Origin: Albugo candida
Lineage: Eukaryota
Reading direction: 5' to 3'
DNA length: 64,000 nucleotides
Assembly (NCBI GenBank): GCA_040437565.1
Contig: JBDOQK010000019.1
Location: forward strand, 62,001 to 126,000
Made by a program: the position numbers and the translations under genes. The notes beneath the pieces were generated by a model. That model saw nothing but the letters and a program-made list of their open reading frames with translations, searched no databases and was not told the origin of the DNA. Numbering within the stretch: the first letter of the stretch is position 1; every line of letters begins with the position of its first letter. Positions 1 through 64,000 of the stretch are shown here, one piece after another.

Positions 1-874
1 GAGCATCGCATCAGTGACTCCAGCTCGGTCGCCCTACTTGACCGTGTACTATTTTTTCCTGGCTCATATTCGTGTGATATTAGGCTGCGTATCTTTTGAT
101 TTAAAGAATCACGTAATCTGCTTAATTTATCGATGGCAATACTTTGCTCTTCTTGGGTACGCTGAAACCAAGCATATTCTCTCTGTGCAAGGGCTTCGAT
201 TTCCGATGCGATCTGCGCTTTCCATTTCAATCCTCGTGAACATGACCGTAGAGAATCCAATAAATACTCAACACTTTGCCAGTGAGAGACACGATATAGT
301 GTATGTAAATGGCAGTGGAGAGGGATACCGTTCACTTCGGCGGGATAATCGACTTGTAAGAAATGGTCGCCTGGGTATATCATTTCCAAGTTCCGTTTCA
401 ATGACTTCACGGTACCATAAAAGGCATGAAAGCAGATTCCTGGTAACCAAAGTTAGCCTTTTCTACCTCTCAACCATCTCGCGCTTTCCTACCTTGGTCA
501 AATAGCGATTCCAGCACTTCCTCGGGATGATACTTGATCACTGACTGAATCTGAAATCTTATCTCGTCTTCTTTATCTACTTGTCTTTCAGATGAGATTT
601 CGTCCTCATCAGGTTCCTTTTGTACTTCTCTGCAAAAGCGTGTGCTATTTACCACTAGGATTGGAAAGTCATCTGGTAACATAGCCGCGCTGTCCTCTTC
701 CCAATCATCATCAGCATTGTCGTCAATGGCCAATTCCTTTTCCAATCGCTGCTTTAGTCTTTCCGCCGAAAATGTCTCAGTGTCGAATGCTTCCCAATCC
801 CCGATCGTATCGTCCTGCACGTCCGAGATATCGGGCGTAGTTATCGGCGCCTTCACCGCCTTCACCGCAGCCAT
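1..874 (-). CDS. Hypothetical protein, multi-exon, 3' end runs off the window edge
   Basis: Likely ATG at 874 (MAAVKAVKAP...), acidic exon, GT-AG introns near 441-492 and 275-328. The last frame (VEYLLDSLRSCSRGLKWK...) stays open to position 1. Confidence 0.6.
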
Positions 875-1134
875 TTTATGTCTATAAGAAGCTGGGACCG
901 AGAACGACAATGACATTCTATCATCCACATGATCTGCTAGCAGTATGACAGTTCTTTTCTTGCAACGTTTACTTGTTATATCACTATCCTTGGCGAACAA
1001 CTTCATGACGAAAGGATGGAATGAGCTATATGACTGGTTAGAATTAATTCTACGAGCAGGAATGCAATAGCCTAACGGTACAACGAAGCGTATCACATCT
1101 TTTATTCATTTATCCTTTGTAAACACACGGTCGA

Positions 1135-3066
1135 TTATTCACAAGCAAGCTTCGAATCGAAGCTACTGAGTGTAATCGCAAAAGCTTGCAACGGACACAA
1201 AGGTGCCCTGAAATCCATAGTAAAAAGATCTTTTCCGACGCGGCCAAACTGAAGCACGACAGTCTCTTGATCTTCTGGAGTGACCAGCTGGAAATTTTTG
1301 ACGGAAGCCATTGTTACTCGGCCGTTGAAATTCAATACATACGCACAAACTTGTTCATTCCATCGTGGAGCCTTATTGATCAAATACGTCAGATTTGTAT
1401 GGTCTTGCTCTTTGCATTTGTTGATCATTTCTTCTTCCTTCGATAGTGGGCGCCATACGACTCGATTGCCATCCTCACGAACCCGAGGAACACATACTTT
1501 CATCTTACGTGGCCCACGATGACCCAGTACGTTGGCTGCATACAAAGCAATACCAAGCTCTTGACGTATAACGGCTGGATTGGAGGTTATCGTATCATCA
1601 TCAGCATTCTTTGGGTTGACTCCATTATCGTAAATCACAAATTCAGTTCCCAGGAAATTGGATCGAAGCTTACCCAAGTAATTTTCAGTGCCCTTACGGG
1701 AGAAGTCTCCACGTTGCATGGAAATCAGATAATTGCTGGTGCGATTATTTGGTCGCTTTTTGGCCGTCAAAAGGAATCGATCGCCTTCTTTCATGTACAG
1801 GCAATATTCTGGGAACATTTTGCTCGCGCCTGATTTGTTACGTTCGATATAACACTCGACAATGTCGTAGGCGTTTGAAAGTGGACGCAAGAGAAAGGAT
1901 TTCATGTCTGTGATATCAACTTTGGCTTTGACTACCGCGCTACGAGACTTGGAGCTGGACGAATCATGCTTATCGCTAGCATTCTTTATTTGAACATCAT
2001 TCTGTGAAGACTCGGATTCTTCGGAAGCACTTCGTGAGGGTGATTTGGACTTGGATCTGGAACGGGAAGGGTTCCGTAGCTTTGAATGACGTGCTGAAGA
2101 ACGACGTGTCTCGATATCCAAATTGTCTCCATTGCGTCGATTCCGATCATGATGTTTATCATTGCGCTCACTTGAGTGTTCGTGTCGGTGATCAGGACGA
2201 TCAGGATCATTGCGTTGGCGGGGATCGTGACGATCGTGATCTCGGTCACTCCGGTTGGATCTCCCGCGAGGCTCCTTACCGTATTCGCGATCCCGGGCAC
2301 GTTCACCTCGACTACGATTTGGCCTGCGAGAATGATCCCGATCAAAGTCACTATCGTCCCGTTGCCTCTCCTTTCCAGAACCACGATACCGGTCTCGCTC
2401 ACGATTTGTGTCACGTTCTCTACTATTCCGGTCTCGGTCCCGATCTCGGTCTCGAGATTGTTCCCGTTCGTCCTCAGTATGTCGCTTTTGTTCTTTAGTA
2501 CGGTTCGTTCTCACACTCTTAGCTTGATCGTCTCCGTCGCGCGAGCCTTGACGCTCACCACCTCGAAAAGCGCTCATTGGCCGAGCATCCTCGTCGTCGT
2601 CATCCAACTCGCGTCCAAAACGACTGACATCAAGAAGTGAGATTTTGGTTCAGATAAAGGCTTAAAAAGAAGCAGTACGAGGGCTTATCATCAACGTCCA
2701 AGTCGCGAGGAGTGGAGAATTGTCGAGGAAGAGATGTGCGTACAACGCCTAAATGTCTTATGAGTATGCGCATGTAAAGTCTTATACTCAAACAATACCT
2801 CCCTTGGCGCGGTCCTGTATCTTTTTCTTCTGAGCTTCTCGCTGCTGCTGAATCACCGTATTCCTTGTTCCCACACTAGTCCCAAGTTCATCCAAGCTCT
2901 CCACATCAAGATCCTCATTTTCTTGCAGTGCGTTTGGATGCAATGTCAGAGAGCTGCGTCTGGTTTCAACACGAAGTGCCTCGACACCCGCTGTTATTTC
3001 ATCACGATTATTTCTCTTTTGAGAGCGCTGTGGTTCGTCAAAAACAGAGGAGTCATTCATGAACAT
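1135..3066 (-). CDS. Tubby-like protein (C-terminal Tub domain, R/D-rich low-complexity N-terminal region), multi-exon
   Basis: YLGKLRSNFLGTEF, PRWNEQVCAYVLNFNGRVTMASVKNFQL and terminal FDSKLACE are Tub hallmarks. Upstream exons (about 2797-3066 and 2680-2748) join through GT-AG introns; the start is approximate. Confidence 0.92.
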
Positions 3067-3247
3067 TTCAACTCTATTTTCCAATTTCTCTCTCCAGCTA
3101 AGAATCAATATTAGCGACCCTACTCATCCAAAGGCGCATCGATACTCTGGTGGCCTTATGACCCTTGCGAGTTTCGTAACGGCTTGACACCGGTTATTTA
3201 CCGGGACGTTCGATATCGGCCAAATCATAAAAATCGTGATTTTCTCC

Positions 3248-5260
3248 ATGGAACGGGAGAATGAAATAGTCAGCGACATCCATCGAGATTCGAGAAAGGG
3301 ACGATCAACAACTCCAAATAATTCAACGAATATGGACAGACGAAAGACGTTTTTCTCTCAGTTGAATACACAAACTAACAAAAAGGCACACGCTGTGCGT
3401 AATACTAGAAAACCTAAGAAGGAAACTTTAGAGAGTAAAGCTGCTGCCTTAAAAATCAAAATCGAACGCGTCAATGAGAAAGAACTAGAAGCCCGATTGC
3501 ACGACTTACTTCTGAGCAAACAATGGGAGCAAACTGTCGTTTTCCTTCTTGCAAGTTCGATTTTGTATCAGAAATATAAAATATCAGATGTAATTCGTCA
3601 TGTTATCGAGCAGAAGAATTTTTTGGATTCAATGAAGCTCATACACGATCTAAAAGCAATATCCCATCCAGTAGATCAACTTTGTGTGTCGCTGTTAATC
3701 AAAAAATTAGTCGAGGAAGAAGATTTCGTCACAGCTGTGGAATTTGCTCAAGAAATGATACCCAACTTTGGCGCAAAATCAGTTGATGGGAAAATAAGTC
3801 ATGAGAAAAATGGTGTGATCAGCTGGACTCCAAAGACCCTCATTCAAGCGATGATCCGAGTAAAACAATATCGTAAAGCTGCAAGATTTAGCAAGCAACT
3901 TGGAATGGATCAGGTATTCCCATGCTCACAATTGATAATCTCTATGATGGAAGCACAACAGTGGGAAAATGCCGTGACCACCATTTTTGAAAATCGAACA
4001 GTAGCAGAATCAGGTGTAACGGAGGCACTCATTCGCAAACTGATCGAGTACCATCAATGGAATTTGGCGCTGAAATGCATTTGTAAAGTGCGTTTTAAGA
4101 CACTAGCAGATGAGCTGACAGCATTATTAGTTTGTGGGGCGTGTACACAGGGCGACTTTGTATTCGTGATGTCATATATTCGAGATAACAAATTGTCATC
4201 GATCAAGAAACAAGATGCGACGCTGCTAGAGTGTTTCATGGAGTCGCTCCTGAAGCATCAAGAATTTTATAAAGCTATCAAATACGCTATCAAACTCGAC
4301 CTGATTGACTCGGGTCACATTTCTGAAGATAAAGGCAAAATGAATGGCAAGAAGTACTCTATGGATAGACTACTACGTGCAACAATGGATTGCGGTCAGT
4401 ATCACGTGGCTAAAAGGTATATAAAGAAACTAGGTCTAGTGGACTCGTATCGCACAGAATTGGATGAAATGGAGCATTTGAAAAAAGAGGCGCTTCTCGA
4501 ATTTCGTAAATTGATGAGCATGCGAGTGGAAGTGGTTATGAGTGAACCGATGCGAAGTAAATGGGAAGATTTGGTGGGTGAGAAAGAATTCAATGACATA
4601 GAATCGAAGATTGTAGATATTGTCATCATGCAGGAAAATGAAACCTTTTGTGATGACGGAAAGATGAAAGGCGATCGTTCTTGTTTTCTGAAAAACTCTG
4701 TGATCAGCAATACTGATCCAAACAAGATCTCGATGACCATCGGAGACGATTACGAAAAGGATGACTTCAAATGTCTTGAAAACAACATAGACTCAATGGT
4801 TTTATCTCTTCCATCTCAGCAGACGTTAGAGAAAGCTGAACCAACGAATATTAACAATGAAAATAATGGATCACTCCAGGCACTATCAGCCAAGAGCATG
4901 GCAGTAGCACCTCCCAATTCGTCGTGGAGACCACCACTGCCAAGCGATCACGAGGTACATAAGGCAGCTGCACCTGCTCCTACACTGGATGTTGCAGCAT
5001 TAGCCATGCAATTTCATCAGCCCGATCCACAGCAATCACGAGGGCATAAATCACACTCGTACTCAATTCCTGTAGTCAATAATTTTCACCCAGCTTCTCA
5101 GCAATCACCTCCGATGTTCACACCATATGGTCGACCGCTTCCGCCTTTTCTAGTACCAGCCTCAGCTTCTCAACCGCCTCGATTCACTTTCAAGCCATCC
5201 ATGCCATATACTCATTGCAAGACCATTTCCCGCTCCAAGCCTAGCGCTCCGAAATCCTGA
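3248..5260 (+). CDS. Hypothetical alpha-helical repeat protein with a Pro-rich C-terminal tail
   Basis: Long intronless ORF (first ATG 3248) with about 8 degenerate repeats of the form LIxxMIxxxQYxxAxxFxxxLxL. Confidence 0.75.
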   Translation: MERENEIVSDIHRDSRKGRSTTPNNSTNMDRRKTFFSQLNTQTNKKAHAVRNTRKPKKETLESKAAALKIKIERVNEKELEARLHDLLLSKQWEQTVVFLLASSILYQKYKISDVIRHVIEQKNFLDSMKLIHDLKAISHPVDQLCVSLLIKKLVEEEDFVTAVEFAQEMIPNFGAKSVDGKISHEKNGVISWTPKTLIQAMIRVKQYRKAARFSKQLGMDQVFPCSQLIISMMEAQQWENAVTTIFENRTVAESGVTEALIRKLIEYHQWNLALKCICKVRFKTLADELTALLVCGACTQGDFVFVMSYIRDNKLSSIKKQDATLLECFMESLLKHQEFYKAIKYAIKLDLIDSGHISEDKGKMNGKKYSMDRLLRATMDCGQYHVAKRYIKKLGLVDSYRTELDEMEHLKKEALLEFRKLMSMRVEVVMSEPMRSKWEDLVGEKEFNDIESKIVDIVIMQENETFCDDGKMKGDRSCFLKNSVISNTDPNKISMTIGDDYEKDDFKCLENNIDSMVLSLPSQQTLEKAEPTNINNENNGSLQALSAKSMAVAPPNSSWRPPLPSDHEVHKAAAPAPTLDVAALAMQFHQPDPQQSRGHKSHSYSIPVVNNFHPASQQSPPMFTPYGRPLPPFLVPASASQPPRFTFKPSMPYTHCKTISRSKPSAPKS

Positions 5261-6021
5261 TAGTCAGATTTTTAAATGCTTGACTCAAAACAGCTTCCTT
5301 GCTCTCATTGGTTCTGATATGCGTCCCGCTTCTGTGCGTACATGGCGTCGTCATATTTGAAAGTACGGAATTCAGCAGCTTTAGCATCTTAGTCCAACTA
5401 CTCCGGTACCATCGCAATAGCACCTCGAAATCTTAGTTTAATTTGAGCTTTACTCCATAAGCGTTGAGGATTTATTCGCCTGCTTATCGTTGATCGGTGC
5501 AAGTTGGAGATTTACGAAAACCAGAGTATGGAGAATCGCTTGAAATTGGTACATGAACTATCGTCAGATATGCAATGTGATTCGATTTCGACTAAATAAG
5601 TTTCTATCGTTGTCGTCAGAGGTTGGCTGAGCAAATCAACACATATGCTTCGATCTACTGCGATGTAAGTATTTCGTGAGGAATGGAGGTCACAAAGTGA
5701 TGTTCTTGTGATTTACTTTGGCGCTGTCTATTCGGCTATTTTAGTACGGAAGCATCGATCATAGCTGCGGCGGTATAGTATACACCTTTGGCTTGTATTC
5801 AGCACACTATTCCATAAATTACATTAATGCGCCCTTTTGTTCGTGAGCTTCAAACGTACTCTCTTCCACCTCTCTCCTCGGCTTTGCGTTGTGTAGCGAT
5901 CTTAGCAAACTTGCATTCATAGAGAGCATTTGAGTGGTAAATTTTCTCTTTCCACCATAGCTGGAATTTTATAACTCGTGCTCTTCATTCTGGCAATTCT
6001 TATGATAGAATAAATTTAAGC

Positions 6022-7439
6022 ATGTCATCTCTGAGCAGCCTAATTAAGCGCCACAAAAGCCCCGAGCAGCTCGTAAGGCTCTTGAAGGAAGCGCTATCCG
6101 ATCCTTTTATTGCCTCTAATGAACCGGTCACTCTTTTTCTTTGAAATTCATCCAAGCGTGCTCACATTCTTCATCGCTGTAGCAAGAAGAAGCTATAACG
6201 AAGCGTTTGAGTCAGATAAAAATGCTTCTTTATGGCGACGTATGTAAATCTGTGCTCCATATAGCCCATTAGTGACTGAATTTGATGTCTGAAGGAAAAT
6301 TCAGACGCAAAGCCTGAAAAATGTGCATCTCTTTCGGTCTTGCTGATCAATCAGAACTTGATCCCACAAATCATCACGAAACTGCACACAGTTCCTTTTG
6401 AAGTATAGAAGCTCATCGTAAATTTGTTTCAGATATATTTGGTTTACGGGTTGCATGACAGGCACGCAAGCATTTTGCTCAGATTTATAATAATCTCATT
6501 CGCCGCGATTTGGCTGGCTTCGTGATGTATGTTGAGCGCGATCCATTCATAATGCATGCACTGGTGATGGGATACGAGAATCCAGATATAGCTCTCAACT
6601 GTGGATCAATGATGCGCGAGGTGCGTCTGATGTTTCTATGAGAGGTTTGGATTTCTCAAGCTCAAATGTAGTCTGTTCGCCATGAAACACTGGCTCGTAA
6701 CATTTTGTACTCTGAGGATCTCTGGAAGGTGCCTTCTTCCGTTATTATACAAAAAGCTTGAAGATGCTGACTTGTATACCACCTTTTAGTTTTTCGATTA
6801 TTACGTCCATTATCCAAACTTTGAGGTGGCCTCCGATGCTTTTGCTACGCTGAAAGATCTATTCACTCGGCACAAGGAACTTGCATCTCAATTCTTCACG
6901 GCTCATTATGACCAAGTTTTTGGCAAATATGACCGATTATTGATCTCGGAGAATTACGTCACTCGACGACAATCGCTGAAGCTTCTCGGCGAGATTCTTT
7001 TGGATCGGTCAAATTTCGACGTGATGATGAAGTATATTGGGTATGTCATAAGCGTTTCTCAATGATATACTCATCAAATTGCTTCCTTATCGACTTTAGT
7101 GAGAAGGAGCATCTCAAACTAATGATGAATTTGTTGCGGGATACCAGTGCCAATATACAATTTGAAGCTTTTCATGTGTTCAAAGTATTTGTTGCAAATC
7201 CAAAAAAGCCCGACACGATCGCACAAATTCTGAGCAACAATCGTGATAAACTGATTGCATACCTTCGAAACTTTCAGAATGCGAAAGGTACATTACGATG
7301 CAACTCGCCTTGAAGGAATCTATTTGACACTTGATTATATGTAGAGGATCCTCAATTTGTAGAAGAAAAAGCTTTGCTTATTAGAACATTAGAAGCATTG
7401 GATAAAGTCACACAGCCACTTGCTGCAAGCGACGAGTAA
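6022..7439 (+). CDS. CAB39: MO25/CAB39 calcium-binding protein 39 homolog, multi-exon
   Basis: [36 protein letters not shown] and [21 protein letters not shown] 6022, many short GT-AG introns, stop at 7439. Confidence 0.93.
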
Positions 7440-7726
7440 AACCCAAATCGTACGGGGAATCAATGTAGAAAATAGTGGCGTTGTCGACTTTTTGATCATT
7501 TTTGGCATTGGTAGCGTAAAGAACTGCGGACAAAAACATTTTTACTCTCCCTTGGGTGCATTCGAATTCGCACATCCTTGAATTGCAATACAGACTTCCC
7601 GACAACGAAATCAAAGCTGCTTCTTCCTACATCCTACTGAGCTGATATATAGCACTTGATCACTGTCACGCTTCTATGCGCGGATTGCATGCGCGCTATC
7701 ACTGAAATCAAGGTACAGAAATCTTA

Positions 7727-9300
7727 TTAAATGATGATATCTATCATGTTCGGACGGAGGGACACTGGAACGTTCTTTATCGTTGCTAATGCCATATAAG
7801 GCACCAAACGCTCTCCAAACGCTTCATACAAAATCGAAACAGTCGTATCGAAACTACACACAGCAGCTTCGTCATTTCCATTAACTGTCTCCATTTGAGA
7901 GTCAAAGTACATTCCAGATGCGTGCTACAGAAAAAAAACAGCGTCAATGCCGCTATATGAGCAAATAATGCCCGTACCACAAGAGTTCCCAAACAATTCT
8001 GAGCTTCTAATCGCTGTATAAGATCAGGATTGGAGGAGTTCAATGCTGGCTCCAGACGCTTATAATACATTGGAAGATTCGGAAATAGTAATTTCTCCAT
8101 CACAAGTGGTCCGAGGTACATCAGCCCTGCACATAAACATTAGTTTTCAAAATATACGCTGCTTGTTAGAGTAAAAAACCATTGATAGCGCCATACTGCG
8201 TGCTGAACGGACAATGTGGATCGGAAATGGCTAGATGGTATGTTTTCGAGACTCGAGCTTGCAATTTTGCGTACGTTTCTCCATACTTTTTGCATATAGT
8301 AGCAATCAACTGTGCGGCATGATCTCGAAGAGCCCAGTGATTTTCTGCCGCGTTTTCACATAATTGATGTCCAAGTACGCACGACAATAGAGCTGGTAGT
8401 AATTGATGCAACTAAATGCACAATCACCATCGTTACAAACCCCATGAAATGGCCTATTTGGGAGCCACCACTTACATAGAGCTCTATGCGAAGATGAGGA
8501 TTTACAAGTAGACATCGACAAACTCGCATCAGGGACACAAGAATTGCCAAGTCTCGGTTGCTGTTTTTCACCTAACACAGAGAGAATTGTAATTGACCAG
8601 GATAAAGGCTCAAGGAACAAACCGATTTTACCTCTTGGTACACGAATCGGGACACATAAGGCAGCAATTGACGCATTCCAGGATCCTGTGAAATGCTGTG
8701 AAATGCTGCTCTCTGAAGTTCCAAATCTGTCTGTTGCTTGATCGCCTCGGTCAATTTGGAATAAAAAACTTGCATTTCTTCTGTCAAAACATGCTTGACT
8801 AAAGGTTTTCGGTCAGTTTGCTGATCCTCGTTCTGCATGGAAGTAAAATCCGAATCTTTGCTGCTATGACTGCACTCATTTTCAGGGATCTGTGGTTGCA
8901 CCCCATCGATGGCTAGCCAATGCAATCGAACACAGGGTTCTATCGGAATCGGTGGAAATACTGCCTCTAGAAGCTCCTGCACGTTCCATTCTTGCTCGTT
9001 ATAAAAGTATAAACTAGATTGTTCTTTACAAGCTTTCAACGGGATGATAGCATGATCTAGACTACATGACTGAAATCCATACAAAGGCTCCAAATGACGA
9101 GCTTGGAGTGCTTGATTGATATCACGTGTGCTTAATTTGCGACGTTTTGCGTGATTACGAAATTTAATTGCATCTTGAATGATCTCACGAACTCGAACTT
9201 CGACTTCAGGAAGTAAGTCGTCCATGGATTCCTCGCTCAAGTCATCGAATCCGAGACTCTGAGCGATCACCTGAATCATTTCTTGTCGTAATACGCTCAT
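7727..9300 (-). CDS. TAF6: TFIID subunit 6, multi-exon
   Basis: N-terminal histone fold (IIQDAIKFRNHAKRRKLSTRDINQAL), HWLAIDGVQPQIPEN, and C-terminal HEAT region (LLVNPHLRIELY, NHWALRDHAA). Confidence 0.93.
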
Positions 9301-9338
9301 TAGCTTATGGCTCTATTTAATGATATATTAACATTATT

Positions 9339-12300
9339 CTAGGGCACTTGGTTATTCATTCGGCCGAACATACGCTTAAGCCGCTCACTTGTTTGATTAT
9401 CTAGACCGATATATCTTTCCGGGATGCCTGTTGTGGATGGGCGCCTTCGTGGTACATTTGGTCGTTTGAAAATGTCTAAATTACCTGTGCGTCTCTGCGG
9501 TTGCTTGATGTTTTGTTTCGAGTTGCTCGCATTCATACGATTCGGCGGAATTCGCATTGCAGAGGTCCCGAAAGGATTTTTTCGCGCACATTTTGGTGTT
9601 TCTAGGACGTAGAGCGCAGCCATCATATGGCTGGGATGATAGAGACTGTACTCATCGAAGCACTGCGTGCTCTTTCCTCGTTCTTTCGAGATACGGTTGT
9701 TGCTTCGCGATGGAAAGTTTTTTGTCGCTTCGCATTGGGACCTCTCCGTGTCACGCAATTTTCCGTCACAAGCGTCTTCCACATGAAGGGTGGTTGAAGC
9801 TGTTGTGTACTCGTTAGACAACTTGCCTACGTCTGATTTGGCTGACGATTCTAAGCACTCCATCGAAAGCTCAAATGCTACTGCACTATTTGGCTGCTTC
9901 ACAGCTTTCTGACGAACTGATGGATTTTCTCCACGTGAATTTTCCGTGATTTCGACAGACTCTAGTTTCCTATTCGATTGGGCCACTGTCGTTGAGATCG
10001 AGAGTTTCCTTGCTGATCGTGTTTTCGTGCTCAATACTGGGCAACAAATATCATCATCTAACCTCAAGTCGATTCCAAAGGGATCCTCAAGTACCCAGCT
10101 CGGCTCTAGATCGTTCCAGGCAATCCTTATTTCGTCCACTTTTTCTCTCTTATCCTCAGATCTTTCCGTCTCATTTGCCGAGCTGTTAGCTCGTATGAAT
10201 TCGGGAAGCTCATTTCCTGCTTTGATGAATGTATCCACCGCATCATCGAATGCATGTCGTAGTCGATCAATTTTGGAGTGAAATAGCTGCAATGAGAGAC
10301 AAATAGCACTGTCATTCTGTATCGTTCCCTTCGATTCGCGGTCATTTCTGTTCGGTGATTCAATTAAAAACCATTCTGTTATCTGATTTTGGTGCAAAAA
10401 CGCAAAAAGAGAGATCCAAACTTCACCAATGACCTTCTCCTGCGTTACTTCACAATCGTGTAGAATGCACACGTGCAAAAAGCTTTGCAAGTCGTCAGGA
10501 ACTGCAATGTCAAAAGCCTCATCCCACACGGGAGAACTGCTTCTCTTCATCGAGCTTTGATACTCGATCTTATTGGAATCATCAGCCGCAGCCTTAAGCT
10601 TCCGCCTTGCGATATCGAACACGTCAGCAATCTCAACAGTAACGCGAGTATCGCCATTCTTCGCTTCAAAATGATTTAGTGGAAGGTTTCGCGCGCTCTT
10701 GAGATGTATTTTCAAATGTGCCCCACTTGAGTCTGCGTCAGAACAACTGGTTGGATCGACACTTTCTGCATTCTGTAGCGTTTGTAACCATTTCACAAAG
10801 CGGTGAATTCGGTGGACATCCCCGCAACGGTAATGATGGTTGTAGCCCGAGTTGACTATATACCGATACTTGGCTTCGTACTCTGTGTGTTCTTTGAGAT
10901 TACAGTCCGTTTCTTCGCCGGCAGATGGAGAGGATCGTTTGGCTTGAGGTTCTGAAAAGGTAGCGTCAACAGGGGAGTCGTTGGGCTCCTCTACAAAAGC
11001 ACACGCAGGTCGATCAGTTGAGAGATGAGTTGTTCTAGTAGAAGAAGATGAATTCCCCCAACTCGCCCTTCTTTCGCAATTATTCATCGTCTGGAAGTGA
11101 GGTATGACTTTGGTTTCTGGCGCCAAGGTCCATTTCGGTCGAAAGTCATTCTGTACCCACTGTGAGATCTCAAACTTGATTTCATCTAGTATATCGTTGG
11201 TGATGTGATGCTTTAAACTGTTTTTCAATGCTAAAAAGTCTGGGCTTTTCAGTAATTTTCTTCCATCCATTTCGATCGTATCTCTGCTTCTTAGTAGACC
11301 TATCTCTTGTTCATCCCACTTTATGCAAGGTATTGCTTCCCCATGAGGATCAAAACTGCTTTCCTTCGCCAGCAAACTTGCCCTAAAAATTGCTTTGTTT
11401 GCTTCAGCGAGAAGTGCTGTGCCGTACCGATCGCCAATTGTTGATGATACCGAGCGACAATATGTCTCAGGGAAGCATTCGACTTGTCCTTTCATTACAA
11501 TACGATGATCAGACTGCAGATCCAAGGCCTTGGCGACATTCGACTCTTTAAAATAGCGTTTGTTAGAAAACCGCTCTTGCACCTCTTCCATTTCTCTAGG
11601 CTTCTCTGATGGGTTAACTAATGATTCTTGTGATACCATATCCTTCTGCAAATGCTCGCATCCCGTCGGCCCATCATTTGTGTCATACATTTCAGCCGAG
11701 ACATCGTCGATTTTGGTATTTACTTTGCAGACCTCGGCATCAAACGGAATGCAAGCACTCTTTTCCCTCTCCTTTTCTGAGGCTGAGCGTGCTTGTACTG
11801 TTTCTAGCCCCGCCACAGACGAATTTGATAAGCTCTCCTCATTTTCTTCCTCTAGGATACTATTCTGGGATCCACGAAGACTCCAATTTATATCTGAGAC
11901 GTTTTCCTCGGGTGAATAGGAATACACTTTGCCGTTTGGTTTAACGACAGAATTATTGCTCTTTTCTTGGTCAATTTCAACATCTTCCTTTTGTTCTTCA
12001 CTCTGTAGCAATGATGTCATTCCTGGAGAGTTGTGATCCATCTTAAGCACTGAAAATGAAGTCTGGGCATCAGCTGCCTCCATACTCTCCACGGTATTTT
12101 TTTCATTCTGTATCTCGTTTTTCTTGAGAGTGATAAATTCCATCTCAAGGTCTGTAGCACGCGAACCTGCATGCTTTTGGCTTTGTTGTTTCTCAATATC
12201 TCTTACTGACAATTTTCTTTTCGTAGTAAGTCGAAGCAGATTGAATCCTCCAACTTGGAAAGAGTAAGATGGAACACTGGTTCCCGCAAACGAAAAAGGT

Positions 12301-13598
12301 TTGATGACTTTGCTCCCATTTCGATCAATTTTAGGAGCCTGATTCTCAATTCGTTTCCGAGTCTTTGCTGGTACAAGCGCTGTAGTCTTACTCTCCAAAG
12401 GTATCTCTGGTGACGCTTCTGACGCCTGCGACTTGGAATCCATAAGTGCCTCAAGAGATGAAAGCCGTACGCTGGGCTGCTCCAAATTCAACATTGCCAA
12501 TTCTTGTTGCAGCTGAAGTAGCTGATTCGTAGCTATTGACCATTCTTTGGATTTGTTTTGCAACAGCTTAGCTTTCAAATGTAATTCACCACGTAATTTA
12601 GCATTTTCCGCAATCAAATTCGCTTGTTCTTGAAGCATTTTGCTTTGTTGGGCTTCATAGATCTCTCTCATACTTTTCAGCTGCTGATCCTTTGCAAATG
12701 ACAGATCGTTGAATCGTCGATGACTTTGCTTACGCATGAGAATGCTTACGACTCCTTCATCTAAGTTCTCGATTCCCTTGATTTTATGAATGACATACTC
12801 TCGATAGTATGGTAATGCGCAGAAGGGATTCCCAGCAAACGAACAATTCGACAGATTCCCAAGTTCCGAGAGAATGTTAATTTCTTTGAGTATACCCAAA
12901 TTATTTCCACAAATGTTAAAAGTCTCCAAACGTGTGAGCTGAGCAATTTTTTTGGGTATGTGCTGAATAAAGTTACCGCTTACGTTTAAATGGCGAAGAT
13001 TTGTCAATCTGAAAAGAGAATCGTCGATTTCTCTCAGTTGATTTCTCGCAAATATCAGTGTCTCGAGCATCTTCAGCGCTTCCAGGCCAAATGTCTTATG
13101 GATGGCGTTGTTGGAAACATCCAAATATCGCAAATTGGAGAAGTGCGAGATAGTTGCGATAGAGCAGAGTCTTCTTCTTGTCGTTTGGTGCATCCTATCT
13201 AGACAAAGACGATCCTGCTCTAGCGGTGTCGGGTACAACTGATGAAGGTATTCATCAATCTGTCGATCAGACGCAATATCTCCTTCCTCCTTCCAACAAA
13301 TAGCCGCCTCTCTATTCTGCGTTTGATCCGAATGATTCCAATGCTTACTGTTGAAATCGTTGAATGATGTCCTTGCCATTGATGAGGGAGTTCTTACGCT
13401 TTGAATTGTTGGTTTGGCCTCCGATGGCTCTAGCAGGATAGAAGTCGTAGCCGTTGACAGTTTTGTACTAAGACGCGCACCTTGGTCATATTTCTGCTTC
13501 CGCAAACACGATTTGAGTTTGGAAGGTACATGGGGTGCTTCCGGTACATCTGCAACACTCTTTAACGTTTGTGATGCGCTTATTTTTCCTTTTGCCAT
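9339..13598 (-). CDS. Large LRR (SDS22-like plus LRR-cap) / coiled-coil / C2-domain protein, possibly centrosomal or ciliary
   Basis: Intronless 1419-aa ORF with LRR motifs (LRYLDVSNNAI, LRHLNVSGNFI, GNPFC..YREYVI), a coiled coil, and a C2 motif (LKIHLKSARNLP...SPVWDEAF...IGEVWISL). Confidence 0.8.
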   Translation of the reverse strand: MAKGKISASQTLKSVADVPEAPHVPSKLKSCLRKQKYDQGARLSTKLSTATTSILLEPSEAKPTIQSVRTPSSMARTSFNDFNSKHWNHSDQTQNREAAICWKEEGDIASDRQIDEYLHQLYPTPLEQDRLCLDRMHQTTRRRLCSIATISHFSNLRYLDVSNNAIHKTFGLEALKMLETLIFARNQLREIDDSLFRLTNLRHLNVSGNFIQHIPKKIAQLTRLETFNICGNNLGILKEINILSELGNLSNCSFAGNPFCALPYYREYVIHKIKGIENLDEGVVSILMRKQSHRRFNDLSFAKDQQLKSMREIYEAQQSKMLQEQANLIAENAKLRGELHLKAKLLQNKSKEWSIATNQLLQLQQELAMLNLEQPSVRLSSLEALMDSKSQASEASPEIPLESKTTALVPAKTRKRIENQAPKIDRNGSKVIKPFSFAGTSVPSYSFQVGGFNLLRLTTKRKLSVRDIEKQQSQKHAGSRATDLEMEFITLKKNEIQNEKNTVESMEAADAQTSFSVLKMDHNSPGMTSLLQSEEQKEDVEIDQEKSNNSVVKPNGKVYSYSPEENVSDINWSLRGSQNSILEEENEESLSNSSVAGLETVQARSASEKEREKSACIPFDAEVCKVNTKIDDVSAEMYDTNDGPTGCEHLQKDMVSQESLVNPSEKPREMEEVQERFSNKRYFKESNVAKALDLQSDHRIVMKGQVECFPETYCRSVSSTIGDRYGTALLAEANKAIFRASLLAKESSFDPHGEAIPCIKWDEQEIGLLRSRDTIEMDGRKLLKSPDFLALKNSLKHHITNDILDEIKFEISQWVQNDFRPKWTLAPETKVIPHFQTMNNCERRASWGNSSSSTRTTHLSTDRPACAFVEEPNDSPVDATFSEPQAKRSSPSAGEETDCNLKEHTEYEAKYRYIVNSGYNHHYRCGDVHRIHRFVKWLQTLQNAESVDPTSCSDADSSGAHLKIHLKSARNLPLNHFEAKNGDTRVTVEIADVFDIARRKLKAAADDSNKIEYQSSMKRSSSPVWDEAFDIAVPDDLQSFLHVCILHDCEVTQEKVIGEVWISLFAFLHQNQITEWFLIESPNRNDRESKGTIQNDSAICLSLQLFHSKIDRLRHAFDDAVDTFIKAGNELPEFIRANSSANETERSEDKREKVDEIRIAWNDLEPSWVLEDPFGIDLRLDDDICCPVLSTKTRSARKLSISTTVAQSNRKLESVEITENSRGENPSVRQKAVKQPNSAVAFELSMECLESSAKSDVGKLSNEYTTASTTLHVEDACDGKLRDTERSQCEATKNFPSRSNNRISKERGKSTQCFDEYSLYHPSHMMAALYVLETPKCARKNPFGTSAMRIPPNRMNASNSKQNIKQPQRRTGNLDIFKRPNVPRRRPSTTGIPERYIGLDNQTSERLKRMFGRMNNQVP

Positions 13599-13796
13599 AA
13601 GAATTCAAAGCGTTAACGCAGCATTTTACGTCTGACGACAACAGTGCCGAAATTCTATCGTTACGCATCAGAAAACTCCCGTGACGGACACTTGAACGCA
13701 CAATGTAACGGCTGAGGTTTGCGCTCAATACACGAAGCGTCACTGATGCTTCCAGGCTTGCATGCGACACATTGGACGCTCTTTAGACACTAAGAC

Positions 13797-15184
13797 ATGC
13801 TTTCTCCTTTCAGACAGGCGGTAGAAACGAGAGTTGACATGGACAGTCAAAAGCCAAAGAAGGACGAGGAACATCAATCGAGATGCGTCTCTCACATATG
13901 TGAGCTTACTACCGAGAAGGACGACGTCGACAAGGTCCCCGAACACGGAGCGGATGATATGCAAGTGAAGAAAGAGGACGTCGTGACCAACGATGAGAGT
14001 GAGGACATGCAAGAAATGGAGAAAGTATCTGATTTTGTCAAAGCTTCTGTACCATTTGAGACTGAGGAAGAAGCGCTCGATTTATTTTCCAATTCCTCTT
14101 CGCCACATTCAGAAAGCACAAGATCAGTAGAAGAATATCAGAAGAATAACGATCAGTATCGAAATACGATTCAGTTGGAACGTCAGACACAAGTTCCTAG
14201 CTCCTCATCAAGTCATACCGACCTACAATCTAATGATAGTTGCTCGCAACACCCCGAAGGATCTCTTGACAGCGGTAACACAAATCAAGAGGTATACAAT
14301 CGACCTGATACTTCTGTTCCAATTCCACCATCTACGATCGATGACAATGGATCGTATTCCTGTGAGGAAGCGGACAGGCTGACAACGAAATCCGATGAAA
14401 GTGCCGAGATAATGAGTGAAAAACAAGGCTTCTCTTGGAACGAGATACTGCTAGTTCAAAATCTGATAGAGAGGTGCTTGCAACAACATCTTAGCAAGGT
14501 GATTCATATTTTACCATCGATCAATGCTCAACAAAACTCTTTTCTCTCAGGATGAGATCATTTATACATTGCAGGCGCAGGCAAAGGTGGATCCCCAATT
14601 TACTCATATCGTCTGGCAGAAATTGGAAGAGCAAAACGAGAGCTTTTTCAGGGCGTACACGATACAATCGCAGCTGAGAGAGCAAATAGCTGCGTTCAAC
14701 TATCTTGTACGATGCTGAATGGGTCCCCTGCCTATCGTGCGTGTTGATATCGATTTTGGACAGGTGTATCAGCAAAAGGAATTGATGAGGAGGACAAACG
14801 ATTCTCACAGCGGAGGACAATATGAACTCAATGTGAGTGGTCGATTGATACGTCATCGAAGGATGCTTATTGATTATTTTCCAGGGAATGTCGAATCTTT
14901 CCTTCCAACACTACCAGCCTTACCTCAATGCAAAACATTTGTATAGCGGCGTAGGCACACACCCACAACAACAGTCCTCTTACCTTACCAGCCCCACAGA
15001 AATGGATTTCAATGCCGACTTCATGACGGGTAAGTTGGTATCAACGCAACCCAGTCAATCGGTAGCGTTCTCAGCTCCGAACCCGTCGTATGAATACACG
15101 CAGTCTTTCATGTCACCACCTCCAGCCTTACCTTATGCGTCTCCAATCAAAACAGAATTGGACACGCATGCGTTTTTTACGTGA
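13797..15184 (+). CDS. TIGR01589 / A_thal_3526 (PF09713)-domain protein, multi-exon
   Basis: Spliced VQNLIERCLQQHLSK|DEIIYTLQAQAKVDPQFTHIVWQKLEEQNESFFRAY matches the family signature. Confidence 0.82.
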
Positions 15185-15233
15185 GATAATTACCGCAGCC
15201 GCACAGCACAAATGTATTGTTTTTATGATATCC

Positions 15234-16833
15234 TCATTCGTCTTCCTCTCGAATTCCTCTGCTTGACAGCAGCTCATGACCTGGCGCAATCAAATGCGCT
15301 GAAAGCGCATTACCCGATAACGTCAGCTTTCTCAGCATCTTTGTGGTATGAATTGGATCAAACGGAAGTTCCCGCAGTTTGTTATTTGCTAGTAGTAAAT
15401 GCCTAAGTTTTGGCAGGGTACTAATCTGCCTTGAGACCGAAACGATAGCGTTATTCTCCATATTTAAAATTTCAAGTTGTAAACACCTTCCAAGCGTGGC
15501 TGGAACCTTATGAAGCCGGTTGTAGGACAGATAGCATTTTCGTAAGCATTGGAGCGCATCAAAGCTCTTCGGTAGCTTGGTCAGCTGGTTGTGCTCAGCA
15601 TGGAGTATCTCTAGTTTCTTCAATCGCACAAACGAGTCGGGTAGTCTCTCGAGTTGATTTTTTGGAATATCCAACTCTCGTAGATTTTCAAGTAGTCCGA
15701 TCTCTTCAGGAAGAGTTATCAGCTGATTCTCATCCAGGTACAATTCCTCCAAAAGAATTAAATGGCAAATGCTTTTTGGTAGGACCTAGCACGCCATTCG
15801 AATCAGACCCCGCGGTTTCACGCTAGCGACTGACCTCAAGTTTATTTCGATGAAGACATAAGCCCTGCAAACACGTTTGTAATCGTCCAAGGTCTTCGGG
15901 TATGCCGTGCGCTGTGAGATTATTATCTTCTAGGTACAAGCCTTCCAGATGTTCCAGCTTCCCTAGAGATTTAGGCAATGCTTCTAGTTGATTTTCACGC
16001 AAATAGAGTTCTGTGAGTTGTGTCAGGAGACTGAGCTCTTCCGGAAGCTGCTCGAGTCGATTATTATCAGCTGCAAGCATTTTCAAATTTGCAGGAGCCA
16101 TTTCCCAAAGCTCGGGTGGAATTCTTCTCAAATCTTTAGCTGAAAAATCAAGCTCCTCGATCGTGTTCCATTGATCCACATCCTGTATCGGCTCTTCTAA
16201 ACTCACATCGTACTTCTTGATAAACATTTGAACATTTTCCTCGCTCATTTCAGGCACATCGNNNNNNNNNNNNNNNNNNNNNNNNNNNNNNNNNNNNNNN
16301 NNNNNNNNNNNNNNNNNNNNNNNNNNNNNNNNNNNNNNNNNNNNNNNNNNNNNNNNNNNNNTCGAATCAGACCCCGCGGTTTCACGCTAGCGACTGACCT
16401 CAAGTTTATTTCGATGAAGACATAAGCCCTGCAAACACGTTTGTAATCGTCCAAGGTCTTCGGGTATGCCGTGCGCTGTGAGATTATTATCTTCTAGGTA
16501 CAAGCCTTCCAGATGTTCCAGCTTCCCTAGAGATTTAGGCAATGCTTCTAGTTGATTTTCACGCAAATAGAGTTCTGTGAGTTGTGTCAGGAGACTGAGC
16601 TCTTCCGGAAGCTGCTCGAGTCGATTATTATCAGCTGCAAGCATTTTCAAATTTGCAGGAGCCATTTCCCAAAGCTCGGGTGGAATTCTTCTCAAATCTT
16701 TAGCTGAAAAATCAAGCTCCTCGATCGTGTTCCATTGATCCACATCCTGTATCGGCTCTTCTAAACTCACATCGTACTTCTTGATAAACATTTGAACATT
16801 TTCCTCGCTCATTTCAGGCACATCGCGAGGCAT
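15234..16833 (-). CDS. Leucine-rich repeat protein (SHOC2/PIRL-type repeats), interrupted by an artefactual duplication and gap
   Basis: Tandem LxxLxLxxNxLxxLPxx repeats, one intron near 15787-15835, likely ATG 16833. Confidence 0.85.
15798..16825. repeat. Gap-flanking direct duplication (15798-16261 = 16362-16825), probable assembly artefact
   Basis: Identical copies on either side of a 100-N gap. Confidence 0.9.
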
Positions 16834-16921
16834 CTCGAGACCTTTCAACTGATTTAACACTGGGAGCTTTTTATAGATGTGACTCACGTCGATCAATGGA
16901 TGATGCTTTATTTATTGCTTT

Positions 16922-19900
16922 CTACTTCACAAAGCTCTCTGCTATCGCTATTGCTTCTTCAATGTGCTCGATGGTTTTGGCTTGGCCATTCGCATTGAGA
17001 GCGCTTTTGCCACCACCTTTTCCATTCATAGGCTTCATTGCTTCATTCACCCATTGACGTGCATCAAGTTGTTTCTTGTCAGCGTGATGCTGACTCACTT
17101 GGCAAAAAGCAGCAGTCTTGTTGGCATCATCATCCGTGCTGAAGACCATAAAGCTTCCTTCAGGAAGTACGCTGCTCATCGCCGCAAGGATTTCTCGACC
17201 AAGTTTCACGTCCGTTCCAGCTTGCATACGAGCGACTAGAAATTCTGACGATTTCTCACGAGTATCTTTGACTTGTTTGATTGCGTTCTTGATCGCATCC
17301 GCTGCCCGTAGCGCAGCTTCTTTCTTTTTGAGAGCCTTCACTCGATCCACTAGTACATCCAGCTCCTTCCTAAGCTGATCCTTGAGCGGTAGAGATATCA
17401 GAGCGACATCTAATATCGGTCGGAAAGCAGTGACATTTGCGATAAAGTCGCTGTCTTGCATCTGTTTGATGCAGTCCAACTGTTTTTGTAGCTCTTGACC
17501 ACGTATTTCGGCATTTGAAGCCTCCTCACCTGTATACGCGGAAATACGACGAATGCCTTTGGCAATTGCGCTTTCTTCGTACAATATAAACTTTTTCGCT
17601 TGTTTTGTGTTCTCCAAATGCGTTCCACCACAAAACTCAACAGAGAAATTGCTCCAAGTGCTATTTTCTGGATCTTTGAGCATCTACATTGATCAATGAC
17701 AGTGGATTCGATCCGATGATAGAAAGAAAGCGTACCGGATCAATGGCTTGACCGATTGAAACAAGACGCACAATGTCAGGGTACGTTTCTCCAAAGACTG
17801 CACGGAGCCCTTGAATTCTTCTCGCGTCAGTCTGAGAGACGTTTTTTGTAAACACTTGCAGTTCCTGTTTGATCGAATCTTCGCACATGTTTTCGACAGC
17901 TTGCAATTGGCTTGAAGTGAGAGGCTTGTTTGTCGTGAAATCAAAGCGCATTTTAACATCATCGACTAGGGAGCCTCGTTGATCCACATTCGTCAGAAGC
18001 ACTTTACGCAATGCAAAATTCAGCACGTGGGTCATTGTATGGTTTGGAGCTATCTTTCTTCGACGTTCGTAATCCACTTGGCACGATACATCTTCGCCGA
18101 CCTGAAGCGAGCCGCTTTCTAAAGTACCAGTGTGCAAGACGTACCCAGCATAAGACTCAACCGCATCGATGTTGAATCGAGTGCCAACGGGCTGATCCTT
18201 TAGCAAGCTTCCGGTATCGTAAACTTGGCCACCTGCCTGAGCATAAAAGGATGTTTGATCCAAAATGATCCCGATTCGATCATGTTTCTGCGGCGTAACG
18301 ATTGATACAAATCCACACGATGACTCTGTCGTGGCAAAAATGGCAACCACCTTTGCATGGAGTGTCTTATTCCATTCGTACTTTGGGTCATCGTTGGTAA
18401 TTGATATTCCTTGCTCCATAAGCGCATTCGTTTCTTTTGCTTCCAGAACTAATGGGCGAGTGCCATTTCCAGAACCTTTTTTCCGATCTTGTTTAGACCG
18501 CTCACTCTGAAGCTTCATTTGCTCTTCATAACCTTCGACATCAACGATCAATCCTTCTTCTTCCGCCATAATTTGTGTCAAATCGATAGGAAATCCCATA
18601 GAATCATACAAAAAGAATGCATCTTTGCCAGAAATGACGAGTGCCTTTTGATTGTCTCGTTGGTTGGCTCCTCGGACGCTTTCAACGATCTTTCTGAACT
18701 TTTCAATACCTTTGTTAAGTGTTCTTCCAAATGATTCTTCTTCTTCCAGAATTGCTTCTTCCACTTCTTTTTGCTTGGTCTTTAATTCTGGAAAGGTATT
18801 GTGCATCATATTCACAACCACTTGCACCAACTGATTCAGGAAACCTTTGGGAGCATTCAAGAATTGCTGACCGTAGCGGACAGCACGCCGCAAAATACGC
18901 CGTAATACGTATCCTCTACCATCATTACTCNNNNNNNNNNNNNNNNNNNNNNNNNNNNNNNNNNNNNNNNNNNNNNNNNNNNNNNNNNNNNNNNNNNNNN
19001 NNNNNNNNNNNNNNNNNNNNNNNNNNNNNNTTTCTGCGGCGTAACGATTGATACAAATCCACACGATGACTCTGTCGTGGCAAAAATGGCAACCACCTTT
19101 GCATGGAGTGTCTTATTCCATTCGTACTTTGGGTCATCGTTGGTAATTGATATTCCTTGCTCCATAAGCGCATTCGTTTCTTTTGCTTCCAGAACTAATG
19201 GGCGAGTGCCATTTCCAGAACCTTTTTTCCGATCTTGTTTAGACCGCTCACTCTGAAGCTTCATTTGCTCTTCATAACCTTCGACATCAACGATCAATCC
19301 TTCTTCTTCCGCCATAATTTGTGTCAAATCGATAGGAAATCCCATAGAATCATACAAAAAGAATGCATCTTTGCCAGAAATGACGAGTGCCTTTTGATTG
19401 TCTCGTTGGTTGGCTCCTCGGACGCTTTCAACGATCTTTCTGAACTTTTCAATACCTTTGTTAAGTGTTCTTCCAAATGATTCTTCTTCTTCCAGAATTG
19501 CTTCTTCCACTTCTTTTTGCTTGGTCTTTAATTCTGGAAAGGTATTGTGCATCATATTCACAACCACTTGCACCAACTGATTCAGGAAACCTTTGGGAGC
19601 ATTCAAGAATTGCTGACCGTAGCGGACAGCACGCCGCAAAATACGCCGTAATACGTATCCTCTACCATCATTACTCGGCATGATTCCATCTGCAATGGCA
19701 AATGTCAAGGTACGAATGTGATCGGCGACAACACGATACGCCATATCTTTGTTGTTTGCATCTTCTGCCCCCAATTTCCCCTCGTACGGTTCAGCTTTCG
19801 TGATGGTTTGTATCGTTTGGAAAAGCGGCGTAAAGACATCCGTATCGTAGTTTGACGTTTTTCCTTGAAGAATAGATGCCAACCGTTCAAATCCCATCCC

Positions 19901-20851
19901 GGTATCAACGTGTTTATTCGGCAGCGGTACCAATTTTCCCGAGTTCTCCCGATTGTACTGGATGAATACATTGTTCCAAATCTCGATAACATCTGGGACG
20001 TCTGCATTCACTAACGCAGATGCATCTCGATTCCCAAGCCGATCATAATGAATTTCCGTACAAGGACCACAAGGCCCAATATCCCCCATTTCCCAGAAAT
20101 TATCCTTGCAACCAAAGGGTAGGACCCGCGATGGAGGCAAATATTTCAGCCAAATAGCACGTGTTTCCTCGTCAGGTAAAAGCTGTTGTTTTGGATCTCC
20201 ACCAAAATACGTCGCATACAATCGATCTGCGTCAATTCGATAAACTTTTGTCAGCAAGTTGAACGACATCTCAATCGTTTCTCGTTTGAAATAATCGCCA
20301 AAGCTCCAATTTCCAAGCATCTCAAAAAACGTATGGTGATAAACATCTTTACCCACATCGTCGAGATCATTATGCTTCCCTCCTGCTCTGATACACTTTT
20401 GAGAATTAACAGCGCGATTCAGCTTGCTCATCGGATGGTTCGGGTCCACTTGGCCAAGGAAAATTGGCTTAAATTGGTTCATTCCTGCATTAATAAACAG
20501 CAAAGTTGGGTCATCCAAAGGAACGACCGGGCAAGAGGGATAAAAAGTATGAGGGTGAGAGCTATGGTTTTTAAAGTAGTTTATGAATGTCTCGCGAATG
20601 CGTGTAGCCGGCCATTCCTCCGATGAGGCCTCCATGTTAGAGGATGCACTGCTTGAATTAAGATGAGATTCGTGATGTTGAGATTTTGTGGCAATATGCC
20701 TGTCAATTGCGGATTCTAAAACACTTATTTTACTTTCTCGCTCATTCAAACCCTTTTCTAAGGAATGGATACGAGCGTGCAAATGATCGAGGGCCATTTT
20801 GTACCTCTTTGTGACGCGCCGGGATGCTGGTTGGATGAAAAGAAATCGCAT
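16922..20851 (-). CDS. AARS: Alanyl-tRNA synthetase (~1043 aa after removing the duplicated block and the 52-nt intron 17684-17735)
   Basis: [35 protein letters not shown], editing-domain NHTMTH and EFCGGTH, C-terminal GKGGG. Confidence 0.97.
18285..19676. repeat. Gap-flanking direct duplication (18285-18930 = 19031-19676), probable assembly artefact
   Basis: Identical copies around a 100-N gap inside AlaRS. Confidence 0.9.
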
Positions 20852-21793
20852 AACAGTGTGCGCGTTACATTATACAAGGATGCAAGAATTTCACGATTCC
20901 GTGCGCTTCCGATAAACGCGATGAAATGGATATCATCATACAGAAAAGAAGAAGGGATATATTGTATGGTTTAATGCGCATGAACTAGCAAGAGACGTGT
21001 ATGAATGTAGATTAGTTCAAGTAGAAACGGAGCCGAGTCTACAGAAGTAAANNNNNNNNNNNNNNNNNNNNNNNNNNNNNNNNNNNNNNNNNNNNNNNNN
21101 NNNNNNNNNNNNNNNNNNNNNNNNNNNNNNNNNNNNNNNNNNNNNNNNNNNCAGCGCGATTCAGCTTGCTCATCGGATGGTTCGGGTCCACTTGGCCAAG
21201 GAAAATTGGCTTAAATTGGTTCATTCCTGCATTAATAAACAGCAAAGTTGGGTCATCCAAAGGAACGACCGGGCAAGAGGGATAAAAAGTATGAGGGTGA
21301 GAGCTATGGTTCTTAAAGTAGTTTATGAATGTCTCGCGAATGCGTGTAGCCGGCCATTCCTCCGATGAGGCCTCCATGTTAGAGGATGCACTGCTTGAAT
21401 TAAGATGAGATTCGTGATGTTGAGATTTTGTGGCAATATGCCTGTCAATTGCGGATTCTAAAACACTTATTTTACTTTCTCGCTCATTCAAACCCTTTTC
21501 TAAGGAATGGATACGAGCGTGCAAATGATCGAGGGCCATTTTGTACCTCTTTGTGACGCGCCGGGATGCTGGTTGGATGAAAAGAAATCGCATAACAGTG
21601 TGCGCGTTACATTATACAAGGATGCAAGAATTTCACGATTCCGTGCGCTTCCGATAAACGCGATGAAATGGATATCATCATACAGAAAAGAAGAAGGGAT
21701 ATATTGTATGGTTTAATGCGCATGAACTAGCAAGAGACGTGTATGAATGTAGATTAGTTCAAGTAGAAACGGAGCCGAGTCTACAGAAGTAAA
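20410..21793. repeat. Gap-flanking direct duplication (20410-21051 = 21152-21793) of the AlaRS 5' end, probable haplotype/assembly artefact
   Basis: One visible difference between the copies, a synonymous SNP (20570 T / 21312 C). Confidence 0.9.
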
Positions 21794-22134
21794 GTAGGAT
21801 CGATTTTACATGAATCAATGTCGCTTTTGCAACTCATATAGTAAATGCCACCTAATGTAAAGACGTCGATATGCTATTAACTTTACGCACGTCATTCTTT
21901 GCTGATTGAGGCTGGGTATGAGTCATACATTAATGTCACTGCTTTTGTATGACACCGCAATGAGTCAAACTATTATTCATACCTCTTTTCGAGGGATATT
22001 TATGAGGTGTCATGTGTCATATATGCAGTTGAACCCCCATTTCTCATCTTAGGGAAGATTTCTCTACATAAAACGTGGAGATTACTTGAACTGCAAGTCT
22101 TATTTCCAAACTCGCGGTTGGTGAAGCAGACTTC

Positions 22135-23460
22135 ATGATTTCGTGTTGGAGACTCTTAGCTGTGATTATTGGAACACTACAGCACAACCGATTGTCAAAT
22201 GGTCTTCCGATGAATTCGTCGCCTTACTACCCATCCAGGTCACGTCGCCTTGCCGAATGTCCCGCTGCTGCAAGTGAAGGTCCTCATATTGACGTAGAAA
22301 CCATCAAGCCAACGAATCATGGATTCGATCGTCGAAACTTGGAGCCTGTCGAGGCAACAGAACTACAACATCTTGAAGAACTACTTGGGATCAAATTAGA
22401 GTACGATCTTCGAGAACTGGCTACTTTGGCGTCCAGAAATATCACCAAAATCCCATGGACTAGCAGCTACTGGCCAAACTGGAGAAATGGTATAGGACGT
22501 CGATGGAGAAATAAAACAGTCAGTAGTGCCGCTGAAAAGTATGGACAAGCTTACAAAGTTGCAGATTTCTTCGAACAGGTGACGAAATATCGAGGTGTAA
22601 AAAGTGAACATGTCGGTCCTCGCGTAGAATGCAGCTCCATTGACGATTGTGACGCTGCAAGTCTAGTCCAGTACGGTTGTGCGAAGCTGAAAGAAGAGAC
22701 GTCTGGAATTTGTATGCTAAAATGGTATGGACTCTGTCATGCTTGGGCTGCAGCATCATTGATGGAAGATGAACCCATATGTCCTGTGACTGTAGGTAAA
22801 TTGGTTTTTGAACCACTTGATATTAAAGCTTTGCTTATACAAGCATATGATGGAGCGGTGGTGGAAACCGCATTTATTGGTCAGCGTTGTAAAACCGACA
22901 ATAATGATACCGACAAATATGGTCGATATATATCAGCAGACCGACGTGACATTAACGCAGGTGCATTCTTCGTCGCTGTTGTGAACTTGATTGGGCTACA
23001 TGATAGAGGTTTTATAATGGACACCGACGCAGGTCGTCCAGTCTGGAACCAGCCAGTATTTGGGTACAACATCGAAAGGTTGATTATGGTGAACCCAACA
23101 AAAGTTGCGAAGGAGTTACTGAAGGCTGAAAAATATCCTTTCAATCCAAACATGGTGAGATTGGCGTATGTTAAATTAAGGGTTTACTGGATGGGCGAAC
23201 AAATAACGAATAAACCTTCCATTTCAACAGGTCGGTATAAAAGTGCTACTAAATCATCAAAATATCATATGCTGTTAGAGCTCAGCGAGGACTTCGAGAT
23301 CTTGGGAGGAGAATTTATTAAGAGTTCCTTGAGAAGACATCCTGATTTCATTTGGATCCTGAAGGGCCCCGCTCCAGACGACACGGTTACTGGTATGGGC
23401 CTTAATTTAGGTGACGTCAGAAAACTTGTGAAAAGATCTCGAGAATGTGAAAAGAAATAG
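22135..23460 (+). CDS. Secreted transglutaminase elicitor (GP42/M81 family)
   Basis: Hydrophobic N-terminus, PWTSSYWP, catalytic WYGLCHAWAAAS, Pep-13-like VWNQPVFGYNIER, ILGGEF...HPDFIW. Confidence 0.93.
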   Translation: MISCWRLLAVIIGTLQHNRLSNGLPMNSSPYYPSRSRRLAECPAAASEGPHIDVETIKPTNHGFDRRNLEPVEATELQHLEELLGIKLEYDLRELATLASRNITKIPWTSSYWPNWRNGIGRRWRNKTVSSAAEKYGQAYKVADFFEQVTKYRGVKSEHVGPRVECSSIDDCDAASLVQYGCAKLKEETSGICMLKWYGLCHAWAAASLMEDEPICPVTVGKLVFEPLDIKALLIQAYDGAVVETAFIGQRCKTDNNDTDKYGRYISADRRDINAGAFFVAVVNLIGLHDRGFIMDTDAGRPVWNQPVFGYNIERLIMVNPTKVAKELLKAEKYPFNPNMVRLAYVKLRVYWMGEQITNKPSISTGRYKSATKSSKYHMLLELSEDFEILGGEFIKSSLRRHPDFIWILKGPAPDDTVTGMGLNLGDVRKLVKRSRECEKK

Positions 23461-23530
23461 ATCCATAGCCATACATAAGACGTCAATAATGTAAATTCGC
23501 AATCTTCTTCTTAAAAGCACAAAGCTAACG

Positions 23531-25309
23531 ATGACAGGTCTCAAGCACACTGCTGCAAAGGTAGCTTCGGGGAAGATAATCGTTTTCGGAATGGGAGCTG
23601 AAAACACGCTATATTGCGCAGGAACGACCTTATTTCGCATATACCAAGGACATGTTAGTATACTCGGCTTTCAACCCACGCAGGGTGTTTATTATACCTT
23701 ACATTCTCCTAAATGGGACAGTATACTGACCATTGAAGGACAGATTTCGGACAATAGTGAAGAGAAATGCGCTTTACAGGCGAGTTTTGGAGCGTACAAT
23801 GAGAAATTAGCCCGTATGATGTGTGCTGAAGCGCTGGACGCGGATGATGAGGCAGAAGCTGATGTTTTTGCTAAACGTATTGCTTTTGACTATCCGATTG
23901 TGATAATTTTTCATTCAATCTCTGTCAGCTTTGGTAATTTGATGTGTTATTATGATAACGCATTGACTAAGAAGATCGAATCATCAGACACCTCGAGCAT
24001 TCTCCCGGGCTTTAAGCTTCTTGTAGAGAACAGCACATTTGATCGAGCTTCTTTATCAGACACGCCGAATGGGTGCTCCTCTGATCAAATTTTGCGATCG
24101 TTATTTGTCAGAGATTCATTTCGGGTCGTCCAAATAACATCACAGTGGGAGCAGACGGTCAAAGTCATCACACAGGGTGTGATATCAGACACTTTTAAGA
24201 AAAAAATTGTCGTTTGTGGAGCCAAAGGAGTTGGAAAGTCGACATTTTGTCGATTTCTCATAAATCGACTTCTTTCGCAGCATACCGCGGTGGCGTTTCT
24301 TGACACAGATCTTGGACAGCCGGAATTGACACCTCCAGGCTTGGTTTCTCTGCATGGCCTTACCTCTCCATTGCTTGGGCCTGGCTTCACAACGATGAGA
24401 ATGCCCTTGCGATCCTATTTTTGTGGTAATAATAATCCAAGCAATGATCCTTTGTATTATCTCAAGGCTGTAAAGAGTCTATTTCAAGTATACATGAGGA
24501 ATTGGGGGAGTCAACAAAGCATTCCACTGGTCATCAATACTGATGGATGGATTAAAAGCATGGGTCATGATCTGCTCTGTAATATAATCGAAGAAGTGAA
24601 TCCAGATCATATCATTCAGCTGCTGGCCATGACGAAAAACAAACACTTTGATCTACCCGCCGATGGTAAATGGATTATCCACAGACTGCATCCGTGGGAG
24701 GCAATGAGTCCGAATCTTCAGACACCACGAAGCTCTAAAGAAATGCGGCTGTACCGCTACCATTCATACTTCTTATCGTCCATGGAGTGCTCATCTATAC
24801 CTCGACAAGCATTACAGGATTTGTACCTCACATCGAACAAAAATCGATTGAATAAGGAATTGAATGAAGCGTACGAACAACTTGTACCATACGTCGTAAG
24901 TCTCGATGATCTTTTGGTTGGTTTCACCGGCTCTATTGTCCCGCAAGCCCAAGTTCTTGATTCCCTTAATGCATCATTGGTTGGTTTATGCATTCAACCT
25001 TCGGGCGAGAACGATACACTTGCACCCATCTCCAATCATACCCACGCTCCATGTGTTGGAATAGGATTAGTTCGAGCAGTTGACCCAGTGAATCGATTAC
25101 TTTACATTGTAAGTCCGCTGCCATTTGATACAATCTCTCGAGTGAGTTTGATAATTCGGGGCAATCTGGAGTTGGAAGCATCCAAAGAGCATCAAATACA
25201 TGGAAGAAACATCCCATTTCGTGTTACAGGCTTTCTCTGTGATGAGGGATCAGGCTCGGCGGTCATGAAAAGTCGTCACAATATAAAAAGAAAAAGAGAA
25301 GAGCAATGA
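23531..25309 (+). CDS. NOL9: Polynucleotide 5'-hydroxyl kinase NOL9/Grc3 (Clp1 family)
   Basis: Walker A GAKGVGKST, FLDTDLGQPELTPPG, PLVINTDGWI, CVGIGLVRAVD. Confidence 0.9.
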   Translation: MTGLKHTAAKVASGKIIVFGMGAENTLYCAGTTLFRIYQGHVSILGFQPTQGVYYTLHSPKWDSILTIEGQISDNSEEKCALQASFGAYNEKLARMMCAEALDADDEAEADVFAKRIAFDYPIVIIFHSISVSFGNLMCYYDNALTKKIESSDTSSILPGFKLLVENSTFDRASLSDTPNGCSSDQILRSLFVRDSFRVVQITSQWEQTVKVITQGVISDTFKKKIVVCGAKGVGKSTFCRFLINRLLSQHTAVAFLDTDLGQPELTPPGLVSLHGLTSPLLGPGFTTMRMPLRSYFCGNNNPSNDPLYYLKAVKSLFQVYMRNWGSQQSIPLVINTDGWIKSMGHDLLCNIIEEVNPDHIIQLLAMTKNKHFDLPADGKWIIHRLHPWEAMSPNLQTPRSSKEMRLYRYHSYFLSSMECSSIPRQALQDLYLTSNKNRLNKELNEAYEQLVPYVVSLDDLLVGFTGSIVPQAQVLDSLNASLVGLCIQPSGENDTLAPISNHTHAPCVGIGLVRAVDPVNRLLYIVSPLPFDTISRVSLIIRGNLELEASKEHQIHGRNIPFRVTGFLCDEGSGSAVMKSRHNIKRKREEQ

Positions 25310-25616
25310 AGCGATCGATAAAGAGCATGCTGTCGTCAAGACGGTGAAATCAGCTGTGGATTTGTAAATTTGTGACGATAAATGCCGCGTTTTCCAACGC
25401 TCGGATGATTCTGCGCACTCGTTTCTATCTCACCCGTCAAGTATGCAGGCTCTACCACATCCGGCATCAATGCTAATCACTGCCTCTACTTGGTGGAGAC
25501 TGGCTATCAATCGAAAAGGTTCCATTAGTGATAGAGTAAGAATTTATTTAAATCATAAAATGGAAGGCTGTAATCCGCGGTGACTAAAATTTGATTGACA
25601 TGACAGCGACGTTGAG

Positions 25617-26837
25617 TCAACCTGTGCATGCAAGTGACGTGGTCAGCAAAGCTTTAACTTGGCTATATCGTATGCCCGTGGCATACGAAACCCAATCGCC
25701 TTCAGGAGAGTTTCTCGCAATCCAGAAAAAGTCGGGGTGATCTTCGACACTATTCAGCACCCATTCACCTCCAATAATGCGACCAGAAGCATCCATTTCT
25801 AGCAAGTACGTGTACTCAATGGGACGAATGTATTGGTTGATCAGTAGAGGATTGATTTTTCGAGGATCTGTCGTAGTCGTCACGTAGTACACAATTATGT
25901 GGACAAATGCCAGATACACCATTGCTGGGTTGAATGGATACGTCGGGGAGCCAAAGTACATCTGTGCAGCGTGTGCGGGATCCACAAGCTCCATTTGAAC
26001 CACTTCGTACCCCATTATGGGGAAATTCCAAATCTCGCGGCCCTTTTCAATGTCACAAATGACTGCTTGTTTGAAATTTCCCAGTACGTTTGCAAGCACG
26101 ATGTGAAATAATCCAGGCCCGACGTCGCGGAGAGTAGCATCGAGAGGCCTGCCAAACTGGTCTTTTGCCACATTATCTGGACCATCATAACGTTGCCCCG
26201 TCACGATTGTGTCTTGCTGGCGCTCATCGTATAGAAGAATGAGAAGAGCTTTGATGTCTACAATTTGAAAAGTTACTCCATTCAGTGTTACTGGGCAACG
26301 TGGTTCCTCCTCCACAACGGATGCTAGGGCTAACGCATGACACAATCCAAACCAATGGGGAACACAGTAGCCTTGTGTATGCTGCATACGGAATGAACAA
26401 GTGGAATTTCCTGGCAAATTCAAACATTCAATATCACTGGCACATGGAGGAAAGGCTCCACTGGTGGCATCGACTCCATATTTTACAGAAACACGGTCCA
26501 TCAGCTCTGTAGCGTCTAAACCATAGGCCATTGCGTACTTTTCAGTGGCGCTGTAGTCGTATGGATTGTAGCGAAAGTTGGCACTGTCTTTTTGAGCCGC
26601 CAAGTAATCACCAGCCCATGGAGGATTCTCAAGTCGCACACTTAGGTATGGAAATGCGCTCAACGTGTAAAAGTTATCGATAAGATCTTTTTGGAAGTGT
26701 TGCTTTAAAAGGCTCAGATCATCGGTGGACATTTCCAATGTTCGGGTGGCTCTGCTGGAAAAGTTACCAGATCGGAACGTCGCAGTGGATGCATGTACGC
26801 ATAATACTGTCAGGCAAAATGATCTCACTGGAAGCAT
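25617..26837 (-). CDS. Secreted transglutaminase elicitor (GP42/M81 family), second divergent paralog
   Basis: Signal-peptide-like MLPVRSFCLTVLCVHASTA, WFGLCHALALAS, IWNFPIMGYEVVQ, IIGGEW...HPDFFW. Confidence 0.92.
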   Translation of the reverse strand: MLPVRSFCLTVLCVHASTATFRSGNFSSRATRTLEMSTDDLSLLKQHFQKDLIDNFYTLSAFPYLSVRLENPPWAGDYLAAQKDSANFRYNPYDYSATEKYAMAYGLDATELMDRVSVKYGVDATSGAFPPCASDIECLNLPGNSTCSFRMQHTQGYCVPHWFGLCHALALASVVEEEPRCPVTLNGVTFQIVDIKALLILLYDERQQDTIVTGQRYDGPDNVAKDQFGRPLDATLRDVGPGLFHIVLANVLGNFKQAVICDIEKGREIWNFPIMGYEVVQMELVDPAHAAQMYFGSPTYPFNPAMVYLAFVHIIVYYVTTTTDPRKINPLLINQYIRPIEYTYLLEMDASGRIIGGEWVLNSVEDHPDFFWIARNSPEGDWVSYATGIRYSQVKALLTTSLACTG

Positions 26838-27919
26838 ATTGTTGACAGTTTTCAAACCTCAAACGTGTTTTTGATCAGCTGAGCGAGTCGAAGAATGAGT
26901 TCTCGTTCATGCGAGAAGATTGCATCTGAGAACGCAATTGGACCACAATTTGATTTTTTCCCCAAATGCGACGATCACACGATTCGATCATGCACCTTGT
27001 TGCCTTGTTGTCACATCGTCTCATCGAATCGTGCCATTTCTGCTTTGACTGCTGAGCTGGCTTCAGGGGGATGTTATCGACAAAAGATGAAGAGGGTACT
27101 GTGAGTATCGCAATTAAGCGTTCAGGGTTGCTAACGACAGAGAACGAGCTGTTGTAATCAAGATTTACGTGCTCGCGAGCATTTCGCATGGGCTCCGACG
27201 GAGTTTAGATATGCGTTGAGCTGCTCGCTATCTTCGTGTCAGTTAGAAGTGGATACATAGGCTGAGTCAATCTCAGTCCGACAATATCAAGATTTAGATG
27301 CCTCTTGTTAGATACTGCGGTTAAAAGGTGACGCTTATGATACTGGTTAGAAGAGTCTGCTACAATCAGTTCTTAGCATATCTCGTCAGGATGTAGACCG
27401 CTGAATCCAAAATGTTGTAAACAGATAGATCTCATCTACGCTCCCCTTCTCTACATGCTCTATGCTTTACGACAACTAAACAGCAATGTTTGCCTCATTG
27501 GCAGACTCCTAAGTTGTGGTTAATAGCGTATGCTGCTTGAGAGACGCTCTCAGAATCAAATCACGTGCCAAGTTTGGTGCCACTGAATGCTTCGATGCGA
27601 CAGCTGATAGGCTTTCCATCTTAATCCTAGAGCCCATGTCCATGAATAAACATAGTGTAGTGAAATTACTCAATTCGGGCCGAAAGTGCTACACCATACT
27701 ACCCACTCCGACTTTTGCTCGACGACGTGCCAATCGACCTACAATGAATCATTTCTTCGTGCAAAGTTTCAACATAATGACTTAGCAAAGTTTTATTACT
27801 NNNNNNNNNNNNNNNNNNNNNNNNNNNNNNNNNNNNNNNNNNNNNNNNNNNNNNNNNNNNNNNNNNNNNNNNNNNNNNNNNNNNNNNNNNNNNNNNNNNN
27901 TACTTAAGTGAGAAAAAGT

Positions 27920-29232
27920 ATGGAGAATGGAAGCGTTCCATTCGATGCGGATACGATCAAATCATACGCTATAGCGCGTTGTTTCAGTCCACAGGCATGG
28001 TGCATTATCTCTAATCGCTAGTAGAACACATCCTCACTCTCATCATAGGAAGATAAAGCCGATTGTGGGCTCATGCAGCATCTAAGTTTTCACCAACAAG
28101 GAGAGACTTGCGTGACTTCCCGTTCGGATGGTGTTATATCGATACTCAATTGCGTTAGTGGCAAGTAAGAACCTAACCATCCAACGTATCCCATGTAACA
28201 ACGCTTACAGAATGAATAAACTGATCCATTCCAAGCGGTATGGCGTGGATTTGGTGCGCTATACGCATCATCCCGACTGTATTTTGTTCACATCAGCGTC
28301 GATACGCACAGCTCAGAATCCTGTAAGCACGACAGCAGTAAATCATGATCGTAAGTGTCCGTGATTTTACTTCATACAAAACTCAGAGTTTTGCGGCAGA
28401 TCGGATCCGATATCATTCCGTATTTGACAACCAGTTTTTGCGCTACTATTCGGGCCATACCGCCAAGTAAGCAAATCTTATTGTATAGAGAATGAGCTGA
28501 GAATCGTCATGCAGCGTCACTTCCTTGATGATGCATCCGACAGCAGATGAATTTTTATCGGCAAGTCTGGATGGAACAGTTCGACTTTGGGATTTGCGAT
28601 GTGCTGATACCGCTTCTCTCTTACAAGCGGACCACGGGCCAGTCATGCACATGAGCGCAGCATTCGATCACGAGGGAGTGGTTTTTGCTGTGTACTCTGA
28701 CGACTATATGGTGCGCATGTATGACGCACGAAGCTACCAGGAGGGTCCATTTGCAAAGTTCTCGCTGTACGATGCCTCCATTCTAGCAACGATAGAGCCC
28801 TATCTACTCCATATTCAAGCGCCCAGTGTCAATGTTAAGAAACTGCATGCTGTTAATTTGCAGTTTAGTCCTGACGGGAATCATTTATTGGTCGGAACCA
28901 ATCGAGGGGTTTTCTTGCAGCTGGATGCATTTGAAGGATCGTGCCAGCACATGTATCCAGCATACCATCGATCTTCATTAGCGGGAAGGACTGATCATGA
29001 AGCGATTCAAGTTGGCAGTAGCTTCTCAGCTGATGGTTCGATCGTCAGCATTGGTGGTGAAGATGGACGTATTTGGAGCTATAGCACAAAAACGGGTGAG
29101 CATGTGGCCACCTTCCCCGTAGCTCATCACGGTCCGGTAGTTGGTGTCGTATGGAATCCTCAGCGGCATCTTCTCGCAAGCATTGGCGCAATGTCGACTG
29201 TGCTGTGGACGCCAAAGCCTCAAGATGGATAG
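27920..29232 (+). CDS. WDR82: WD40 protein WDR82/Swd2 (COMPASS / cleavage factor subunit), multi-exon
   Basis: SKRYGVDLVRYTHH, IRYHSVFDNQFLRYYSGH, FLSASLDGTVRLWDLR, YDARSYQEGPF. Confidence 0.88.
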
Positions 29233-29286
29233 AGCATATACTAACATTACAATGAGATGGATAGAGCATATACTAACATTACAATG
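29223..29286. repeat. Perfect 2 x 32-bp tandem duplication spanning the WDR82 stop codon
   Basis: agatggatagagcatatactaacattacaatg occurs twice in tandem, with no gap nearby. Confidence 0.9.
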
Positions 29287-29361
29287 AGAAGTGTTATCCT
29301 ACGAATGTATTGTACTCAGTGAGTTGAACGAGATCTTTATCGCTTGTATTGAGCGATATCG

Positions 29362-30240
29362 CTAGCTCGGAGGTTTTTCGACACCACATGCCCCGACATA
29401 TGTCAAGCAGACGTAATAGTTTATATCGATCACTGCGTCATTCATGAACTGGTTCATTTCAGCGTTCAGAAGCTCATTATCTTGAGCGTTTCCGCCCAGT
29501 CTTTGACTTCGGCCAAAAAAGTTGATACGAAGAAAGCTGTTTGCTGGCTCCATGAATACAGGTTTTGGTAGTTGGAACGCTTGCAGCTAGAGAAGAGCTT
29601 AGTGATATAAAGTATCATGTTCCATGGCACCTACAGTCATATCGTTGGCGACATCGTACAGTGGAGACTCATAGAGTATGTGTGCATTGATACCGAAAGT
29701 CTTTACAGTATCGTGAATGGGTTCATTGAGTTTTCGGACAAAAAAGGAGAATGATACTTGGCGTGGTGCATACGTCGGCTTCATGGGATACCAGAACACT
29801 CGATACGGAACGATTTCTATCCTTTGGATGAGGCACGGTGCACGAATGGTATACAGTATCCAATCATCGACATCTCGCAACAGAGACGGAGAGCTTCCGT
29901 AAGAAATCTCTTATATTGCGTGACTTCAATAGAATTCCTTTCACATACCTGCTCCAATAGCAAGGAATCCCATTGGCACAGCCACACTCTGCCTGGATTT
30001 TCTCGGCGATTGCAAAAACCAGTTGAGGATCATTCATTGATTGAAAGAATTGACTCCGAGCACGCAGTTCCGTCCAGCAATACGAGGGTGTGAGTGTGTG
30101 TGACGGAGATTCATTGAGATGATCCACCGAAGAGCACGCTACAGTTTTGTTTAACGTCCGGTGCAGGCGAATGAAATGTATGACGTACAAAAGACTTCTT
30201 TCAAAAGGTTTTCAGTCGCCAAAGACGTACGATTCGACAT
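29362..30240 (-). CDS. Protein resembling the C-terminal domain of plant F-box protein At4g00755 (no F-box seen), multi-exon
   Basis: SSVDHLNESPSHTL, CYWSS, IEIVPYRVFW..PTYAPRQVSF, LQAFQLPKPV, LRINFFGRSQR, YYVCLTYV. Confidence 0.65.
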
Positions 30241-30757
30241 GCAAACAAGCTGTTTGACGAATGAGGATGGGGTTTTATGCAAAGAAGCGTATTTCTCGTC
30301 ATAACACAGCGATTTTTTAGCGACGATTTGCCATAGATCTTCATGTCACAATACTGTTGTTAGCTCGCAAAAAAGACGCATGCTTATTGCGTACTTTGTC
30401 TAAGAAGTAGCGTACAGAAGCGCTTGCATGTGAGCTCTGTGGAATGCAAACTAGAATGATCGAAATAATCGATACAAGCGTGTAATAAAGCGTCGGGAAG
30501 ATCGACAATTTGCATGATGCGATCAAGGGACTAAAATGATGTGGGAACATAATGTACACACAAAGTACACGATAAATCAGGACCCCTACTACAGCCACTC
30601 AATTTGCTTTGATCAGCTTTCTTGACTCCGTGTAGAATTTCTTTGCAGAGGTATATATCGCTGAATGCAGCATCTTTTATGATTATAAGCATACGTCACC
30701 AATCAGCTAACGTCAATTTCATTGTGTGTGTGTATCGCGAATGCAATCAATAAGCAG

Positions 30758-31486
30758 ATGAAGCATAATAACGTTATCCCCAATGGCCATTTCCACAAAG
30801 ACTGGCAAAATCGAATCAAAACGTGGTTTGACCAGGTACGCTACCGTATCATGCTTCAGAGACAGTCTCCACTCGTCTTCTGAGTGTATTTACGCTCCAA
30901 AACGACTTTTCTTTGCGATATTTAATGCATTTGATCCAATTTGTAGGCTGCAAAAAAGAAGTCACGTCGATTGCGACGAAAGGCAAAAGTAGCTGCGTAT
31001 GCACCCCGACCAGCTGCTGGCTTATTGCGTCCAGCGGTTCACTGTCCGACTATCAAATACGCTTCTAAAGTTCGAGCAGGAAAAGGCTTTACTTTGGAAG
31101 AATTGAAAGCCGCTGGAATCAGTCGAAAGCAAGCACTTACTATCGGAATCGCTGTTGACTATCGCCGCACCAACAAGTCGGTAGAGTCATTACAGGCCAA
31201 CGTGAGTCGTCTGAAAACGTACAAAGCGAAATTGATCATTTTCCCACGAAAAGGCCTCAACAAACCAAAACATGGCGATTCTTCCATGGAGGAAACGAGA
31301 AAAGCGGTGCAGCATATGGGACCCATTCTGCCCATTACACGTGCAGCCCCAAAGAGCGAGACAGCTGTCATCACGGAAGAAATGAGATCGGCTAGCGCCT
31401 ACAGCACTGTGCGAGTTGCTAGAGCCGATGCTCGGATGGCTGGCAGACTGAAGAAGCGATTGGCTGACAAAGCAGCAGAGAAGTAA
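30758..31486 (+). CDS. RPL13: 60S ribosomal protein L13 (eL13), two coding exons
   Basis: [26 protein letters not shown], intron about 30836-30946, then [16 protein letters not shown] and [13 protein letters not shown]. Confidence 0.97.
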
Positions 31487-31605
31487 GCCTTGCGTTCAAA
31501 GAATACATGGAGCCACGAGGATCATAAGCATAGTTGCATTAGCAAAAGAAAACCAATCGGCACTTTTGCATTTTGCCTCCATCCTACCACCTCACTGCCA
31601 AGATT

Positions 31606-34277
31606 CTACAAAACGTCGTCTTCCTCCTCTTCTTCTTGTTCTTCCGAGAAAAACTTTAGATTCACATCATCCAGATTTTGCTTGATGGCATCCAGTCGGG
31701 AAATATCAATGTCTTTGGCTCCTATTTTCTGAACGATGGTGACAAATTGGATCACCCGCTCGGCCACAAAAACAGCCGTATGTGCTCGAATCTTTTGAGC
31801 TTGTTTTGTTCGCTGAAGAATTCGAAACTCTTCTTCGGCCAGACCCATCGATGCAGTTGCCAGCGTGACAGACGCATGAACCATCTCTTCTGCACGAGCT
31901 TCCATTTGATGAGGAATGTTATACTCTTCCACTCGCTTGATCTCGGACATGTACAAGGCGTTCTTGAAGATTTTATGCTTGAGTTTGACCGCATCTTTGA
32001 GTAATTGCGTGAATCGATCAATCAGTTCGACCTTGTTCTTGACGCTAGACTTAAGAGTTTGGGGCGCGTTGAGAATTTGATCACGTTTGGAGATCAATTG
32101 TCCGGCATCTCGTTCCAAAAACGCAAGCGCCCAAAGGCGCAGGTACGCTTTCCCTGCATCCAACCGCTCCTTTTCAGAAAAATACCAATCTCGGGTGTCT
32201 TTATTCTTGATCAAAAGCCGAGCCGACCACGTTTGAACGGCATCAGTGCCTAAAGAGAGGCCTAATGCTTCCAATTTCGGTAACACGTCCTTGCTGTAAG
32301 CGATTGCATCCACGTCTGAAGCGAACTTGGCATTCAACACGTTGTCGATCACCTCGACAATGGTGGCCCTGTGCTTGACCAGCTTCTTATTGATATCTCG
32401 TCGCGCCTTCTTTTCTAACTGCTCAATCATATTAATTCCGGATCCCTTCCCTTGCTGCTGTGCTTCATCGCCAAAGATATCATCGATCGCAGACTCGGCA
32501 CTAGCCATCTCTGACGCCATTTGATCGGCCAAGGACACATTGGGAATCGGCATCGATGCGTCCAAACTACCGCTCATGCGTAAGCCTCCACCGCTGGACA
32601 CTATCGTTCCATTTAAACCTTGCAGATTGAAAAGAGTAGCTCACGATCTTACCTTGCTGTAGGAGTTGCTGCTGCTGCATAACAACGCTAAATAGCTGCT
32701 CTATTGTGACCGGACCATTCATTACCGATGAAAAAGATGCCGGCTACAAACACGCGTGAGATGATTTGAACAACGAGAAGAGATCATCGACACGTACTCC
32801 GGGATCATTAGGAGATATCTCGTCCGGTTTTTCGATTAGTGACGAATCAATTCCTTCGGCTTCCATTTTGAGCTTGATCTGCTCCATGGGCATGCCCATT
32901 CTCGCTAATTTGAAGTACTTTTCCAAGGAAGGATCATCTTTGTTCAATAGCGGCACATGAGACTTCGATGGAGAATGAGCCAGTAGCGGATTCAACGGCC
33001 AGCTTGCACGAGGATTTTGAGCTATATTGGAAGAAAACCCAGCCCCGAAATTCATCTCTGGCACACTCATCCGATACCCGTTCTCTGATGGCTACAAGCA
33101 AAAGCCATAAGTGATGTGTATTGGTTACAGAGCGTGGTGGAAACGTACTCCTGGATCATTTGGAGACGCGCGTTTTGGATGATCAAGTAGACTGGGATCG
33201 ACTCCATCTGCTTCCATTTTGATTCGTATTTGCTCTTTCGGCATATCTAACCGAAGTAGCTTGAAGTATTTGACAAAAGCTGGGTCTTCGTCCACGGTCA
33301 TTGGAATGTAGGCTCCTTCTGTCGGCTGGAATTCTCTATTAGAAAAGAAATGGGTCTAGCAATGAGAGAAGCGTACCCCAGGATCGTTGGGAGATACTGC
33401 ATTCGGAGTATCGAGTAGCGCTTCACTGACTCCATCGTTCTCCATTTTTAATCTAATCTGCTCAATCGGCATATTCATGTCCTTCAGCTTGAAATATTTT
33501 CGGAATTCCGGATCGTCTTTGACCAGTAAAGGCGTATAGATCAATCTACTTGGTCCAAATGCATTCATTTGAGGCATGGAATACCTCCCGCTCCCTCCAT
33601 TTTCGTGAAAACTATGTGTTTTTTTCTCCAATTCTGACAATTTCCGATACAATTTATCAATTTCTGAAGAACTATCATCGAGTGATGTCTGCTTGACTCG
33701 AGAGCCTTGGTTCTCCATCAGTTGAGTAATCTGTTTTTGCAGCGAATCGATTTGCTTTTTATTTGTAAATCCATCCGCCTTTCTCGCCAATTCGAGCAGA
33801 TTCTTGACTTGTTTTTCGGTAAGTCCCGAAGAATTTGCAAGTGTCGACGACAGTCTCATCGACGCCGAAGAAGAACGATTGCTTAGTCTTCGTGTAGACT
33901 GCATCATTTCTTCATCTTCCGACTCGCTTTCTTCTTCCGCATCAGATTCTGATCCTTCCGAATTTTCTTTCATCATACGCGCTGCGCAGATAGTAAGCAA
34001 ATGAATCAGAGTCTTGGACTGCTACGAACCGGAGATGCAGTACGCTCTATGTGCACTAAAATGACGACGTTTGCAGGTCTGTGGACAAAATATCACTCAA
34101 ATGCCTCTTATACAGTAAACGACTGCGTACCTCGCTGCAATAATAGACAGAGCTGCAAGTCGTGCAAGGTAAGGACGCATTGGAGATCGCGCAGTACGCG
34201 CAGTCTTCGCTCATCCCGCTACCATAACCGCTGATAGCCAGTTGATTCATCAGCTCCTCATCACTGTCACTATTCAT
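31606..34277 (-). CDS. MYND-type zinc finger + three CCDC53/formin-type 'DPxYxKYFK..MP..Q..KM..G' repeats + helical C-terminal domain, multi-exon
   Basis: CAYC...CTTCSSVYYCSE|TCKRRHFSAHRAYC, and three repeat exons each ending SPNDPG followed by a gtacg donor. Confidence 0.78.
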
Positions 34278-34783
34278 ATGTTCTAGCAAGTTTGTGTATG
34301 TCGTATGGAGACTCGGAATTTCTATTTTTTTTGATGGACGCGTCAATCGTTTTTTATAGATGGGGTCTAGATCTGTAAATAGTATACTTTATATTCGTCC
34401 GTGAAAGGGACGTGACAGCAGAAGGGACGAATGTCACGATGGATGTCACCGAGTCAATATGGTAGATGTATATTACATTTCTGATCGATGTATACGAAAT
34501 CAACACAAGGTACGCTGGTTACTGTATACGAGACCCCATAATCGGGGGATCTACTTTACATAATGCTTCTTTCGTTCTCAGTAAAGTAGTTACCGCGATC
34601 GTGAGTTATGAATCTTATCCTCCATTCGTGGCAGGCTAGTCTTTAGCAAGTTGAATGATTGCCATCTTATCCAAAGTCACGTCACTACGCCTAATTCGTA
34701 ACCTTGTAACCTGTATTTCGTACCTTGTAACGTAACCTGTCGATCTATTTATACCCGGGTTACACGGAATCCTGGCACCGAAA

Positions 34784-37700
34784 ATGGATCCTTCCAATGT
34801 GAGAATTTTAGTCGTAGAAGATGACGCTTTCACTCGAACTGCTACAATAGACATACTTTGCTCTTGCAAATACATTGTTTCCGCCGTCGAAAATGGGAAA
34901 GAAGCGCTTCAAACACTGCAAGAATCGCATCAAGAATACGATCTTGTTTTGTGTGATGTGATGCTTCCTTGTATGACTGGAATTGAGCTACTGGAAGCCA
35001 TCCAGGCACATCCCACTCGATTTAATCACATTCCTATCGTCATGACATCCTGTAATGAAGGAATGGACGTTGTGAAGAATTGCTTAAGCAAAGGCGCAAA
35101 AGATTATTTAATCAAACCCATTCAGGTCAACACTGCAAAGACGCTTGTTCGGCATGTGTGGCTGCATCGACAGCAACAAAGTAATCAGCAAAACGCACAA
35201 TCGGAAGTATCGAACGGGGTACACTTTGTACCTTGTTATTCTTCGATATGGCAAAATCTTGAGATGATTCGACAGATTGGAAGAGGAACACATGGAAATA
35301 TAATGCTTGCCAAGCGCAAAGAAGATGGAGCGATTGTCGCGATTAAACGGATACAGACTGCGGATTTTAGTGAACAAGGAAAGAAACAAGCTGATAATGA
35401 GGTCGTATTGCTAAAGTCGCTGTATCATGTAAATATCGTGCGCTTTTACGATCATTTCATGCTCGGTGACGAATTAAATATTNNNNNNNNNNNNNNNNNN
35501 NNNNNNNNNNNNNNNNNNNNNNNNNNNNNNNNNNNNNNNNNNNNNNNNNNNNNNNNNNNNNNNNNNNNNNNNNNNNNNNNNNTGTCGCGATTAAACGGAT
35601 ACAGACTGCGGATTTTAGTGAACAAGGAAAGAAACAAGCTGATAATGAGGTCGTATTGCTAAAGTCGCTGTATCATGTAAATATCGTGCGCTTTTACGAT
35701 CATTTCATGCTCGGTGACGAATTAAATATTGTGATGGAATACTCGGATGGAGGTAATCTTCGCCAATTGATAAGATTGAGAGCGAGAGATGAGATGGGAC
35801 CGTTTCCAGAGACTGTTATAATGTCGTGGTTTGCACAACTCGTGCTCGCAGTTGCGTATATTCACGGCAAGAACGTACTTCATCGCGACTTGAAAGCACA
35901 GAACGTTTTTTTGACGCGGAAAAATGTTATCAAATTGGGCGATTTTGGCATTTCCAAAGCTTTGAGCGATGATGTGACAGCCAACACAGCTTGTGGGACG
36001 CCAGAAAGTATGTCTCCGGAAATTTGTCGAAGTGAGCCTTACGGCAAGAAATCAGACGTATGGTCTCTTGGCTGCATTCTGTATGAATTGATCATGCTCT
36101 CACGACCATTTGAGGCCAAATCGCTTTCAGAAATCTTCACAAAGATTTGCAAAGCAGAATATGATCCGATCCCACAGCGCTTTTCGAGGGAATTGCGACT
36201 TTTAGTCCAGCTAATGCTGCAATTGGACCCAAACAAACGTCCGACAATCGACGATATCTGTCGATTTCCGTTTGTACAGGCTCCTATCCAGACCTTCCTA
36301 TCAGCACATGTATCGGAATTCCAAGAAGCACTGGAACTCGAGGCAAAATTACATCAGCCTTCCCTCTTTAGCGCTGAAACTTCGATAGATACATTGAATG
36401 GATCGGAAATACATCAAGAAGGTCTCAAACATCTTATTGACAACCAGCAAATCATCCAATCTCTCGAGAAATACACTGAAACGAAAACTTTGAAATCCAA
36501 GCTCACAGTCTCAACCTCCTCACTCAACGTTAAAGACAGCACTTTGCAGCACCAAAGAAACAACCAAATATGCGACGTTCGAGTTTTGACGAAGAATACG
36601 TCGGTGCATGAAGGAACACTTGAGGCACATAAGATGTCTTCCGAGACGTCATGTAGTCTCAGTAGTATCTCCAAGTCTCTACCGACCTCAGAATATCAAG
36701 AAATGGACCTTGCAGATGACTTTCGTGGGCTTATTTGCGTGCAAGACATTCGAAGTGGATTGTTTTCAATTCATATCGCTTGTATTTCAGGCGAAGATCT
36801 TCTTTACAATCTCAAATGTCAAATGGGGAAATCAGTAGAGGAAGCGTATGATTTCTTGGATGTGCTGCTTCACCATCGCCGTCTCAAAGTGGTCGTAGCG
36901 GATGATATGAATGAGCCTAACATCCAAAGCAGCAGCACGTTGATCCGATTCCAAGTGGACGAGATTTTCGAACCGATGAATATGCGATACATTTACAATT
37001 ACCCGGCTCCAGAAACGCCCATGCAAATAGCTTTGGAAGTGCGTCACTGCATACAAAAGATACATGAGAGCAAGCAGTATCCCGACCGAATCAGTATGGG
37101 ATTTCAGGGCTCCTACACCGTGACAAAATACTCAATGCATCGACATCGGTCTTTCAGTAAAGGAATAGATTCGGGGAATCCCGCAGGGAGCAATGAGGTA
37201 GCTCTCTCTTTAGCATATCGCCATTTCCTCCGATCAGTGGCCAAGCTACAAACTGTGGAGTTGAATAACGTATCAAAGCACGATCGTCAAGCTTTCTTCA
37301 TCAACGTGTACAACACGATGGTCTTGCACGGGATGATCGAATATGGGATTCCACAAAACAGCACGCAGTATCGAAAATTCGAGAAAGATGTCCAGTATCA
37401 GATTGGAGCCTACCGATTTACTCTCAGCGACCTGAAACATGGAATCATACGCTGCAATCGAAAGCCTCCGAGCAACTACTGGGAACGTCAATTCCAGGCT
37501 CAAGACCCTCGACTTCAGTTTCGATTGCATATTCGCGATCCGCGCTCCTTACTCGTTCTCATAGAGCCATGTGAGCCATTGATCGTCCCCAATGAAGCAG
37601 CTATCATACATGCGGGGAGGACAGATACCGATTTGGAAGAACAGGTCGGAGCGTATTGTGCTTGTCGTGTCGAGATTCACATCGAAACGCAAGAAGTAGT

Positions 37701-37845
37701 GCTTCCACGATTATTCCGGGTGTTCAGAACCGATTTTGGAGCGGCCGAACGAGACGTGATATCGTGGCTTTCAGAGTATGTGCCTCACCTTCCTTCGAAT
37801 TTTACAAGTTATCGAATAAAGTATGCCGGAGGAATTGTTTGTTGA
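34784..37845 (+). CDS. Response-regulator receiver - NEK (NIMA) Ser/Thr kinase - DEP - DUF547 fusion protein (~937 aa after removing the artefactual duplication)
   Basis: REC: ILVVEDD, LVLCDVMLP, IVMTS, DYLIKP. Kinase: GRGTHG, VAIK, HRDLKAQN, DFG, PYGKKSDVWSLG. DUF547: AFFINVYN, LKHGIIRCN. Removing 35483-35730 leaves one 2814-nt ORF. Confidence 0.88.
35335..35730. repeat. Gap-flanking direct duplication (35335-35482 = 35583-35730), probable assembly artefact
   Basis: Identical copies around a 100-N gap. Confidence 0.9.
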
Positions 37846-38010
37846 ATGGATCGGGCTGCGAGATCTTCTCTTCAGGCTGTAGAGAGCGTGTAGGCTTGAG
37901 AAAAAAAAGTTTTGAATCAATGTATTCGATGGTGAATTTTGACCGTATTTGCGTCTACAGAGCGTATCGTGTAAGCCCTTGTACGATCTCGAAAGGTCAT
38001 TGTGCTTTGA

Positions 38011-41000
38011 ATGGGTCCAAAAAAGCTTTCGGTATCGTCTTTGAATGAGAAAAGGAATGCGAGCGTTCAGGAGAGAATAGTAACTAATGTATCGCCAGTT
38101 TTTCTCAAATCGACTGATTCATTGCATAGCCATTACCCGTGCGAGATGTCCCGGCACTGGAGACGGTCTTATCGCATTATACGCCGCCTTCAAAGCCAAA
38201 AGAGCTGTTCTCAGAGTGGAACACGAGCTTTGGTAAGCCCATGCACCGCCATCTCGCATCGTTTCTCTACAATTCTTTGTGTTTAGCATCGGAGCATTGG
38301 TGTTCCGAGTCTACGCCGTATGTCGACCCCACACCTCTGGAAGCATTTTTATGCATGCAGGCAAATCCAACACACATCAAAAGCCTCTTTGACGTTGAAT
38401 CGCTTCTATTGTAGCCATATGATTGCCATCAAGTGTCTTGGATGCGGCTTCAAGAGGTAGCGCTATGCAACGTAAAGGCTTATACGCCCAACAGTGCCGT
38501 AAATGCTCGCGATCAATCAGCTCCAAAAATCACGAGCGACGGACCTTCACATCAAGTGAGTCGAATGTATGTGTTCATCCCTTTCTCCTCTTTGATTCTC
38601 TGTACAGAAAGCTGTGGATGCTCCGATTTTGATCGATCCCGAGACCATGCAACGATCGCAAGAGCTCGATTCTCGATTTTTTTTCCAACGAAAATGGACG
38701 TGTGAGCAGCTGGAGCAATTGAAAGCATGGGAGATCAATGAAACACGGGTAAGAAGAGAGCGGGAAGCACAATCCCGTGCATGGCTTGCGTACGAGGATA
38801 CTCTCGCATGTCATCTCGCAAATCGAACACCGCATTTCTTCACCGATGAGATCGAAATTGACCCAAACGACCTTATCGACGACGAAGATGACACAACTCA
38901 CACCTTTGACGTTTTACAACCTCCTCCATCTGCAGTGTCGCTGATCAACACGCTCTGTAAACCTCGTTTTCCGGAAGGGAGTCTTATTCAATGCGACACG
39001 GCTTCGGTCTTTCGGGTCATCCAACAGCTACTAAAAAAATGGCAATGCCAACCCTTTCAATTTCCCTGGGAATCCATCTACCCGCAGGATTTGCGTGGTG
39101 CACCTTTGTACAATGCGGGAGCGCGATACTCCATACGGCTTTATGTATTAGGCAGATGGAGAAGTATTGACGTCGATGATCGGCTTCCCGTCGATGAGGA
39201 AGGTAGGTCGATCTACCTGTCCACCATGCATCCGTCAGACTTGTGGCCATCTCTCTTGTGTAAAGCTATCTCCAAGACCTTCTACTGGCTTCGTGAGTCT
39301 TTAAGTCTCCAGGATGAAGCCATACATATCGGTCACTTGATCACGTGCCTTACGAGTTGGAAATTAGTTCCATTCTCAGGCTCCCTGAATTCATTTTTCG
39401 ATGCTGAGAAACTGATAGCGTGCCCAGAAGCCTTAGAAGAGCCCGATATCCTCCCAGCGGTACTTATATGCGGTCGAGAAGGAGATTCAAAGAATTTGCG
39501 GCCTCGAGAAATCGCTCTTGTTGAAGAGCTTGTACAGGACGAAGTGAGCCTCATCGGATTCTACGATCAATACAGCGAGTTTGTACGCATCGAAGACACC
39601 AACATGTCCGCCTTCTACCTGTTTCTTATGTATCCTCCTGCCAAAGCAGTAGCAGAAATGATGCACACGTGGACAGAAGCCCCGACTGTGAACGACAATA
39701 CGGCTTCTGTGATCCATTCTTCTCCACCAAATTTTATCTCGACTCGATTGCTGGTTCTCAAGCATTGCCAGAAGCCAAAGTCTCACACTATCGATTTAGT
39801 TTTGACGTTGTCACGTGTACCGCCAGTGGAAATTCACGCTGCAGATCTATCGGAAGTATCTTCGAAAGCTTTAGGCGTTGCTAAAGATGCAAGTCTTTTT
39901 CTTATAGAGCAGGACGTCTATCGTCAAAGACCGAGTTCCAACTTCATCACTGTCGATACCACACGATCTGTGCGCCTCTCACTCGATCATAATGTAGATC
40001 ATATCTTCCGCATATCTCCGCTGTCGAATCTGGTGTACGGGTTCGCGTTGCAGTCTGAGGCCTTCTCTAAGCACCAGGAACCTCCAGAGATGAAGATCAT
40101 GGAGATTGCTGATTTTTGGAAAGAGGAAGGGCTAAACACAATTAAGACGCGTGGTACGACGGGTGTGCTTCGACAGAGTTCGTGGACGATCTTAATGATG
40201 CAAGTCATCAAAATCCAAAACAGTAGTGAGGAGCCTGTTTGGCTTTGGACCAATTTGGATCTATCGGATGGATCAATAGCTCCAAATGTATCTCTGAGCG
40301 TTGTCGATAACAACACTTGTACTGTCATTACTCGATGTCCGCTTTTGTATGATCGAATCAAGCTCTGTGAAGGAGAAGACCGCGCAGTAGTTGGGCCTTT
40401 TACAATCCTACTTGAATGTCACGCTCCTGATCAGTTGGACGTGATTCCTATCACTTGGGAGCTTTCCATCGCGACAAATTGCGAATTTACGAGTTCTCAG
40501 GTACACGATCCACTGTCTCGTGTCGAGTTTGCTGGGCCTTACACACCCAATCGGTCAATGGTTTTGTTTCGAGACACACTTTCCGTGTCGAAATCAACGA
40601 CTCTGACGAGTGTACAGGCTCAGCTGATGACAGATGATGAGACCGTGTCCATTGTCAATGATCTCGCTGTAAGATTCGATATTTTCGAGTCTGGAAGCGG
40701 TCATCTGCTATCTTCACTGTCAGCGATCGGACCGAAAGCATTGCAGCTTCCTTGGCAATTCGGACAGTCGGAAGGGTGCAGTAGTTTGACCGTTGTAGCG
40801 AGCATCGACGAGATTTTGGGTCCTGTACCAGAGGATCTACAGGCTCGAGTTGCTTTCCATTCGTCTTTCTCCACGCCTTTGGCCGGGGAGGAGCCTAAGG
40901 CTCGAACCAATTCACAAGGTATCTATTGGCATCTCACTTGCTTCTCCACGGAAAACGTACGATTCGAGCCTGACGTATCGAGAGAGAGGGAGTTCGAGTC

Positions 41001-41424
41001 GATCGTGGAAGGATGGCAACAATGCGGTAAACATCGCGACGCAAATGGAGCGATTTCGAGGCTTTTTTTTCTACGAGAGCCCGAGCTTTCAGAATTGAAA
41101 TCGCGCCAAGAAAATGTCAGTGAGGATACACTGCTCAAAACTCAGAGACGTTTGATTCCCGTCAAAGGAGAAGGCAACTACATCCATCAAATCGCATCGT
41201 CGAATCCGATTCAGCGCATAAAACTTCCGAATGAGATTGAACAGGAAGAAGAAGAGATTCTGCAGACAATGAAAATGGATGAGGTCGCTTGGACAGAACG
41301 ACAAGCGGCACGGATCGGTACCAAGCAAACGTACACGGACCAAGTGAGTGAGCTTTGGTCACAAATACATATTCGAAGAGCTCAATTGTCGGAGCAGTGG
41401 GAATCGTTCCAAAATGTAAATTGA
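38011..41424 (+). CDS. Androglobin-like / atypical calpain-domain protein, with short 5' exons
   Basis: PLYNAGARYSIRLYVLGRWRSIDVDDRLP...LWPSLLCKAISK resembles the ADGB/calpain-7 CysPc-like segment. C-terminal YWHLTCFS...DVSREREFESIVEGW...RDANGAISRLFFL resembles the ADGB C-terminal block. Confidence 0.65.
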
Positions 41425-41516
41425 TTGAGAATTCACTCATTGTTAAATATGTATTTTATTCATTAATTTTCGCTTCATTGTAGTCATTTTTTCCTTTAGA
41501 CATTGACCATACTTGC

Positions 41517-44245
41517 TTACATAAATGCACTTGAATTGTCAGAGAGCGAGGGTACTGGATGCTTGCCAAAATAGTGATTGGTACAGAGTCCCTGCATGCG
41601 TGCTGTCTTCATGCATTCGAGAACGGTACACTTGCGATCGGCACCGTGAGTGACACAATATCCTCCACGCCGATCTGTTTTCTCGCATCCTTCCAAACGA
41701 CATCGACGCCCACCTCCGTGAGCGCGACATCGACCGTACCCTTGACTGCTTTTAGTGCAGCCTGGATGGGTACATCGACTTCCTCCACCATGTTGCTTGC
41801 ACAGGCCTTTAGATTGTGCAGAGTTCTTGCAGTCTTTGGCTTGACATCTTTTACCTCCTCCATGATTGATACATCGTCCACCACCTTGATCGCTGAGATT
41901 GCATCCTGGTTCATCGCATCGCTTACCTCCACCGTGAGCCTTGCATAACCCACGAGATCGGATAGTGCGATTGCACCCTTCCACAGCACAACTCCGGAGC
42001 TTTCGATATTCTCCACGAGATACTTTTGACCCTGTCGATTGTGTCATTGGAGCATCATTTTTAGCGGAAGCATTGGTATAATTCCCATTTTGTAACGAAA
42101 ATTGGTTCGAATCGATCATGAATAAGGACGAGTGGTGGTTTCCTAATACGTGATTCGAGTCATTTACTGGTCCTCCCAGCACCTCGCGACTGGAAAGAGA
42201 GATAGAATCGGATACATCAAATGCAGGATCGTTATGTCCGATCGAATTGTTTTCAGGGCGGCTCGATATGTCATTCTCACAAAAATCTAGACGATTACCG
42301 GATATTCGCTTGTATGTGACTTGTGGATTCTCACGATTCTCATCGTGCGACCGGCACAACGAACGAAAACGGTGAATTTCCTAGAGCATTGGAATAAAAG
42401 TGCTCAGTGAATGAGTTTCAATGATATTGAGAAATTGCGTACCTGACCACAAAAGCAGCGTTTCTGTGCTTTTTTGCGAAGAGAGGCAACACATTGTGTG
42501 TGATATAAATGGCCACAAGGCTCGACGAAAAATCGTGCCTGTGACAATCCACACATCGCACACAGACCTTGTGAGTCTTTTGCCTGGGGTACCGTTTTTA
42601 ACGTGCAGTCGTAATGGTCCTGTAGAAGAGAAGGATGTGATCCATTCGGTTGACGGGGAGCTTCAAAATACGCGTGATGGGAGCGAGAAGCCTGAGGATG
42701 AAGTTTGGTACATTGTACGACTTGATTGGGATATTGATGGTACATACTGGTTGTCGGGGACATAAGAGGGACCATGGTACTTGGGACGGGCTGTCCCACG
42801 GTATCACCATGATCAATTGGAGAAATGGGACCGTACCGCCAGAATAATTCGGGCTCCTTAACTCGTACACATCCATTAATATTGGAAGCGTTATTGGATT
42901 GCTCAATAGAGTGCAATCTATTTCCAGGAACGTACTCGCTCGAGTCAGCAAATACGCTAAAGGTACCCATATCCGATGTTGCAGTGGAACGTGATGTAAT
43001 CCCATGTGAGCCATATAAACATTGTGTACCAGCTGGTACGTCAAATGGTACAGAATAAAAACTAGTCCCATTGGCACGCTGGCCCTTTCCGACGTCCCTA
43101 CCTGAAGTATTCGACGTTGCGGAATCCACAAGCAATCCCAGACCGCTCCGACCTGATTGATTTTCATCTTTGTGCACTATCGTCGGAGACATGCTCGTTG
43201 TCGTCCGATTTGCTGAGATTTCATGCTCCNNNNNNNNNNNNNNNNNNNNNNNNNNNNNNNNNNNNNNNNNNNNNNNNNNNNNNNNNNNNNNNNNNNNNNN
43301 NNNNNNNNNNNNNNNNNNNNNNNNNNNNNCGTAATGGTCCTGTAGAAGAGAAGGATGTGATCCATTCGGTTGACGGGGAGCTTCAAAATACGCGTGATGG
43401 GAGCGAGAAGCCTGAGGATGAAGTTTGGTACATTGTACGACTTGATTGGGATATTGATGGTACATACTGGTTGTCGGGGACATAAGAGGGACCATGGTAC
43501 TTGGGACGGGCTGTCCCACGGTATCACCATGATCAATTGGAGAAATGGGACCGTACCGCCAGAATAATTCGGGCTCCTTAACTCGTACACATCCATTAAT
43601 ATTGGAAGCGTTATTGGATTGCTCAATAGAGTGCAATCTATTTCCAGGAACGTACTCGCTCGAGTCAGCAAATACGCTAAAGGTACCCATATCCGATGTT
43701 GCAGTGGAACGTGATGTAATCCCATGTGAGCCATATAAACATTGTGTACCAGCTGGTACGTCAAATGGTACAGAATAAAAACTAGTCCCATTGGCACGCT
43801 GGCCCTTTCCGACGTCCCTACCTGAAGTATTCGACGTTGCGGAATCCACAAGCAATCCCAGACCGCTCCGACCTGATTGATTTTCATCTTTGTGCACTAT
43901 CGTCGGAGACATGCTCGTTGTCGTCCGATTTGCTGAGATTTCATGCTCCGGAAATTGGAAATGAGGAGTCCCATTTGATTGCGAATATAGCGGGACATGA
44001 TATCCGATTGGCAAGGATGTAAACGATGCATTCTGATTGGACGTATTTGCTGTCATCTGATCATTGTAATATGTGACGGTACCATGGTCCGCCGTATGGT
44101 ACAACGATTCGTGAGCGTACTTTTGAGGAACGCTATTGTGATTGTGAAAAGCAACGTTTGTCCCATATAAAAATCCGTACCCTGGATTTTGACCCGATTT
44201 ATATTGTGGGCTGATACCATTACCGGTGCTACATGTATTGAACAT
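41517..44245 (-). CDS. RING-H2-like + six HGGG (WRKY19-like) zinc-finger repeat protein, two exons
   Basis: CAMC-x11-CGHLYHTQC-x11-CFC, intron near 42382-42442, then C-x4-C-x9-C-x2-H(GGG) repeated six times. Confidence 0.8.
42610..43949. repeat. Gap-flanking direct duplication (42610-43229 = 43330-43949), probable assembly artefact
   Basis: Identical copies around a 100-N gap. Confidence 0.9.
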
Positions 44246-47200
44246 AAATCAAGTTAGAAACAACCCCTAATAAATTGACACCGTCGACTCCTTATTCAGT
44301 TTGAACCCCGAATAGGCTTCTGACTAGTAAGGATTCAGCGCTCATCAATAGGCTTATTGGGTACCTTGCTTGATTTGATCCATTGCGCAGTGTAGGTAGC
44401 ACAGCCGCAAATTGTGTCGTCGAATCCATCATACTTGCAGTTATGTATTGTACCTTATGATTGGAATCCAATCTGACAGCTAACCTCCCTATTCTTGTCG
44501 CTTTTCTGCAAGTAATTCACTACCGCGCTGATCACAAATACCAAGTTGATTAAAAAGTATCGCTTATAAGTGGTCAAATGCTATGAGGTTAGGCGACAAA
44601 TAAAATTTGCAGTCACCATACTGGTGGCTCCACCTGAACTGTTGTGATACTTTTGTAATAATCCCGTTCCGACGGTTTTCCCTTTTTTAGACATAAGCCC
44701 TACCCTGATTCTATCGATGAGATCTTGAGAGTCATAGCGGTCGAATGCGATGGGGAAGTCTCTGAGGTGCTTTTACAATGAGCATGTTGAAATCTGATCT
44801 TAAGAACTCTTTCTGTTCTCATCTCCTTTTGAATTGATTCTTCCATTGAATGAAAACTTCAAACCTATCACATTAAGATGGACCGCACGAGATTGGGATC
44901 GACCATTCTCTTTATACCAGATTTTATTGATAGTCACTTTACTGAATAATGTTCATCATGAACTTATGCGATGCTCAGTCTGACATTAGTAGAAGGCATC
45001 GCAGACGTTATAAGCAGCTGACGATATGATCGGTGGAAAGTAGGTATTTTTCCTTACAGCAATAAACTTGACACAATCGTTTACTGATAAATAGGCTCGT
45101 ACATGTTATAAATCCTAGCTTAAAAACTCCCAATATCATTGCGATGATAATCACTGACCGCCACGAATTATCAAACCATCTAAAGACTCTAAGTGATCTC
45201 ATTGATACGTCATGACTTGTCAGTGAATGGTTTTGATCTTGTCCTTTCTTCGATGGTCTCGCCAATTCGCTGGAAATGTGCCACGTTGAGACCGTACTAC
45301 AACCATGGCTGAAAGCAACAAATAAACCTTTAATAGCAACTATGCGCGTTTTGAGAGTTTAAAGCCATAAGTTTTTGTGACGGAAGCTTAGTTCGGAGCA
45401 CAAAAAAGGCACATAAAAATGCTCGAGTAATATTAATACGTATGAGAATTGAATGCCATCGAATCAAATTAAGAAACAAATAGGTAACGTGATCTCTCTA
45501 GCGAACAATAATATGTCTGCAAAGTATCAACCCTGACTGGTCGAATTTTATAAATTTCAATACAAATGCTCGTTTGTTCGGCAGTCTCCATTTAGGGACC
45601 ATCGATGNNNNNNNNNNNNNNNNNNNNNNNNNNNNNNNNNNNNNNNNNNNNNNNNNNNNNNNNNNNNNNNNNNNNNNNNNNNNNNNNNNNNNNNNNNNNN
45701 NNNNNNNTCATCTTTGTGCACTATCGTCGGAGACATGCTCGTTGTCGTCCGATTTGCTGAGATTTCATGCTCCGGAAATTGGAAATGAGGAGTCCCATTT
45801 GATTGCGAATATAGCGGGACATGATATCCGATTGGCAAGGATGTAAACGATGCATTCTGATTGGACGTATTTGCTGTCATCTGATCATTGTAATATGTGA
45901 CGGTACCATGGTCCGCCGTATGGTACAACGATTCGTGAGCGTACTTTTGAGGAACGCTATTGTGATTGTGAAAAGCAACGTTTGTCCCATATAAAAATCC
46001 GTACCCTGGATTTTGACCCGATTTATATTGTGGGCTGATACCATTACCGGTGCTACATGTATTGAACATAAATCAAGTTAGAAACAACCCCTAATAAATT
46101 GACACCGTCGACTCCTTATTCAGTTTGAACCCCGAATAGGCTTCTGACTAGTAAGGATTCAGCGCTCATCAATAGGCTTATTGGGTACCTTGCTTGATTT
46201 GATCCATTGCGCAGTGTAGGTAGCACAGCCGCAAATTGTGTCGTCGAATCCATCATACTTGCAGTTATGTATTGTACCTTATGATTGGAATCCAATCTGA
46301 CAGCTAACCTCCCTATTCTTGTCGCTTTTCTGCAAGTAATTCACTACCGCGCTGATCACAAATACCAAGTTGATTAAAAAGTATCGCTTATAAGTGGTCA
46401 AATGCTATGAGGTTAGGCGACAAATAAAATTTGCAGTCACCATACTGGTGGCTCCACCTGAACTGTTGTGATACTTTTGTAATAATCCCGTTCCGACGGT
46501 TTTCCCTTTTTTAGACATAAGCCCTACCCTGATTCTATCGATGAGATCTTGAGAGTCATAGCGGTCGAATGCGATGGGGAAGTCTCTGAGGTGCTTTTAC
46601 AATGAGCATGTTGAAATCTGATCTTAAGAACTCTTTCTGTTCTCATCTCCTTTTGAATTGATTCTTCCATTGAATGAAAACTTCAAACCTATCACATTAA
46701 GATGGACCGCACGAGATTGGGATCGACCATTCTCTTTATACCAGATTTTATTGATAGTCACTTTACTGAATAATGTTCATCATGAACTTATGCGATGCTC
46801 AGTCTGACATTAGTAGAAGGCATCGCAGACGTTATAAGCAGCTGACGATATGATCGGTGGAAAGTAGGTATTTTTCCTTACAGCAATAAACTTGACACAA
46901 TCGTTTACTGATAAATAGGCTCGTACATGTTATAAATCCTAGCTTAAAAACTCCCAATATCATTGCGATGATAATCACTGACCGCCACGAATTATCAAAC
47001 CATCTAAAGACTCTAAGTGATCTCATTGATACGTCATGACTTGTCAGTGAATGGTTTTGATCTTGTCCTTTCTTCGATGGTCTCGCCAATTCGCTGGAAA
47101 TGTGCCACGTTGAGACCGTACTACAACCATGGCTGAAAGCAACAAATAAACCTTTAATAGCAACTATGCGCGTTTTGAGAGTTTAAAGCCATAAGTTTTT

Positions 47201-47431
47201 GTGACGGAAGCTTAGTTCGGAGCACAAAAAAGGCACATAAAAATGCTCGAGTAATATTAATACGTATGAGAATTGAATGCCATCGAATCAAATTAAGAAA
47301 CAAATAGGTAACGTGATCTCTCTAGCGAACAATAATATGTCTGCAAAGTATCAACCCTGACTGGTCGAATTTTATAAATTTCAATACAAATGCTCGTTTG
47401 TTCGGCAGTCTCCATTTAGGGACCATCGATG
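43884..47431. repeat. Gap-flanking direct duplication (43884-45607 = 45708-47431), probable assembly artefact
   Basis: About 1.7-kb apparently identical copies around a 100-N gap. Confidence 0.9.
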
Positions 47432-47905
47432 CCTGATGTCATCGTAGAAGCGGTAGCTAATAAAGTAAAGGAGCCGTTGAACTGTGCAACTCAACCCGTC
47501 AGGTATTGGCATCGAAAAAAAGCTATTTGTATATGTGTAGCAACTTTCTAGCAAATGGTCTTTTCGTTTTTGGTACGTTGATAACATCACTTTCCGTATA
47601 AGTCAAACAAGAATAAAAAACAGATTCGGAATTGACTTTTACTGGAACATCAAGCTGATCCATGGAGCACCGATACTGATTATCCGCAGGATGAGCTTCC
47701 TTTCTTCTCCAGACTATAAGCCATATGTTTTATGTATGCGTATTGGTACCTACCAACTAGCCGATATGTACTGTTTACAATAGTGCAAATATTACGGCCT
47801 TAAAACGTTTGTTCGATCAGAAGCTGCTTGTGTGAATCTTCAGTTTTGTCTCGCCATTTCTTTTATTTTCAGTATCACGAGAAAAGAGTGTTAAAAAGGC
47901 GTTCT

Positions 47906-47975
47906 TGATTGGTCGATATAAAAGCATAGCTTATTTGATTGGCCTATCATTACTTTCTCTCGTCCAATTGGTTCG
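47906..47975. promoter_or_regulatory. Cluster of CCAAT boxes upstream of eIF3k
   Basis: tgattgg twice and ccaattgg within about 95 bp of ATG 48000. Confidence 0.4.
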
Positions 47976-47999
47976 GAGGCCACGAACTTTTGATCGAAT

Positions 48000-48868
48000 A
48001 TGTTTGAATCGCAATCCATCGTGGATTTCAGAAAAGTAGACAGCTCCGCCCGATCACAGATCCAGGAGAAGCTACTGGAAAAATCAAAGAGCAATGATCT
48101 ATATAGTGTGGAGTTGCTAGAGCTCCTCGAAGATTATGTTACCGAGCAAATTACAAACTCGTGGATTGATATTGATGCAAGTTTCACACTGTTGCGGCTT
48201 TATATGATATATAACGATCGCGTGAAGGCAAGCCAGTGCCTCAAAATACTGATCAAATCTTTAATGGTGGCACCACAATCTCATTTTGTCGGAGCAGTGT
48301 CTCTATTACCAGCAAGCATTCGCGAGGTATGCGAGTAATCGACCAGCTTATCATATTCATCATAAACGCGTACATGACGTAGAACAAAGATATCCGAACA
48401 ATTATACAAGCAGGCTATCTCTTAAAAGCGTGTCGCTTCGAGGTGAGCCTCACGTTTTTGAATTTGACGCCAGCCTCTGATAACATCATTTTGTAGGAAT
48501 TTTGGGCTCTTAAGTTGGACTTTGCTGAAGAGATCAAGGGATTTCATGAAGGCGTTCGAGACTATATCAAATCTGTGATTGTGACAAGTCATTCAAGAAT
48601 ACACCTTTCTGTTCTACGGACAATGCTAAACATATCGGAGAAAGAGATGCAAGCGCTTCTTCTTGGTATGCTGTGTGTTATTGTAGTAGTGTATATGTTG
48701 GTGGCTAAATATAAAAATTGTTGTGATGACGTAGCCGAGAAGTGGACGTGCGAAGGCGCCCTTATCCGAATTCCAGGAAATCAGGAGAATCAGATGCGTC
48801 CCAAGCGTTTTCATGAGAAAATTGATCACGAGGATGTATTCAAAGTCATTTATACTATAGTTAAATGA
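48000..48868 (+). CDS. EIF3K: Translation initiation factor eIF3 subunit K (PCI family), multi-exon
   Basis: YSVELLELLEDYVTEQ...DIDASFTLLRLY...KILIKSLMVAPQSHF, then GFHEGVRDYI. Confidence 0.8.
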
Positions 48869-48943
48869 TTCAAAATTGTGCTGGTCTACTATTGAAAACT
48901 TTGCTGTGACTGGGACATTTCGTAACGGGTCCATCGTATACTG

Positions 48944-51819
48944 ATGCGTTCATCCGATGATAGAGTTGAGAATAGAGATCACTTACGCACGATAGCCATT
49001 GAATGTTATCGTGAATTAGTACACTCTTTGAACTGGACTGTCAAAGATGGTGAGCATGTAGAACCAGGGCAAGAAATCGCCACTTTAGGCGTGACAGAGC
49101 GCGGCACATTTAGCAAGATAGTGGCACCGAACCATGGGACTTTACGGTACGATCGTTCCAGTGACACAACGTNNNNNNNNNNNNNNNNNNNNNNNNNNNN
49201 NNNNNNNNNNNNNNNNNNNNNNNNNNNNNNNNNNNNNNNNNNNNNNNNNNNNNNNNNNNNNNNNNNNNNNNNCGATGATAGAGTTGAGAATAGAGATCAC
49301 TTACGCACGATAGCCATTGAATGTTATCGTGAATTAGTACACTCTTTGAACTGGACTGTCAAAGATGGTGAGCATGTAGAACCAGGGCAAGAAATCGCCA
49401 CTTTAGGCGTGACAGAGCGCGGCACATTTAGCAAGATAGTGGCACCGAACCATGGGACTTTACGGTACGATCGTTCCAGTGACACAACGTCGTCTTCTGG
49501 GACATCCAATGTCCCAATCGCGTACATCGAATTTTGCATCCATCCTTTGATGAGCGGAAGAACCTGCATGATGTGCCTGGCAATCGTAAGCGATGAAGAG
49601 CTCGTGACTGGTACACAAGGCTCTGTCAATATCGTGTCACAGGGTCACGTGTTACGCCTGAATTCAGCAGAAGCAAGTACGTTGTACCTGGTACCGTACT
49701 GGTACACAATTAATTGGCAACATGTTCAGAGAAATTTGACTCTCACACAATGGAGTGCCAGTTGAATGCAAAGAAGCTGTCTTTAGTACTGGATTTAGAT
49801 CACACCTTGCTGCATGCTGTCGAGGTAACCAACCTCCTTGTAAAGCCTCCTACAGCATCTGGTACATGTCACATCCAAGTGTCCCACTTGCATTCTCATC
49901 TTCTCGAATGCCACGTAGACGAAATCCATTATTTTCACCTTCCTGGAATGAAGACCATACAATATGTAGTCAAGTTACGACCAGGATTGCACCAATTCCT
50001 CAAAAGCTTGAGCGAGCAATACGATCTGTGCATTTATACGCATGGAACACGTACCTACGCTGAAGCAATTGCCGGAATTATCGATCCAAACGATACATTT
50101 TTCCGTCATCGAATCGTTGCGCGGACAGACACACCCGACATTGATCACAAATCTCTAAAGGTCAGAGATCATACGACGAATATGCCACTTGGATTCTGAC
50201 TTGTACAGAGTTAGCTGTTGTTCCCTTCGTGCGATGATAGTATGATTTTGATTCTAGATGATCGTTTGGATGTATGGAAGGTGAGCGTAGCCGCTGCTTT
50301 GACTACAATGCTGAGGCCTTGCGATCAACAGGAAAATGAAGGAAATGTGATCCTCATCAAACCATTTCACTATTTCAGCTGTCTAGCAGAGGTCAATAAT
50401 ATGCCTGGAGACAGTACTTCATCATCAGCTTTGAGTCCAGATAAAGAGTCAGCATCCGAGCACACAAAAATGGACATCGATTTGGAGTACATTCTCAAAA
50501 TCCTCCAGGTTGTTCGTTCACATTCTCTTCGATTTTGACTAACGCGTCGTTAGCGTATCCATCAAGCCTTCTACCAAGATCCCGAACTAGTGAGAACAGT
50601 GGAGGTTCAAATGAGTGGAAGAGGAAGTAATGTCAAACAGATCCTAGCTCAGGTCTCTTACCACGCCGAAATCGTCTATTCCTAACGCCCATTTCCCAGG
50701 AACAACGTAAAATTCTCCAAGGATGCTCGATCGTTTTTAGCGGCGTATTCCCTGTCGTTGATTCTCGAGGTCCCGAGACACACTCACTTTGGCGCTTGGC
50801 AGCTGATATGGGTGCTGTGCCGAGCTTGGAGATGGATGATTTTCCGCTCACACACTTGGTCATTCATCCGATGCGTTTGGGCACACAAAAGCACGTCAAG
50901 GTTGTTTCATCACATCAAGCCAAATACATTCTGACGCAGTTCTGTATCAGGCACGAGAGACGCCGCATGTTCATATTGTGACGCCAGATTGGCTGGTACG
51001 ATCGGCTAGGATTTGGCATCGGGCTCCGGAAGCGGATTTTCTCGCAGAGAAAATAGTGACGAAATGCTCGACCGAGCCCGGACCTTCAGTAGAACCTGCA
51101 GAACCCGTCGAATCGATTCCTCCGAGCGAGAAAGAGGACGCACTGGGAATCGATAGGGACAAGCCGATTCGAGGCATTCTACGCACTGGAGCCAGTACGC
51201 AGAGTGAAGAAGCAAAAGAGGCTGTTCGATTCGATCCCAATACGAAAGAGCCGAAAAATAGCTCCAAAAAATTCATTGAAAAGTATCAACGAGCTCGAAC
51301 GAGAAAGCAATTCACAAATTCTGCGAATTCGACGCTTGCACCGAAATCGAAAGGAACTGTGGCTAACGGCGAGACATTTGACTTTCTCTCCAAAATTAGC
51401 ACAATGCGCGCTCGAGATCGAAAAGGAATACGAGCTTCTGTGCCAAAGGCTGTACATGCACAACGTCGATCCACTACGCAGCCAAAGGTATCGACTGTAT
51501 GACTTTCCACGACTTTGACTGAATGCTCGTGATAGGATGTCGATGAGACGTTTGCGAAGCTTATTGAAGCCGAAGAATCAGAACAAGCACTTGAAGAAGA
51601 GCGTCAGCAATCGACTCTTGACATCAAAGCCCAGCTAGCAGCTCGTCGAAGAAATGCCAAACGTCACAAACAAGAGCATCACGATCCAATGGTAGAGAGC
51701 AGTGGAAGTGGTTCTGACGTACGTTTTCGGAAAATCAAAGCTGAACGGTCCACTAAGCCTCTTGAAATTCTGCTTAGTTGGACAGTTTGGAGCAGGATAT
51801 CTTTGGCAGTTTCGAATAG
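48944..51819 (+). CDS. FCP1: RNA polymerase II CTD phosphatase FCP1 (lipoyl-like N-terminus, FCPH domain, BRCT), multi-exon
   Basis: LSLVLDLDHTLLHA (DxDxT), VKLRPGL, ILDDRLDVW, BRCT (IVFSGVFP...THLV...VTPDWL). Final exon LDSLEQDIFGSFE*. Confidence 0.93.
48955..49490. repeat. Gap-flanking direct duplication (48955-49172 = 49273-49490), probable assembly artefact
   Basis: Identical copies around a 100-N gap. Confidence 0.9.
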
Positions 51820-52075
51820 ATGCGTCTCAGGCCTCAACTTTGCTACGAAGTAAGAGCAGTCACATGCCGAGTCAAAGCGCTACAACTCCGCTGCTGCCGT
51901 CAGAGTCTCTGACAGCATTCGCTATCACCGAGTCACATGTCTCCACATCTGAGTAGCAATTCGGGTCCAAGAGACTTTGGAGACTCCATTTGAGGCAGAT
52001 ACTTTTGTCATTCAAAATTCATCTACCGTGAGTATTCATCTACATCACTCATTGACGCTTCTTTCCTTCCAAGGG

Positions 52076-53482
52076 CTAGCCTCTTTTATCCAAACGAACT
52101 TCCAGTCGGCGTCCATTGTGTTCAGTGCCATTGAGCTCATCTGATAAGCAATTGTCAGTCATTGATCAGAGTTCGCGATCCATCGTTCCTACCAATTGCA
52201 CACTGAGCGTCGGCGCCCGACTTGAATTTAACAATGCCAAATCCTCGAGAACGGCCATCGGGGAATTCCACCACTTCTGCACGCTCAACGTCACCAGCGG
52301 TCTGGAACATATTTTCCAAATGATGCGAGGTCGTGTCCCACGGCAGCTACAAAGTACAGATTGAGCACATTTTCCCCACGACAAAGCCTCCTGCTTACAT
52401 TTCCAACGTAGACTTGCTTTATTTCACTGGAATGACCATAGCCCGAGTTTCCTTCACGTGGAGCTCGACCTGCAAATCTAGAGTTCCCACGTCCACCTGA
52501 CGAACGTCCACTTCCTCTTCCTCCGCGTCTGGCGATGCTAGTGATACTTCCTCCATCAGGTTCTCTGTCTTCCCGCACGAATATGTTTCGTCCTTCGAGC
52601 TCGGTATCATTCAGCATATCAATCGCATTTTGAGCCTCATCAGGTGAACTGAATTCGACCAAGCCGCATCCTTTCGACCAGCCTCCTGCCTCCTCCAACA
52701 CTACAAATCGAACATTCAGCCATACGAAAATGATCTCTAGCGATTCACAAACCATCAGCGTGTATAACGGTCCCAGCTTGTTTCATATGATCTTTCAAGG
52801 CTTGCCACTTGACCGTCCATGGGAGGTTTCCAACATAAACCCGACAGCCTTTGACTCGCGGTTGACCGCTCACATTCTCCTCACGATCTTCACGGACGAA
52901 AATCTTCCTTCCGTCCAATTCCGTGTCGTTGAGCGTATCAATAGCGTTTTGAGCTTCGGATTCCGTTGCGTATGTCACAATTCCGCATCCCTGGAGCATT
53001 TTTAGCTTGTGATAAAGTGAATTGGAAATGACGCACCTTGGATCGCCCACCGACTTCCATGATGATTGCGTGCTCCACGTCGCCCGCCGAACGCATATGG
53101 TCCTTGAGATCTTGCCATTTTACTTTCCAGGACAGGTTTCCGACGTACACGCGACGTCCAGTGCCGACATCCATATCGGCATCTTCGGATCCATTGGAAT
53201 TGTCTAAGTCAACGATACATTCACGCGACATTTGAATAGTTCTCAATGGAAGGGGTACCGTCTCGATGACTGTTGGATGAAAATGGCGATTGGAGAAATG
53301 TATACAATTAGTATAGTTTACGTATGAAGTAGGAGATATGTATACGTGATGTGTGCGTTTCCTTCGGCGTGTGGAGCATCGTGTCCACCGGGATTGGGAC
53401 GATTTTCTTGATTGCGTCGTCCCTGTTCAATTTCGTCCAGCGACATATCCAATTTCTTGTGTATTTCTCCGTCAACGTCCAT
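52076..53482 (-). CDS. Three-RRM Gbp2/hnRNP M-like RNA-binding protein, multi-exon
   Basis: Three RRMs ([36 protein letters not shown]) and an RGG linker. First exon [18 protein letters not shown] is missed by the ORF track. Confidence 0.88.
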
Positions 53483-53677
53483 GTTGATCCTTACAAAAGC
53501 TCGAGGAATAATTACGAGTCATTCCGGTCCACCAATTTGAAAGACACGGTNNNNNNNNNNNNNNNNNNNNNNNNNNNNNNNNNNNNNNNNNNNNNNNNNN
53601 NNNNNNNNNNNNNNNNNNNNNNNNNNNNNNNNNNNNNNNNNNNNNNNNNNCTCTTATGCAAGGAATTAAATGAAAAA

Positions 53678-55903
53678 CTATAGCGGCGATGTTTCTCGCT
53701 TAAGATACATCAACGCGTCCTTATTCGACGTCAATAAGGGCGTCAGCCTCTCGCGCACATTCTCGTGATACGCGTTCACCCATTGTATCTCATATTCCGT
53801 CAGAACGTTTGTGTCAATGAGATTGCGACTTATAGGAACCATTGTGATCGTTTCCAGCTCGCAAAATGTGTCATTTCCGCTGCGGTGTGGCACGCCGGAG
53901 GCCTAAAAAATAGCTTAGTTACATGTGCATACAATATCTCTTACCATACCTTTTTTACGAGCACAATATTCTCAATGCGAATGCCAAAAGCTCCATCTTC
54001 ATAGTATCCGGGCTCATTGCTGATAATCATACCTTCTTGGATCGGTAGATTGCTCGGATTGGCTTGGATCGACGCAAGCTATCAAAGCCTCTGTTAAAAA
54101 GCTCATAGAGGGATAAGGGAAGCATTACCACTCCTTTCTCATGAACGTTCAAAAAAGCACCGACGCCGTGAGCTGTTCCATGACGATAATCGAGGCCGTG
54201 TCTCCACAGTGGAGCGCGTGCGAGTGCGTCCAATTTGACTCCATCCGTTTTGTTGGGGAAAATAGCCGATGCGAAAGCGATATGAGCTTTTAAGACTAAC
54301 GTGAAACATTTTTTCTCATGTTCTGTTGGAGTTCCAAAATGAAGTGTTCGCGTGACATCTGTGGTCCCTGTGCAGTACTGAGCACCCGAGTCGTTCAAGT
54401 AGAGTCCGTCACGTGTGAGTTTGCTGCAGTTGTGGCGTTTTGGTTTGTAGTGAATGATTGCAGCATTGGCACCCATTGCTGATATTGTGTCAAAGCTGAG
54501 AGAAACGTAATCACTACTTTCTTCTCGAAAAGCTTTTTCCCGATCTGCGACTTGTACTTCATCCAACTCGCTGTTACGATGCATCTCGCACTCAAGCCAT
54601 GCGAAAAATTTGACGAGTGCCGCTCCATCGTGAAGGTGAGCGAGTTTCATTCCTTCAATTTCAGTCGGATTCTTAACGGCTTTTGACGCCAATACCGGGG
54701 AGCGTTTTTCTATGCGCATTTCGGGCGGAATGCATAGGAAAACTGCCACATTGCATTGAACAGGGTCCAAAAGAATACGATTTCCAGGATGTAGCGATAC
54801 ATAGGAGCGTATTTCCTCTGTTATGGAGTCGTACGGCCTTATAACGACGAGACCATCCATTTCTTGCTCGACTTTGCCGTGATTGTCTATATCGGCGTAT
54901 ATTGTTGCCGAATTTTGGTCTACGAGAGCGTACGAAATGCTATACAGAAATGATGAGCATATATGCATTCGGAACCTCCTCACTTACACAAGCGGATTAA
55001 ATTCAATGTCACTTCCTCGCAGATTGAACAGCCAAGCAATATCGTCCAAAGCTGTGAGCATCATCGCCTGCGCTTCATTTTTTTCAAGTTCTCGGCGAAG
55101 CTATAGCCAAATGTAAGGATTCAATCGGCCAACAGCCAAGGTCTCTTACTTCTGCCAGCTTATCCGCTACAGAGCGTCCAGTGTATCGCTGATCCAAAAG
55201 CATCACTTTGGAAGGCGTTCGGGCTGGTTTGTTTTTCCAGACGAGATCGACAAGATTCGCGCAGTTTGCGAAAGCAGCGACCTCAACATTGGAGCCTTCA
55301 AGTTCAGTGAGCATTTTCCTACAGAACAAATGTGATCGATCAAAATCTCAATTCAGACAGTGAAGCTACCTCACGCTTGCGACCGAAGTGAGCGAGGGAT
55401 CAATTGCCAAGCAACCTGTCACATTTTTGCGGATCCATTCCTAAAGAGAATCGATTAGAAACACATCTATCAAAGGTTTTCTATCGAACCGAAACAGTTG
55501 GCACACTGACTTCCTGCGCTTTCATCAGCGTCCATGAATCGCAGAGCTCATGTTCAGCCTGTAGAAAGTATCGTCCATCTGTCCATAGAAGAGCTCTGTC
55601 GAGCGTCACAAGCGCTACATAACAAAGTAAGCTTCCGCCTTCAAAATAGCTTATTTATCGACCTGTTCCAGTGGATCCCGTGAATTTAGTCAGAAACTCA
55701 CGGCGCTTGCTGTCGTTCGCAACGTATTCGCTCTGATGCGCGTCAGCAGACTCAATCAATAACGCCTGTATGAATGCGGTTTTCACAGCGGTTTCGGCTT
55801 TAGGGACGCTGGCTGCTACATCTAATCGACCACGAAGCGCAAGAAGCGCAAATTGCGAGCTCTTTAAGAGTGTTCGGAGATCAGAAAGCGGTGTATTCTG
55901 CAT
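53678..55903 (-). CDS. Xaa-Pro aminopeptidase (aminopeptidase P, M24B; XPNPEP1-like), multi-exon
   Basis: DAHQSEY, DSGAQYCTGTTDVTRT, YRHGTAHGVGAFLNVHE, SNEPGYYEDGAFGIRIEN. Confidence 0.93.
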
Positions 55904-55949
55904 TGGGAATACTCTACAAAATAGTATGTGATTGGTTCCTACTATGTAT

Positions 55950-58746
55950 CTACTGGAGCCAGCATCCAAAATTGGAATGAGAATGTTCGACTCGTAAAAG
56001 CGATTCTTTCGTTATGGGGTGCGGCGTCCATGTTGGCGGACACTCCATCGCCCAATTTGTACTCATTGCTATTTCTTCCGCAACGGAATTGGCAATTTGC
56101 ACGTGGCCGCTCACAGAGTAATGCGTTCTCGACATGTGATCTTTTGGTCCTGTTTTTTCCGAAATCTAAAGCAGTTTTACATGAAAATTGGATCACGATG
56201 AGGTCACAATACATACTTGAACACGCGTATAGTGGATTTTGGAGTCGATACGCATGATTTCCATCAGTGCGACCTTGACAATGTCCTCAAGCTGGAGAGA
56301 TATGTCTTCCCGATGTACGTGCGCACTTTCAAATTCGCTTGTTAGCGTTGTCACGATGCAAAAAATATGAGCTAGTGGACGATCTAGTACAAAATGAGCA
56401 CCATTGTGATTCAGTGAGAAGGGAAGGATGTGTACATCTTCGAATTTCGCGGAGGAATTCCACATAAGCGGTAGCAACATCAGATTCGGAGGATGTCGGA
56501 GGGTAGAGGTCGTTTACGCCGAGATTGATCACTACTGCGTCAGGCATCCAGCTTTCCAGGTCATAACTATTCGATCGAGATGCAATGGTTTTCTTCCATA
56601 ACGTCGGCATTGTGTCTCCCCAATCCGCCGAATTACTATGAACTCCTTTACTGCGCAAACAAAACGCAGTCGGGAAAGTGTTGTATGATGAAATGCGCAT
56701 ACAACGCACCCGCTCCACGCAGTGATATGTGCCTCAGCGTCAAACATTCGAGCGAGAATGCAAGCGTACCCGTTATACACATTTTGGAAAATCGCTTTCG
56801 GTCTAAAGTCTCCAGAACTCGTGACTGTGCACTCGTTACCGAACGCTGTCGTATCTGAGTCACCGATAAACTCAAATTTGCGTTTATAAGTCACGTCACA
56901 TGGAAGGATGCGTGCATTTTGATCAACAATGAAGCCATACAGCGTGCAAACCTTCCCGCAGAATCGTTATTCTCTGGTGAATTCGGATTCCATACGCGAG
57001 TACCTTGAAGGTCGACAACGTGCTTTTTACTTGTGGCTCTGTGCGCTTGGAAATTTGCACGTGATATTTGTATTCCGGGTTGAGTGTGCTGCAAACTTGT
57101 ACGAAAAGGATCATTTTAGAGTGGCGATACTTTACGAAACTTACGCTCAAACACTTTTGGACGTTTGGACGTACGTATGACACCATGAAAGAATCCGTCC
57201 AAAAAAACATTGAAGAAATTTCCTACACGCAAAAATGGTAAATTGAAAGATCTGTGTGCTAGACGCACCAACCTCTTCCTTTGAGACGGACAGCGATCGT
57301 TTTCGTATTTGTGAAATGGAGCGTAAACGATGTGCCTGGCCAGTCGAATTGCGTCGTATTTACTTTGGCGATGCGAGTCGCATTGGGTCCGAAATGTAGA
57401 AAACGACCGGAATACTGAATCTTGTCCGTCTCTGACGCAGTGATGAGCTGATACGTGCCGTCTCTGTACATTCGAATATCAAAATCGAACAATTGACGTT
57501 CCTTCCAATCATTTTCGCCAATCGANNNNNNNNNNNNNNNNNNNNNNNNNNNNNNNNNNNNNNNNNNNNNNNNNNNNNNNNNNNNNNNNNNNNNNNNNNN
57601 NNNNNNNNNNNNNNNNNNNNNNNNNTCGTTTACGCCGAGATTGATCACTACTGCGTCAGGCATCCAGCTTTCCAGGTCATAACTATTCGATCGAGATGCA
57701 ATGGTTTTCTTCCATAACGTCGGCATTGTGTCTCCCCAATCCGCCGAATTACTATGAACTCCTTTACTGCGCAAACAAAACGCAGTCGGGAAAGTGTTGT
57801 ATGATGAAATGCGCATACAACGCACCCGCTCCACGCAGTGATATGTGCCTCAGCGTCAAACATTCGAGCGAGAATGCAAGCGTACCCGTTATACACATTT
57901 TGGAAAATCGCTTTCGGTCTAAAGTCTCCAGAACTCGTGACTGTGCACTCGTTACCGAACGCTGTCGTATCTGAGTCACCGATAAACTCAAATTTGCGTT
58001 TATAAGTCACGTCACATGGAAGGATGCGTGCATTTTGATCAACAATGAAGCCATACAGCGTGCAAACCTTCCCGCAGAATCGTTATTCTCTGGTGAATTC
58101 GGATTCCATACGCGAGTACCTTGAAGGTCGACAACGTGCTTTTTACTTGTGGCTCTGTGCGCTTGGAAATTTGCACGTGATATTTGTATTCCGGGTTGAG
58201 TGTGCTGCAAACTTGTACGAAAAGGATCATTTTAGAGTGGCGATACTTTACGAAACTTACGCTCAAACACTTTTGGACGTTTGGACGTACGTATGACACC
58301 ATGAAAGAATCCGTCCAAAAAAACATTGAAGAAATTTCCTACACGCAAAAATGGTAAATTGAAAGATCTGTGTGCTAGACGCACCAACCTCTTCCTTTGA
58401 GACGGACAGCGATCGTTTTCGTATTTGTGAAATGGAGCGTAAACGATGTGCCTGGCCAGTCGAATTGCGTCGTATTTACTTTGGCGATGCGAGTCGCATT
58501 GGGTCCGAAATGTAGAAAACGACCGGAATACTGAATCTTGTCCGTCTCTGACGCAGTGATGAGCTGATACGTGCCGTCTCTGTACATTCGAATATCAAAA
58601 TCGAACAATTGACGTTCCTTCCAATCATTTTCGCCAATCGACTCGCTCGATGAATGCTGTTCGGATGCGATACACTCACGAGATTGCATGAAGCTGTCAA
58701 TATCTATTTTTTCTGTCCAGCCATCGCATCTCTGACTACCATTCAT
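55950..58746 (-). CDS. SGNH hydrolase, carbohydrate esterase family 2-like, multi-exon, internally duplicated by an assembly artefact
   Basis: IQYSGRF...FDWPG (CE2 N-terminal domain), FEFIGDSDT, AWSG, VINLGVND and final THYSVSGH. The start is uncertain. Confidence 0.8.
56510..58641. repeat. Gap-flanking direct duplication (56510-57525 = 57626-58641), probable assembly artefact
   Basis: Identical copies around a 100-N gap. Confidence 0.9.
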
Positions 58747-58947
58747 CCACTTCCGATTGATCAAAAAGCTTGTAGTCAGAACATTATTCAGATAAGAGAT
58801 GCAGTGTATGTTTGACTTGATACACTCTCGTATAGAATAGCCTTCACCAGTTTATTCGAGTTTCTGATGGTGTCAGCTCTGAAACCGATTTCAATGCCAT
58901 CACCTTCAGGCAATGTATTGCGATGTATATTCGCTCCCTGCAATCGA

Positions 58948-60149
58948 ATGAACAAGATTCTGATACTGCTTGCAATCCTCTTCACACCCATTATTTATTA
59001 CACCGTACTCTGCAATCACAAGCCGAGAAATGCGCTTCCGTTGGACCATACCATTCGGCCAATCGACACAATTTCATCGGCCGATCTACATCGAAATGAT
59101 GCGAAATTGGACTTGAATCAAATGGAAGACGACATTAGCGATAAAAAACCATTGCGTAAGCAATCCGAGAAAGCGTCAAAGCCTGAAATCGACCGAGAAA
59201 AGCGCTTCAAACTAATTCCTAATCTCGACCCAAACGACTCTAGGGTAAATGGACTCGCTGGAGGCATTTCTTTGATGTTAGAGACGGTAGCTCCATACCT
59301 TTTCGGCTACATTTTTGGATTTTTAGGCTCCATACCGATCGCTGGGCCAACTTCGGCAATGGTGTTTCGACTTGGAATACAAGGAAAGTATCGTTCTGGG
59401 CTCGCTATTGCATCCGGAGGCGCAATTGCCGAAGCTGTGAGTGATATTGCAGGTCGTTTATAATCACTAATGGTTTGTGTGAAGGTATATGCAGGCATCG
59501 CATTTTGGGGATTTGGAAGTTTTCTCGATGGTGCATCATTTCTACTGCCGATATCAAAGTAAGTAGCCTATGCATTCAAATGAAACTAACAAAAGCACGA
59601 CAGAGTTTTTGGGGCTTTCGCGTTCTCAGGAATGGGAATTTACTTTATACGATTGGATTTCAAGCCTCCTAACGAACCAGAATTGCGAGATTCGCAACAT
59701 AAAAAGTTGCAAAGAGCGCGAGATGAAGTTCTAAAAAGTGTTTTAATGGGATTCACTATCTCGGGTATCAATCCAGCGCTACTAGCGACTTACACAGCCG
59801 CAATAGCATCAAGTCGGTGCTAATTTCTCGAATCGTGATCGTCTTATTCTTTTGTGATTGTAGTTTACAGCACCGGGATGCTGACATTCAATTTTCGTTT
59901 GGCGGTAGTGTTTTCGGTAGGTGTCTCATGCGGGATATTCTCTTGGTTTTACGTTCTATTGGCGCTTTTAAAGAAATACAAAAAGGTAGGATCAACTCCG
60001 AGGATGCAGCACACTCAATCTTTCGCTCTGAATAGCGTCTGAAAAATAAAACAATTGGAATCTTCATGCGGGGTATGGGATACTTTTTGCTAGTAATGGG
60101 CTTCTTGTGTGCGAAATCGGCGATTGAGTATTTTATTGTGGGTTTTTAA
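58948..60149 (+). CDS. LysE/RhtB-type translocator membrane protein with an N-terminal signal-anchor extension, multi-exon
   Basis: GFLGSIPIAGPTSAMVFRLG...GLAIASGGAIAE, GFTISGINP, GVSCGIFSWF; several hydrophobic segments. Confidence 0.75.
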
Positions 60150-60191
60150 ACAAAAGATTTGAATTTACGCGTACAATAGTTCTCACATATT

Positions 60192-61092
60192 TCACGTACA
60201 AGTCGGTTTGACTGGTTCCTTGACGCCATACGCTCGCCATAGCGCACTCAATCGTTTATCTGACAGCATTGATGAAGGATCCTTGTGCTCAGCAAGCTTT
60301 GCATATTGCTCCACGCGATCCAAAAGCAACTCGATCTCAGCGAGCTGCTGATTACTGAGAAAGCAGAGTATCAGTTGGAAGCGCTGAACCGTGCTAAAGG
60401 CTTGTAGAACGGATAGAATGAAACATGCTTCCTCGTATCCGTTCTGCTTTAAACTTTCCCAAAATTGACGCATCACTTGCACAATGGACACCATCAAATC
60501 TGCATCGATATCTGCTCGAAATAGACGCGCAATGCCGCTGGCTGTTGTCAGCTGAAGATACCTAAGAAAAGCATAAGAAAACTCCTTAGCAATTGACTCG
60601 TACTTGAAACCTCCATTTCTGATCCAGAGAAATTACATATCGCTTCCACGTCGCAGTGAACTCTGCCGATGTTTTTGGAGGTCGGAGGTCTGATTTCACA
60701 GGTATCCCCCTGGGCGTTTCCTTGTTTGTTGGCTGTGCTAATTTTCGATATGACAAGTTTGTAGATAACGAGCGCGGTTTGAAGACTTCTTTCAGCTCTT
60801 TGGAAGTTATCGGCTTCATATTTGCACACGCGACACGATTCTAATATTGACGAGAGCATGAGTATTTACTCCATCAGAACCATTCAATACCGACCTTGAA
60901 CTCGTCATAATTCGCTGACGTGTGAATTGCTCGCTTCTTCACCTCATCTGTACGCTTATATACTCGATCGAATTCAATTGCTTCAGCTAATTCCTTCTCC
61001 AAAGCTCTCACATTCAAAACTCCGTCCTCGGACAACAACGGCTTCTGCACCATCGACTCGTGACCTTTCAAGATCGCACTTTGGCTTGCCAT
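60192..61092 (-). CDS. CCDC103: CCDC103 axonemal dynein attachment factor, multi-exon (5' part repeated at 61343-61497 by the artefact)
   Basis: LEKELAEAIEFDRVYKRTDEVKKRAI...YDEFK|NRVACANMKPI (Dynein_attach_N) and PPKTSAEFTATWKR (RPAP3_C-like). Confidence 0.88.
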
Positions 61093-61647
61093 TCAATGCA
61101 AGCGCAGGTCGTCGAGCAAGCGGCTAATTCAGGCAATGCTCTATTTCCAGACACAGGTCAGAAATAGATGATCTCCCTTGACGTAAGGCTCATAACACAA
61201 ATTCTCCTTCAGAATGGATCGTGGACGTCGGGCGATTCCCACNNNNNNNNNNNNNNNNNNNNNNNNNNNNNNNNNNNNNNNNNNNNNNNNNNNNNNNNNN
61301 NNNNNNNNNNNNNNNNNNNNNNNNNNNNNNNNNNNNNNNNNNTTCACCTCATCTGTACGCTTATATACTCGATCGAATTCAATTGCTTCAGCTAATTCCT
61401 TCTCCAAAGCTCTCACATTCAAAACTCCGTCCTCGGACAACAACGGCTTCTGCACCATCGACTCGTGACCTTTCAAGATCGCACTTTGGCTTGCCATTCA
61501 ATGCAAGCGCAGGTCGTCGAGCAAGCGGCTAATTCAGGCAATGCTCTATTTCCAGACACAGGTCAGAAATAGATGATCTCTCTTGACGTAAGGCTCATAA
61601 CACAAATTCTCCTTCAGAATGGATCGTGGACGTCGGGCGATTCCCAC
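60938..61647. repeat. Gap-flanking direct duplication (60938-61242 = 61343-61647), probable haplotype/assembly artefact
   Basis: One visible SNP between the copies (61176 C / 61581 T). Confidence 0.9.
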
Positions 61648-62143
61648 GCTGAACAAGCATACAGACACGAAATATTACCAAAAATGTCAAGAAATCCATC
61701 GGAAAAAACTGCTTTCGATAAAATCGACCATAAACAACTTGGAACCACATCGTCCGGTTCATTTCGGACGGAATTTGAAAAAGGAGCAATTGAAAGAAGA
61801 ACGCTACGCAGAAATCGATCGAGAGAATCGAATTTTGCTCGAAAAGATGGAGCAGATCATGCAGAACGAAACAGGTGAATTCAAGCCTTCTTCTTCCGTG
61901 CGGTATGGCCACAGCCTCAATAAGGATTTGAGAAAACGACAATTGCACAAAATCACACAAGAGAATCAAGCGATTTTGAACCGGATTCAGATGCAGACGC
62001 CCACGTACGATCACTTGCAATGGGAAGAAGATGCACGACAGAACCAGAAAATCGCGAGAAATATCAGTGAATTTGCATCGAACAAACCAAAAGATGGGAA
62101 CAATGATCGACGTAGAGTGACTCCAGATGACTCGTTCTTGTAG
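61619..62143 (+). CDS. CFAP97/KIAA1430 (Hemingway)-domain cilia-associated protein
   Basis: HRKKLLSIKSTINN..P, EERYAEIDRENRILLEKM, SLNKDLRKRQLHKITQENQAILNRI. Confidence 0.85.
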   Translation: MDRGRRAIPTLNKHTDTKYYQKCQEIHRKKLLSIKSTINNLEPHRPVHFGRNLKKEQLKEERYAEIDRENRILLEKMEQIMQNETGEFKPSSSVRYGHSLNKDLRKRQLHKITQENQAILNRIQMQTPTYDHLQWEEDARQNQKIARNISEFASNKPKDGNNDRRRVTPDDSFL

Positions 62144-62378
62144 CCAATGTGACAATGTCTTATTGAGAATTTATCAGTAATGAAAGTTTCCCAGCGTACT
62201 CGTATCGCTGCTTTGATCCCTGAAAGACGTTCTCGTTGGATGTTTGGGACTGTTTTCATGGGTTTTATTGCTGTATATACCGTCTTCACTTGCGGGCAAA
62301 AATGACATCAAATTATATTGCGGCCGGAGATGCACGAAAGCCCCATGCGCTCACAAGCCGAGGTGCCCAGTATCAAGG

Positions 62379-64000
62379 CTACGTGTAATCTCTTGCCAGC
62401 GCCAAATGCGAGCAAGTTCGACGGCGTAGTCTCCGAATCGACGGCATCACTGAGGTCCATTTAAATAATTGAGATAAAATACAGGTCGAGAACCATACAG
62501 TCACTAATAATGAGAGAGAGGCTTCCGAGCTAAAAAATGTAAATACAGCCAATTTTTCTTGAATAGGGGCGGTTAGTTGGCCAAACACGCTCACAATGAA
62601 TCTGAACTCATCCGTGAGTAATTTCTTAACCCACAAGCGGAAAACGTACAATTTATGAGTCGCATGATAGATGACACTTGACCATATGATACAGCAGGAA
62701 TAGCCTTGAATCCAGCACATAATGATCCGAGACCCGACCAAGAGCAATGTGAAAGAGGAGATGACATAAATCAGATGGAAATCTCTCGTCTCGGTCACCA
62801 GGTAGCCAGATCCATTCGGTACGACTTGCATAGCTTCGACAATAATCATCGGCCAATGCCAGGACGCCCAAATAATGCCTGTAATGGCTGATGCTAGCAC
62901 TGAACTATGACTAAAGATGATCTCTAGCGCTAGAACGAGAATGATAACAACAGCCATGGACTTCATAATCGAGTGAGTAAGTACCTGGGAATAAAGACCC
63001 ACTCCATCCGATTTCTTCCAAGAAGGCCAACAAGAGCCAGCTGCAGCCTGCATTGATTATCAGCAACATTCATCACCAGTGCAAAACGTATTCTTCTAAC
63101 CGATCGACTGAGATCCAATCGAAAGACCGAAATCATATCGACTTGGTGGAAGTGGATCCCACCAAATACCAAGCAAGCAGATATACAAAATGTAAAACAC
63201 CAAGCCTGAGTCTAACGCGTCAACATTATTAAAGCTGAAAATTAATTCCAGTTTGTGCACAAAAACCCGATTAAACTATCAGAAAAATCAGATATTCAAC
63301 TCTGCTTCCTCACTGCTCCGAAGCACGTACCGGATTGACCATTCGCGTCGCTGCTGTGAAAGAGAATGCCGCTACTTCACAAAGTACTGGAATGGTAAAG
63401 CTCAATAACGACAGTCGGAGCATCGCATGCGCTGGATAACACCGAAATAAATGTCGAAATGGAGGAATGTTCCAATTCGGCGGTGTATGACAAGCCTGCA
63501 GCCGCTGTTTTGCGACTAAAGCGTGCGTTAGTATCCCATACAAAACATCTATTCAAAGACGTACTGTGTCGTAGTGCGAGGGAAGCACAGTACGGACTAC
63601 TCAGCCACACAAGTCGACACACGAAAACATGCACACTTTGTGACGGAATGCCCCATTCTTTACAGAATATAAGTCCGGTGATCGATATGATAGTCATTGA
63701 GAACAACAGCACTAAGAAAGCAATCACAGCGTCACGATATGCGCATGTCACATCAGAAGTGAATAAGCCGTGAAAAAAGTATCCGTAGCGATGATGGTGG
63801 TACTGATTGGGTGGTTGTATGAGCGGATAGTGTTCCTCCCAAATGGTGGTTTTTTTCTTCTTTAGGGATTGTGGCTTAGCGGTGAGAGGACCGAGCTTAG
63901 AGGTACCGGGTTCTTTTATGACTGGATGGCTCGTATCGATCCAATTGGAAGTTGGAGGTATCGAATAAACACCGGAATTATAGTCAGTTTGCGACGAATT
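62379..64000 (-). CDS. CPBP/Abi (type II CAAX protease-like) intramembrane protein, multi-exon, 5' end beyond the window
   Basis: Spliced FLEEIGWSGSLFP, GIIWASWHWP, IWSSVIYHATH. The upstream frame stays open to position 64000. Confidence 0.72.

Follow-up and report, generated by a model that had tools for sequence, protein, structure and literature searches.

Gene structure and assembly

The locus at 34784..37845 (+ strand) of the window, meaning the whole 64,000-nucleotide stretch of Albugo candida DNA analysed here, raises the question of whether a single oomycete protein could take up a His-Asp phosphorelay signal and pass it on as a Ser/Thr kinase. The coding region is interrupted in the assembly, and an earlier note on this DNA had claimed that one intronless 937-aa ORF emerges once 248 nt are removed. 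An exact 148-nt repeat lies on both sides of a 100-N gap at 35483-35582 (35335-35482 is identical to 35583-35730), and the two ORF halves contribute 233 and 704 residues to the joined protein. In each of the four public sequencing runs compared, drawn from three studies, one contig jumps from 35334 to 35583, a skip of exactly 248 nt, and the joined protein differs from a recorded 937-aa A. candida protein (P0003; CCI40740.1) at 12 positions, none of them in the receiver (REC) domain. The window contains 11 N-gaps, and seven of them have exact overlaps of the same kind, so that the fault is systematic. Because of the repeat, the shared skip and these other overlaps, we conclude that the interruption (a 148-nt copy, 100 N and a second 148-nt copy at 35335..35730, with no strand assigned) is a scaffolding artefact, and that the locus is a single-exon gene for a REC-NEK-DEP-like-DUF547 protein, as had been claimed. 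We also considered the skip as an intron, since shifting the cut gives one GT..AG reading, and rejected this because DNA-type runs lack the stretch as well and because it consists of N and a duplicate. A genuine tandem duplication at 35335..35730 and separate genes for REC and kinase were likewise rejected.

In two runs of one study, contigs of 6.2 kb begin roughly 50 nt upstream of the ATG and span the whole ORF; we refer to these as RNA-like, a label that is our guess only. Among the runs listed as containing the region, none is recorded as RNA. They extend past the gene and hence leave its transcript ends undefined. Both skip a 50-nt GT..AG stretch 3' of the stop codon (38080..38129, + strand) into which contigs of the other two runs read, and this pattern points to spliced RNA. 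The intron lies either in the 3' UTR of the REC-NEK gene or in the next gene.

The receiver domain

The N-terminal domain (residues 1-128; 34784..35167, + strand) matches Pfam Response_reg (PF00072) at E = 6e-24, and the motifs listed in the earlier note (EDD, LCDVMLP, MTS, KP, CLSKGA and HVW) are all present. Five catalytic positions and a K-3 switch have been defined for receivers (PMC8510515, section 4). Here, the catalytic set corresponds to E12, D13, D58, S89 and K111, and the switch to Y108; on the + strand, E12-D13-D14 is encoded at 34817-34825, D58 at 34955-34957, S89 at 35048-35050 and K111 at 35114-35116. Among the 50 family rows with a REC, E12, D14, D58, S89, Y108 and K111 are each found in all 50 and D13 in 49, so that the phosphoacceptor site is intact. 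The proline at D+4 (P62) and the glycine at D+8 (G66) are invariant in 30/30 aligned members, and the same catalytic set is kept in two homologs of 31-32% identity, P0278 and P0365. DSSP of the second of two structure models gives a (beta-alpha)5 fold, and in structure the modelled REC matched receivers best (Z 13.7; 91 residues at rmsd 2.1). For the REC, the ESM Atlas returned generic bacterial clusters only. By its modelled fold and its catalytic and switch residues, the domain qualifies as a canonical receiver, the phosphorylation itself being predicted.

To see where this conservation lies, we counted invariant positions by structural element in 48 rows, leaving out two fragments and two REC-less rows and setting the element borders ourselves. 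Helix alpha5 is invariant at 11/12 positions, beta5 at 6/7 and alpha1 with its loop at 8/17, compared with 3/15 for alpha2 and 2/15 for alpha3, although many rows are close relatives and these counts overstate independent constraint. In this alignment, the alpha4-beta5-alpha5 output face is the best-conserved part of the REC. Because alpha1 and its loop, beta5 and alpha5 are conserved relative to alpha2 and alpha3, the constrained faces are those for donor docking and output, an assignment that follows from established receiver structure. A Gln-rich linker (35168..35260, + strand) joins the REC to the kinase and is about 17 residues longer in the alignment than in most oomycete orthologs. Since Albugo and one further row tolerate longer linkers, a rigid contact between REC and kinase in cis is disfavoured.

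The kinase domain

The kinase domain (residues 160-414; 35261..36273, + strand), which is the part split by the assembly gap, matches Pfam Pkinase at E = 6e-60. It had been described as catalytically complete, and K188, E206, HRDLK (from 35881), DFG (from 35941) and SPE are indeed present; K188, E206, HRD, DFG and the activation-loop T319 (at 35986) are invariant in the family. Its assignment to the NEKs was also borne out, both by the P. infestans ortholog, which is classed as OTHER/NEK, and by the closest PDB entries. Among the 23 PDB matches at E up to 1e-35, the top 16 were NEK1, NEK7 or NEK2, and the best NEK match scored 189 bits against 134 for PLK2. Fold searches with predicted models confirmed both NEK and REC.

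The Albugo protein shares intact catalytic motifs with human NEK1, NEK2 and NEK7, which are its best sequence and fold matches in the PDB, but adds an N-terminal receiver, a His in the glycine loop, a DEP-like-DUF547 tail and an altered P+1 loop. This loop reads GTPES (within GTPESMSPE, 35995-36021, + strand) where NEK1 and NEK7 have GTPYY, a sequence that is typical of NEKs rather than strictly defining. GTPES is found in 49 of the 51 rows with residues there, the other two being fragments, and its replacement of GTPYY may lower or redirect kinase activity. The earlier note had missed this change, as well as Arg167 in the window protein, where the family has Lys.

The C-terminal half

A poorly conserved and probably disordered linker (residues 444-555; 36361..36696, + strand; pLDDT <50) follows the kinase and leads to a degenerate DEP-like domain (approximately residues 556-645; 36697..36966, + strand) and a DUF547 domain (residues 745-874; 37264..37653, + strand). 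DUF547 matches Pfam at E = 8e-22, with homology extending to about residue 920, and is present in 30/30 aligned members. The degenerate DEP that had been proposed holds at the level of the family, where Pfam finds DEP, with E values of 0.05 or lower (1.4e-7 at best), in 20/30 aligned orthologs, but Pfam gave no DEP match in the Albugo 937-aa protein itself. P0278 and P0365 each have a DEP match above the cut-off at the equivalent position. DEP is the least conserved domain of the protein, and the membrane targeting suggested in the earlier note is weakened accordingly. In the ESM Atlas, the top match of the C-terminal part was a DEP-DUF547 cluster (score 0.94) with DEP on 54% of its members, while no PDB sequence matched the C-terminal 388 residues at E up to 1. 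Two AlphaFold models of the whole chain had pTM values of 0.44 and 0.38, which carry no information on domain packing, and a complex prediction for REC (1-132) and kinase (150-443) that left alignments unused scored 0.00 and is evidence for neither side.

A C-terminal DEP-DUF547 module, which the DEP-like and DUF547 domains here resemble, is described for class IV glutaredoxins (GRX-DEP-DUF547), whose account also presents it as uncharacterised (PMC13621322). In the Albugo protein, REC-NEK stands in place of the glutaredoxin domain, for which Pfam gave no match in 30/30 members, and we therefore rejected membership in that class. Membership among hybrid histidine kinases (HKs) was rejected as well, as Pfam matched neither HisKA nor HATPase_c in 30/30.

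An oomycete family with an earlier record

A search with the C-terminal region (1778 candidates) yielded 33 proteins, 31 of them with REC, kinase and DUF547, and all 23 that were named by organism are from oomycetes. The family spans Albugo, Pythium, Phytophthora, downy mildews and Saprolegniales. A search with the REC region (273 candidates) returned 47 family members and 18 bacterial-type receivers, with no PRR and no ARR among them. Albugo also has a second copy (P0005, P0224), which groups with the 937-aa protein.

The earlier note had left open whether the architecture was already catalogued, and its REC-NEK fusion proved to be. The P. infestans kinome of Judelson and Ah-Fong (2010; PMC3019232, Tables 2, S1 and S3) lists PITG_03934, 897 aa, as OTHER/NEK with “ResponseReg”, and its Table 2 gives no other P. 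infestans ePK with a receiver. PITG_03934 is an ortholog by sequence and architecture, with the same REC and GTPES motifs. Its row in the kinome enters neither DEP nor DUF547, the fusion being tabulated without discussion in the relevant sections, and the receiver is absent from the six domains called novel there. Its mRNA is given as 1.31 in hyphae, 0.78 in sporangia and 0.94 in zoospores (PMC3019232). A search of article full texts found no paper naming PITG_03934, and no functional study of a REC-NEK protein was found in a mostly open-access literature. In the full texts retrieved, DUF547 together with kinase and response regulator led only to fibre-crop transcriptome papers, and DUF547 together with DEP domain only to the glutaredoxin review. 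The present analysis adds to the 2010 listing the complete order of four domains, which a ciliate probably shares, and a permuted form in glaucophytes.

Relatives outside the oomycetes

P0278 (778 aa), which was among the best 120 of 4173 matches to a glaucophyte protein described below, is a REC-NEK-DEP-DUF547 protein collinear with the oomycete one, with identities of 35% in the REC-kinase part and 26% in the DEP-DUF547 part. Its relative P0365 (63% in the best segment) lies in metagenome locus L001, a gene-dense eukaryotic contig with the standard code and TAA stops in 6/6 genes checked. When the IFT139 gene adjoining P0365 was compared with solved structures, Tetrahymena IFT-A (PMC10023715) came first at 822 bits, ahead of human TTC21B (751) and the next IFT139 entry (694). 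The source of P0365 is therefore likely to be a ciliate, as judged from one neighbour gene and few reference taxa. A 17-row tree of DUF547 sets oomycete and ciliate-like proteins apart from five other DUF547 proteins on a long branch, with support of 99/98. The simplest reading of these comparisons is that one ancient four-domain gene is present in oomycetes and in a probable ciliate; sharing through transfer or convergence is possible.

The glaucophyte forms are arranged differently. On single-domain rescoring, Cyanophora paradoxa P0125 is kinase-REC-REC-DUF547 and P0105 is REC-REC-kinase, and a P0125 homolog falls into one cluster with a protein from Gloeochaete. Their kinases look CAMK/SNF1-like in sequence and score 84-140 bits against the oomycete kinase profile, compared with 247-268 bits for NEK homologs. 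Neither a four-domain ciliate homolog of the P0278 type nor the glaucophyte kinase-REC-REC-DUF547 form was found in the literature available to our search, although a Stentor kinome preprint could list the former, and the available text of PMC1557398, PMC4758236 and PMC4558063 contains no REC-NEK-DEP-DUF547 protein.

Close resemblance of the REC to plant clock PRRs had also been suggested. This resemblance is real, at 38% identity to a PRR, but it is unspecific; the oomycete REC profile ranks ciliate-like receivers (98-101 bits) and glaucophyte receivers (91-92) above one PRR (88), with bacterial-type domains at 84 or below. When the single Albugo REC was the query, some bacterial-type domains reached 71 bits against 68 for the glaucophyte receivers. 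In a REC search of 1.84 billion representatives, summed domain scores favour multi-receiver proteins, and close single-receiver relatives may be missing. All eukaryotic rows group together in REC trees of 29 rows (93/99) and of 60 rows (98/92, with two bacterial-type rows inside), “bacterial” being a label taken from domain content for mostly unnamed rows in a sample biased towards multi-receiver proteins. The PRR thus shares a eukaryotic group with the oomycete REC, but these trees do not settle the branching order within it: the grouping of oomycete with ciliate-like RECs has support of 39/53, and a sister relationship of oomycete REC and PRR, tested with one PRR row, is not rejected (p-AU 0.38). 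Plant PRRs and type-B ARRs belong to the same broad eukaryotic receiver group, ARR1 being the best PDB sequence match of the REC. In line with what the earlier note said of PRRs, the PRR compared (P0336) carries Glu where REC-NEK keeps Asp58. REC-NEK also has no CCT, which is present in P0336, and has an enzyme as its output; the Asp and the missing CCT led us to reject PRR membership.

This comparison bears on whether the REC might work without phosphorylation, through dimerisation or docking like plant pseudo-receivers, with the Asp kept for fold or metal binding. The shared receiver group would suit such a role, as would the conserved alpha4-beta5-alpha5 face, which could equally be a fixed interface, and the flat mRNA across stages. 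Pseudo-receivers are nevertheless defined by loss of catalytic residues (PMC8510515), all of which are kept here and in distant homologs, and the PRR has Glu at the very site where REC-NEK keeps Asp, so we think a phosphorylation-independent role improbable.

A proposed phosphorelay output

By established phosphorelay logic, a C-terminal HPt needs a downstream receiver. Plausible upstream partners for the Albugo protein are found in the oomycetes, whose HKs carry fused HPt domains: A. laibachii is reported to have two multi-PAS HKs with HPt fused to a receiver (PMC6324907), Hpt is listed for two of three P. infestans HKs (PMC3019232, Table S2), and knockout of an HK-HPt in P. sojae abolishes zoospore chemotaxis and directed cyst germination, the downstream signalling being called unknown by its authors (PMC10072465). 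We consider it slightly better than an even chance (roughly 55%) that the REC-NEK protein is the terminal response regulator of such a system, in which an oomycete PAS-array HK with fused HPt would phosphorylate Asp58 and thereby switch the NEK. Coupling to the kinase, the direction of the switch and any membrane targeting are presumed along with the phosphorylation of Asp58 and its donor. Support for this model comes from the conservation of the REC catalytic set in 49-50 of 50 rows and in P0278 and P0365, from the strong conservation of alpha5 and beta5, from the HPt domains of oomycete HKs together with the position of PITG_03934 as the only receiver-bearing P. infestans ePK, from the phenotype of the P. 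sojae knockout, and from a catalytically complete kinase with an invariant T319. Non-kinase response regulators of oomycetes could be an alternative target of the HPt, and the longer REC-kinase linkers and the GTPES loop also count against the model.

In the proposed sequence of events, the PAS-array hybrid HK would autophosphorylate and pass its phosphate to its own receiver and on to its fused HPt, which would hand it to Asp58 of the REC-NEK protein. Through Ser89 and Tyr108, this would move the alpha4-beta5-alpha5 face. Helix alpha5, from which a short linker runs to the kinase N-lobe, may thereby alter a REC-REC or REC-kinase contact. The altered contact would gate kinase activity, probably through the activation-loop Thr319, while DEP-DUF547 may position the kinase or bring substrates.

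Alternatively, the relay could phosphorylate the REC and leave the catalytic rate unchanged, the REC instead acting with DEP-DUF547 on where the protein is located, which partners it binds or how fast it is turned over, or serving as a phosphate sink. The conservation of catalytic residues while the length of the REC-kinase linker varies is what such a role would predict, and in glaucophytes the receivers adjoin DUF547 and follow a different kinase, so that the domains working together may be REC and DUF547. We nonetheless regard this alternative as rather unlikely, because REC and NEK stay adjacent and in this order in oomycetes and a probable ciliate alike, and because no element is more invariant than alpha5, which leads toward the kinase.

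The terminal-regulator model has relatives among known systems. In yeast, the Sln1-Ypd1-Ssk1 relay acts on the Ssk2 MAPKKK, so that a His-Asp relay gates a Ser/Thr kinase, as outlined in the relevant part of PMC8510515. Receiver and kinase are separate and the HPt free-standing in yeast, whereas in oomycetes receiver and kinase form one protein and the HPt is joined to the sensor kinase, and by analogy the oomycete system most likely works in the same way, compressed into two proteins. Fungal Rim15 is likewise described as a Ser/Thr kinase of eukaryotes that carries its own receiver, one that keeps its Asp in Basidiomycota and Mucoromycota and whose role is unstudied (PMC8510515). According to the same account, Rim15 is a Greatwall-family kinase with a C-terminal and often pseudo-receiver domain, whereas the Albugo protein has a NEK kinase, an N-terminal canonical receiver and DEP-DUF547; its kinase type and receiver position led us to reject Rim15 membership. 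Since Rim15 with an intact Asp is known and PITG_03934 is tabulated, REC-NEK is best seen as a variant of known receiver-kinase fusions.

Biological role

The earlier note had suggested zoospore or flagellar control. A dedicated kinase of this kind would agree with the reported ties of NEKs to cilia (PMC1557398), with the loss of zoospore chemotaxis in the P. sojae knockout (PMC10072465), with the zoospores that Albugo makes and with the distant homolog in a ciliated organism. However, Peronospora matthiolae, P. destructor, Hyaloperonospora brassicae and Bremia lactucae keep the gene at 95-98% REC and 97-98% kinase identity to P. sojae, and loss of flagellar genes in the Peronospora lineage is reported for other species of these genera (PMC6264045), although some Peronospora keep zoospores (PMC3471859). 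H. arabidopsidis, which is without zoospores, keeps four HKs. Because non-flagellate downy mildew genera retain the gene and the mRNA of the P. infestans ortholog is flat across hyphae, sporangia and zoospores, a flagellum-only function is unlikely, and a dedicated flagellar control kinase seems to us very improbable. Under the terminal-regulator model, the job would more likely be a general one in directional growth, germination or chemotactic behaviour than in building the flagellum. The protein may help both zoospores and germ tubes to sense direction, and it may act in zoospore chemotaxis downstream of the HK.

We can also suggest, tentatively and with more doubt than confidence, that REC-NEK-DEP-DUF547 derives from the stramenopile-alveolate common ancestor and is the principal terminal output of His-Asp relays in these lineages, with glaucophytes combining kinase, receivers and DUF547 in a different sequence around an unlike kinase. 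If true, one polypeptide would turn aspartyl phosphate directly into Ser/Thr phosphorylation, and DUF547 would recur among eukaryotic phosphorelay kinases as an output or scaffold domain.

To our knowledge, animals lack His-Asp relays, and REC-NEK is therefore an interesting target for controlling pathogens of crops and fish. Oomycete HKs are reported to be needed for zoospore chemotaxis and directed germination (PMC10072465), and the REC-NEK protein is a specific candidate for the missing last step of this two-component signalling. The probable ciliate homolog would extend the question to ciliates, of which Tetrahymena is reported to have 83 histidine kinases (PMC1557398), and would link DUF547 to signalling. 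Should the receiver gate the kinase in cis, the protein would form a compact bridge from bacterial-type to eukaryotic phosphorylation within a NEK.

Assembly gaps and neighboring genes

Exact overlaps of 148-1724 nt were found across seven of the eleven 100-N gaps in the window (those at 16262, 18931, 35483, 43230, 45608, 49173, and 57526), and because of this, an artefactual origin should be suspected for its seeming duplications and split genes. For example, alanyl-tRNA synthetase domains were matched by Pfam in four ORFs around two gaps (16922-21593, reverse strand), which probably represent a single gene that scaffolding broke and partly doubled. Pfam matches also identified two genes of the transglutaminase-elicitor family (22135-23460, forward strand, and 25617-26837, reverse strand), and a NOL9/CLP1-like gene sits between them. 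The stretch 38080-41424 (forward strand), downstream of the kinase gene, contains a 50-nt intron and then a 925-aa ORF with calpain-like and weak androglobin-domain matches to Pfam, and the 6.2-kb contigs, which we tentatively regard as RNA-derived, extend beyond the kinase gene toward this ORF.

Related architectures and the second Albugo copy

Glaucophyte proteins (P0125, P0244, P0361, and P0105) were found to have the architectures kinase-REC-REC-DUF547 and REC-REC-kinase, and we found no mention of such proteins in the literature searched. DUF547 is also joined to PF14332 and to trehalase-type domains (P0295 and P0300). In L001, a metagenome locus of likely ciliate source that encodes the homolog P0365, the reading frame at 14980-22335 (forward strand) stays open for at least 2452 codons and had no Pfam match at E-values up to 0.001. 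Albugo itself has a second copy of the kinase gene (P0005 and P0224) that is more conserved than that of the window. The REC domain of the window copy is 74% identical to that of P. sojae, compared to 80% for the second copy, and by sequence comparison the window copy is the faster-changing paralog of the pair.

Variants in the kinase domain

Residue 167, in the glycine loop, is Arg in the window (35283) but Lys in all four public sequencing runs compared and in each of the 49 aligned family members that cover the position. Either strain variation or an error close to a contig end may explain the Arg. Across oomycetes, the motif GTPESMSPE (35995-36021) is present in place of the usual NEK GTPYY, while the ciliate-like homologs have GTPYN. 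The replacement of GTPYY by GTPES may alter the substrate choice of these kinases.
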